Source of the DNA: Zootoca vivipara
Taxonomy: Eukaryota
DNA length: 64,000 nt
Reading direction: 5' to 3'
NCBI RefSeq assembly: GCF_963506605.1
Contig: NC_083283.1
Location: 36,642,001 to 36,706,000, forward strand
Each line of letters starts with the position of its first letter. Position 1 is the stretch's first letter. The notes beneath the pieces were generated by a model. The model ran no database searches. It saw only the letters and a list, made by a program, of their open reading frames with translations, and was not told the DNA's origin. Made by a program: the position numbers and the translations under genes. Shown piece after piece: positions 1-64,000 of the stretch.

Positions 1-211
1 GAAAAGACCCTGATGTTGGGGAAAATTGAGGGCACTAGGAGAAGGGGACGACAGAGGACAAGATGGTTGGACAGTGTTCTCGAAGCTACGAACACGAGTT
101 TGACCAAACTGCGGGAGGCAGTGGAAGACAGGAGTGCCTGGCGTGCTATGGTCCATGGGGTCACGAAGAGTCGGACACGACTAAACGACTAAACAACAAC
201 AACAACAACAA
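1..211 (+). mobile_element. RTE-BovB LINE 3' end (runs off the window start)
   Basis: Encodes EKTLMLGKIEGTRRRGRQRTRWLDSV-like BovB ORF C-terminus; ends ACTAAACGACTAAA(CAA)n; near-identical to copies at 1.06 kb and 38.9 kb. Confidence 0.93.
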
Positions 212-1061
212 CTGGATATTTTTTTTAAAAAAGAACCTCATGACTATATGTGCATGTGTGAGGAGTTAATGGGAAATATGCCAAATCCTTTTGCTTGACG
301 AGACTTTAGAGCCTCATAAAGCTACTCAGATAATCATTTTTCAAACAAGGCAATTTGAAAGATTATCCAAGCTTCTTGGTTTTGTGTAACTTTCTGATTG
401 CTTGCAGGGGAGCTCTTTTATCTTAGGGAAAGACTGCATTTAATTTAAAAAAACCTTCATAGCTCACATTTTCACTGTAACTCTTCTGCTTTGGTGGCAA
501 GGGTAGGCAATATATTTCCACAAAAATGCTACTGTGAAAAGGATAAGTGGTAGGTCTCCAGTATGAATTATTACAGCATCATGTCTAACAGTACATTGTC
601 CTTCCTACTGAAGATTGAGTTCATGTTCTCTGGATTGCTTAGGATATTTTGTTTTAGCATACTGCCAGCTCTAAAGCATTCCCAGCTGATAAATTAGAAT
701 CCAGAAAAGCTATTAGAAAGTAGTTTCTCTGAAGACTGTGCAAAAAAAAGAGAGAGAAGTGACTAGGACACCCACTTCACCGATTTAAGTTCAGTACCCA
801 AATTATAATACCAGTGTCTGCAGAAGTTGTTATGGCTTGCTAATAAGGTAAATTGTGGCTATTAAGTGTATAAGGCTGACTGTTAATGCAAGCAGAAAAT
901 CAGCTCTGGGAAACTCTGAGCAGATTTGGGACTAAGTTCATGACATGAGAAAAATCACCCTGAGAGAAGAGATTGCCATGCTTTCATTTATTATTATTTT
1001 TTATCCCTCCCTCACTACAAAGTTTCCAAGGCATCTATCATTTCAACAGCACTGTTGTAAG

Positions 1062-1605
1062 TCAGAAAGACAAAATTAAAAGACGCCTGCTTCTTGGGAG
1101 AAAAGCAATGACAAACCTAGACAACATCTTAAAAAGCAGAGACATCACCTTGCCAACAAAGGTCCATATAGTTAAAGCTATGGTTTTCCCAGCAGTGATG
1201 TATGGAAGTGAGAGCTGGACCATAAAGAAGGCTGATCGTCGAAGAATTGATGCTTTTGAATTATGGTGCTGGAGGAGACTCTTGAGAGTCCCATGGACTG
1301 CAAGAAGATCAAACCTCTCCATTCTTCAGGAAATCAGCCCCGAGTGCTCACTGGAAGGACAGATCCTGAAGCTGAGGCTCCAATACTTTGGCCACCTCAT
1401 GAGAAGAGAAGACTCCCTGGAAAAGACCCTGATGTTGGGAAAGATGGAGGGCACTAGGAGAAGGGGATGACAGAGGACGAGATGGCTGGACAGTGTTCTT
1501 GAAGCTACAAACATGAGTTTGACCAAACTGCGGGAGGCAGTGGAAGTGCTATGGTCCATGGGGTCACGAAGAGTCGGACACGACTAAACGACTAAACAAC
1601 AACAA
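1062..1605 (+). mobile_element. 5'-truncated RTE-BovB LINE with RT C-terminal coding remnant
   Basis: ORF 973..1470 reads IKRRLLLGRKAMTNLDNILKSRDITLPTKVHIVKAMVFPAVMYGSESWTIKKADRRRIDAFELWCWRRLLRVPWTARRSN, the typical BovB RT tail. Premature TGA at 1468-1470 where the other two copies have CGA. (CAA)n tail. Confidence 0.95.
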
Positions 1606-1682
1606 AGCACACTATCAGCATGGATTCCCTCCCCCCTCCAATTCCAAAGCCATTATTTGACCATATAAATCACATGCTATAA

Positions 1683-1800
1683 AGGAGGGATGGGGAACTT
1701 GTGGCCCTCCAAATGTTGCTGGACTACAACTCCCATTATCCCTACCTATTGGCTTTGCTGGCTGAGGCTGATGGGAGGAGCACAGAGGTTCTGCACCCAC
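1683..1800. mobile_element. Old diverged palindromic hAT-type MITE
   Basis: GGCCCTCCAAATGTTGCTGGACTACAACTCCCAT...GATGGGAG core shared with the 136-bp MITE family; ends degraded. Similar relics near 18650-18760, 24735-24870, 29930-30030, 59560-59665 and 61565-61670. Confidence 0.6.
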
Positions 1801-2689
1801 CTCTTTGTCTCCATCAAAATGGAGCTAATCAAAGCCATTCAAATGATTGAACAGTGTTGATGGAACTCGGAATCTTAGTGCTCTGCTGCCTAGGCTATTG
1901 CTGTGATAGAGCAACTAAGCTAGTCCTATCCAGAAGAGGAGAGGAATGTCTACCCATCTGGACCTATTATGGGGCAATATTGAGCTCTCAGTGCTTATCA
2001 CTACTTAAAACAAGAATAAAAAAATTGGCTCAACTTTTCTGTGATTGTTAAATGCCTCCACTGAAACAACTGAGGTAGTACAAATTGATAATTTACAAGA
2101 AGAGATCTATTTGAAGAAGAAGAAAATCAATTGAGCTGTCTTCTGGGTATTGATTACTTGACTAGCATCCATATTACTTCAATATAAAATGTATTTTAAA
2201 CAAATGGGTCAATAGCAGTGTTTACATCAGGGTGGCATGGCAAATTTGTTCCTTATGCAGCTAAACATTCCTCTGTCTCCCCCTGCTGCCTTGACCAGCT
2301 CTATTACAACATGGCAAAGAGCTATGCAATGGTAGTGTACCCCTGGGAAAGGCAGAAGGACATAGCCTCAAGCAGACTGGAGTGGGATTAAGATAGTTAG
2401 ATCAGGACAATCAGCTAAAGCAAAGGAGGCAGGGAGCAGGAATACTGTCTGCACACACCCTCAAATCCTGAATGAAGGTTTGACTGACACCATCCTTTGT
2501 TAAAGATGCTGGGAACTGTTGCTCTGAGGGGAAAACTCCAGTTCCCAGGATTCTTGGGGGAAAGCCACATACTTTAAATGCATGGTGCTTATGCAGCTTA
2601 AGAAAGAAAATGCACTTTATGTCTGATGTCATTGACTACCAGTTGCGTGAATCTGAAGTGGAGAGAGCACTGTTGCTCTCAGGTTCTTC

Positions 2690-2790
2690 TTGAAGACTTC
2701 ATGGAGACATCTGCTTGGTCACTGTGAGAACAGAATGCTGAATTAGATAGGTCTTTGGCCTGATCCAAAAGAGCTATAATTATGTTCTTA
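2690..2790 (+). mobile_element. CR1 LINE 3' end remnant
   Basis: CATCTGCTTGGTCACTGTGAGAACAGAATGCTG...TTGGCCTGATCCA...TTATGTTCTTA, matching the other CR1 tails in the window. Confidence 0.6.
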
Positions 2791-3063
2791 CTGCTCTCCT
2801 GTTTCCCAGCTCCAAACATGTCTGCTGTTGCCAAAGCACCATGATCTGCTGCTTTCTCTAAATCCCAATACCCTTTTCAAGTGCTTAAAAAAATTCTTGA
2901 AACTAAATTGCTTTTCTTGATTAACTCAAATTGGATGGTTATGTATTATTCCAGTTCTGGAAATGGTTCAAGGCATATCTAGATGATTGTCCTGTTAGCT
3001 AACATGTGCCCCTTCTCACAACCACCCATGTAGTTAACCAGTGGCAGTGTTCTTAGACTAGAT

Positions 3064-3199
3064 CAGGGCTTCCCAAACTTGGGTTTCCAGCTGTTTTGGA
3101 CTACAACTTCCATCATCCCTAGCTAGCAGGATCAGTGGTCAGGGATGATGGGAACTATAGTCCAGAAACAGCTGGAGACCCAAGTTTGGAAAACCCTTG
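3064..3199. mobile_element. Palindromic hAT MITE (diverged relative of the 136-bp family)
   Basis: Long internal inverted repeat CAGGGCTTCCCAAACTTGGG...CCCAAGTTTGGAAAACCCTTG; flanks gactagat / gtctagag resemble a decayed 8-bp TSD. Confidence 0.8.
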
Positions 3200-4344
3200 T
3201 CTAGAGTCATGGCACTTTATGATCTGTGTTTCATTGATAATTACGTACTTTATGGCAACTTGCTTTTTAACAGATTTATGGATTTTAGTGGTGTTATATT
3301 ATTTTGTTGGGCACACGACTTGGAGAGTTTTATGATTAAGAAGCATATAAACCTTTCTAAATAATCCAAATAAATAAAATTGAAGGGAAAGGGGGGGAGC
3401 CTGCCATTTAGTCTGTTTTACAGCCAAAACACATTTCACCATGCTCAGTCTCTCATGTGAAGCAGGACAATGGTCCACAAAATAGCCTCACTCAATCTCT
3501 CTCCATGTGATCTCAAGAGCATGGGGAGAAATGCCTGAACAGAGCTAATTTGTCATCTTCTTCCTGTGAAAAGTATGATGAAGTCACTGAGGCTCCACTT
3601 GAAGCCGCACAGTCTCCAGAGGAACCATTCTATGGTTGCCATGGGGCACTAATATGAAGATCAAGATAGAGAGAAACAGTGATACAAGAAGCCAAAGAAA
3701 ATGCTTTGTTGTTTTTTTAAGAAAAGAAGTTCTTACACCTTGGTGGATTGCAAACTCCTGAGACTGTATTAGCTCATGTGATCTTTTGAAAGAAACAAAG
3801 GGAAAACTCCAGCAAGGCAGAGTTCATTTGATAAAAAGGTCCACACGTAATGTAAACACAGCAAGAGCTGTCATTATCCATCCAAGGAGGTGATTATGAT
3901 GTGTGGGCTGTATTTTGCCTTTTCTCTGCAAACCATAAATTCTGCGGAGATTTAACAGGACAGAAAATACAAGCCACGGTGCCCTTAATACTACAGTCTA
4001 ACCTTACTTGATTCTACCTACCTACCAACTATCAGCTATCTATCCACCAATCCTTACTAAAAATAATATATCTACCATGCACAAATAATTATTAGTGTTA
4101 ATAATTATCTGAAGCCCTTCTCTATGTACCCCATCCTTAAGAGTTGTGCAGGGTGTGGACAGAAGAATCGACTTTCTCAGTGGCATTTCCATGTATATGG
4201 AATCCTCTCCCCAGGGCGGGATGCCTGACAGTGTAACTATTTGTTTTTAGGCACCATGCAAAACATTCTTGCTCTCCCAGGCTTAATTTCCTGCTTATCT
4301 TTTAGTGTGGTGGGGTTCAGTTGGCTTGCTTCATTTGTCTATGT

Positions 4345-4480
4345 CAGGCACCCCCAAACTTCGGCCCTCCAGATGTTTTGGACTACAATTCCCATCATCC
4401 CTGACCACTGGTCCTGTTAGCTAGGGATCATGGGAGTTGTAGGCCAAAACATCTGGAGGGCCGCAGTTTGGGGATGCCTG
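4345..4480. mobile_element. 136-bp hAT MITE
   Basis: TIRs CAGGCA(C/T)CCCCAAACT; perfect 8-bp TSD GTCTATGT (4337-4344, 4481-4488). Confidence 0.95.
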
Positions 4481-4724
4481 GTCTATGTGTGTTACTGGTT
4501 TTTTTAGGTTGCTTCATTCTTGTTTTATTTTTTATTTTTTGTAAGTCACTTAGTGGTTTTTTGGGGTGGCGGGAAGCAAATAATAATAATAGTAATAGTT
4601 AAATACAGCTTGCATTCTGAAAGTATAGGGTTACTGTTGACTATCGCTTCATATAGCAGTGAGTGGACCAGAGGGATGTCCTCTGGTCCACTCCTAAAGC
4701 CACACCCCATGGCTCACCTGTCAT

Positions 4725-4776
4725 TGGTTAGAACCATGGGTGGTTAGAACCATGGATTGGTTAGAACCATGGGTGG
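4725..4776. repeat. Short tandem repeat, about 3 x GGTTAGAACCATGG(G/A)T
   Basis: Three adjacent 16-17 bp copies are visible directly. Confidence 0.85.
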
Positions 4777-5829
4777 GCCCCAGGATTTAGCACAACCGGC
4801 AGAGGAGGAAGTGACATTCTTTCCCAGTTGTGTTGCAGCCAGGAGATGGCCCTGATCCACTGCAGCTGTGCCCTACCACAACCTCACCCGCCGCCTAAAG
4901 TTGACAGATCTTTATTTAATAATATTTAATCTCTTTTATGTTTCTTAAGTTTGTGGGGTGAACATTTGCCCTAATGTCACAACCATTTTTGACATTTAGC
5001 CCCATCCAAGCATTTCCTAAATGGAGAGACATCAGTTTTCAGTGCAGAAATGCTGTTTACCTTGCTGTCATTTTCTTGCTAACCAAAAGGGGGGGGGGAA
5101 AACTGGCCACAGTTTGTATTTTCTAGAGTTAAGATAATAACAGACTGGAGAGTTTCCCCCGTTGTTTGGTTTGCTTTGCAGTATGCTTGTTACACCACCA
5201 TATAATCAGAGATTGTAGATATATACTGAGCAGAATCCCTTAAACTGCATATAGCATTGCTGCCTAAGCAACTTATTAAGAAATGTATGCACACAGTTCC
5301 CCGCCCCCAGGATTTATTCCTGCTTTCTTATTGGGTAAAGTATAAAAATCTCTGCTCACTCAATACCAGTGCGGTTTGGTTTTCAAACAAGTATTTATGG
5401 ATACACTGTCACATTATTAGCCAAATAGTTCCATTGCTCACTCCCCTCACCACCATTAATATTCAGGAAACCACAATGCTATCTTGTGTACCTTTAAAAA
5501 TATCTTTTTTCATCTAACCCATTAAAAAAATAATACTAAAATATAGGTATTATTATAATAACTATGGTTTACAACAGCAGGCCACCATTTATTTGGGGGC
5601 AAATGGGCACTTGTGAAATTTTTGAAATTGTGTGGGGAACAGTATAACACAAAATGGCTTAATAGTTTCCATATCTAAAAGAGCAGAAATGGAGACAGGA
5701 ACACAAAATTCAGAAAAGATGGGAGGATGAATATCAAATGAAATGTTTCAGTGGGTATATTTATTGTGGAGGGAGAGACTGAAGTAGTGCAAACAGGAAA
5801 TGAACTGGAAGAGCTAACAGTCTTTCATG

Positions 5830-6220
5830 CACTGGCTCCAGCCCCCTCAATATTTTGAATCAGGGTGCCCAGGCTCCCCCAATATTGAGGGGGCCGACAT
5901 CCACTGTCGGGCGCCCTCCCTGCATACCAGCCCCACCTGGGAGCTGGGAGGTAGCTGGAATGAGCAAGGGTGACGATCGCCTTCCCCGCTTTCCGTCCCC
6001 GCCAGAAGCATGTCGCGGGGAGAAGGAGGCCAAGCACAGAGCCCAGCGCCACGCTACGCCTCCTCCTCCCTGCTCAATGCCGCATCACAGTGGTGGGGGT
6101 GGGACACTCATGTGGCATAGGCGAGTGCGCACATGCTGGGCAGGGGCGGGACACATCACATGACATCACGTGATGTGTCATATATTGCACCCCCCAATGG
6201 GGGGGGAGTTGGCGGCCCTG
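5830..6220. mobile_element. GC-rich non-autonomous DNA transposon (hAT-like)
   Basis: Perfect 8-bp TSD CTTTCATG (5822-5829, 6221-6228); right end GGCGGCCCTG; left end degraded. A related fragment lies near 20430-20620. Confidence 0.75.
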
Positions 6221-6766
6221 CTTTCATGTACTGTAGATTTTTCAGGGATATTTACTGAGACCTTTTTAGATGTATACTGGCATCTGTAGATGACACATTG
6301 GCAACCCCTGGTGCACAGTGATATAACACTTCAAATAGGCTGGATGCTTGCAATCTATTGCTAGTGGTGAATTATTTCATGTTTTTGTGCTGAAATGCCA
6401 GTTTTGACTACAGCAAAATTATTTTAATGGAAACACAGTGTAGTGCAAAGCCGTGTGGCTTTGGAGACAATCAGTATATTTCAAGCTAACAATCCCCACA
6501 TAATTTTTGTGAACCTAAAATGTTACATGGAGTTGTGATAAGTTGTATTTAGCTGCAATTGTATGCCATCTCAACCTGGTCCCCAGGATCTCCTCTCTTC
6601 CCTTAGATTAAGTAAAACTCTGCTGCAGCCAGTTGAAAAATGAAGCCATAATCTGGATTCCTGTTAAAAGAATGTTACAATTACTTTAGGAAGCAGCACC
6701 AGCAGCTACTGCCATTCCAGAGCATCCATTTGTAACCTGGAATTAAACCATCCTACTGAGATGGTC

Positions 6767-7039
6767 GGGACGTGGGTGGCGACCTACCAACCTAGCAGTT
6801 CGAAAGCACGTCAAAGTGCAAGTAGATAAATAGGTACTGCTCCAGCGGGAAGGTAAATGGCATTTCCGTGTGCTGCTCTGGTTTCGGCAGAAGCAGCTTA
6901 GTCATGCTGGCCACGTGACCCGGAAAAACTGTCTGCGGACAAATGTCGGCTCCCTCGGCCAGTAAAGCGAGATGAGCGCCACAACCCCAGAGTCGTTTGC
7001 GGCTGGACTTAACTGTCAGGGGTCCTTTACCTTTACCTT
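6767..7039 (+). mobile_element. Sauria SINE, internally deleted
   Basis: GGGACGTGGGTGGCG start, CCAACCTAGCAGTTCGAAAGCAC...AAGTAGATAAATAGGTAC body, (ACCTTT)n tail; 13-bp TSD TACTGAGATGGTC (6754-6766, 7040-7052). About 90 bp of the tRNA-like head present in the 46.9/47.8-kb copies is missing. Confidence 0.93.
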
Positions 7040-8631
7040 TACTGAGATGGTCATGCTGTTTCTATAATTGTACTGGGTTGCCTTTTGTAGCTGACTGTCA
7101 GTCATATATGGAGAACTATTGCTTTGGCAGCTCCAACAGGCGTAGTGATTGGTAGTACGTACTCACAGCAACAGTCTCTGTGAGTCCAGGCTGTATGGTT
7201 GCTCTATAAGCTGAGCTGAGGAATCAAATAACTGCATGGTGCCAAGGAAGTGAGGCCAGAAGCAGAGTGAGTCTAGAAACAATGCCTGAAAGCCAGTTCA
7301 TGCAGCTAGGCTGGCAAAAGCAGATCAAAGAGCATGGTGTCAAGTCTGAGACTTGAAGTAGCAAGGAAGGAGGAAAGATTATTTTGGATCAGGAAGTTAG
7401 ATTCAAAGATAAGCAGTGAATAAGCTAGGAAGTATAATTGTAGAGACAAGTTATGATTGCTGATTCATAAATCATGGGCAGAAGCTCTACAAAGAGGAGC
7501 TTCTGTATGTGTGGCAGAAGCTCTACATAGGGCCCAAAGCAGAATACATTTATTGACATTGTTTTATAGAGGATCTAGAGTTTCCAGATCAGCAGCTACC
7601 AAGAAGGTGTTGCACTGGCATGAAAGGTCTTCTGGTGAGTGGCATTCAAATATAAATCCCATAGGTAGCTGCTGGGATAAAGCTAAATTTCCAGAAACTT
7701 TCTGCATATAGGACACTGTTTCCATTAATTGTCTGAAATTATAATGTTGATTTTGGAATACTATCACTCCCCTCTTCTAGTCTCATAACCTCCCTCCCTC
7801 CCTTTTTATTTACCTTTCCTTTCTGGCTTTGATATTTTCCCTTATTCTGTATTGTTGCTATTATTGCTTTTTGTGTATTAGAAAGTAAAAAAACCCAAAA
7901 CAAAACTAAAGATTATCTCACAGAGTCATGTGTGATCAAATATTTAATTGCAGAGATATAGGCAGGGTGAGAGTTCCTATAGGCCAGTCAGCATGACAGT
8001 TCTTCTGGATCTGATACAGGGTCTCTCGGGTGAACTACTCATGTTTGGAGGCTGGGAATAGCCCCCTTGGTTGTATGCCATGTCAGGCTTGAATCCCAAG
8101 GCAGCTTTTAATTATAGCTTTTGGTTATAGTGTAATTGCAAGACAAGCTGAACTGATTAGCTTTTGAAAAGGTCTCTTAGATAAGCATTCATAGATAGAA
8201 AAAATAACAACATACTGACGTATCCTATTCCTTCGAATACTGCTGTGTGGCTCAGATTTCCATCTTCCCAGCAAAGCCAGGGAGCTGTCCATTAGGTCAG
8301 AGTTCAAGGCTTTTAAGATAGAACGGAGCTGTCCAACTAAGAAGGGCCTGAGGAGGAGACATTTCATCAGCAACTTCTAGACCTCAAAAGAGCAGCTTTA
8401 TAGCTTTATAGCTTTCCCTGCAGTTCTCAGAGTGTTGGCAGGGACTTTGACATTGTGCTGGATCTGGCTTTCTCCTTCTGAACAAGAGGAGATGGGAGGC
8501 TTTGTGTCAAGATTTACCTACAGTGGATGAATGGCAGATGAAGATGATTGAATTTATGGAACTGGCCGAGCTGACCGGGAGACTTTGTGACCAGAGGGAA
8601 GAGTCGGTGGAAGAAGATTGGAGGAAATTTA

Positions 8632-10720
8632 TTTTTTATTTTTTTTTAACATACTTTTTTTTAATTTTACAAAATACAAAAAAACAATAAAACGGTACAT
8701 ACTTAAACCCCTTTTCCACCTCCTTCCTACCCACCCACATGGGTCCTCCCCTGCCACAGAAGTATCCCATGTTTGTGAACAGTCAGAAATGGTCCATTTT
8801 ATGCTTGGATTTCTGTCCTCCTCCCCCTCCCCTGACCCCAAAGCCCCCCCCTGCCACCAGGGAGCTCCAGCAAACCAGGGCAGTACGCAGGAGGACATCC
8901 ATCCAACCATCTATTGTTATACCAAAAAAAGAGAAAAATAGAAATAGGAAAAAAAGGGGAAAAAGAAAGGGCGAAGAAAAAAAAGAAAAAGAAAAAAACA
9001 ATACAAAACAGAAAATTTTTTCTTGCATTCATAGTTGAAAAACCATATTTTATGGGCTTCCCCTCCCCCCCTTCCCCGGTTTTCATCCCTTTTTTATCAT
9101 CTGCAACAGTTTCTTACTTTATAAAAATACACCTTTGTATCTTATACAACTTATAAATCAATTGTTAACATTTTCATCTAATATTCAAATCACTGAAAAT
9201 TCAAACTCCCATTTTCTCTTCCCGTGCCTAATTTTTTTTTCTCCCTCTATAAGCCTCCATATTTTCACATTTTCCAAAATCCATTCACTTTTAAAACTAT
9301 AACTATTCTCAATTTAACCTTACATCCCCGATTACCGGCTCCACCCCCCCCAATCCAGCAAATTCCAAAATCAGCAGACCAGTTATAAACCTGTTAATCC
9401 ATCCTTATAATCCCAACATCACTTTCCCTTCACCCCACCCCCTGTTTACAGTCTCTTGCCATCCAGGTCACCATACAGGACCCCTGAATTTCTTCTCTTC
9501 TCTGCATATTTTTTCCTTCTTCCCTGTGGGCGTTCTGGAGTTCCAATAATACCAATCGTGCCCCCCTCAAAGGCAGGGCACTCCATCCAACTTTTTGTAG
9601 AGTAGAGTCATCATTTTTTTCATGGTGTGTTTCATTTTGTGTTGAATCATCACAGTCCTCATCTTCATCTTTTCCTTCCCCATCATTGTCATTCTCACAT
9701 TGCTCTTTTTCAGTGTCAAAAGCTTCATCTCCTAGAAAATCATATTCCGCCATCACCTCCTGAAATTTCTGCTGTAACTCCTGTCGTCGTGTCTCCTCTT
9801 GACATAACTCTATTCTTGTTTCCCACATTAAGGTCAAAACAGACCGCTGGAACTCAGGGGAACACTTTTTTGTTGACATATTTCAGTCCTGCCAAGGTCA
9901 AAACTTATCACGTGGGGTGGAATATGATCACAGTTTATTTTCTCGACTCCATTTTAACAAGCTGGCTGCATTCTTCAAGTCTTGTTAACAATAAAGTTCG
10001 AACTCACATTTCACAAGCACTTAAGCCAAAAAAGAAATTCCACAAAGTCCAGAAATACAAAGTGAAGTAAAAATTGACTTATAAATCCTGATCAACTCAC
10101 TGGATTGCCTGGGCTGCCGGCTCCCGAGGGAAAGAAAGGTTTTTCTTAGGCTTTACCTCATTGCTGCAGGGCAGTCATAAACCACAGTCTCTCTCCCCTT
10201 TTCACCCTGCATCAAAGGGGATATTCTCTTTGATGCCTTTGAGGGATCCTTTTGAATTACAAATCTTCTGTTTATGGCTTCGGGTTTCTATTTACTGTCT
10301 CTTTGTTGCCGTGGGGGGGGGGGTGGCTTCCTCTTTTCTCCCCTCTCTCCCAGACCAAATTGTTTTATAATCCAAATCGTGAGGTTACTTACAGTCTTTT
10401 CCAATCGTTTTATTTTCGGAAGAATCCAGCGCTCTCCGCCTTCGGCTTGAAGCTTCTCCCTGCTAGAATAACGTTGCCGCTCAAAATGGCCCCCGCGACT
10501 TCTACCCTCCTCGCTCCGGAGCTCTTATTAGAGCTAACCGAAGAGTTGGGGAGTCCGGATTGGGTCTGTGCCGAGCAAATTGCCCTCGGGACGCCCTTCC
10601 CGAGGTTCTAAGGGGCGCAGCGTTGCTCTCGCTGCCCTCCCCACTCCTAGCAGAGACGGGCCGTCTCGGAGACGAGACGAAACCCCGCCGATCGACGCTG
10701 GCGCTGAACCCGGAAGCCTC
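8632..10720 (-). mobile_element. Apparently full-length non-autonomous L1-type retroelement (HAL1-like), 2089 bp
   Basis: Perfect 19-bp TSD GAAGATTGGAGGAAATTTA (8613-8631, 10721-10739); A-rich tail on the minus strand; CpG-rich 5' end beginning GAGGCTTCCGGG; single ATG-initiated ORF; no RT. Confidence 0.85.
9430..9879 (-). CDS. 149-aa ORF of the nested retroelement (predicted coiled coil + acidic tract; possible ORF1 derivative)
   Basis: True ATG start, same orientation as the element, centrally placed between about 840-bp 5' and 800-bp 3' UTRs; EETRRQELQQKFQEVMAE helix followed by a D/E-rich stretch. No homology search was run. Confidence 0.5.
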   Translation of the reverse strand: MSTKKCSPEFQRSVLTLMWETRIELCQEETRRQELQQKFQEVMAEYDFLGDEAFDTEKEQCENDNDGEGKDEDEDCDDSTQNETHHEKNDDSTLQKVGWSALPLRGARLVLLELQNAHREEGKNMQRREEIQGSCMVTWMARDCKQGVG

Positions 10721-12422
10721 GAAGATTGGAGGAAATTTAAAGTTTATCTAAGAAATAAATGTAATATTGGAAATGTTTAAGACAAGATTTGGAAGTACAG
10801 GGAGGTTGTAGAGGAGGAGTTGTAGAGGTATTGTAGTATATTAAGATTTAGAGATAAGGTAAAATAAGATTTGTATGCTGTTAAAGAATTAAGATGAGGT
10901 GAAATTTTGTTAGTCATTTGTTAGTCAAGGTAATAAGATAATAATGATTGAAGTCTGATATAGAAATTTGTTAGTTAAGGTAATAATAAGATAAGTGAAG
11001 TATGATATAGAAATTACTAAGGATGATATATACTGAAAAGCAGAAAGGAGGGACTCGAGGAAGTCAACAATGTTAGGATACATGAATGATGAAAATGGTT
11101 GTTTTTGTTTTGCTTGTTTTTTGTATTTTGTATTTTTGTGTTTTGCGAGGTTTTTTTTGTATTTTTGTGTTTTATATGTTTTTTCAGTTTTATAAAATCA
11201 ATAAATATATTTTTTGGGGGGGGGGGAGACATGGGAGGCTTTGTGCCGCCAGAAGGACACTGTTGCATTGTTTCTGGGCTTTCATTTATATTTCCATTAT
11301 AGTTGCTCTTGGATTGTCAGGGATGACACTGGAGAGTATACAGCTGGGGTGGTGGTGGGTGGAATGCGTCCTCTAAATAGAGTGTCTGAGTGGTGGTGGT
11401 CATTGTCAATGTTCACTTGCTCTCACCGGAACTCAGTTCCAGCAGCTCTCAGGTGGGTGCCATTGCCATTCTAAGAGAACAAGGTGAGTTCTGGCACCCC
11501 TTTTTCTAGAAAAATAGCCCTGGTGATAGGATTTGTCGGTGTCAACCAGCTTTCCCCAAGTCTTTATTGGAAATCAAGAAGAACTCAAACCCAAACCTCT
11601 AACTGAGCTTGGCAAATGGAGGATTGGGAGGAAGCAACATTTGGCTTTGCTGGAGACGAGTCACAGCAGCCAGTGGGAAGTGGGAGAATGCTCTCCATTG
11701 CCAAGAAACTTGGCAGGCATGGCAGCAAAAGGGCAGGGTCGCACAATTCACCATCTGTGCTAAATTATTCAAAGGCCAAGGATCAAGGAGCACAAATAGA
11801 GAATATATTTCCTCTATAGAAGTGCAATGACAGATCACTGGAAAATTTCAAAAGAACAGTTTTAGTGCTCAGCTCCCAGCTTGAAATCGCAACTCTGATG
11901 GGGTGCCTGGGGGCCTGATTACACAGTTGACAATCTCAGGAGCACCACGCATGAGGCAGGGGGTTATGTAGGCTACTGTTTATTGGCTCATAAAGAAGGA
12001 GTTCTCAAGGGGGTGGAATAGCAGCTTCTCGTTTCAGAAAAAGAAATCCACGAGGCACATGCCCAACAGGTATTATTAACTATGGAAGTAACAAGATATG
12101 CCACAGTGTAATGGCTCAAATGGTCAGATCATAATGCTAATTATTTAGTCTTTTAGTTGAAGTCCCCACAGGATATTAAACACTGCCAACCACTTACTGT
12201 TGCAACAGCTAATTTCTAGTTCAGTTCCTCTGCCAGAATATCTCATTGCAAATGGCCTTCATGGAGCCAAACTGCAGAATGCCCTAGGCTACATATGAAT
12301 TAATCTACCCTAACCTGAAATTGGCAGCAGTGTCAAATCTGAACAGAGTGGGGGGTGGGTGGGAGAAGGCTAATTTAGGCATCCTTCACTGCAACCTTTT
12401 CACTTTTAAATAGGGTTACCTT

Positions 12423-12535
12423 TGTCTCTCCACAGCTGTGGACGTCTTAGACAATCAAAGGGTGCGCCCACCAATGTCTACTAGTGGCTTGAAGTACGGA
12501 ATCCCTTAAAAGACGTCCACAGCTGTGGAGTGACA
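12423..12535. repeat. 26-bp inverted repeat with 61-bp spacer
   Basis: TGTCTCTCCACAGCTGTGGACGTCTT (12423-12448) versus AAGACGTCCACAGCTGTGGAGTGACA (12510-12535), one mismatch. Confidence 0.9.
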
Positions 12536-12654
12536 GCTGTTTCTTAGACAAAATGTCCTCTGGGTAAGAACTATACAATGTTGGTGTTATGCCCACTGCC
12601 TAGCACACCTCAAGCATCAAGCAGCAGCATGAATAGGAATGGCAGGACTAGAAA

Positions 12655-12970
12655 CGACATAAGAACATAAGAAGAGCCTGCTGGATTAGGCCAGTGGCCC
12701 ATCTAGTTGAGCATCCTGTTCTCACAGCAGCCATGCAGATGCCTGTCAGAAACCCACAAGTAGGATTCAAGCACAAGAGCACCCTCCCACCCTGTGGCTT
12801 CCAGCAACTGGTATTCAGAAGCATTCCTGCCTTCAACTGTGAAGACGGATCATAGCCATAATGGCTAGTAGTCACTAATAGCCTTCTCCTCCATGAATTC
12901 ATTTAATTCTCTTTAAGATCATCAAAGTTGGTGGACCTCACTGCTTCCTGTGGGAGTGAGTTCCACTGTT
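12655..12970 (-). mobile_element. CR1 LINE 3' end
   Basis: CATAAGAACATAAGAAGAGCCTGCTGGATTAGGCC tail on the + strand; minus-strand WNSLPQEAV motif typical of the CR1 ORF2 end. Confidence 0.85.
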
Positions 12971-15900
12971 TATACATCTCAAATGGCATACATTGTGTTA
13001 TGGATGGAGGCAGGTAGTTATGGGAGTTAAAAGGCCTATGCAGAAGCCTCTTGTGTTTAACTTTAAGCCTGCTGATTCCATACCATTCAATACTTAACAT
13101 ATGGAAGCTTGGAGCAGGTGAGGGTCACATGCCTCACCAAGCCCTGATCAAGCATCAGGAGGCAAAGTACTAAAGGGAAGCAGAGCTGAGTGGCTGTGTC
13201 TGCTCAAATGCCCATGCTGATGGACCTTGGGCCTCTGCGGACTGGGCTTTGGGTTTGAATTTTGGACTGCATCCTAACTGCTGGACTTCAGACTTGACTA
13301 CTGACTACTTGGATTGACCCTGGACCATGTTTCCTGACCTTTGGACTTGACATACTGACTTGCTGCCAGGTAGGCCAGGGGTTCGGGACACTTTTTGATT
13401 GAAGCCCAACAGAGGGTCTTCACACCAAACCAACAATTGTTCTCCAATTCCAAAGAACCTTTTACTCGACATTAGATATTGCACTTCACTCATCTTATAA
13501 AAGACTTACCTTTACACACATTACACACGGGACAATTTCCACATATTGTTTAGCAGCACTCCCAGTTTTTTCTTTTTTTTAACTTAAATGTATTCTTGGC
13601 ACTTAATGTTCATGTTGCCTTACAGAATACAAACCTTACTGAAGCATGTCACAATACACCAGTAAACTGACAGTGTAGTGGTGGTAAACAGGTGTACCAC
13701 AGTCACAATATAGCATCGTGTGTAGGATGGCACATGGATAAAGTATGGAGGTTCCGTCTTCCGTAAGACAACAAGGCTGCCAGCAGGTAGAGATTTTCTC
13801 ATTTGTGTTCACTTGTGAGGCACATCTCATCACTGGTAAATGCTTCTTCCCAGTTGTTAAAATGTTTAAAGGATTTGATACATACCTAGAGGGGCTAAAA
13901 TTCATTAAAGGACTCAGGAGTCAATGTATATAAAAAGTAAAACAAAAGATCACTCTGGGTAGAAATGTGTGAATTCAGAGGGTGATTATCTGATTTAACA
14001 TAATGTATAAGCCCATAGATAACAAACTAGACCCACATAAATATCTGCATGCTCATGCACATGCTATGTCACCTTCAGAAGCAATGTTCCCGAACAAGGA
14101 ATAATCCTAGGTACTGACTTTATACTGGATTATTTATTCTACCAGTTCTCTTGTCTGACTATATATAACATTATGCTAGATAATCAGCAATTCTTACTTA
14201 AAGAAAAAGAATATTTGATTATGTGAATCTTTTAGAGACCATTCCTATTCCCTTCATTTGGATAAACGAAGTTGTCCTTTAATGGAACACAGGATTGTGA
14301 GAATAAACTCTTTCCTATTGTTTATACGAGCGGCTGGGTAAATTGATCATGTTGATGAGCATAACATATACCATCTTCCAAAAAGATGCTTCTGCAAAAC
14401 TCACCCTGTCACTAAACTTATTTAGTACCATGCTGACTCTCTGTGACACTGAGGAAATCTGTTAGCAGCCTTCCAGTGAAGCCATTGCCTCTTAAACAGA
14501 GCAAAGCAAAGTTGATTTCTACTGTCTGTCTAGACATGGGTACTAAATGGTTTCTTGAGAGAGCATTGATTAGAAAAATGACTCTATGCCCTTGAGTCAT
14601 TGCCAGATCTAGAGACTCAGTATCGCTGTTGATGGATACACTGATGCAAGTGAAATAAATAAGCTCTTGGAATAAGGTTGCAAGGCAAACAAGTTTTCTC
14701 CAGGGATATCATTTGGTCTAGGATTGCATAGAGAATGCTTTGTAAGGTTAGAGTTTTTATAGGTATCCTTTACATTACAACTTAAAGAAGCAGAAGGTGT
14801 TTATCCAATATCCAGACATCTGAAGAATAAAAATTAATCTGTAATGCAAAGGCAAATCGGTATGGAGAGTCGGAAGGTATTCAGATCACACATATTTTCT
14901 GCTGAGGTTTCTGTTGCTGTCCAAGAAAAGAGCATTGATAAGGAAAGATTTTGGGACTGGTTCTTATATATCCTATTGTAACCGCCCATATAAGGACATA
15001 TAATTTATGCTATTTTAATATTTATTCCTGTTGATATATGGACTTTTGGGAAGTTTTGCACATCTGGGATTATATTGTTTCTGAGATTATGGAGATGAAC
15101 AAAAAGTCTGATGTGGTTTAAGGCAGCTTCCTTTTAAGACTTATTCCCAGTGTTTGAATCCCTTTTTAATTCTTTGATATTTTGTAATTCCTCATTTATT
15201 CCATTTGATACCCAGTTATTTCCTGTGTTCTTCTCATGTTTGCTTATTGAAAACAAGATTCCAAATATCATACTGTAATTATTTAACTCTAGAAAATGGC
15301 ACATTTCAACTACTGAGTAGAGTCATATTCATCCCTTCCCAATAGGGATATCAGAACTGAAAAAATGTATTTTAAAAATTAACTAAAATGATCAAGGGAC
15401 TCCAGGGTTTTCCTTACAGGAAGAAACAACAACACTTTGGGCTTCTTTTAGGCCCAAGCTGCATGGGAAATAGAAGATTGCACACCATCTACCTAATTCC
15501 TGGATCTGAAAGCCACCAACCCAGCTTATTTCTGTCTGCTTTAGTTCATTACCACCTCTAGGCAAGGATAGATGGAATAAATAAGAAAACAAACCACTAT
15601 CTGTTGTCATGTGTAATGGGCCTGATATTGCAATGAAAACCATTCAGAAGCAATTGACTTTCCAGCTAACAGGCCACAATGAATCTACTTCAGAAAATTA
15701 ATCTGGTGTCAAATAATGGCACATTAAATTTAGAGATAGAGATGGAACAATCTTGAAAATTGTTTTATGATATTATTGTTCCGTCTAAACTCATAGACAT
15801 TCCACAGCACATAGGGTTGAACGATTTATTCCGGTTCCACTCACTCTTACATTAATACACCACAGTTGAGCAAGTTTTATAGTTTCCACCCTTACAATTT

Positions 15901-16974
15901 CAAGCTGATACATTAATACTAATACAAAAATCTATCAACATTAACAGACCACTGGAGCAACATGAAGCATCATGAGCTATCATTAGTAATTTAAAACTTG
16001 CAAGAAATAGGACAGCTTGTGGTTATGACTAGATGCTTATACCTTTGCCTGTAAACATGGGTAGTAACTCTGAGGGTATCTAATGTGAGATTTGTTATGC
16101 AACCTACTTGTTTCCTCTGGTGCAGTAGTGCCTGGAGTTCTGTGTACAACAAAAATGGCTAAGGACTGGGTCACAGGATGAAGCGAGGTCTGGGGCATCC
16201 TTGAAAAGAGATGAACAGAGTCTGAAAAGTATGTGTTGTGGCCAAGAGGAAGATTTGATTGGCCAGAAATGTTTGCCCATGGGTGGCTGATCAATCATAT
16301 ATACAGTATATAATTTTCCCACTAGGATATCAACATCCCAGGTGACTAGACATGGTTCCTCTGTAGCCCTAGGACCTGTCCTTTAAAGTTAAATATTAGG
16401 GACCATAATATTTCATATGGAACAGGAGATGTAGGTCTGCTTTTTATCAAATATTTGTTGGACAATCATTCACAAATGACTCTGTATGTACAAATCAGCA
16501 TGGTTCCATAGGGCAATAAGAGCACCAATGTTCACACTTGAAACCAGAATATGCAAAAAAAAAAAAACCTGGCACAAAAAGTATTATTCTTGTTATATCC
16601 TGCCTTTCTGCAACGTATTTGCATTGGCTCATGATTATGAAATTGCATACAATGTAGTGTGCATAAACATAAAGTTATAATAAATATATTTGAACAGATG
16701 TAAAGCAAACTAAAACAGCAGTGTAAAATATATCCAAAATCAAAACAGCAGCAGTTATTTTTAATCCTGGTAAAATACTTGGATCAAAAAAGCTCATTGA
16801 TGTAAAAATGTCTTTGCTGCTTATCTAAAACCATTTGTACTCCAATTCTTCTTCTGCTCTTTTAACTGACTCCAGGTTTTCAGTGAAATAAGGAGCTGAG
16901 TTAGCTGTACAAGGCAAAATGGTGGATAACTCAGGGAAGATGTAGACACAGAAGTGTAGCAGCTGTGATAAAAG

Positions 16975-17390
16975 GCAAACTCTGTGTTAGGGATCATTAT
17001 AAAAGGAACTGAAAATAAAACTGCCGATATTATAGTAGAATAGTAAATTGTGTTTTGGAATGCATAGATGGAAGTATGTTCAATTTTATTTTAGGAAATC
17101 TAGCTGAGGTGGAGGGAAGGGAGGTGTAAGGGGTGGGTGATGGGTGGTGATGGAGGGGAAAAATTGATGTACAGTATGTATATTTCAATATGTATTTGAT
17201 TATACGTTTGAAAATATGTTTTTGTTTTGTTGATTTTATTCTGTATTTATATGTTTTGAAATATATATAAAGAAACTGCCGATATCATAATGCCATTATA
17301 AAAATCTATTGGTGAGGCCACTTTTGGAGTACAGTGCACAGTTCTGGTCACCTCAACCAAAAAAGAAGAAGGATATTTTAGAAGTGGAAA
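16975..17390 (+). mobile_element. CR1 RT fragment interrupted by an L1-like 3' UTR (17037-17272)
   Basis: GGGATCATT...GAAAATAAAACTGCCGATAT...GTGAGGCCACTTTTGGAGTACAGTGCACAGTTCTGGTC is CR1 RT-like; the insert is flanked by a roughly 19-bp TSD AAACTGCCGATAT(T/C)ATA(G/A)T (17018-17036, 17273-17291). Confidence 0.7.
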
Positions 17391-19075
17391 AGCACATTTA
17401 CCTCCTGAAGTAAGCATGCCAGTGTTTTGAATAAACACAGAACATGTGCTGCAGAATTCTTTCATCTTTGATAGATGGAGACTGACGTAATGGCTCGGTA
17501 GTCAAGACAAAATGCATCAATGAAAGAATGCCACGAAATGTCTTCATTCACGCCTTCTAGATTGATCACTTAAGTGGCAGCTCTTCTTTTCAGGCCTTCA
17601 TTCTATTTGTTTGTTAAGATTTAACTCTGAAACATAGTTAGTGTATTCACGTGTATTTCAATATCTATGAGAAAACTTGGGCCTACTGAGAATAGTTGGG
17701 GTTTGAATAGCTCTTTTGAAATGGCTTAATATTTACTGGTACTGTCTCTACCGCCTTGAATATTTCATGTCACAGTCAATCAGCAGTCCAGTAAACAAAG
17801 CCAAGAGAAAACAAATATATGGATAAAGCAATAAATCCACAACTAATAAAATAAATGTCACAGTTGCAAGGGCTTTATGGCAACTCTCACTGATTTAAAT
17901 TTTTAAAACATTTTTAAGACAGTCATTCTAAGATTATGAATATCTAAAGACAAATAAGGTTGCATGTACATGGACATTTAACAGTGAATTTAGAATGCAA
18001 TCTGCACATCAAACTGCCTATTTGTGGGTGTTCACATAATCCCAGTGGTAGTTCCAGAAAACCAGCTAAGACATATCAGTATCAGTACGAATCCTAAATC
18101 CTTAACTAGGTTGCACATCATTACAATGAGAGTGGGCAGGCAGGGCCTTGTCTCATCCCTTTGTAGAACACTTCTGTAGATCTTTCTGATCTTTAGGACA
18201 GGTGATTCAATAGCACAGCAGCCAAACATGAGAGGCTAGTGGAAGCCAATGTGTAGGCATGTGCTCTGGTACCAGGTCACTACTTCTTGGTGTCAGTCAG
18301 GGAGAGAAGGGCCCTCCATGGTCAAGGAGCAGCTGAGGAATGGAAAGGGGCAACCACATTGCACCTCTGCAGAGCCTTTTAACAGATTGTCTGGGACAAG
18401 GATGCCACAACTGATTTGTGCCGGTATAAGAGCAATGTGAGCAAAGATGTACTATATGAGCAACATTCTTCCCTTTCTCTGCCTAACCTGTTTTCACCTT
18501 CCATCATTGCTTCAGTACGTGTGAACAGACTCTCGCTCCTTACACAACTGAGATGGTTGCCATACAGTCGCAGCCCATTTTCTAACACTGGCATGTGTCC
18601 ACTGCCAAAGCTATCCTGGGAAGCCTCTAGGTCCCAACCTTCTTTAATCCAGTGCAAAGTGCGGAACCTGTAGCTTTCCAGATGTTGCTGCTCTACAGCT
18701 CCCATCTTCCCTGATCACTGGTCATGCTGACTGATGACGGTTGCAGTCCACACCTACCCCTGCTCTGTTTGAATAACAATTCAGATGTAATGAAGCAACC
18801 CTCAGTTTGCCCTAATGGAACTTAAGCTAATCTTTCATATATCAGGCCACCCAACTTATTATCATCTACCAGATGCAAATCTTGGCAATTGCTATGAGTA
18901 TTTTTCTGTTAGCCTAAACACTTTAAGAGAAAATGAACAAATAAAAACTCAATTAATTAATTTCAAACTTCATGTCCTATGGATCTTGAGATATATTTTC
19001 CTCACATCTGTACTCATTTATGAAGTGTAGAGGGTATTCCCCCCCCACACACTTTAAAATATGTACTGAACCAGG

Positions 19076-19305
19076 TGGAGGGCCTTCTTGGTAGTGGTGC
19101 CCACCTTGTGGAATGCCCTCCCATCAGATGTTAAGGAGATGAGTAATTATATAACATTTAGGAAACATCTGAAGGCAGCCCAGTATAGGGTTAGGTTTAA
19201 CGTTTTATTGTGTTTTTATATATGCTAGAAGCCGCCCAGAGTGGCTGGGGAAACCCAACCAGATGGACGGGGTATAAATGATAAATTACTGGTATTATTA
19301 TTATT
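19076..19305 (+). mobile_element. L2 LINE 3' end
   Basis: RAFLVVVPTLWNALPSD-like coding end, GCCGCCCAGAGTGG...GGGGTATAAAT terminal stem and (TAT)n tail. Confidence 0.8.
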
Positions 19306-19321
19306 AAATTGTTACAGAAAT

Positions 19322-19416
19322 TGAGGTTACATTCCTGTATACACGTATCTGGGAATAAGTCCCAAAGTACTCAGTGGAGCTTACTTATGAGTTAATATGC
19401 ATTGGCTTGTGCTGTA
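19322..19416. mobile_element. Short palindromic MITE-like repeat, diverged
   Basis: CCTGTATACACGTATCTGGGAATAAGTCCC...GCTTACTTATGAGTTAATATGCATTGG; related copies near 23345-23425 and 50245-50330. Confidence 0.55.
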
Positions 19417-20089
19417 AGATGTCCTAGTGCATGAAGGTGTGAGTCATTTCTTACTCATGGTGGTGAGTCACACTTTCCCACTTACCAATTTGAATAACAT
19501 TGGTAGTCATCACTTGCATTCTACAGACACAAAATGAGTAAGATAAAGTAGATCAGTGGGATACCTGTGGACAGGTACACATTGAAAAGAGACAGCCAGG
19601 AGGGATGCTGAATTTCTTGTTAAATGTCCATTTTTTTCCTTCAGTTTGATCTGAAGAAAACACTTAAACTTCCACCAGAAAACAGGCCAGCAACTGATTT
19701 CAAAAACTGTAAATGTCAAATATGAAACTCTCCAAACAACCCACTCAGTGCAGTTAGTGTCATACCGCCCACTCTGAGCACCGAGACAGTAATTTATGTA
19801 AGTTGTGCAGCACGCAAAAGCAAATGTAACTGATGATGCAGACTAGTTCCAGAGGAAAATGAAAAATGCTGAAACACATAGCCTTTATTGGAGTTATTTT
19901 GCATTCCTCTTCCAAACCTAAAACTGCCATGTAGCCTCCACTAAAGATCGGAGTACATGTGGCTAGTGGGCAGCTGGGCCACAAATGCCTCTGCACTTTT
20001 GCAGCCCCATCCACTGCTTGTGAAGTGGAGAGGTGCTTTTTCCATTTTTGAGGGATAGGCTAGCAAAATGATGACAGTAACCTAATACT

Positions 20090-20350
20090 AGAACCCAGCT
20101 CCATCCATTGAAGCTGAATGTGGAAAAGATCCAGGACAGACAAAGAAGTGCATCTTCACACAGCACATGGATAACCTAGGATGTAGTGATGCCCACCAAC
20201 TTTGATGGTTTTAAAAGCAGTTTAGATAAATTCATTTACTAGCCATGGTAACCAGGTTAAGACCTCTGGCGTCAGAAGCAGTATGCCTTTGAATACCATT
20301 TGCTGAGAATCGCTAATGGGGGAAATACTGTTGTGTTCATCCAGTGCAAG
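20090..20350 (+). mobile_element. CR1 LINE 3' fragment
   Basis: TGAAGCTGAATGTGGAAAAGATCCAGGACAGACAAAAGAAGTGCATCTTCACACAGC; similar to 27790-27900. Confidence 0.7.
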
Positions 20351-22734
20351 AGTGTGGCTTGTGAATGATTGCAAGTTTATCTGCCATTCCATTTTCATTC
20401 CATTTTCAATTTTTCATCTGTCTCTACATGTGCCAGATTCTGCCCACCTTTGGGGGGGGAGGGGCAGGCGTGCATGGCATGTGTGTGACATGTGATGTGG
20501 TGAGGCCTGGTGCAGATGTGGGAAGGCCCGCCAGGGCCCATTGTGGGCCACAGAATATTGAGGGACCCCACACCCCTCCTTGAAAATTTTAGAGGGCTTG
20601 CCCCTCCAGATGGTGCCCTTGTCTCCCTTCTACAATACACACTTGAGAAGCTCTGTTCAGAACTAGAACACAGCACCAGTGATGTGTGAATGCTTCTCCT
20701 AACATTCTGTTTTTCGGAATTGGGGATTAAAATCTGCCTCCAAGAAGAATTGTGATTGAGGCTACAGATGGGGTGGGGGAGGTCAGAAACCCCACCTACT
20801 ACTCATTATCCACTGCCCCCCCCCGCCAGCTTCTGCCTTTTTCAGACTGTCTATCTCCCTCACCTTCCATGACTACCTATGAGGTTTATAAGTTGTTGAA
20901 AGGAGGTCAGAAGTTTGTGACTTCTCATCAGCCCCTGCTTACCATCCTGCACCAAGATGCATGCCAATCCTTGTGAGCAAGTAGCCAAACTAGAAGTTGC
21001 TTCTTCACAGTGTGAACAAAACTGGATTAATGTAGTTATGCATACTGCACTTCTCAGCAATTGAGATAAAGAGCTGTTACCAAAATTTAATCTAAGTAAG
21101 CTTGTGGGGTCCTTCAGAAACAAGATATCTGGGGATGTTTTTTATGGAAGGCAAAATATCTTTGATTAAACGTAAAATGTTCGCTTCTGACCTTCACAGA
21201 CTGCTCAGAAGGCATGAAAGGACGAGGCAAGCTCCAAATGAACAACTTCCTAGAATGAAATCTTAAGAGTGGGCTCAAGGCTCCTTTTGGGAGGGTGCTT
21301 GAGGAATGGAAGGCTTTAAAGCAGTCAGAGGGAAACCTTTAGGGCTCCATGTTTCAGATCCTTATCAGGATTAGCCTTGTTGGCCAAATCTGACATGTGG
21401 AGGGGGTCAGTTCCTCAGGGGATACAGGCACCAACATGAGAGAACCCAACTGTTGTGGAAACTAGATAGTGTGGAACAAGAACTTATCTCAGGTTTACAA
21501 TGCTCTGGCCTGGACTAACATGTCAAAGAGAATCAGTAAAAGTAAAACTACTGTTTGTAATTTCTAGAAGTTTTCTAAGTGTCTAATATTTTCTGTTTTA
21601 TTTGTTACTTGCGAAAAATAATGTAAGGGGGATATTGATATTAGCTGGTGTGTATACCACCAGTACCTTCAAGTATCTAGAGGGTTATTGCATAAAAATT
21701 CTACTGCAGCAGATTTTAATCCAAATACCAATGTGCTTCTTTCCAAGGAATAAAGTGCCTTCATGCAGATATTTCTCAGATAGTTAAAAGTGTTAAAATT
21801 GTATTTCATTCTGAACTGCTCTCAATGTGTCAGTGTTTGACTTGAAGGATGCTTAAGATCTGAGGATGAATAACATTTGATAAGGAACAAATTGTAATTG
21901 CTTACTTCATTATACAATTTTGCACCAGCTTCCAATTTATTAGGTCTAAATGTTGTTGTCAAGAGCCAGAGAGAGTGAAAACACAAAACTGACATGCAAG
22001 TATTGTTATCTCAAAGGGGATGAGACTGGTATGTGTCAGAAGTGGGATTTGTTATTGTTGGAAAAGTAACAATGCAATTTACAATCTGACTTTTAAAAGG
22101 ATGGCGCTGTGCTTCATCAATATGGCATTCAGATCTTATATTGGCATTTTATATTATTTACTATGGATGCTATCTGGCTATTGGCTAGAGTTGCTTCTGA
22201 ATTATTCCAACCTTTGTTGACATTTATGTTTTCTTCAAATTGCAGAAGGGTTATGAAAAATAGGCATTTCTTCACTGTCAAGTAAACACAGTCTGACTAT
22301 TTATACAGAATGATGAGTTGAACAAGTCCCAGGAGGACACAAGTGGAGTTTCATTCCTTTCACAAACCATCTGCTACCCCTACTGCAAAAGGAAGGGTAA
22401 CAAACAGCCTTCATATCATGGCTGCTTCAAAAAGAACTATCATTATGTAATGGGTAAATACTGAAAGAAAGGTCATGTTTCACACAATAATTTGGATCAC
22501 AGTCAGTATGATCTTAGAAAATAAGTATATCATTTCATCAGATGATTCATCAGATCATTTCATCACCACATTCATGAAGTTCTGCCCTGGGATTCCCTTC
22601 ATTCTGTGAGGATTACATGCTCACCAACCTCTAAATAATAGCACACAATTTGGCTTCAGTTGACTTTTTCACACTATTCAAGATTTATCTCAGGCTATGC
22701 TAATAACAATACTGCCATGTTTCTCTTTATAGAA

Positions 22735-22830
22735 ACATAGGAAGCTGCTTTATACTGAGCCAGACAACTGGTCCACCTAGTTCAGTATTGTCTACAATGA
22801 CTGCCTGTGGCTCTCCAGGGTTTCAGATAG
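22735..22830 (-). mobile_element. tRNA-derived SINE (Squam3-like) 3' fragment
   Basis: AACATAGGAAGCTGCTTTATACTGAGCCAGAC...CTAGTTCAGTATTGTCTACA...CTCTCCAGGGTTTCAG. Confidence 0.65.
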
Positions 22831-24056
22831 CTTCCTTACTTTTTAAAATACATTTTCCAAAGCATTTTGTGGTGGCTTTTGTCATATGAACCAGTAGGAT
22901 TGGTAGCAAAACATCGATAAGGAAAATAATCATCCTAATTTCATACCAGACGTGGCCAAAATCCAGCTTCCTTAAAAAATGCTTTTACCAAAGGCCGAGT
23001 GCTGTTGCTCTTGTGTACAGCTTCCAGGCTTCCCACGGGCATCTGGTCAGCCACTGATCCAGCAGGCTCATTTAATGTTCTTATGTTCCGAAGGGGTTTT
23101 CATACTTCTTGTTTCACTGTTTATTTTGACCATGAAGGGCTGACAAATGGAAATAGGATCCCAAATGGAAACATTTGATAAACTCCTTTAATAGTCTCTT
23201 ACAATGCAACCCATCCTTGAGGCAAGGTGCAGTAGGACCCACAGGGGCAGCAGATCCCAATGTCAATCTTTCTCATCACCCCGTTTTTAATGTAGATGCA
23301 TATGGGGTCTGGCTCAAGTGCCGAAATGTCTCAGGGCGGCTCTGGTGCAACCTATGCATGTCTTATTCAGAAGTAGATGTAAGGTCATTGGGACTTACTC
23401 TTAAATAAGTGTGTATAGGACTGAAACCCAAATTATATGCTTCTGCATGACTTTTCTTGTCAGTTCTGATACTCAGGCAATTCCTCACATTTCACCTTCC
23501 CCACTGATAACTTTTGGCAACAATTTGTCTTTTAAAGCTGGAGAAACAGTGGACATGCTATTTCACCTTTGTAAAGACCTACATTTTGTACAATAGATCA
23601 AAGTATTGTGATGGAAAATGCATCACTTTACTTAACCATACAATTCCTTCCCTTCTGCCACTCAGTATGTGTTCAGCGCGAGTAAACTGAATGCACATCA
23701 GGGGTAGGAAATGAGGATCGCAGCAGCATGCTCTGCTAGCAGGATACTCTCTGCACAGACCCTCCTCATGTGCAAACTCATTCAATGTAGGCTATTTATA
23801 TGTGGTTGGTACCCTACAAATGCTGCAGCACTTGCACCGAACCTCAAAACATGTAAGATGGGAGACTAAACAGGAAGGGGCCAATGACTATAGTACAGTA
23901 GATTTTTGTAAGTGCTTTGTATGATACTACAGAAATTTTGACGTTTATTGGAAGACGGTTTCATATTGTAGTCATTTTTGTTATTTTTTCTTGAGAAAAT
24001 ATGTACAGCAGTGAGATTTTGAAAAGTGTTATTCAGGAAGTTTTCATGCTGTATAC

Positions 24057-24191
24057 CAGGCATCCCCAAACTGCGGCCCTCCAGATTTTTGGCCTACAAC
24101 TCCCATGATCCCTAGCTAAGAGGACCAGTGGTCAGGGATGATGGGAATTGTAGTCCAAAACATCTGGAGGGCCGAAGTTTGGGGATGCCTG
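24057..24191. mobile_element. 136-bp family hAT MITE (opposite orientation to the 4345 copy)
   Basis: TIRs CAGGCATCCCCAAACT; perfect TSD CTGTATAC (24049-24056, 24192-24199). Confidence 0.95.
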
Positions 24192-24499
24192 CTGTATACC
24201 AATGAACCATCCAATGCAGCAGTGATCTTATACTTATACCATTCCCCGCCCTGCCCCCCGCCGCCTTCTTTTTGGCATAAAGAGGACCATTGCTAATTTT
24301 GTGAAATTAGTAACTCTCGCTCATATGGTTGCATATAGGGGCTGGCTACTTCACACATTGCATCTTGAGGTGTATATTTATAACTTCTTATGTGCACGTC
24401 TAAAAATATAATGTGAATGTGACAATTATACATTTGCAAACCTGAGTATGATACTCATTCAGGAGCCATGACTGATTGCAGTTCCTTGTTAACTGTACA

Positions 24500-24680
24500 T
24501 ATACCATGCCTTACACCAAGTCTGCCCATTGATCTATCTAGTTTAGGTCTATACAGATTGGCAACAGCCCTCCCAGTTTTCAAACAGTGTTCTTTCTCAG
24601 CTCTGCATGGAGATTCTAGGGACTAAACCTGGGACCTTTTGAATGCAACACTTATGCTCTGCCATTGAGCTGTCACCCAT
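24500..24680 (-). mobile_element. tRNA-derived SINE (Squam3-like), diverged
   Basis: Minus strand reads AGCTCAATGGCAGAGCAT...CAAAAGGTCCCAGGTTTAGTCCC (A-box/B-box-like) followed by the SINE body. Confidence 0.65.
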
Positions 24681-25504
24681 CTCCAGAGGTACATTTCTTA
24701 CATCCAGAAACAAGTGTTGGTTTCCCTTGTGTGATAGGTAAGGGGAACTTGTGGTTCTCCATATGTTATTGGACTTCATCTCCCTCCAACCCCAACCAGC
24801 ATGGCCAATGGTCAGGGATGATTAGAGTTGCATCCACAATGTCTGGAGAACCACAGTTTCTGAACCCAGTGGTCTTGGGAGGATGCTAAGCATGTTTTCA
24901 CTTTACTATATTTATGCAATCTTTCTGCCAACAGCCATGATGACAACAAGGGTCATCTTTTAACCAACAAGCCCTCTCCACAAAACCTGGAATCTAGGTA
25001 ATAAGTAGGTGTCATAAAAGGCAATTCTTTCTCATTTGAAGTACACCAGAACACAGGCTATGTGCAAAGACTCTACATGCTGATGCCCTTTGTGAACTAG
25101 TTCTATATGTGATGATTCTATCATTTATTCTAATAGGTAAGCCGTAGCAACTGAGCCATGAGCTGGTAAGTTTTCAAGTAAGACACTGACTAATCTCTGT
25201 GCCCAACAGGCTTCTTCTTCAGCAAGTTTCTCTATTTTTCGGGACTCAATCTCCCCCTGAGTGCCAATTTATGGAATAGTAAGTAACAGTACAACAGTTC
25301 ATTATTTTGCATTGCAGAAAATCAATGCTAACACAAAAAGCTGTGGGATGTGCTTCTGATTATTTATGCTTAACCAATCCAATTAAAGTCAGTCACATTG
25401 GTATTAGTTTGGCTTTACCTAACTGCAGTTGACTAATGTGATATTCCTAGCTACTTTTAACAAAATTAATAACAAAGTCCTGAGCTTAACTGTCAGTAAT
25501 AAAG

Positions 25505-25610
25505 ACACACACACACACACTCATAGCTGCCAAGTTTTCCCTTTTCTCACGAGGAAGCCTATTCAGCATAAGGGAAAATCCCTGTAAAAAAGGGATAACT
25601 TGGCAGCTAT

Positions 25611-25649
<39 letters not shown>
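25505..25649. repeat. (CA)n microsatellite split by a mini-MITE
   Basis: CA tracts at 25505-25520 and 25612-25649. Confidence 0.95.
25522..25611. mobile_element. 90-bp MITE
   Basis: 24-bp TIR CATAGCTGCCAAGTT(T/A)TCCCTTTT with one mismatch. Confidence 0.85.
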
Positions 25650-25654
<5 letters not shown>

Positions 25655-26427
25655 CTAGAGAACAGGATTCCTTCCAGTACAACTGGCTGGTTGGTTGATT
25701 CCAGGATGACCCACCTGTTCCATTGTAAAGCCCTGCCCTGGCTGACTGGAAAAAGGCCTACATCTTATTTCCACCTGAAGGTTGGAGGGGCTGACCTTCT
25801 ACTGAAGGTCCCCTGTTGTACCAGTAGATTAATGGGAAGACTTATACTCTACAAAACTTTTGGGTAAAGATTATTGTAGTGAATCTTTGTTGGCATAGTT
25901 CATGTGGCTTATCAACTCACTAAAACTCACAGAACTCAGCCTACAGGTCGTATTACAGTATAACATTATTACTTGGAAGCCCCTTCAAAGCACAGAACGT
26001 TTGTCAGCATTGGAAGCCATGATGCTAGGACATACTTGTAGTGACTGCATTTTTGGATAAAATTGGGACACTCATTTTCCCTTCTGTGGCCTTCATTTCT
26101 GTTCTTGAGCACGTGGTCCATTCATCCATTCACTGTCCTGTGTTAATGCTTTCAAGTGCATGATGCTAATTTTAAGTGGGACAAGTAGAAGGGATATGAT
26201 TGACTTCATTTCCCCCTCCTCTTTTGGAAGACCAGTCACAGAACACACTAAATATAGCTGGGACAAAACTGGTGGTTGCAAGTGCCTGCAGCTTTTAGTG
26301 ACTTGAAAGGATTCTAAGCGATAATGCTATCATGGAACATCCTGTTTGCAGCCTGCAGAATGAGGTTGAATTCATTATTAGTGACAGGGGATAAGGAGTA
26401 AAGAAATGGTAGCAACAAAAACACATA

Positions 26428-26686
26428 CAGTCATACTTCGGTTTAAGTACGCTTTGGTTTGAGTACTTTCAGTTTAAGTACTCCACAGACCCGTCTGGAA
26501 CGGATTAATCCACTTTCCATTACTTTCAATAGGAAAGTTCGCTTCAGGTTAAGTACTCCGTGGACCGTCTGGAATGGATTAATCTTTCCATTACTTTCAA
26601 TGGGAAAGTTCGCTTCAGGTTAAGTACGCTTCAGGTTAAGTACAGACTTCCGGAACCAATTGTGTACTTAAACCGAGGTACCACTG
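26428..26686. mobile_element. Tc1/mariner (Tigger/pogo-like) MITE
   Basis: TA TSD (26426-27, 26687-88); TIRs CAGTCATACTTCGGTTTAAGTAC versus CAGTGGTACCTCGGTTTAAGTAC; internal tandem duplication of roughly 75 bp. Confidence 0.9.
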
Positions 26687-27219
26687 TATGAGATTAAATG
26701 ATAATTAATTTGTCTGGTTCAAGAGTAAAGGAATGGATGGAGGGTTGCTCTTGTGGTTCCAAAGCTGTTGCTACACCAGGAGTGAGTTCAGCTCTTTATG
26801 TTACTGATTTACTCTAGATGCTGCTTCTATTTTGCACCTGAGTGTTGCTTGTTTGTTCTGATTGTTTCTCCCTATGTTTCCCATTAGAGTAGTTCACCAT
26901 GTCGCCTCTCTTCATTTAGTCAGTCTCAAGTGATTTATCAGCCATACTCTGTCTTATAAAGTTGTTGAATTCTTAGTCCCTTGCTGTGGCTGTGTTACAT
27001 ACACACAGAGAGTCTGTTTCTGTACTTTAGTGCTGTTGTGTGCACAAAAGCATTCAGTGTAAACAGCAAAGCATCACATAATGCACACTTCCCATCATCA
27101 TTCCACAGTTGCAGCCCTGTTGACAATCCATTATTGTGTCGGATATCATGAGTCACTTACATGATGCAGAGATGAATTGTTCGCAGTTGTTACAGGATTG
27201 TTCAAGGTCATTAAAAAAG

Positions 27220-28035
27220 AAAGAGATTGCGAAGAGCTCCAAAAAGAACTCCCCAAACTGAATGAATATGTGGTTAAAAGGCAATTGCAGTTCAGTGTAA
27301 CCAAATGTTAAGTGATGTGAAATGTTAATTTCACATATACACTCATGGGGTCTAAGCTGGTGGTGACCAATCAGAAAAGAGACCAGGGAGTCATAGCAGA
27401 TATCTGGGTGGAGCTATTGACTCAGTTCCATGCCAGTGATCACTGGGAAAGCAGGTCAAAATAAAGCTTCCAATATCATAATGCTATCATACAAATCTAT
27501 GGGGAGCAGCATTTGGACTATTGTGTACAGTTATGATAATCTCGCCTCAAAAGGATATTGTAGAGTTGGAGAAGGTTCAGAAAAGGGCAGGCAGAATTAT
27601 TATGGGGGTGGAATGACACTCCTTTGAGGGAAGGTTGCTGTGTTTGTGACTTTTTTTCATTTAAAAGGTGATTAAGAGGTTAGGTAATAGAAGTTTATCA
27701 TTATGCAGAGCATGGAGGAAGTAGATAGAAAATATAGACAGAAAAAAGCTGTTCTCCCTCTCTCATAGCACTAGAACTTGTGGACCTCCAATGAAGCTGA
27801 ACGTTGGAAGATTTGGGACAGATACTTGTTCACTCAGCACTTAGATAAATGATGGAACTTGCTTCCACAGGAGGCAGTGATGGCCACCAACTAAGATGGC
27901 TTTAAATTCACAGAGAATAAGATTATCTAGGGCTAGAGGCAGGATACCGGTACTTCTGAATACCTGAATACCTTTATGTGGATCACAGGAGAGGATAGTG
28001 CTTTTCTGATTGGGTGCTGGCTTGTGGGTTTCTGC
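27220..28035 (+). mobile_element. Degenerate CR1 LINE (RT C-terminal region + 3' UTR)
   Basis: DCEELQKELPKLNE...QFSVTKC, LEKVQKRA and WNLLPQEAVMATN motifs broken by frameshifts. Confidence 0.85.
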
Positions 28036-28036
28036 G

Positions 28037-28660
28037 GGTGCAGAATGCCGTGACGAGGCTCCTTACGGGGTCCCTGCCGCAGGACCACATTCATCCAGTG
28101 CTCTACCAGCTTCACTGGCTCCTGGTGGAGTACAGGATCAGATTTAAGGTGCTGGTTTTGACCTTTAAAGCCCTATGCGGCTAAGGACCCTCGTACCTAC
28201 GGGATTGCCTCTCCTGGTATGCCCCGCGGAGGACCTTAAGGTCCACAAATAACAACATTTTGCAGATCCTGAGCCATAAGGTGGTTAGATTGGACTCCTA
28301 GGGCCAGGGCCTTTTCAGTACTGGCCCCGACTTGGTGGAATGCTCTCTCACAGGAGACCAGGGCCCTGCGGGATTTGACATCTTTCCGCAGGGCCTGCAA
28401 GATGGAGTTGTTCCGCCTGGTCTTTGGGCTGGACTCAGTCTGACCCCTATGTTTTCCTCTCTTATGGTTTTGATTTGGGCTAATTTTAAATGAGGCTGCA
28501 TTTTAAAAATGTAAATTAAAACTGTATTTTAACCCATATTTTAATTAATTGTTTTTCTTTCATTGCGTCTTATTGTAATTTTGCTGGTGTCAGACGCCCT
28601 GAGCCTGGTTTTGACTGGGGAGGACAGGGTATAAATAAATTATTATTATTATTATTATTA
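28037..28660 (+). mobile_element. L2 LINE 3' portion
   Basis: VQNAVTRLLTG...DHIHPVLYQLHWLLVEYRIRFKVLVLTFKAL...RAFSVLAPTWWNALSQE; ends GGGTATAAATAAAT(TAT)n. Confidence 0.92.
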
Positions 28661-29058
28661 ATTATCTGTGTTGTCACTGTTGGGCCAGCAGAAGTCTGCT
28701 CATGTGACATTGGACATTTCTCAATATACAGACAGAGTAGGATCACAATTACCACCCAGGTTTCATTCAGTATTGGTTTCATTCAGTGATTTAACATGAT
28801 TCCTTGCTATCATAGAACCAGTGAATGTTCACCTGGATGTCAAGTATTTTGTGTGTATTTTGTGATTGCAGCTAGTAGTCCAAGCAAAGGTTTATTGGTT
28901 CTGATTTATTACATGATGAATAGGGCAACACCATATTATGGATTGGGGGAAATAAACAGGACTCCAGCCCATGGGTTAGGAGAAGCAGATGTACTTGCCA
29001 AAGAACATTAGGGACCCCTGATGTAGCTGGAGCCCTAAGCATAATGTTCAGTCTAAGC

Positions 29059-29193
29059 CAGGCCTCCCCAAACTTCGGCCCTCCAGATGTTTTGGACTAC
29101 AATTCCCATCTTCCCTGACCATTGGTCCTGCTACCTAGGGATCATGGGAGTTGTAGGCCAAAAATCTGGAGGGCTGCAGTTTGGGGATGCCTG
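29059..29193. mobile_element. 136-bp family hAT MITE
   Basis: Perfect TSD GTCTAAGC (29051-29058, 29194-29201). Confidence 0.95.
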
Positions 29194-31205
29194 GTCTAAG
29201 CCTTTCACTGAAGTCTTTCCTTGGAGGAAGGGAATTAAATATGGTCCTTTAACAGACATTGCAGATGGGGAAGTAATTATAAAGGCTATGCAGCATCTGT
29301 GCTTTACCCTTTTGAGCTTTAGCAGTTAAAGTGAGCAGCTTCCCTTCAGAGACTGACAACAGCATATAATGTTGTAGTGCCAGTTGTAATTTGCAGATGT
29401 ATTGCCAAGAATGAAAAATGAGTGAACCTGGGAAGCCTCGGGAATGGTGATGTAGGCTGATAATACCTATTGTACTGAGAATTAATAGTGGAGTAGCAAT
29501 TTATTAGCAAACTCCCCAATTCACTGCTCAGTAATAGCATGTAAAGGCGTAAAAGTGAAATTCAGTCATGTTCTGTTATAGCTCACAGCAGGCAACCTGC
29601 ATCTTCATTACAGGGCTTCACAGTCTTTGAAATCATAAAGCCAATGCAGATGTCAGAGTGTGGTAAAGAAGTTTTTAACAGCTTGTTGCTTCTGCAGAAC
29701 CACACTCTTGTTCCCACGCTGCTGGATAGCCTGTTTGCCAATGAGCACCACTATGTCTGATATGTATGCACAGTTGTGTTCTAATTTGGTGGCCAATATT
29801 CAAGGTACAAAGTAGAGGTCCTGGTACACAAGAAATCATGGAAATCAGAGAACAAACTCACATTGAGCAAACTTGACTTGGAAACATGATGAAAGAGATA
29901 CCCAGGTGCTAACAGGCAGTCAAAATATGTCAGGAGTGAGGAACCTGTGGCTTTTTAACTCCCATCAGCCCCAGTCAGCAGAGGCAATGGTCAGTGATGA
30001 TCGGAGGACCACAGATCCCCTCTACCTGGTCATAATGTAGGAGGTTGCACCTGCAAATAGGTACATTATGAAGCTGTAAAATACAAATAAATGTTGACAC
30101 ACTACAGTAAGAAAACATATTGTGATGAGGTTGGAGACTGAGACTGCTCACCTGTGCCAGTTGCATGGAATCACACCCAGGTGTACCTTGGGAGGGTGCA
30201 GGAGAGAAATTGTTTCTTCTCTATAAGCCACAGAGAAAGATGGAGAATGGGAGGGGGGGCAGAGTGAAGCAGAAAAAAATGTCTAGGGAAGATTTTGAGC
30301 ATGGTTAATGGCTTGTTGCAGGGAGAAGTGGTCCTCCATTCTACCCTATGTTGACCTGGGATGCCTAGGTCAAAGACCAGGGACCAAGAGTGGTTCTAAG
30401 CCATGTAAGCAGGGGCTCCAAATACTCTGAAGCTTGGGGGTTTGGGGAACGTACCACAGCAAAATCGAAATGGCTGACTATTACAGAATGAACTTAGCTG
30501 TTGTAGTTGCAGCAAGCATGTTTAGACTCTAAGAAACAATTATAAGCATATGATTGTGCTGTACGACATTGTACCTCAGAGCCATTTCTAACATGCCTGT
30601 TCAATATTCACATTCTGAAAAAAGTGGATAAGGAGAAGTTGTCAAAAAATGTTCTCAGAAGAGCATCATTGCCATCTGGAGACGATAATGCCCCAGGCGC
30701 ACATTTGGCAAAGTTCCTAGACCTCGCACCACCATTCATGCATCTCAGGCTCATGTTGAGGAATTCCCATATTGCACAGAAAATTCTGATAATACCATAG
30801 TACAAAAACAGCAGATGGAACTTCAGCACAGCCCTGCAGCATGCAATGCTTTCAGATACATGCCCCACATTACCTGAATTGGAAGGTTCAGAAAAGAGAG
30901 ACGGTCAAAAAACACTTTCGTTCATAAGATATGGGGCCTATCCAGCAGTTGCACAAATTTGGGCTTGATGTCTGTGTTCATACCAGCTTTCATAGCATTT
31001 GTTGTGTGTCTCTGTATAGGCTTCTTGCTTACAAGCTTTTGGAAATATTTCCTCTTCTCTGATTAAAGGTCTGTAGCCTCTTACATTTGAATAGTTTGAA
31101 GGGCTCCTTGGTTTACATCTAGCCAAAGTTGTCCATATTTTATTTATACCTCATAATACCCTGATTGATACTAAACTGTAGGGAATATGAACTGAAAGCA
31201 TAGAG

Positions 31206-31819
31206 CAGTGATGGCGAACCTATGACACGCGTGTCAGACGTGACACGCAGAGCCCTCACTGCTGGCACACGCCCCATTGGCCCATTTGCGCCACGCTACA
31301 GCTTGCCTCCGCTGTTAAAACCCGGATCCTTTTTTGTTGTTGTTGTTGCTGGTAGCCAGAGATTGGTTTTTTTAACCCTTTCTGTGCTGTTTTTTTTCTG
31401 GCATTTTGGCAGACTATGTCGCTGCTGCGTGTTAGTTTCAGCGAAGGTATTATTTGTCATTTATTTCTGTTCTCTTTCCCCCCAAAAAGCACAGCAGCTT
31501 TGGGGCATCCCCCCAAAAAGCAAAGCAACTTTTGCACCCCCCAAAAAAACCTCCAAAACTTTGGTCAGCAGCTCCCCCCAAAAAGCTCAACAACTCTGGG
31601 CACTTTGTGATAAATAAGGAGTTTTTGGTTTGGTTTAGTTAAATAATTAGTTTTTGGTTTATTAAATACAGTTATATATTACATTTATACATTTTTGTTA
31701 TTTAAACTATAAATATCGCGAAATTATGGTGTTTTTCTTGAAGTGACACACTACCCAAGTTATGCTCGTTTTTTTGGTGAATTTTTGACACACCCAGCTC
31801 AAAAGGTTGCCCATCACTG
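31206..31819. mobile_element. Non-autonomous hAT transposon (hAT1-like ends), 614 bp
   Basis: TIRs CAGTGATGGCGAACCT / AGGTTGCCCATCACTG; perfect TSD GCATAGAG (31198-31205, 31820-31827); subterminal GACAC repeats. Confidence 0.93.
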
Positions 31820-34511
31820 GCATAGAGTATAGATTGTTTCTGAGTGATAAACAGCTCATAGTGTGTATGGGGACGACGACGACACATGGGTATGCTTACC
31901 CCTAGACATTTTGTGAATCTTTGTACTTTTGTCCATTTACTGTATTTATTTTTCCTGACTTGAACTATAAAATTGTGATTTTCCTGAGTCAAAATGAGAG
32001 TACCCCTAAAGATTGTTTTAAGAAAAAAAGCACTGCATACAACAATGCATAGAATTGGATAAAAAATACTCAAGATGTAAGGTAAGGACAGCAAAAGGCT
32101 GCACCTGGCCCATTAAACTGACACTTTCTCTCCCCATTCACTGACATTTTCTCTCCCCATTGATGATTTATTTTCTCTTTACCTGATGGATAGGGGGGAT
32201 GCAGGGGAAGCACAGGATAAAATTTCAGAACAGCACTAGCTCTAGACCACTATCTGAGAGCAGCACTGTGGCTCTACTACAACTGTATAAAAGAACATCC
32301 AGTGTGATAAGCAGTCTTGTACTGTCTGTAACCTTGATGCTACCAAAAAAAAGACTTTTAACAGAACTGAAAACTTCAATGTGGCACTAAATTTTGAAGC
32401 TAGACAACATAAAACTCTGCAATACGGGACTCTCTTGTTTTTCCCGAGCAGCTCAATAGGACTGTAAATTGTGGCAGTTTCTCAATGTGCAACACACATT
32501 TCAATTTCCCTGAGATTTTCAATAGCAGAAAATAGATTGCCTTTTACCTTCTGGAGAGCATGGTGTAACTGTAGCTCATACTAAGAGAACTCCTTGGCTT
32601 CTGGTAAGAGAGCTCTCTCCCTTGAGAGTTGTTTTACAGACAGCAAAGGAGGCCGTCACCATTCACCTTACCCTAACCTTTTCATGTAATTCTATTACAC
32701 TGAAAATGGTTTCATTGCTTTTGCTTCTAGCGTGTACAGACAAGCAGTTGGTGGGTGTAAAGGGCAGTGGAGGTCATACAGTGCTGTGATTCCGAAGAGA
32801 AGAAAAAGAGATGAGCATAAAGCAATCCTAACCCCAGCCAGGGAGCATTTTTTCCCTGCTGCAATAGCTGAGTGGTCTGAGGATCAAGTCTCTTTGGGGA
32901 GCCACAGGGCTTTGGGATCCAGTTTGAGATTGAGATGGACCTCTGCCAAGGCCCAGCCCACCTATCCCAATCAGTGGCATGTCTCTCCAGCAAGGATGTT
33001 CCATGCTACTCCCTCTTTCAGTCATCAACATGGGGAGATAGGGGCTAAACTGTGATTTGGGTATATATTTATATCACACATACACATACTAGGGGCTGTG
33101 CCCCTGCTCATTCTGCTCGCCAGCCCCCCACCCTTCCCTCTCACATTAACCCCCCCTGAGTTTTCCCTTCCCACCCTATACAATTACTAAGCTTGCTTTT
33201 CGTTAAAGTTATAAATTTTAATGAATATAAAATGCTGTGTTTGAATACAGTATATTTTAAATGTTGTATTGGGAAGTTTACCTTAGGCAAAAAGGTTACA
33301 CTCTGGCAAAAGCGTCAGAGAAGGTTGGTATTTTTCCATTAAAGTCTGATAAGCTACTTGATGACTCATCTCCAGAAACATGAGCTGCAGAGCTCGCACA
33401 GCAGGAAGCTGAAATGTAAGAAGCCTGTGTGTGCTTGTTTAGAGATTGCTAGTAGCATCTGCGGCAGTGGTTGCAGCAGAGAAGTTATCCAGTGATATGA
33501 AAAAGCTTAGGATCTCTCTCTAGGACCAGAGGGAGGAATGTTTACTGACCTGCATGCAGGACTGAACTTCATTGCTCTGTTCTACATTGTTATTTTGTGA
33601 CATTTATCTTATTATATCAACTTTTCAAAGACTGTTCTGCAGTAAAGCTTTGAAGCACATTCTTGTGGGGGAGAGAATTCTTTTCTACACAAGGTCCAGA
33701 TCAGGGATTCCATGGAACAACTCTAGCACTTTTCACCTTCCCAACCCTATTTATGAAATCACTTTTCTCTTTTATTCTGCAGCCTTGTGCTTGGCACTCA
33801 TTTTCACATTCAAAATGAGTTCAATGGACCTTTCTTTCAAGTACACGTGTCAAATGTTCTATTTTGGCTGGCTTTTGCTTTGAAATCTTACCTATTCTAT
33901 ACTGGCCCCCCATAGCCCTGTGTTGCCCTGCTTGGCACTTTCTCCTCTATCCTGGATATCCTTTGCATTCCTCTCACCATAGATTCCCTTCTCTGGCTGT
34001 CTGTCCCACAAATGACTATAAATGGCTGTCCCACAAATGGCTTAAATCTTGTGAGTATAGTTTTATAACAGCAAATGATGAATTAAAATGTAATTGAGAT
34101 ATGCAAATATAATTAGATGGGAAATATTTTTAATAGGCCTGCTTCCACACATCCATAGTCTTCTTGGATATATTTCCAATTCCCATCATTCTAACAAGAT
34201 GCAAATTAAAATTACTCTAATAATGTCCTTCCAAGTGAGATACGTATATAAATCCCAAAATGAATTTGCTGCTACTTCTACTAGTGATTGTAGAGGCATA
34301 TGGGAGCAGCACTTACTGTCAAACTTTGAAAAGAATGTCTCAAAAGATTCTAGAAACTGACAAAACAACAAAGACTTTAGATGCAATTGAAAATGTCAAA
34401 AGGAAATATTTTGACCATTTCATTCCAAACTGAAACATACAGAATAACTATATAGAAGCATGCTGAATCCCTTTTCTAATGTCAGAATATGAGAGAATCC
34501 ATTCTCAAAAC

Positions 34512-35155
34512 TGTTAGCAGGTGGTATATTAAGCCAGCAAAACCCAAGATAAAGTAGGGGAAACGGTCGTTGTGGCTACTCTAGAGTAACTCCGCTTGAG
34601 TCCAGTTTGTCTTTAAAGACTTCTATTGTGCAAAGTATTTACAGTGCAGAGATAGTGTAAAACATGACCTCTCAGTCCGAATCAGAATCCGGTAATGGCA
34701 TACGTCTGTTTCCATACCAGCAAAGTAGTCAGGGAACCCCAAAACGCCTCCCCCTTGACCTGCGTTGCAGTGCTCTCCTTAACTCTTGCGCTGGAAGGAG
34801 CCATGCCCTCTCAGCCTCCTCCTGCTCCTTGAGCCCTTGACTACATTTCTCCTACCCTGAGCTTTCCCATCATTCCGCACGCTGCTGCTCCCTGTGCTTG
34901 GCGAGGTGGACGTTAGGATGATGGGGGCTGGCTCACTATAGGGAGTCACACTTACATCCACCCCCCCGACTCCCCTCCCCTCCTGAGACGTGTTGAACTC
35001 GGGCGAGGACTGGAATCCCAGAAAGTCCATTTCATCCGTTCCTGTGGGAGTGAAAACATGTTCCCAGTCCGTGCTTTCAGGCTGCGCTTGGGGAGATGAC
35101 TGGAAGCCCAGGAAGTCCGACTGGTTTGAGCCTGTGGGAGTGAAGACCTGTTCCC
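34512..35155 (-). mobile_element. LTR-like element (probable Gypsy-type LTR), truncated
   Basis: Starts TGTTAG; shares CATGACC...TCCGAATCAGAATCCGG..TGGC with the LTR at 41992; pyrimidine-rich body; 90-bp-period internal duplication. Confidence 0.6.
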
Positions 35156-37988
35156 TGGCGCCCCGCGCCACCCAGCCTACCCCTAGAGCCGGCCCTGCCC
35201 ATCTGGCTCCTAGACCTCTCATGAGAGAGTTGCTAAGAATTCAGGTTGCTCCCTGCCTCCCTTAGTACAGAGAAACTATTTTCCATGCTATCTTCCTTAT
35301 TGCATTTGCATATGCATAAACACATTTTTCATCTTTACTACAAAGAACACCATGCAGCTGTCAGAATCAAACTGTTTACCACATAAAGAGGCTATAAATA
35401 TAGCAAAATTGTCATGGGCATTCGAAGAGTGGCAGCTAAATGCAATCTCTCTGGGAAGTAGCTGCTGACACTGGTCCTCATTCTATCAGTTTTCGTCAGA
35501 CATTTGTTGAGCCCTAAATTTCTTTCCAAATAAGACACTGAAGCTCATGGCCAGATTTCAATTGAACTCCTTTCATGCAAATAGGCTAACAGTGCAAAGA
35601 CATTTTGCCACTGCCGTTTTGTGCAAGAAGTGATTTTTAGGCTGGCTCTGAAACAGGATGTATTAAATCACAGTGCACTACAGATTTATGAGCAAACAGC
35701 TATATAATATGGATGGATGAATCGTGGAAGGAGACACATTCTATAGGAAATACAAACAATGGGAATGGATAAAAATGTGTGCCCCCAGACGATTTATGAA
35801 GATTCCTTTAATAAATTAATATACAGTTAGTTTTCTTGTTGATCAATGCTCCGGCATTTATCAGTGAAATTTAAACGCAACATTTAAAATAGAAGCATAA
35901 GTTTTATCTGCTAAGGAGCACTTTAGTGACACTGTTTTGTGAAGAAACAGCCATGCATGTTATGAAAATGTTGTTTGGGCTGCTGTATTTCACTTCCCTA
36001 AATCGGGATAGCCTAATTTGCATATTATATTAATAGTTTGGTAATTAAGCACATTTTACTCATTTGACATAAAATGCTTTTTTCAATTTAGGTTTTAAAC
36101 ATCTAAATGTACAATGTCTCTAAACTATGGAGCACAAGGTTTTTACATACAATTACCTGGATTCAAGCTAGAAGAGGGTTGAAGGAGACAACTGAGCTGG
36201 TCTGATCTTTGCTGCAGACTGAGTGGTGGGCTTTGTAGGGCACTGGTCTACATTGCCATTGACACTGCCAGGGAAATTTTAAAGCATTTAAAGAGAGACG
36301 GGGAAATCATATAAAATAATACCTGAGTAAAAGAGGATTAGCTCCTGTCTTTGCTGCATGGGTGAAGGTATTAGGGGGCAGAGGGGGCAAGCACCCCCAA
36401 ACAAAGAGTTTGACCCCCCAGTTGCCCCACACCAATCCTAGACTCTTGTGATCAACATATACTGTTATTTTTCTTTTGGTAATTTTAATGTGTGCACCCT
36501 CTTGGAAATATACTTTGACCCTTCTGTGTAAACCCATCTTTTTTTCCTGGTGCCACTACTGCTTTGCTGTGATCCTTCATTTGCGGATGGGGGGCACACC
36601 GTTGCCCTATCAAAGGGTGGCTACCCCACCTGACTTTCTCTATTATTTTATAGGGACAGCTCTCGCTTTCATCTCAGAGAAGGGGGGTATCAAAGCCAAC
36701 TTCTGTGTCTAGATCATTCTGTTCCTATCACTGTGGCTATTTTCCCTTCCCTTCAATGTCAATCTTAACTGCAACTTCCCACATTTGCTACATGTGAAAA
36801 GGGTTCATTTCTTACCAAACTGGAATACTGCCTGCAACTTCTGTTGTTTATACTGATGAAGAGGCTAGAGAGTGCACAGGCATCTCATTCACTGCTATTC
36901 TTATTATAGGCTCCTATCCTGGTCCCAGTGAGTTTGTAAGTGCAATGTTCAGAATGATATAGCTAGCGACAAATGCCTGGTCTATAACCTATATCGTGGA
37001 GAAATCACCACTGAACAAACTTGAGTCTGGTTCTGGTGAATTTCTCTTATAGAGATTTTTTTAAAAAACACAACCCAACAATAACTCATGTATACTAAGT
37101 CTCTGGTTGTGAATTCCAAAATGCTGACACACACACACACACAGGAACAACCAGGGAACTTGAGGGAATACTGAGGTTTGCAAAAGTACAAAATAACTTT
37201 GAGGGATGGGAGCGGGGGACACAGCAGTCCAATGAGTACTCAGTAGCCACAGAATGCCGAATGTTCAGGACTGGAGGCTGGTGGTGTGTGGAACAGAAAC
37301 AAGGGAAGGTGGAATGGAATGGAGTATCATGGGAAAGGGCAGGGCTGGCTGGAACCATGAACATGAATGTTTCACACAGCAACACTTGGTTGCAAGTCCT
37401 TCGTTTTTCCTCCTTCAGGAGGAAGAGTGGGATAGAAGTTTAATGAGTAAGAACAGCAGAACAACACACCCCTGGCCTCCATTTATGACTAAGATTTTAT
37501 TCAGATGATATGAATTCCACTCTTAGTAAACAGCTTATTTTCAGAGGAAAACTAAATTAGATCCCCCCCACCTCCTTTAATTAAAAATGAAGTATGGCCC
37601 TTAGCACCAGCAAGAATACAATGCTATGCTGATCCATACCCTACTTGGTCTTTGAATAGGTCCTTAATAAGCTGTGAAAGGATGGCTGTGAAAGACAGGC
37701 AATTTCAAATGCAGTAACTACCCAGCTGTATTGTGCTATGTGATGTTATGCAATGATGCCCAGCATATTAAGGGTCTTTATTACAGAGGATTTAATACCA
37801 CATTCAAAGCTGCTTTTAAAGCTGCTTTTATGTACCATGTTAGAGTCCTGTAAAACAGGAGAGCTGGCAAAATGATTTTTTAAAAAATATATATACAAAA
37901 AGCTCAATGAATTACAAGCAGTATTCAAACACTAAAAATATGAAAATTCCTTCAGTAGCACCTTAAAGACCAACTAAGTTTATATTTT

Positions 37989-38025
37989 GGTATGAGCTTT
38001 CGTGTGCATGCAAACTTCTTCAGAT
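37989..38025 (-). ncRNA. Minimal type-I hammerhead ribozyme motif, second copy
   Basis: Minus strand AT-CTGAAGA-A-GTTTGCATGCACAC-GAAA-GC-TC-ATACC; one stem II mismatch and a shortened stem I. Confidence 0.65.
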
Positions 38026-38081
38026 GTATCTGAAGAAGTGTGCATGCACACGAAAGCTGGCATGCACACGAAAGCTCATAC
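38026..38081 (+). ncRNA. Minimal type-I hammerhead ribozyme motif (interrupted by an 18-nt duplication)
   Basis: GTAT-CTGAAGA-A-GTGTG CATG CACAC-GAAA-GCT...GAAA-GC-TC-ATAC: conserved core, stem II hairpin and GTAT/ATAC stem I. Confidence 0.7.
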
Positions 38082-38929
38082 CAAAATATAAACTTAGTTG
38101 GTCTTTAAGGTGCTACTGAAGGAATTTTTTTATTTTGCTTCGACTCAGACCAACACGGCTACCTACCTGTAACTAAAAATATGATTGACCTGCACAACCG
38201 CTAACAAACTGGAATAGCAAATTAGTTTGAAATACATAATAGAAATAAGAGGAAATTAGAGGATACAAACAAGGGGGAAATAAGAAATATTTATTTGCAA
38301 ACTTAAACTATTTTTAAATAAAAGTGTCTGCAATCATTTTTTAAAATCTATGCTTTAATAAACTTCCCCCATAAAACTACCAGAAGTTGCCATCATAATC
38401 TGCATTATAATGTCTTTGAATTATTAGAGTCAAATATATAAACTAATAAAAACTTCACCTAGAGATAAAGCAAATTTATTTTTCCATATTATCCCCACAG
38501 CATATACTGGTATCTTGTATGCTAAAAATCGGAAATGAAGGAAAGTTATCTTAAATTTTGGGGGTTAGCAGTCTGTAGCAAAATTACATAGGTCCTTTGG
38601 GTAAAAAAAGGAAGATATAAAGTAAACAATGTGAAAAAGAATGGTGATTCTTTCAGGATTTGGGGATGCCAGGTGAAATATATACCGGTATATACGGAGG
38701 TTATTCTTTTGTTGTAAGTTAAAAGAAAGGATAATGATTTATGTTTTTGTCTAAGTCAATGATTTTTGTGTTTAAGAATATATAGGATTCACAACTTTAG
38801 GACTGGGAAAAATTAATTTGATGATTTGAGATTTATAATTATGTTAAAAAGTCAAATTATACATGTTAACTTAAAAATACATTATTATAGGCAGTGTCAA
38901 AATTATAAATAAGTCTTACCTAAGTATAA

Positions 38930-39170
38930 GCTGAGGCTCCAATACTTTGGCCACCTCATGAGAAGAGAAGACTGCCTGGAAAAGACCCTGATGTTGGGAA
39001 AGATGGAGGGCACAAGGAGAAGGGGACGACAGAGGACGAGATGGTTGGACAGTGTTCTCGAAGCTACGAACATGAGTTTGACCAAACTGCGGGAGGCAGT
39101 GCAAGACAGGAGTGCCTGGCTTGCTCTGGTCCATGGGGTCACAAAGAGTCGGACACGACTAAACAACAGC
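38930..39170 (+). mobile_element. 5'-truncated RTE-BovB LINE
   Basis: LRLQYFGHLMRREDCLEKTLMLGKMEGTRRRGRQRTRWLDSV; TSD AAGTATAA (38922-38929, 39171-39178); sits in an AT-rich, L1-like remnant (about 38440-39290). Confidence 0.95.
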
Positions 39171-39821
39171 AAGTATAATTTTTGGAGTGAAGTTCAAATG
39201 TATTACAGCTTGGATATATTAATATTGGTAATTCTGATGTGATTCTTCTTGCATGTCTTTGTTTCCTGTATTTATTTTATTTCCACTTCCCCCAAAAGAA
39301 CAGGGTTGTTGTTGTTTTTTACATTTCAGAAGCTTCTACTTATTATAGTATTATTTCCTAAACAAATAAGAAATAACTTCTCTGCTATGCTGACAGCCTG
39401 AAGGATGTTCAGATTATCCTCATATATTTGAAGAAGCATTGAAGGAGCTAAACTAGCCCCACTACCCACCAATGTGCCTGGGACCTACATACATGTAAAA
39501 GGGTGTTGCCTGAAAAGGCTCCTGCCTGCAGGACCACCAGATTAGCCCTGCCATCATGTTTGCACTGCATCAACTTCAATGCTCCCTTGCCCCTCCTCTT
39601 CTCCAGCAGTGACTCAGCCAGAAGGAGGTTGTCAGGCTCCATCATGCCATCTGTGACTGCTTTGTGCACATGCCAACATACCTATGTAGAGCTCCTGCAT
39701 GTGACTGGCATCCCATCCTTGTATGAAGGATGTCTAAGAATGAATATTAGTATCTGCATATAGACTCTTGTCATGCACATTGAATGAGCAGGAAATGAAA
39801 ACAAAGCACAATGTTAATGCA

Positions 39822-40108
39822 TTTTTTGAAAAATTGTATTAAGTTTCAACATTTTAAACATATACAGTCAGAACACAATTTCGCCTTTTGACTTATTTTT
39901 GTCGACTTCCCACCTCTTTTTCCATGGAGTTGTTTCTCACCTTTTGCTGCGCCCTACCTTCTATCTATCGAATCATAACCACAATATTATAATCTAATTA
40001 CTTCTGTTGCTCATAGCTCATATCCTGCTCACAAGTTCGTCATACAATAATATTTCTTTAAATAGTCCAAAAAAGGCACCCATTCTTCCATAAAACTCCC
40101 ATCATTAG
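39822..40108 (-). mobile_element. L1-like 3' end
   Basis: A-rich tail on the minus strand; minus-strand FMEEWVPFLDY-like ORF2 terminus; 21-bp TSD with 2 mismatches ACAAAG(C/T)ACAATGTTA(A/G)TGCA (39801-39821, 40109-40129). Confidence 0.75.
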
Positions 40109-40308
40109 ACAAAGTACAATGTTAGTGCAAAGGCACATATTTTTATAATTACATTAACTGGCCAGTGTTTTGGAAAGTGGGGGAAGCTGTTGTGTAGACC
40201 ACTGTATGCATGTGTTGCCTTGGAATATTTTCTTCATTAAAAAGGGATATTCAGGGAAAGGGTTTGGAATGAATTTAAAGGGGCTAAACTCCCCCACAAT
40301 ACTACAAT

Positions 40309-40309
40309 G

Positions 40310-40358
<49 letters not shown>
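40309..40358. repeat. (GTT)n microsatellite
   Basis: About 16 GTT units. Confidence 0.97.
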
Positions 40359-40359
<1 letters not shown>

Positions 40360-42935
40360 GGCATTTCTACACCACACAATCAGTTGTCAGCTCACAGTAA
40401 ATGTAATTACAGGCAAAAGTATTTGAAAACAGTCCATATGTCATAGGGGAAGCAATCTATAAAAGCAACCTGTAAAGGACAATCTTATTGGGGTAAAGGA
40501 CTGTCAAGGTAGAATGTTTGTTTTCCTTCTCAACTATCCCCTTCTTCCTCAGTAAGGTTGCTCTGACACTTTGAGAATCCTGATAATTTAACATTGGCTA
40601 TATATAAAGTACCATAAAACAGAGAGTTCCTTTTCTGCCAGCCCAGGCTTCTAATTTTCTCCCCAGTACCTCTATTAACTTCAGTTTTACAGCTCATATT
40701 TTTTCCTTCAGAGGGAACATTTCTGACAGCAAAGGATAGGGAAGCACATATACATCAAAAGTCTCAAACTGTCAGGTATTTAATGGGGAATTCTGTGGGC
40801 ACATAAAGAGAAAGCACTCAAGGCAGGGGCTTCAAATAAGTGCCAATAAGGCAACTGGGGGGAAATAACATTGATTTGATGAGGACTGCATCAGATCGTT
40901 AACACCGCAAAGAGGGAAATCTTTCTGCCACTCATACATTGCCAACATAGGAAGTGGCGTGGCTGAAAAAAGCCACAAAGGAGCTATTTAAAAATAAATA
41001 AATAGAAAGTTTAACGTGCCCAAAGTAGCACAAGACACTTATAAAACTCAGCTCTTTCATGAGAGTGATGTGGTCTTTCCACCTGTTTATGCCACGCGGA
41101 TGTAGCAGACTTCAGAACAAAAAAAAAATACAGGCGTTTCAGACATGACCTTTAAGAGGCAGCACAGTTTCTGCTAAGTAACACTTGCAACATCCCCTCC
41201 AACATTCCTTAGATGAAAATGGGGACATTTCTCACTCCCCTCCAACTGACCCTCCTCAGCCCTCCATTCCTTTGCCCTCTGCAGAGCATTTCCAAGCAGA
41301 AGAAGGGCGTGTGCAGCCACCACTACACCAATGGGACACAGCTCATATGCCCTCCACTGCCCTAATCCTGATTGTATTTTATTTTTCTTTGGTAGATTTA
41401 CCAAAAGAAAAGCACACACCAATAAATAATTTTTTGAAAAGGGCAAGATTGGATCACAGATGCACAAAGCTTTTTTTTATTTATTAAATCAAGACTCCAT
41501 GCACTCCATTCTGCTCCGCTTTGTTTCCAATCCAGGGTGGCCCTGCCCTCAGCCTGCTCCTCAGAGCCAGCACGTCACACAGGGCTGGGCCTCAGCTATG
41601 GCAGCCTATCATCCTTCTCACTCATTCTCCTGCAACTGCTAAGAGCTGCCCAAAGAAGGAGGCCGGCGGTGGCGGCCAGGGAGAGGTAACAGGGTGCTCC
41701 CTCACTGCTGCTGATCAGGACAAATGCCAGCTCAACTTCCATGCCCAGCTTGGCAGTGGCACTGGTGGGGGAAGTAGGGATATTCTGACATCAAATTCGA
41801 AGCCGGTATTCTGTGACTGTCACTGGAAAATTGGGGCACTTGGAGGGTATGCTACAATTCTTCTAACCAAAGCCAATTACATCACTTTCCCAAAGGAACA
41901 TTTGGGTACTACTCTCCAGATTTCTACAGACATGTTCTACCTTTGGCTCTGTCACCTGAAAGCTTTATAATTGTTTTTAAAATGTAGTTATTGTCAGGGC
42001 TGGTGTGCGGCTTCCCACGACCAAGGACCAGCAAGGCTCGACAATGGGTTTTCAAGCTTTATTGCTATATACATATGTACAGTTCAGAGTTCCGGAAGAC
42101 ATGACCGCCTATTCCGAGTCAGAATTCGGAACTGGCGCATGTCTCGATCTACGCCAGCAGAACAACCACGGCCCGCCTCGTTTCCTCCTTTGCTCCTGAC
42201 ACTTTTCCTGTCTACGGACCTAAGGGGAGGGAGTGGGACCAGACCCCTCCCCTGAACTGCTCAACAGCCTCCTCGTTGCCCCAAGCTCTGAAACCTCCCC
42301 TCCTGCAGTACCTTCGGACACCTCCTTTCCTGCGCATGCGTCGGTAGCATCCTTAAGCCCCTCCGCCTCGCTTGGAGCCCTTGCACCACTTTCCGGTTCG
42401 CTCTCCTGTCAGTCCTCGCATGGGCGTAGGCAGGGGGGCAGGAGGGGGCAGCTGCCCCCCCTAGAAGCAAAAAAATTAATGTATTTTACAGACCATAACC
42501 AGCACTTTTCCCCTCCAAAAACTGAAGTGGAAAGGGCTTTGCTTTAGCAAGAGCAGCTAAGTCTCCGCTTGCTGGGGGGGGGGGGACACACAGCAGTAAC
42601 AAAAACACATCAAATAAATAAAGCAAAGTGGCTACCAGTAGTTAAGCAGTTAAGACAATGGAGCATATATCCCCAGGCAAGATTCGATAGCTGACCATTT
42701 CACCCTATTGTTCTTAAGTGGGAGCTGTTAATGAGCATTCAGGAGCATTAAGAGTTCTATTGGCGATTTAATGAGGGTGCAGACTCAGAGGATTCAATTT
42801 GACTAAGGTGGCTCTGCAAGGCTAAAAAGAAGTGAATAAGAAAGGGGGGGCTGTAGTTTTGACAGACACAGTGATGTTTATAAAAAGCATTGGTGTTCCA
42901 GTCTGCCCCTCCTCCTGCATCTGTATACTGTAAAT

Positions 42936-43271
42936 CAGGGGTGGCCACCTCCCAAGAGACTCTGATCTACTCAGAGTTTAAAACTGGGGGTGATCTACCC
43001 CCTTTTGGGGGGTTCAGGTCAAAGCTGTTGAGTTTTTTTTAAAGGAAGGGAAGCCCTGTTTTTTGGGGTTTAGGTCAAACTTGTTGAGCTTCTTTTAGGA
43101 GGGAGGGAGGTCCATTTTTGTTTAGGGCTTCAGGTCATAGTTCAACTTTTTTGAGGGAGGAGGAAAATTTTGGGTGAGCTTTTTTTAGGGGTGCCAGTGA
43201 CCTACCAGTGATCTACCACAGACATCCAGTGATCTACTGGTAGATCACAATCTACCTGTTGGACGTGCCTG
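42936..43271. mobile_element. 336-bp hAT MITE nested in the composite element
   Basis: Perfect TSD CTGTAAAT (42928-42935, 43272-43279); near-identical inverted copy at 58154-58491. Confidence 0.93.
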
Positions 43272-43393
43272 CTGTAAATCAAGCAGAGAGAAAGCTGCTT
43301 ACAAGGCTCCTGTACATGCAGAGTTCCAGCATCCCAGCGTCACCCAGAGGCACCCACAAATATGAGTTATCCCTCTCTCTATTTCTCTCTCTA

Positions 43394-44490
43394 TTGAACC
43401 ATGGTTGAAATATTATGCTGATATGCAGCAACGCCTCGGAGCCGTCGTGGCTGCGGCCATGCCTTGCCCCGCCCTCGCCCGCCCTTCCACCCCCTCTCGC
43501 CTGCCCGACCCTCCTGTCCTCTTGCTGCAGCGTTCCAGCATCACAGCGTCATCCAGAGACACCCACAAATATGAGTTATCTCTCTCTCTATTTCTTCCTT
43601 CCTTCCCTCCCTCTTCCATCCTTAATAAAATACGGGGGGGGGCAGATAAGCCCCACATAGAAAGCCCATCAACATGGGGGGATGACTCTTTCAAATACGG
43701 TATTTACCAGTAATTGGGGGGGGGGCACCTAGGCCTCTAGGAGTTGGATGCTATGCCTAGGAGTAGGACAATTCAAGAAAGCAGAATGATGCATATGCTA
43801 TGGTAATATATCAATAGAATCATAGAATTGTAGTCGGAAGGGACCACAAGGGTCATCTAGTCCAACCCCCTGCAATGCAGGATTTTTTCCTAAGGTGGGG
43901 CTTGAACCATGGTTGAAATATGCTGATATGCAGCAACGCCTCGGAGCCGTCGTGGCTGCGGCCATGCCTTGCCCCACCCTCGCCCGCCCTTCCACCCCCT
44001 CTCGCCTGCCCGACCCTCCTGTCCTCTTGCTGCAGAGTTATCCCTCTCTCTATTTCTTCCTTCCTTCCCTCCCTCTTCCATCCTTAATAAAATACGGGGG
44101 GGGCAGATAAGCCCCACATAGAAAGCCCATCAACATGGGGGGATGACTCTTTCAAATACGGTATTTACCAGTAATTGGGGGGGGCACCTAGGCCTCTAGG
44201 AGCTGGATGCTATGCCTAGGAGTAGGACAATTCAAGAAAGCAGAATGATGCATATGCTATGGTAATATATCAATAGAATCATAGAATTGTAGTCGGAAGG
44301 GACCACAAGGGTCATCTAGTCCAACCCCCTGCAATGCAGGATTTTTTCCTAAGGTGGGGCTTGAACCATGGTTGAAATATGCTGATATGCAGCAACGCCT
44401 CGGAGCCGTCGTGGCTGCGGCCATGTCTTGCCTCGCCCTCGCCCGCCCTGCCACCCCCTCTCGCCTGCCCGACCCTCCCGTCCTCTCCAG
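43394..44490. repeat. Tandem array, about 2.2 copies of a 459-508 bp unit containing a CR1 tail fragment
   Basis: TTGAACCATGGTTGAAATAT recurs at 43394, 43902 and 44361; each full unit holds ATAGAATCATAGAATTGTAGTCGGAAGGGACCACAAGGGTCATCTAGTCCAACCCC (reverse CR1 3' end). Confidence 0.92.
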
Positions 44491-45264
44491 CCAAGCAGGG
44501 TAGGGGCCAACGCTACCAGCCCCAGAAGCACAAGGTGGCCGCTGCTGCCACCGCCACGATGTCATCAAGCCCGTTGGCCCTTTAGCCCCGCCCACTTTGT
44601 GGCCCCTCCCCTTCTGTGCCTTGGCCCCGCCCCTGAACGACCATGGCTTGCCCCCCCCCCCTAGTTTTGATCCTGGCTACGCCCCTGAGTCCTCCTCTTG
44701 CTCTGCCCCTTCCTCAGGTTCCTGTCCCTGTGCGAACTCCCTCCCCTCCCAGGGTCCCCTGACATCCCTCCCTCCCCATTTGTGTGTGCATGAGGGGGGG
44801 GGCTCTCAAAAGGAATCCCAAGGATTGTGGTTTTATAAAGACTCATTCCAGTTACTTTCTTAAGGTTTGCCTGTGAAACCTGGTAAATGGCATGTTGTTC
44901 TACCCTTTGGCTGGCTTTCAGCAAGTCATTATCTTTCAGCTCCAGTTCCCCACCTGTAACATCAATATTACAACCAGCCGACATCAAAAGGTTGTCACAA
45001 GGATGGATGAGATAAGGCAACATGTTTTGCTCTTGGCCAGAAGGATAAAATGAACTATAAGGCCACAGTAAGTAAATAATCATTTTAGAATTTCCACTGT
45101 TTTCAGAACCTTGTGGCATTTGCTTCCCTCGTTCTGTCCCTTCAGCAGCCTGTACATTTTTAGCTCGACTTTGCAATAGCCAACCCAATGTGACCCACAG
45201 CAAATAGTGTTAGTTTGAGGTTTGGGGAGACTCTTAGGTCCTCAGTTGAGTTGCTCTGTGAGGT

Positions 45265-45590
45265 GGCCCAGGGGTAAAGCATCTGCCGTGCATGCAGAAC
45301 ATCCCTAGGTTCAGGGCCGTCTCAAGCACGCAAGGCGCCCTGGCGCCGTGGTACGGAGATCGCTCCAGCGCCCCCACCTCGCTCCGTTACTTGCTGCGGC
45401 TGGTGGGCAGGCGCAGCACGCAGCATGGTTTTCGTGCGGCTCTGCCGCGTGACGCCCCCCTATCGGGCCGGCGCCCCGCGCCACCCAGACTACCCATAGA
45501 GCCGGCCCTGCCTAGGTTCAATCTCTGGTGTCTCCAGGTAGGGCTGGAAAAAGCTCCTGCCTGAAACCTCAGACAGTCACTGCCTCAGTG
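45265..45590 (+). mobile_element. tRNA-derived SINE (Squam3-like) interrupted by a MITE
   Basis: GGTAAAGCATCTGCCGTGCATGCAGAACATCCCTAGGTT|CAATCTCTGGTGTCTCCAGGTAGGGCTGG...CCTGCCTGAAACC rejoins after removing 45312-45518. Confidence 0.75.
45312..45510. mobile_element. 199-bp CpG-rich hAT-like MITE
   Basis: TIR CAGGGCCG(T/G)CTC; perfect TSD CCTAGGTT (45304-45311, 45511-45518). Confidence 0.92.
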
Positions 45591-45960
45591 GTGCTAGTAG
45601 GAGAGGACTTGGGTGAGGTCGAGGTCTAGAACCCTGCTCACCAGGAGGACCTCCAAATGCAAAAAGGCTTACACATTTTAAAACACGGATTGGTAACCAA
45701 GGCCCAAATGCGGCTCTCTGGGATTCTCTGCCTGGCCCTGGGGACCCTCCCCAGACCACAAAACCTGCCAAGCAACACTCTCACTAGCCCTACTCTTTAC
45801 CCTCATTGAGTTCATTTGCCTGTCTGAAATCTGCCCCTGAACTCTGATGATGTCTTTTGATTGCATTGGATGGAGGATAGAGAGTAAGGAAACCTGCTGC
45901 CATGTTTTGGGATGGGAGCCTGACATCTGGTACCACCTAGCACTGGAATATGGTATAATA

Positions 45961-46096
45961 CAGGCATCCTCAAACTTCGGCCCTCCAGATGTTTTGGACT
46001 ACAATTCCCATCATCCCTGACCACTGGTCCTGTTAGCTAGGGATCATGGGAGTTGTAGGCCAAAACATCTGGAGGGCCACAGTTTGGGGGTGCCTG
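45961..46096. mobile_element. 136-bp family hAT MITE
   Basis: Perfect TSD GTATAATA (45953-45960, 46097-46104). Confidence 0.95.
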
Positions 46097-46104
46097 GTAT
46101 AATA

Positions 46105-46380
46105 AGTATATTAAAAACACAATAAAACCTCAAACATTAAAAACTTCCCTAAACAGGGCTGCCTTCAGATGTCTTTTAAAAGTCAGATAGTTGTTCATTT
46201 CCTTGACATCTGATGGGAGGGTGCCACTACTGAGAAGGCCCTCTGCCTGGTTCCCTGTAACCTCATTTCTCACAGTGAGGGAACCGCCAGAAAGCCCTCG
46301 GCGCTGGACCTCAGTGTCCGGGCTGAACGATGGGGGTGGAGATGCTCCTTCAGGTATACTGGGTCAAGGCTATTTATATA
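46105..46380 (-). mobile_element. L2 LINE fragment
   Basis: Reverse complement matches the L2 end at 19076-19220 (CCCTCCCATCAGATGTCAAGG...CATCTGAAGGCAGCCC). Confidence 0.8.
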
Positions 46381-46884
46381 AGGTTCCCCACCCCTGTTTT
46401 GAAGAGCCCACTCCCATAATAAGACCGTTTAAAATTGCCCAGCACCATTGCTGCTCCTGTTGGGGCCTCAGCAAATGTCCAGTGATGCCAGTTCCTAACC
46501 AGGCACTTGAGGGCAAATATATCACTATGTAGTATGACCACTGCATCTTCTTTTTAATGAAACAGAAACAAATATTTTTGTGCAACACTGGGTCTGAAAG
46601 AAAAATTAGCTCATTATAACACATCAAAAGGAAAGGCAGAAGCTCTTAATCTTTGGCTTGGCATGCCTGACAAATAGTCAGAGCCCATGATGCTATTTGC
46701 ATGGTTATAACGTTCTGTAGTGTTGTCCACAATATTTTGAGCTATTCTACTAAAATGAGGTTTCAGGTGGCTGGCATGGAACCACCAAATCCTCTCAAAA
46801 TTAGGTAGCAACTCCAGAAGGTTCCTTCTATTTAATTGTGCAGAGCATGCTGAATGATTTACAGTGCCCTATAGTCTTGGTATA

Positions 46885-47798
46885 GGGACCCAGGTGGCGC
46901 TGTGGGCTAAACCACTGAGCCTAGGGCTTGCTGATCAGAAGGTCGGCGGTTCGAATCCCTGTGACAGGGTGAGCTCCCGTTGCTTGGTCCCAGCTCCTGC
47001 CAACCTAGCAGTTCGAAAGCACATCAAAATGCAAGTAGATAAATAGGAACCGCTATAGCGGGAAGGTAAACAGTGTTTCCATGTGCTGCTCTGGTTTGCC
47101 AGAAGCGGCTTTGTGTCAGGAGTATGGGCAGGAGTCAGGCTCTGGGGCCTGTAGTGCTTTGCAGGACTGGAGCCTGCCTCAGCTTGTGCTGGAGAAGCAA
47201 GGAGTGGCCACTCAGGTGCGGCCACTTGATACCCCACTGCACCTGGTGGCAGGAGCTGGGAGGGATAAAAGCTCAGCATTTCCCTTCAGCTCTTTGCCAC
47301 AGCAACGCTATCCCTGCCTGCTTGCTTCTGGCCTCTTGCTCCTTGCTCCTTGGACCTTGCCGACGCCTTGCCCCTTGGACCCTTGCCTTGCCGACGTCTT
47401 GCTCCTTGGACCCTTGCCATGCCGATGTCTTGCTCCTCGACCCTTGGACCTTCGCCTTGCCGACGCCTTGCTCCTCGACCCTTGGATCTTCGCCTTGCCG
47501 ACGCCTTGCCCCTTGACTCTCAGACCTTCGCCTCTGCCTTGCTCCTTGACCCTGCGACTGCCTGCTTCTGGACCCTCAGCACCTGTTCCTGCTTCTTCAC
47601 CACCATCTTGCCTCTGGTCCTGACGCCCTCAGCCAGGGCTTCAACTGCCCACCGACCGGACCATGACACTTCGTCATGCTGGCCACATGACCTGGAAGCT
47701 ATACGCCAGCTCCCTCGGCGAATAATGCGAGATGAGCGTGCAACCCCAGAGTCGGTCACGACTGGACCTAATGGTCAGGGGTACCTTTACCTTTACCT
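46885..47798 (+). mobile_element. Sauria SINE with nested solo LTR
   Basis: tRNA-like head (GGTGGCGCTGTGGGC...GGTTCGAATCCC), conserved body, (ACCTTT)n tail; the body is interrupted at 47114-47668. Confidence 0.93.
47114..47668 (+). mobile_element. Solo LTR, 555 bp, with internal minisatellite
   Basis: TGTCA...TGACA ends; 5-bp TSD CTTTG/CTTCG; GATAAAA TATA-like motif near 47264; tandem CCTTGCCGACGCCTTGC(C/T)CCT(T/C)G repeats at about 47340-47550. Confidence 0.8.
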
Positions 47799-47814
47799 TA
47801 TAGTCTTGGTAGAT

Positions 47815-48175
47815 GGGACGTGGGTAGCACTGTGGTCTAAACCACTGAGCTTAGGGCTTGCCAATCAGAAGGTCGGCGGTTCAAATCCCCACAACGGGGT
47901 GAGCTCCCGTGGCTCGGTCCCAGCTCCTGCCAACCTAGCAGTTCAAAAGTGTGTCAAAGTGCAAGTAGATAAATAGGTACCATTCCGGTGGGAAGGTAAA
48001 TGGTGTTTCCGTGTGCTTCTCTGGTTCGCCAGAAGCAGCTTAATCATGCTGGCCACATGACCTGGAAGCTGTCTGCGGACAAACGCTGGCTCCCTTGGCC
48101 TATAGAACGAGATGAGCGCCGCAACCCCAGAGTCTTCCACGACTGGACCTAACGGTCAGGGGTACCTTTACTTTA
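47815..48175 (+). mobile_element. Sauria SINE, full length
   Basis: Same structure as the preceding copy, uninterrupted; flanked by TAT(A/T)GTCTTGGTA repeats. Confidence 0.95.
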
Positions 48176-49753
48176 CCTATTGTCTTGGTACATTTCCCCA
48201 AAGTGTATTTCCTGTGTGTCAACTCAAGTATTACCAGTATTTCTGTTGTTTGACTTCCCAGATACTATTCCCACAAAAATTAAGGTTGTATGGACCCCCT
48301 GCCCTTCACAGAAAAAACTGGTAAATTCATCAGTTTTTCACTCTGGTACATCTTGAAAGACAACATCTGCATAGAACAGCAAATGATCCACATTTTAGTT
48401 CTCTGTCCAGATTTTGAGACAATGGTTTTTTTCATCCCGGGATTCATTATTTAAATTTCAAACAAACCTTAACATTTTTGGCAACTTAAAACACTAGGAT
48501 AATGCCCAGACAGTATTTACATAAAATTCACAAGCCACCTTGCTGCAAATCTCTAGCAAACACACATTGTGGATTGAATTTCACTCCACTTTTCTGGTCA
48601 ATTTTGCTTTGCCCATCTTCAAATTCCTATTGTCCACACTCCTAGAGAGTGCCTCTTGATGTTCTTCTGCAAGGAAATCCATGAAAAAAGAAGAAAGGGA
48701 AGGATGGGATAAAACAAAAACAAAAACAAACATTGCCTCTTAGCTTTGAGGGCTTGGAAAGACAATTCCAAACTCCATTCAGCTTATTTTCTTTCTTTCC
48801 AAGCTAGCAAAAAAAGCTGGAGTCACCCCCTTTCTTTTAAGGAAACAACAGCAAACCCTTCCAAATTTCTGAGGAGTAAAGGGGGAAGCCCAAGGGTTCA
48901 CCAATACCAAGCTGCTGCCAACCCAACACTTTTGAAGAACAATTTGCATTATATCAGAGTATTTTTGTTTCTGTGGAGGTCACTAGGCCTAGCATTAGAC
49001 CTAGAAAAGTTCCAGGAAAACAGTTTTTACTGTTTCCAGGTAAGCACATTTATTGGAAAGGGCAAAGAGTTTAAGGAAATTGATTTTGTAGTACCATCTG
49101 CCAGTTGCATTGCATAAAAGTGAAGTTTGTTCTTTTACTCGGTAAATTTGGTTTTTTATTGCAAGCGTTTTACATTATATAGCAATAACATTGTCCCAAG
49201 TGTTTAAGGAAAGGACATAGCAGGTAATTAAGTTACTTCAATTATAGCTGTAATTTTCAAAGTAGAATTATTTCAACAAGATTAATTAAATTTAACTGAA
49301 ACAGTTTTAGAAAGGCAGTTCCTCCACTGCAGAAATGACAGCCATCTCTAGTACCCAGAAAGTAGAGTGTGAAGAGCTCATTATGGGATGTCTTGTGTTA
49401 CTTGTTTCCTTCTGTTGGATACACTACAATCCATTCAGTCATTTCTGGTAGGCGTGAGTGAAGATCTACATCAGGTACAAGAGGGGAATAAATATCTACC
49501 TTAGAAACAAGGGAGTGAATGAAGATCTACATCAGCAACAAAGAGGGGGAATCAAATCAACTTTACCCAGATCAAAGGCCGTTGCAGGGCTAGGGGGGAA
49601 GGGGGGAGAGAGAAAGTGGCCTAATCTGAATCACACAGTGCAGGTGAAGAGACCCTAGGGGTGGGAGGAGGCCAGCGAAAACTGTTAACATGAAAAAATA
49701 AAAAGAGATAACTCCGCCTTTCCGTTTTTGCAATCATGCGAAAATGAAAGACA

Positions 49754-49769
49754 CCACTAAGGGGCGCCA
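49754..49769 (+). promoter_or_regulatory. Candidate CTCF motif
   Basis: CCACTAAGGGGCGCCA, one mismatch to the CCACTAGGGGGCGC core; motif match only. Confidence 0.35.
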
Positions 49770-51734
49770 CTGGATATGTTGATTCTGCAGCACTTCCGCA
49801 AAAGAGAACGGAAATGACCCATTGACTGTAATCACCTGGAGATCGCGGTTAAGAGCTTAGGCAGTTTCAGCGGTGGGCACCCTTCAGAATTAGGTGCCCG
49901 GGTGCACTGTACCCCTTGCACCCTCAGGTAAAGACGGCCCTGGGGAGGTTAACAAGGAAGAGGCAGATCTGGTCTCCATGGAGTGCTGCAGAAAGAACAT
50001 CTTTATATAGGGGCAGTATCAGCTCATTGTGAAGATGGGATTAATTTTGCAAGACAAAGACACAGAAAAGCTACTAAATTCCAAAATATTTGTGAAGATG
50101 CCCAGTTTCGGGCTTTAGTGAGTCTCACGGAGGAGAAGTTCCATTCACTGTTTTCATATTTCTGCCTGCATGCTGCTGCATTAGATTCCTAGAGCCTTTT
50201 AGAATGAAAAACAACAATACCAAATGGTTTTTCATATACTGAGAAAGGCTCCAATCCTAGACATATTTACTTGGGTACCCTTAAGTCAATGAGGCTTATG
50301 TCTGTGTAGGCATGGATTAGATTGCACTTTTAAGATCCTAAAACCAGATTTGATGGAATGTACAAAATATCTAGGCTTTCATTCTATTCCCAACAATGGT
50401 CATCTGGACATTCCTGGGAAGCTTACAAGCAGGTCTCGAGTGCACCAGCTCTCTCCTTTTGCTTGTCCCCAACACCTGCTGTTCAGAACATCTGGCGTAT
50501 TCTTTCCCTAAAGGTATAATCTGGTTTGTAACTCAAGCATTATAATAAATATAATAAAAATAAATAAATAACTGGCACAGAAATAACAGAAAAGGACACT
50601 TTAAGCATCTGTACCCAATGGAAAATTGTTTGAGAAATAATCTAAATGCTCTGAGGTCTGAAAAAAAAAGTTTTTCCTAAAGGCAGTATGTATTCCAGCT
50701 GAGGCTATATCAAATCATATAGTAACTGAATCATAGTAAGTTTAATTTATTCCACAACAAGGTGCAACCAGATAGTCAGTTCCCAGAACTCTAATATTTA
50801 TATTCCGCTTCTTCATAGTTCAAAGGAAACAGCAGCTCAAAAGAACTGTTATGGTGCCCAAAGGGACTCACTGAAAAGGAAACTAGGAGAAAGCTGGCAG
50901 GAATCTGCTCTGAAAGAAAGAGTCTATACCGTTTGGCAGGAAATGTCCGGAAAATGTGAAGTAAGGAAAAAATGAATGAGAGTCAATGCTAAGCCTGTGT
51001 TTATGAAGTCAAGCTTAATTTAGAGTTATTTCAACGTTCTTTCAGACAAAAATGAACTAACAGCTGAAGGGGAAAAATGGCTCTAAATAAGTTTGCTTTT
51101 CTTTGAGCAATTTCCTCTCCAGGCTCGGTAACACCCTGAGCTACTAAGTCGCCCACTGTGTTAAATATACAAGTTGACAATATAATTTAGCTTTTATGGC
51201 TACCTTCTCACTCTCAAATTTATTGTAGTCCACCACAAAAAGGGACTGAAATTAAAATATTTATAAAGATGTGAAGATGACATAGTTTTGTGGTTCGTGA
51301 AAGAGCACAAAAATTACACGGTAGACTTAATTGCTATCCCAAGGTGTATGCAATATATATAAATACATATAAATATACACTATCCCAGGTGTATGCAATA
51401 TAAACTAAAAGCTATAATTAAGCATGAAGCCAAAGCAGAAGTATAGCCAGCCCTGAAGGATACTATTTATTTTTCCAGTTCAATAAAGCTATTTAGAACA
51501 GCACACTGGTGCGTGTGGAGAGGCCATAGCTCGTGCAGAGCATGAGGAAGGTCTTGCTGGACAAGAGCCAGGCTTCCATCTAGTCCAACATTCTTTTTTT
51601 CAACAGTGAATAGCCAAATGCCTCCATTGAGCACCCAAGCCACATCACCTCTCAGCTATTTACAGGCCTCTTCTTCCTGAATTTGTTCATTCCCACTTTG
51701 AGAAAACAAAACAAAATCTCTTTTAAGATAGTTT

Positions 51735-52170
51735 ACATTAGGGATCATCTCTCAATTTCCTTTCTCTTGGTTTTTCAAATCTAGAAACTGATAAACAGAG
51801 AGAAATGAAACTGAGAATTGATCCCTAATGTCAAGTTCAGTTCTCCACATTTCTGCGTCAGTTCACAATACCTTTCTTTTAAGTCCTCGTGGAAATTTGT
51901 CAGTGTTTTAATACAAATTTATCCTAATATACACATTTTTTGTATGCAGTTTCAATATACACAATTTTGCAAGTAATTTCTTTCATAAATATATGGCTTT
52001 TTATCCACATTTTTACTATAATATATACAGTACGTTTACCAACGCATCCTTTGGAACTACACCACAAAATTCAGAGATCAGCGAGTTTTGAAGGATAGCT
52101 CAGTTATGGTTTCAGAAAGTGAAAATTATGTGGGTTCACATTAAAATCCTAACCAAACCTAACTAGTGCA
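51735..52170. mobile_element. Diverged interspersed repeat (probable non-autonomous DNA transposon) with fold-back end
   Basis: Reverse-complement similarity to 61670-62080 (AGTTCAGTTCTCCACATTTC...CCTAATATACACATTTTT). Confidence 0.6.
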
Positions 52171-53670
52171 CATATTTCATGGTGGAAATTTTCACTGATT
52201 GACCATGAACTGTGTAAAGAGCTATGGTGTGTCCTGAATCTACCGCTGACCATTTTCAGGTTATCCTGTATTTCATTACTGAATACAATGCATCTCCCTA
52301 TACTATATTTAGATTTCCATCACACTGTTTTCTGGGGTTCTAAAACTAGGGGTGGGGGTGGGGGTTGCATGCCCTGGATGGTTTCACTTTGATTGGTGTG
52401 TGTGCATGTGTGTGTGTTTGTGGCCCCTCTGAAAGCCTAGAGAGCTTTCCAGGACAGCTTCCACTGCCCCTTCATGGCTGCAGGCTTTTGAAAGGCACTT
52501 GGGTAAAGAGACAGAGGCAGTGAAGGGTGTGGATAGGGGCAGCTTCTCTCCAGTAAAACGAGAAGCATCCATGGGATGGGATAGAGAAAGAGATGCTCTT
52601 GGGTAGAGAGAGACAGAGGAAGAATGCATGGTCTTTATATATGGGAGTGGGGGGGGGGGTAAGAGAGGCAGAGAGATACATATCTGTCCAGTTTGTTATG
52701 TGTGTGTAGAAAGTGTGTGTGTGTGTTGCGTAGTTCAAGACAGAATGTGGAGCAGGAAGGGAGGTGGTGAGGGGAGTGACCAGGGGCACAGCTCCCCTAC
52801 TATATCAATAGACATTTCCACTTTTGTCATAGCATTCACATTAGCGTTATTTACATTTATAGAGTTATCCCATAGATTAGTTTCCACTCCACATTCCTGA
52901 AAATAGCCACCCCACATCTCCCATTCTCTGACATATTTTCTCTTTCAGAATAATCAGTTAGAATAATCAATAAATATATTATAAACATGTGTTTTACAAT
53001 GATGTTGTTAATGATAGAGCCAATTAACATTGCTGCAGATCTCTTAGATACAAGATTAAAGCATGGCAAAAAAATTAGTAAAAACAGCATTGCTACTGCA
53101 TTTGACTATACTATGAAAAATCACAAAAGGCAGGGGAAGTACTTACAGATGTTGTAAAATATAGAACATTTTCAGATGTAGAGTTTGGGAATCTGCTGAG
53201 CACATTGCTCCTGCAATATGATGACAGGAACCTTATGCAATATAGTCCCTGGCACCTCTTTCATCTCACTTGCCCCATATTTACCCAACTCCTGCATCTA
53301 GCAAAAGAAACCAACACACGTTTAATCATAAAACACTCCCAATATTGAGAATATTTTATTTTTAATCCATGAATACCTTCCATATTCTGAAGTCTGTGTC
53401 AGGGACACCTCTATATATGAAGGGACCCTAGGCTTACTACCTTTTGAACATTGCCAGATTAAACCTTGTGGAGGCTCCTAGGCAGTCAAAATCTCTGGGG
53501 GGCCCTCTCCTCATACGTTTTTGTAATTTCCTTTCAAGATCAAATCAATATTAGTTTGATCCCTTGCCGGGGCCCCTAAAAAGCATGGGGCCCATAGGCC
53601 AGTGCTTACTCTGCCTATATGGTAAACAAGCACTGCCTTGCCCTCCATCAGTGGGCATCCCTGGCAGTCA

Positions 53671-53785
53671 TGTTGTTGTTGTTTAGTCATTTAGCGGTGT
53701 CCGACTCTTCGTGACCCCATGGACCAGAGCACGCCAGGCACTCCTGTCTTCCACTGCCTCCCGCAGTTTGGCCAGACTCATGTTC
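53671..53785 (-). mobile_element. BovB 3' end fragment
   Basis: (GTT)n then TAGTCATTTAGCGGTGTCCGACTCTTCGTGACCCCATGGACCAGAGCACGCCAGGCACTCCTG. Confidence 0.92.
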
Positions 53786-54622
53786 TGACCTGGCAGCAGG
53801 ACTCCAAGTAAAACCAGCTTGCAGGGTCTAGCTACCATTTAATTTTTCCACAATGGTTCCAGTGTAGTGTCACTCTGGGCATTGTGGGGAATTTAAAAGG
53901 CAGGAACATTCAGCTGCTGGGCTAGCCCACCCAAGGAGGCAAGGTGAGGTGGCCGCCTCATGTGGCAGGATCCACACAAGCAGCAGCTCCAGCCTCCAAA
54001 GAATCCATCGCTTGCTGTTGCTGCGGTGTCAGATGCAGAACTCTCCTGTGAGGCCAGAACTCTCCTGTGATGCCTCCTTAGTATCCCCCAATGACACCTC
54101 TACAGAAGCCTCTTGGCGAACAGGAGGCACTGCACTCTGCTGGAATTATTCAAAGCAGGCCCCTTCCCCTACACACAACAGCCTTTGATTCCTACTTCAG
54201 TCATCATGTAAGGTGGATTTGACCCCCTCTCTTGTTCCCAAAGCAGATCTTCACTCGCCCGTTCTTCCCTGGTGGGAGGTGGGACGCCATTTTGTGGTTT
54301 GCCTCAAAAAATTTCTCGGGCCAGTCCTGCCCAGATGCCTTGTGCTATTTGAGGTGGCAGGCTGGAATGCTTTGCATTTTTTAAATTAGGAGCTAAGGGC
54401 AAACAGTGGGCCCTGGCAGGGTGCTGTGGCCCAGATATCAGGAGCTGACACTATCCCTGTTGGTCCATGAGTTGTTCTTCTGAAGCACATCTAGTAAGCG
54501 TGTCAGAGTTTGTTGTCTTGCCACTTAGGATGTATTGGTAGTAGTGTAGTAGATGAATATAGTAGCATATAGCAAAATCCTGGGGGAAATACTGTTGAGC
54601 ATATGCCCAGCTTTGGCACAAC

Positions 54623-54625
<3 letters not shown>

Positions 54626-54663
<38 letters not shown>
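54626..54663. repeat. (GT)n microsatellite
   Basis: About 19 units. Confidence 0.97.
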
Positions 54664-54666
<3 letters not shown>

Positions 54667-55546
54667 GGTGTTAGGTTAAAAAAAATGTGGTTCATATGTA
54701 TTCTATTAGTTTCAGTGTATTTTGATCTGTAACAGCGGTTTTCAATAGATTGGCATCCAAAAGTCCTCAAATTTTATGCTAAAGGTGGGACTTGCTCCCA
54801 ATAGGTGTGTTCTGGAATGTTGGAACCTGTATTCTGTTCCCAATCATATTTGATTTCAGTATTTGATATCAAGCAGTTGATAGTATTTAAGAGTTTACAT
54901 GCTTTCAAAAAACATCTTCAAGGAACACTTTCTGTATCAGCATCTACCAAAGAACATCAGTATCATCTCTCACAGTCAGGATTTAAGCAGTTCACAAAGG
55001 ATTCTGGGGGCATATTCTAGGCTTTACACTAAGTTCACCCAGTGACTCTCACAGTACACTTTAGGAGTGAAATTATTTTTCCAGGCGTTGTCAGAAAACC
55101 AATCCTTTTGGAAGTAGTAAAACCTCAGAGTGAAGGCGTGCCTCCAAAGGATGCTAATTTAAACACAGGGACCTATGCTAGTTTTGTTACCACTCCATGC
55201 TGGGAAATCCATTTTCCACCAGCTATCCATACACCCTGCCGGAGTAATGAAAAAAGACTTTAACCCTGTATACATCTTTAATCTATACGCAGACATGTAT
55301 GCCATTAAACAGCTGCTGAGCTGAAATGAGGCTTTCTCTTGGTTTCCTTATACCATACACAAAGTTTGCATGGGAATTCTGTAGACAAGCCAGTTTGTCT
55401 CTCCATGAAGCATATGTAAGAAAGGCAAGCATTGCAGAATAGCCTAAAACTCAGGATATCTTCCTTTTCTAACTGAAATGAACACTGAACTACCGTTAAT
55501 ATATGATAGCACAAAACACACAAACATGGTCTGGAGATATGAAGCA

Positions 55547-55547
<1 letters not shown>

Positions 55548-55593
<46 letters not shown>
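55548..55593. repeat. (CA)n microsatellite
   Basis: About 22 units. Confidence 0.97.
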
Positions 55594-55595
<2 letters not shown>

Positions 55596-58153
55596 CACTT
55601 GGCATTTAATGTTAGGTACAAAACCAACAAGAGTGAGGGAATTAAAAATTAAGAGTTGCTGTCAGGACTTCAGGGTGCATTATATGATCCCACTCTTTTC
55701 AAAAAACAGTGATTAGGGAGATGACCGCCAAGGAAGGAAAAGAGTACCTCAAAATGAAGACCCATGCTGGTGAGTAAGCCTACATCTCACTTCATATGGC
55801 AGAAACCTGTAGTAATTATCAGAGCCAGGGTTTAGAAGGGCGATATCGAGACTTTAAGTCTGAGGCTGGAGCCAATTAAAATAGAAATAATCATGGCGAG
55901 GAAAGTTTGGCATGTGATAAAAATCCATGTGGCTGTGACACGTGTTTGTGATCCAAAGCCTTGCCATTTGCCTTTATGAAACTGCTAAACTGCAGATAAT
56001 AAACACACTGAGATGTGTCTGGCTTTCAGTACCAAGCAGGATTTTTCTTTTGTTTTTTTTTAAAGCAGCATTAGAGCTATGTGCAGTGTAGATTTATGGG
56101 GTGTTACAAGTTCAGGAAGCCATGAGAGAGTGAAAGTGCCAGGCCCGTGGCTCAAAAAAACAGAAAGCCTGGGGAATGAAATGTCAAAGCGTTAATGTAA
56201 TCCTTGCTCGATCTGGTAGTTCTAGTATCTCCATATCAGCATTTCAGTGTCAGAGTTTCGCATTAAATAGGAGAGTTTATAGCATATAATTATTGATAGT
56301 TTGAAAGACAGGTTTTTTTGTGCTATAGCCTATACTGTAAGCGCAGGTTGTAAAGGAAGCATTTTGCTTATCTGTTGCCACATCCAGGGCGTTTTGCACT
56401 CCCAACAGCCATTAGAAATGTGAAGCACAATTTGCATAGAGCCATGTTCCCTAGTCCCACCACCACCCATCAGAACTCATCACTTTTCATTATTCCAGTG
56501 AGAACAGCCAGCTGCAATCTGTCTGGGAAAATGGATGACTAAGCAATCCCAACCAAGTGTTCACCAAGACTGGGGAACAGCTCTACCATTCTCCATTTCA
56601 GAAAGGTTGTAGAGATGTTTCTGTTGCCCTGCGCCATTGTAAACTGATGTGGTCATTGACCAGCATATATGAAGCATGGCTGTTCATGCATCAGCCATGA
56701 CTGCCCTTAATGCCATGACACTACGTCTATCCCAAATACTCTTAAACACGAGTGCTGTTGTCACAGAAGGCTCATTTACATGCTAGAGTCATTTCAAGGA
56801 ACGTGTGTTATTTTACAAGGCTGCCAAAGTAAAGACCTCTTCAAACCAGGGATGTAGCAAGGTTGTATGATTATTTTTTATGATGTCCATCTTGACACAT
56901 GTATGCACAATCACATATTATGCATCAGGTGACAGGCTCAGCGAAATCATGCAATTGCCAACCATGCTGGTGCAATCAAACTCTGCTCCTTGAAAAAATT
57001 GTGCCAAATAATGTCAATGATTATTGACACCCAATTCCGGAACTGGTCCTTTCCAAAGCATACCATGTTCTATCAACTGAAGAAGCTGTTTATTCTTACT
57101 TCAAACCAAGGCAAAATCTTTTCCCAAGAAAACCTCTCTGAAGAAAATTCAAAGCAAGAAAAGAAATGGCAACCAATGAGCCAAAGAACTGCTGAGGACA
57201 GGCTTGGTATGAAATTGAGGATTTGGTGTGCAACAGCCCATGACCTAGCCTGAGGGTAACTGCAGGGGTGTTTTTTTTGTACTCCATCCTACCACCTACG
57301 GCCAACATGAAATCTCTGAAGCACCAAACTGTTTTTATTCTGTCAAAATGATGGATCTGGCTATATAATAAATTACAGGGAGCAATCTGTCCTAGTCAAA
57401 TAAAACTCTGCAGGATTGCTGAAAAGATAGGTAGTAGGTGGAGAGAGTAGAGTTGGGGTGGGGAGGGTTAGTGGCTTAAAAAACAACAATGCTGTGATAG
57501 TGGTAAGAACAGAAAATGTTCTCCATGCTTCTAGATGAACCTGAAGGTTTCCCCTCCTGCTGCTATTTTTTGTAGCATGTCACTGTTCTCTTATAGCACT
57601 TACATGTCTGAAATCAGAATAGTGAGTGCTAAATATGCACAACTGATATTTTAGCATGGGAACAAGAGTCTTATATAAACACTGTTGTTGGTTTGCCTGA
57701 GGTTAATAACAAAAAGCACCCCTAAGCCATCCTTAGAAGTCATGCATATGTCAAAGACCTTCTCTGCTTTCACAGGTACATCGTGACAAGACAAGACCCC
57801 ATGTGGTATTCTGGAGGCATCACCTACATATTTAAAATAGCTATTCAGTCGATACTTTTCAGCTGATAGTACTGCTGCCATGCAGCTGTCCATTTGTTCT
57901 TGTGCAATTGCCCATTGGTTGTCAGGTTGTCAGGCAGTGCCCTTCATTTTTAAGACAAGAAAGCAGGATTGGGACATATAGAAAGCAATATGGAATATGG
58001 GTTCCTGGTGGTGCAATGTGAAAGAAGAACAAATCACAAGGACAACTTAATCCATCACAAAACTTGCACAGTTTAAGAGCTCTTAAAACCATAAGTGGCA
58101 TAAGTGGGAGTTGTGGCACAGGAATGTTTGGGAGTTGTCTGATTGCTCTAGAC

Positions 58154-58491
58154 CAGGCACGTCCAACAGGTAGATTGTGATCTACCAGTAGATCACTGGA
58201 TGTCTGTGGTAGATCACTGCTAGATCACTGGCACCCCTAAAAAAAGCTCACCCAAAATTTTCCTCCTCCCTAAAAAAAGCTGATCTATGACCTGAAGCCC
58301 TAAACAAAAATGGGCCTCCCTCCCTCCTAAAAGAAGCTCAAAAAGTTTGACCTAAACCCAAAAAAACAGGGCTTCCCTTCCTTAAAAAAACTCAACAGTT
58401 TTGACCTGAACCCCCCCCCAAAGGGGGTAGATCACTCCTGTTTTTTAACTCTGTGAGTAGATCAGAGTCTCTTGGGAGTTGGCCACCCCTG
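58154..58491. mobile_element. 338-bp hAT MITE
   Basis: Perfect TSD CTCTAGAC (58146-58153, 58492-58499); inverted copy of 42936-43271. Confidence 0.93.
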
Positions 58492-60922
58492 CTCTAGACA
58501 AACCAGGAGCAAACATTGCCACCCATTCACTATTTAAGCATTCAACGTTGCCTCAATTTCTGCTGCATCTGAACATGAAAGTATTCTTAGACCCATGTCT
58601 GAGTTTGTGATGTGCGAAGGAACACTAATGCCTGTCCTCTGGGCCAAACACATGGAAAAAAACGCACTGCCAAACATGAGTGACAGAGATGCCAACAAGG
58701 GCCACACATAATGTGTTCATGTTTTAGCTGCTCTCAATATTTGTTTTATTGTGGGGAAAACCACACACACCCAACACACACACACATGCTTGTGAAATCT
58801 AATTGTTCCTGAGTAATGTCCTCTTCTGTAATGCTCCTTGCTTCACATGGAAGGCTGGGAAAGTTGCTCATGCTTCAGGGGTGGAGAAGGGAGCTTTACA
58901 AAAGCAAATGCAGGCTGTTGGGAAATGCATTGTGGGAGGGAGAGAATTGTGTACTAGTCTCAAAGTGTCTGGGGGAAAAGCAAGCAAACACAACCACCCT
59001 TTTAGGACTACTATAGCCTTTCCAAGACATCTTTGTATTTTTGCTGAGGCTCTTGGGTCTGCATGGCTTCAGTCCAGCTGTTGTCATGTACGTATTCCCT
59101 CCCCACCCCAGTGGGTGGCTTCTCTTGTCTCAGGTGACTGGAGAAGATGATTCCTGCTGATTCATTCATTCTGGCCAAACCAAGCACTCTAGGTGGCTGG
59201 CAGAAGAGTAAAGCCATGGGGGAAGCCATGATAGAGGGTGGGAGATGGATCACTGATCTGATTCTCCTGGCATTACATATACTGAATCAAACCAAGAGTT
59301 GTGTGGTTTCCAAGGCAACACACTGCCTTCCCCATTCCCATACAACAATTTCCAAGCAGAAGTGCAAAAATGTATATGCACAAAATAATACCAAGCAAAT
59401 TAAAGCCTTGAAACAAATGAGTTTTTTTAAAGGAGCTGCAAAGTCGACTGCAATTTTCAATCTACTTATGAGATTAATAATGCTAGGAATGTTCGTTTGT
59501 AATAAGAATATATAGATAATGCTGATTGCCAACAAGACAATAGGAATGGATCTTCTGGAACAGCCTTCACCAACCTCTCCAGATGTTGTTAGACTCCAGG
59601 GTGCTGGCAGGGGTTGATGGGAACAGTCATTCAACATCTGAAGGGCATCAGGTTGGTGAAGGCTTATCTCACAGCACCCCAAGTCTAGTCCTCTCACTTC
59701 ATATTGGAAGTAGAAAGCAGGGTTTTAATATATTATGGAAGAAAAGGCTCGACATTATTTAATGTAGGTTTAAATAAAAGCATATTTTCTATTTCACTGA
59801 TAATATTTTATGTATTAAGCATATTACACACACATTATAGGTGTGAAGGGGAGTCACCTGATTAAAGGGGCTGTGGTGCCATACTGCTGGTTCTGCCTCC
59901 AAATATCATGTGGCTTCCTGTGCCCCATAATATTCATGGATTATACATGGACAACTGAGCTGGGGAAGCCTACCTGCATAGACCTGTACGTTTCCCCTAG
60001 GAAATGGACCACTGCATAGCCTGAGTTCCAGCACCCAGGGAAGTCTGTGCACATAGAGATCTACATGCATAAAACTTCTACTGCAGACATTCATGCTTGA
60101 TGTGTGGATGTCAGGGGCAGAATGAGGATGTTGTGCAATCTCAGGGGAGAAGTGAACAGTGGGAAAGGGCAGTGCCACACACCTGGCCTCCTGGCAGCAG
60201 CAGCAGCACTGCCATATACTGGAAGGGAGGGGAGGGAGATGACAAGTTGGTGCTGTGTGCGAAGAGATTTTCACACCTGAGGCAGACACTAAAATGGTAT
60301 CCCCCTCACGGCCAGGGAACAAGGAACACCAGGAACTGGTGGGATCCACAGAATGCTGTGTGAAATAGTAAGTCTGCAGGCCTGCGTGTACTAGTAAAGT
60401 GAAATTGGCTGATGCAATACGTTCTATAGGAGTGCTGGGTCAGAATGTCTCAGCAGTAATGTGCTGTCAGTTGATTGGCTGTCATCAGTTTAAAAGGGAA
60501 ACCTTTCCAGGAGTGAGTGTGGTGGTGGAGTAGAAGGGTGTGGTCAGTGAGAGGTTTAGAGAGAGTATAAACTGTTCATGTATGAACTGCCTGTAGATAT
60601 TTGTATATAGCTCACAATAAATAGGCTATCCTGCACTGAGGAACCTGGAACTCTGAGCATTTCTGCTAAAACACCGTGAAGGAATTCGCGACAGCAACAA
60701 GGAGGGGAGAAAGATCTGTATCCAAGATTTGCTGCCCCTGTGGATCTTGCCGCCTGAAGCACCCTCATAGGTGGGCCTGCCCTGGCTGTGTGGCCACACC
60801 AGCAGAACCAATCTGGCTTTTCCACCAGTGCAGCTGCACAGTGCCAATGTCTCTTCCAGTCAGTGGCAGTGACTCAGAGGGTGGGGCACATTTTTGTAGT
60901 GCAGGGGCAACTTACCGTAAGG

Positions 60923-61058
60923 CAGGCATCCCCAAACTTCGGCCCTCCAGATGTTTTGGACTACAATTCCCATCTTCCCTGACCACTGGTCCTGTTAGCT
61001 AGGGATCATGGGAGTTGTAGGCCAAAACATCTGGAGGGCCGCAGTTTGGGGATGCCTG
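60923..61058. mobile_element. 136-bp family hAT MITE
   Basis: Perfect TSD CCGTAAGG (60915-60922, 61059-61066). Confidence 0.95.
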
Positions 61059-61391
61059 CCGTAAGGGAACTAATGCATCCTCTCCTTCAACCACCTGCAT
61101 AAAATAAAGACATTCCAAGCACCTAACAGTATGCAAGGTTTGCTTTGCTCTCCGGCCTTATCAATAGCAGACACTGCTTATAAATCTGCTCCAGAGGAAT
61201 GCTGTCCACTAGAGACAGCATAAATTGATTTAACCTTCAAGAGCATTCTTTACAAATGTCATAGAAAATGTTTTACTCAGTATTCCGCAAGGATCTTAGA
61301 GGGGCCATTCATTCATTCATTCATTCATTATATTGACATGATATGCAAAAATGAAGCTTGTGGAAAAAGGGGGGGAATGCAGCAAACATAC

Positions 61392-61548
61392 TGTTGTTGT
61401 TTAGTAGTCTTAGTTGTGTTCGGCTCTCCGTGACCCCATGAACCAGAGCATGCCTTGGAAACTCTCACTTCCTTCTCAAAGCTTCTCCTTTTTTATGTCC
61501 ATGGAGTTTTCATGGCAAATACTGCAGTGGGTTGCCAGTTCCTTCTCC
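61392..61548 (-). mobile_element. Diverged BovB/RTE-related 3' end fragment
   Basis: TGTTGTTGTTTAGTAGTCTTAGTTGTGTTCGGCTCTCCGTGACCCCATGAACCAGAGCATGCC, followed by GTTTTCATGGCAAATACTGCAGTGGGTTGCCAGTTCCTTCTCC. Confidence 0.7.
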
Positions 61549-61669
61549 ATATAAATCTGCTTAAAACAGCCTTTACCAACCTGGTGCTCTCCATATGTTT
61601 TGGACTACAGCTCCCATCAGCTCCAGCCAGAACAGTTCCAATGGGTGGGGTTGATGGGAATTGTAGTTA

Positions 61670-62080
61670 GTTCCCATTTTAATGTGAACTTACCAAATTT
61701 GCACTTCCTGAAATAATATGAGAACCAATCACAACTATCCTTTGAAATTCTTAGTTCTCAGAACTTTGTGATGCAGTTACTCCAGTGAAACAATGTGCAG
61801 AAGCGTGATGTATATTAGGAGAAAATGTGCATAGAAATGTGTGTATCAGTGAAAATAATATGCAAAAAATACATTTTATTAGGAGGAATTATTTGTCAAA
61901 ATGTGTGTTCTAGACAAAATTGCTTACAAAACTGTTTATATCAGGAGAAATGCACACTAAAATGGTGATGAATTTTCATGAGGGCTTAAAAAAAAAAGCT
62001 TCAAAGTCATGTGGAAATGTGTAGAACTGAACTAAAGACTGGAAAAATGAGGGAGAGAAACTGAAATCGACAATTTCATC
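61670..62080. mobile_element. Diverged interspersed repeat, same family as 51735-52170, opposite orientation
   Basis: Internal AAAATGTG(T/C)(A/G)TAT(T/C)AG subrepeats; reverse-complement similarity to the 51.8-kb copy. Confidence 0.6.
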
Positions 62081-64000
62081 CTGGCTGAGAATAAGACCCA
62101 TTCAGCAATATAACTTATATACACACAGGACTGGCCTTAGATTTCTAGTGTGCATATTATTTCAGTACTCTAACTATTTTGGAAAAAGCTACTTGGAGTT
62201 GCTATGTTCCTCTACAGCATATCACCATTTTAGTAAACCTAAGAACAGGAAAATAAGCATATTCAGCCAGCAAAGTGAATCATGATCTGCAGAAGAAGAA
62301 AATCTATTCATTTGCTCCTCACCAAGAAACTGACTCTCACCCAACCCTCAAAGAATCCTGTGGTTATGTGAAAGATGACTGATCTTTTTTGGAACATTCT
62401 TTTCATATAGCTAGAAACTCTCTTCACAGTTTTGCCACAACAGCTCTGCTTCTGTCTCCATCATTGGCCTTCTGCTGTCAATCAGTCTTATTTCTGTCTT
62501 CTCCTAGTTTGGATGGGACTAATCAGTAACCACACATTTCCCAGTCATGTGGCTGTTGTAGTCACCATCATTTTCGTCAAACAATTATAGCTCTGTTCAT
62601 TGGTTATAGTAAACAGGAAATAGAATACGGGAGTGGGAAAGAGCACATTCGCTCTGCTTGCCTGCTACCATCCATGTCTCCCTCCATGAACTGGAGGGTG
62701 GCTGCCTGCTTTGGAGACAGTAGTGGCTAGTGAGGTGGCACAGGTGAAGCACTATTGCTCTCCCAGCTTCCCAACACAGTGGGTTGCTGGCTCAAAATCC
62801 ACCCACTCAAAAATCCAGGTGTGCCAACGAGCCTTAAAACACTGGCAACCTCTGCTACAACCCAAGAATCTCTGTGGTAAATGTCCCTTTGTTGTCTTCT
62901 CCCACCTGAGAAACACTAGTCATGAGCTAGGGGAACTGTGCATTTTGGAGCATGGACTACCAGTATGTCACTGGAGAAAGCAGTTTTCAAATTGGAGTGA
63001 TTAAACAAACACGAAAGAAACAGACTGTGCACTTGTTGGAAATATAGTTCACCGTTTCCATGGAGACAGAAATTTAAGGGCACGAAGCTGCCCATTTTGC
63101 GGGCAGCAGTACTATAACCAAACACAGCACACATATAAACATATACACATAAAAGCAGCCACATGTGCCAGAACATTTTGGCACTGGGAAAGAAGAGTTC
63201 GGTTTCATTAAATATCACGTTTAGCTACAGTCTAGCTAAAAGCATCTCTCCAGCTGTGTGTGACAATCTCTTAAAAGCACAGCACCATGATAGCTTTTCC
63301 TAAACACTGTAAGCAAAGTGCAGCAAAGAGGACAAGTTGCTGGTTCTTTGAACATCCTTGCCAAAAGATAATTGAAACAGACCTTTTCTTTCCTATATCT
63401 CCGGTGTGCACTACAAAACATGTGTTCAATCAAGCTGAGCAAACCGTGGCACCTTACAAATTGGGACACCAGACATAGATCTTAAGATTCAGCAGAAGAA
63501 ATCTCAACCATGTATCTGCTTCCTTTCTGGCCGCCTTCACTGGACATGCAAGATTAGGAGACCTTTTCAACCTAGCAGGTTGGTAGAGTAGTAGTACAAA
63601 ATTGTACAGAGCAGTACAGAACTGTCAGAGGAATATTTGGGAGGCACTACAACTCTCATTTCTCATAGGAACACAGAAAGCTGCTTTACAAAGATCTCAG
63701 GATTTAGGTCTCACCTCTCACCTGACCTCTGGTCGGTGGCAAACACATTGGCAAAGCCAATCCAGTGGTCCTGCCAATGTGTTTGAATCATGCCAACCTT
63801 GCAGCTTCCTCCATCCTCCCTCTCTACCTCCCGGTAAGCAGCAGTGATGCAACCAGCCAGATGTGAGGTGAGCAGTGGTCCTCCACTATGTTTTCTGCTA
63901 CTGAAGGCATGTGTTCTACCACTGAGCTGTCTCAACTAACCATGACAGGTCTGTGTCTCATCTTGGTAGAATTCTTCATCCAATCTCTGACACACTGAGA

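Follow-up and report, generated by a model that had tools for sequence, protein, structure and literature searches.

Structure of the locus

The window (the whole stretch of 64,000 nucleotides that was analysed) contains an insert at positions 8632 to 10720, which is 2089 bp long, lies on the minus strand and interrupts another repeat. All coordinates are those of the window. The features of this locus are as follows.

8507 to 11230, plus strand: host element, an older 5'-truncated L1 (ORF2 C-terminus and 3'UTR) with its own 15-bp target site duplication (TSD); an ORF2p relative aligns on both sides of the insert
10721 to 10739: TSD of the insert, 5' copy, 19 bp, or 18 bp for a nick at the plus-strand TTT/AA between 10738 and 10739
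8613 to 8631: TSD of the insert, 3' copy, the longest flank repeat
10421 to 10720, minus strand: 5' end rich in CpG, probably an internal Pol II promoter (from CpG content and an 8/9 match to the GACTTCCGG core)
9880 to 10720, minus strand: leader of 841 nt, GC 0.49, 39 CpG, six upstream ATGs, resembling the L1_AC15 5'UTR
10387 to 10395, minus strand: motif resembling a splice donor, with GTAAGT at 10392, or position 329 of the element (expected by background at 0.15 per 841 nt)
9430 to 9879, minus strand: 149-aa ORF, ATG to TGA, with a short basic start, an amphipathic helix (residues ~8-52), a D/E tract (53-95) and a weakly coding-like last third
8921 to 9429, minus strand: L1-3'UTR-like segment, A/T/G-rich, with a purine box and a T-rich tract in the order found in the host L1 3'UTR
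8700 to 8920, minus strand: G-rich extra segment (~220 nt) before the final end, by sequence inspection
8632 to 8699, minus strand: a short T-rich stretch, hexamers resembling poly(A) signals and the A-rich tail, by sequence inspection

The insert lies within an older L1, and this nesting, absent from the initial annotation, is new here. The host L1 is ~620 bp long after removal of the insert and one TSD copy, and is flanked by its own 15-bp TSD (8492-8506 and 11231-11245). The insert is antisense to it and lies at its ORF2 end, where it splits the last ORF2 codons. P0001, a relative of the host L1 frame (59% identity, 95% of the 43-aa query), is similar to the C-terminal end of human L1 ORF2p (3e-6) and aligns on both sides of the insert, at 8457-8627 (E 1e-14) and 10721-10777 (E 0.96). 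At ~11205-11230 of the host L1, a T run followed by a G run occupies the place where the A tail is expected, despite the clean 15-bp TSD.

Insertion by L1 machinery

The perfect direct repeat at the edges of the insert is the longest repeat common to both flanks, and its chance expectation is ~2e-8 (among ~4200 flank pairs). The plus strand at the edge of the duplication reads TTT/AA, between 10738 and 10739, and TTT/AA is the consensus of the L1 nick (PMC13295347). The TSD is therefore counted as 18 or 19 bp, because one shared A may be a chance match, and with this proviso the 2089-bp minus-strand insert with a perfect 19-bp TSD is as initially described. The tail is A-rich, as also described, with ATTAAA/AATAAA hexamers at 8665 and 8640. 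The perfect TSD, the TTT/AA nick and the A tail support the proposal that L1 machinery put the insert in place by target-primed reverse transcription of the L1 type. The A-rich tail is not a microsatellite tail of the Bov-B/RTE kind, such as (CAA)n, the tail of Bov-B elements in table 4 of PMC13295347. Tx1-type elements insert repeatedly at the same target (PMC4494074), and one insertion is known here. The insertion is probably young, as the initial annotation held, because the duplication is unmutated and the CpGs are retained.

5' and 3' regions of the insert

The first 300 nt of the insert have a GC content of 0.62 and contain 29 CpG (o/e 1.02), in agreement with the CpG-rich 5' end reported before. 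The start of the insert matches, by eye, 8 of the 9 nucleotides of the GACTTCCGG core, which opens lizard clade-1 L1 (PMC5381506, section 9). Anolis clade-1 starts were compared by eye over the first 400 nt of the consensus sequences given in the supplement of PMC5381506, where 7/9 begin with GACTTCCGG or a G-extended version of it. The ATGGCG that follows the core in most of these starts is missing from the insert, and likewise from L1_AC15 at that place (PMC5381506, supplement). L1_AC15, for which a 5'UTR of 792 nt with one CpG island at 1-248 is given (PMC5381506), is the best fit among Anolis clade-1 L1 to the leader length and single CpG island of the insert.

The six upstream ATGs of the leader open frames of 1-19 codons and all lie between the donor-like motif and the ORF. 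GT(A/G)AG is present at ~230-370 nt in 9/9 Anolis clade-1 starts (by eye), at a background of 0.23 per 140 nt; these nine cases are not independent, because the families are related. A donor-like GT(A/G)AG lies 3' of the CpG island in the insert as in all nine, which may point to a 5'UTR intron in lizard L1; no report of such an intron was found in the literature. A SINE with a tRNA, 5S, 7SL or snRNA head does not fit the insert, because no small-RNA-derived 5' head is found: the two Rfam matches at E<=1 are far below the gathering score and not at the 5' end, and the insert contains no tRNA gene.

The segment 9429-8921 aligns with the host L1 3'UTR with a score of 99. No window control (n = 242) and no full shuffle (n = 300) scores as high, whereas block shuffles do so in 5-24% of cases (p 0.05-0.24). 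In its 3' part the insert seems to share the arrangement of the host L1 3'UTR, a likeness of layout rather than proven homology. The part of the insert after the ORF stop is ~780 nt long, as compared with 96-570 nt for 12/12 Anolis 3'UTRs (PMC5381506). The segment 8700-8920 is either the second half of a long 3'UTR or 3'-transduced DNA. The 3' end looks two-tiered, as 3' transduction would give. Two G-quadruplex-like tracts are seen in the 3' part, at 9089-9060 and 8851-8823 on the minus strand. The insert is probably built from L1 ends, because its start is like that of Anolis clade-1 L1 and its 3' layout is like that of the host L1 3'UTR.

Absence of endonuclease and reverse transcriptase

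No Pfam family is found at E<=1 in any of the six read-through frames of 8700-10720, and no L1 protein of the PDB is found at E<=10 in any of the three sense frames of the insert. P0001, used as a positive control for this search as a relative of the host L1 ORF2 end, finds human ORF2p (at 3e-6, as above). The insert has no endonuclease (EN) or reverse transcriptase (RT) of its own, as the initial annotation stated, and cannot copy itself, because no EN/RT relic is present.

The 149-aa frame

The ORF with a charged helix and a D/E tract that had been described is present, the helix covering residues ~8-52 and the tract 53-95. The frame has a pI of 4.5, and residues 53-95 include 18 D/E and 3 K/R. 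The single-sequence AlphaFold model has a helix from residue 8, a pLDDT of ~80 only for residues 11-40 and a mean of 56, and contains, at this low confidence, no strand. In the best of seven heptad registers, 8/12 a/d positions are hydrophobic.

A frame of at least 149 aa arises on the sense strand in 0.3% (whole) and 0.2% (local) of 2000 dinucleotide shuffles and on either strand in 4-5% of shuffles, and 6/232 overlapping real strands of the same size elsewhere in the window reach this length. For the codon-position signal, p is 0.052 in residues 1-52, <0.001 in the acidic tract and 0.79 in residues 96-149. Among 46 other stop-free frames of the window, five match or beat the overall score of the 149-aa frame. 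Most of the coding signal comes from the acidic tract, and any GAN-type repeat would give such a signal. A second frame is also open across the last third of the ORF. By its length and composition, the 149-aa frame appears to be more than a product of chance and less than a demonstrated gene. The stretch IGIIGTPE in the second open frame (9607-9446), which presumably recalls the start of the ORF1p RRM, was rejected as such a start; this frame stops ~30 codons on and nothing matched it.

Protein searches for relatives of the 149-aa frame gave 19 and 315 candidates, none of which scored, and the protein has no match at E<=0.001 among 1.84 billion representatives. Its exact sequence is absent from the protein collection searched. 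None of 63 pattern matches was confirmed in a metagenome pattern scan for the protein, and a metagenome scan with a 25-nt start pattern gave no match. The word-based protein collection, which holds few squamate repeats, gave just one protein for the host L1 fragment, and the blank for the 149-aa frame is therefore stronger evidence against a conserved host gene than against a protein encoded by a repeat. The Pfam matches of the ORF (six families, best E 0.098) were rejected as acidic-tract noise, and the atlas matches Mua and CEP128 as chance-level scores below 0.9 (best 0.75 and 0.81). The atlas recognition of the protein is 1406, which is lower than the 2300 of most known families. Foldseek gives no match with the model, and VIA-align with the same low-confidence model gives a best match of Z 6.3 (rmsd 4.2, 103 residues aligned), followed by generic long helices at Z 5.1-5.6. 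The structural comparison with L1 ORF1p that had been proposed yields a model with a helix (mean pLDDT 56), but a match to ORF1p is not seen, either by Foldseek or among the best 50 rows of VIA-align.

These results bear on the possibility that the insert belongs to a genuine family of non-autonomous elements, composed of L1 5' and 3' ends but effectively non-coding, and that the frame is an accident of purine-rich GAN-repeat DNA. Such a family would move as in the mechanism proposed below, but would require the A tail alone. The restriction of the coding signal to the triplet-like acidic tract and the flat last third argue for this possibility, as do the either-strand frequency in shuffles, the equally long frames on real strands, the lack of relatives in the protein searches and the six upstream ATGs. 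In addition, lizard clade-1 5'UTRs of up to 1465 nt are given in PMC5381506, and a leader of that length could swallow the frame, which ends at element position 1291. However, the low sense-strand frequency persists with local shuffles, the frame lies where ORF1 belongs and it encodes an amphipathic helix. ORF-less bipartite derivatives are listed by Kojima 2018 only for RTE, Ingi, Vingi and R2 (PMC5786205). A non-coding family is doubtful on balance, though a serious contender; if the frame is incidental, the insert would still be an ORF-less bipartite derivative of the L1 clade, a kind unlisted there.

Probable repetitive nature of the insert DNA

No second copy of the insert is present within the 64-kb window, and the terms family and intact-looking in the initial annotation thus go beyond what the window itself displays. 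The words of the insert are held by 20/23 listed sequencing runs, 18 of which hold half of them or more, and these runs come from 9 studies (library types are guessed). The four runs of sample S4, which may be the source of the assembly, have word shares of 0.66, 0.78, 0.75 and 0.74 at 45, 455, 1379 and 1612 million letters respectively, whereas a single-copy locus is expected to scale to ~0.03 and 0.28 of the deepest S4 run. One run of a second organism has a word share of 0.51. Converted to divergence, word shares between 0.85 and 0.51 mean a difference of no more than 0.5 to 2.2%. No RNA run holding insert words is found among the runs listed, again with guessed library types. This comparison, made without a control locus, points to young, repetitive DNA and lends indirect support to the repetitive nature implied by the earlier annotation, although the unit of repetition may be an autonomous parent L1. 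Word shares do not separate a 2.1-kb family from a one-off deletion, because a multi-copy autonomous L1 gives the same picture.

A single event, or a very rare one, in an autonomous L1 could also have produced the insert: internal deletion, splicing or template switching during one insertion would have linked the 5'UTR and the beginning of ORF1 to the 3'UTR, and the frame would then be an ORF1 N-terminus with read-through. Both ends of the insert are L1-like and the last third of the frame looks non-coding, as this origin predicts; the parent family would give high word shares, and no second copy lies in the window. The N-termini of ORF1 are variable and their coiled coil may start up to ~123 aa in (PMC5381506, section 10). 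On the other hand, there is no relic of ORF2, so that the deletion must span from inside ORF1 to inside the 3'UTR, and the part after the stop exceeds all 12 Anolis 3'UTRs given in PMC5381506. A 43-aa acidic tract is not described for L1 ORF1p in sections 9-10 of that paper. We regard this origin as rather unlikely; if it is correct, the insert is ordinary.

Retrocopies, too, have a TSD, an A tail and a 5' end that is full-length and CpG-rich. The insert might accordingly be a processed retrocopy, the source being a lineage-specific mRNA or lncRNA of the host whose first exon came from an L1 promoter. This is very improbable: no parent is found by the protein search, made with a collection poor in squamate repeats; the insert still has the donor-like motif and the upstream ATGs, which is not the pattern of a spliced mRNA; the 3' layout is of the L1 type; and the word shares are those of a repeat.

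Comparison with HAL1 and other elements

The initial annotation called the insert HAL1-like. HAL1 (half-L1) was reportedly described from mammals by Smit in 1999 and by Bao and Jurka in 2010. It encodes ORF1p, and protein-coding non-autonomous L1 derivatives are described from mammals as keeping the whole ORF1p (PMC5753468, PMC3627910, PMC13756887). In lizards, ORF1p consists of a coiled coil, an RRM and a CTD, and ORF1 is 762-1125 nt long in 12/12 Anolis elements (PMC5381506). The earlier statement that the ORF is much shorter than a normal ORF1 is therefore correct, whereas membership in HAL1 is not upheld: an ORF1p with coiled coil, RRM and CTD does not fit into 149 aa and is not detected in the frame, either as a Pfam family past chance or as an ORF1p chain by sequence, so the insert is not HAL1 as defined. 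A remnant of the N-terminal part of ORF1p may be contained within the frame.

The insert is similar to HAL1 in its L1-like 5' end, one frame in the ORF1 position, the absence of ORF2 (EN, RT), an A tail with a TSD at an L1-type nick and a presumed dependence on ORF2p in trans. It differs in that HAL1 is mammalian and has ORF1p, whereas the insert is from a squamate and its frame is less than half a lizard ORF1, has no detectable RRM or CTD and carries an acidic tract. To judge from these features, it appears to resemble HAL1 in its way of working but to lack the ORF1p that defines HAL1. Like Anolis L1 clade 1, especially L1_AC15, the insert has a CTTCCGG-type start, a leader of ~800 nt and one 5' CpG island with a donor-like motif behind it (by eye, first 400 nt; PMC5381506). 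Unlike these elements, it lacks ORF2 and a full ORF1, is 2.1 kb long instead of 6.2-6.7 kb and has a longer 3' part (PMC5381506). LINE 5' and 3' parts are joined without RT also in the bipartite LINEs that contain ORF1, HeT-A and Ag-Sponge, and in those that contain no ORF, RIME, NARTc and Bov-A, but all of these belong to other LINE clades and the coding ones keep a recognisable ORF1/Gag (PMC5786205). The protein retained in HeT-A and Ag-Sponge is proposed to multimerise with the partner's proteins (PMC5786205), and the HAL1 protein is likewise proposed to join the partner's ORF1p (PMC3627910). No squamate element of this kind was found in the literature; Repbase and Dfam were outside this search, so it may be catalogued already. 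The insert is probably a new non-autonomous L1 derivative with a putative encoded protein.

Possible origin and mechanism

The reading that we tentatively favour, and to which we assign somewhat less than an even chance, is that the insert is a young copy of a non-autonomous family derived from squamate L1 ends and that its frame is a shrunken ORF1, the product of which joins the partner's ORF1p. The CpG-rich 5' end would drive Pol II transcription from within the element, and the full-length polyadenylated RNA would be taken up in trans by the ORF2p of an autonomous L1. This ORF2p would nick at TTT/AA, prime reverse transcription on the A tail and close the second strand at a distance of 18-19 nt. 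The frame, which occupies the position of ORF1, would be a much changed ORF1 that kept the helix, lost the RRM and CTD and gained the acidic tract. The 149-aa protein would oligomerise through its helix with the partner's ORF1p and in this way draw the RNA that encodes it into L1 particles, a role like that proposed for the proteins of HAL1, HeT-A and Ag-Sponge. We infer the 2.1-kb unit as the family, the partner L1, the translation and the role of the protein. The location of the frame on the sense strand and at the ORF1 position, and its length, which exceeds that in 99.7% of shuffles, are counted for a shrunken ORF1, whereas the six upstream ATGs, the lack of a protein relative and a start motif of just a 9-mer without ATGGCG are counted against it.

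It is also conceivable, though unlikely, that the helix joins the partner's ORF1p oligomers while the acidic tract acts as an RNA mimic, so that the protein competes for L1 particles and could damp the autonomous L1. The protein would then be made from a spliced message, in which splicing from the donor-like motif at 10392 to an acceptor immediately 5' of the ORF start removes the six upstream ATGs, and the unspliced RNA would retrotranspose. If the shrunken-ORF1 reading is true, a reptile family with a helix and an acidic tract only would reveal what a parasite must retain of ORF1p in cis, and the multimerisation proposed for HAL1 and HeT-A would be directly testable with a 149-aa construct.

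Other repeats in the window

Outside the locus, a scan of all stop-free frames of at least 72 aa except 22 that lie beyond 57 kb (150 of 172 frames) gives no Pfam match; shorter exons fall below its size threshold. A near-palindromic MITE-like element of 141 nt is present in five copies that are up to 97% alike (4340-4480, 24051-24191, 29054-29194, 45956-46096 and 60918-61058). Two 253-nt copies at 43035-43287 and 58138-58390, in opposite orientation and 94% alike, represent another young repeat. A 459-bp tandem duplication with 97% matches lies at 43573-44486 in a GC-rich area, where more partial copies are found from 43308. A 168-aa stop-free frame without a Pfam match lies at 964-1470 on the plus strand, and dispersed repeats lie at 1-204, 38979-39167 and 53671-53785 and at 6783-7038 and 46885-48178; we take this frame and these repeats to be Bov-B 3' ends and Sauria SINEs. 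Within a SINE-like pair, a tandem array of 31-38-nt units at 47334-47538 contains several long open frames.
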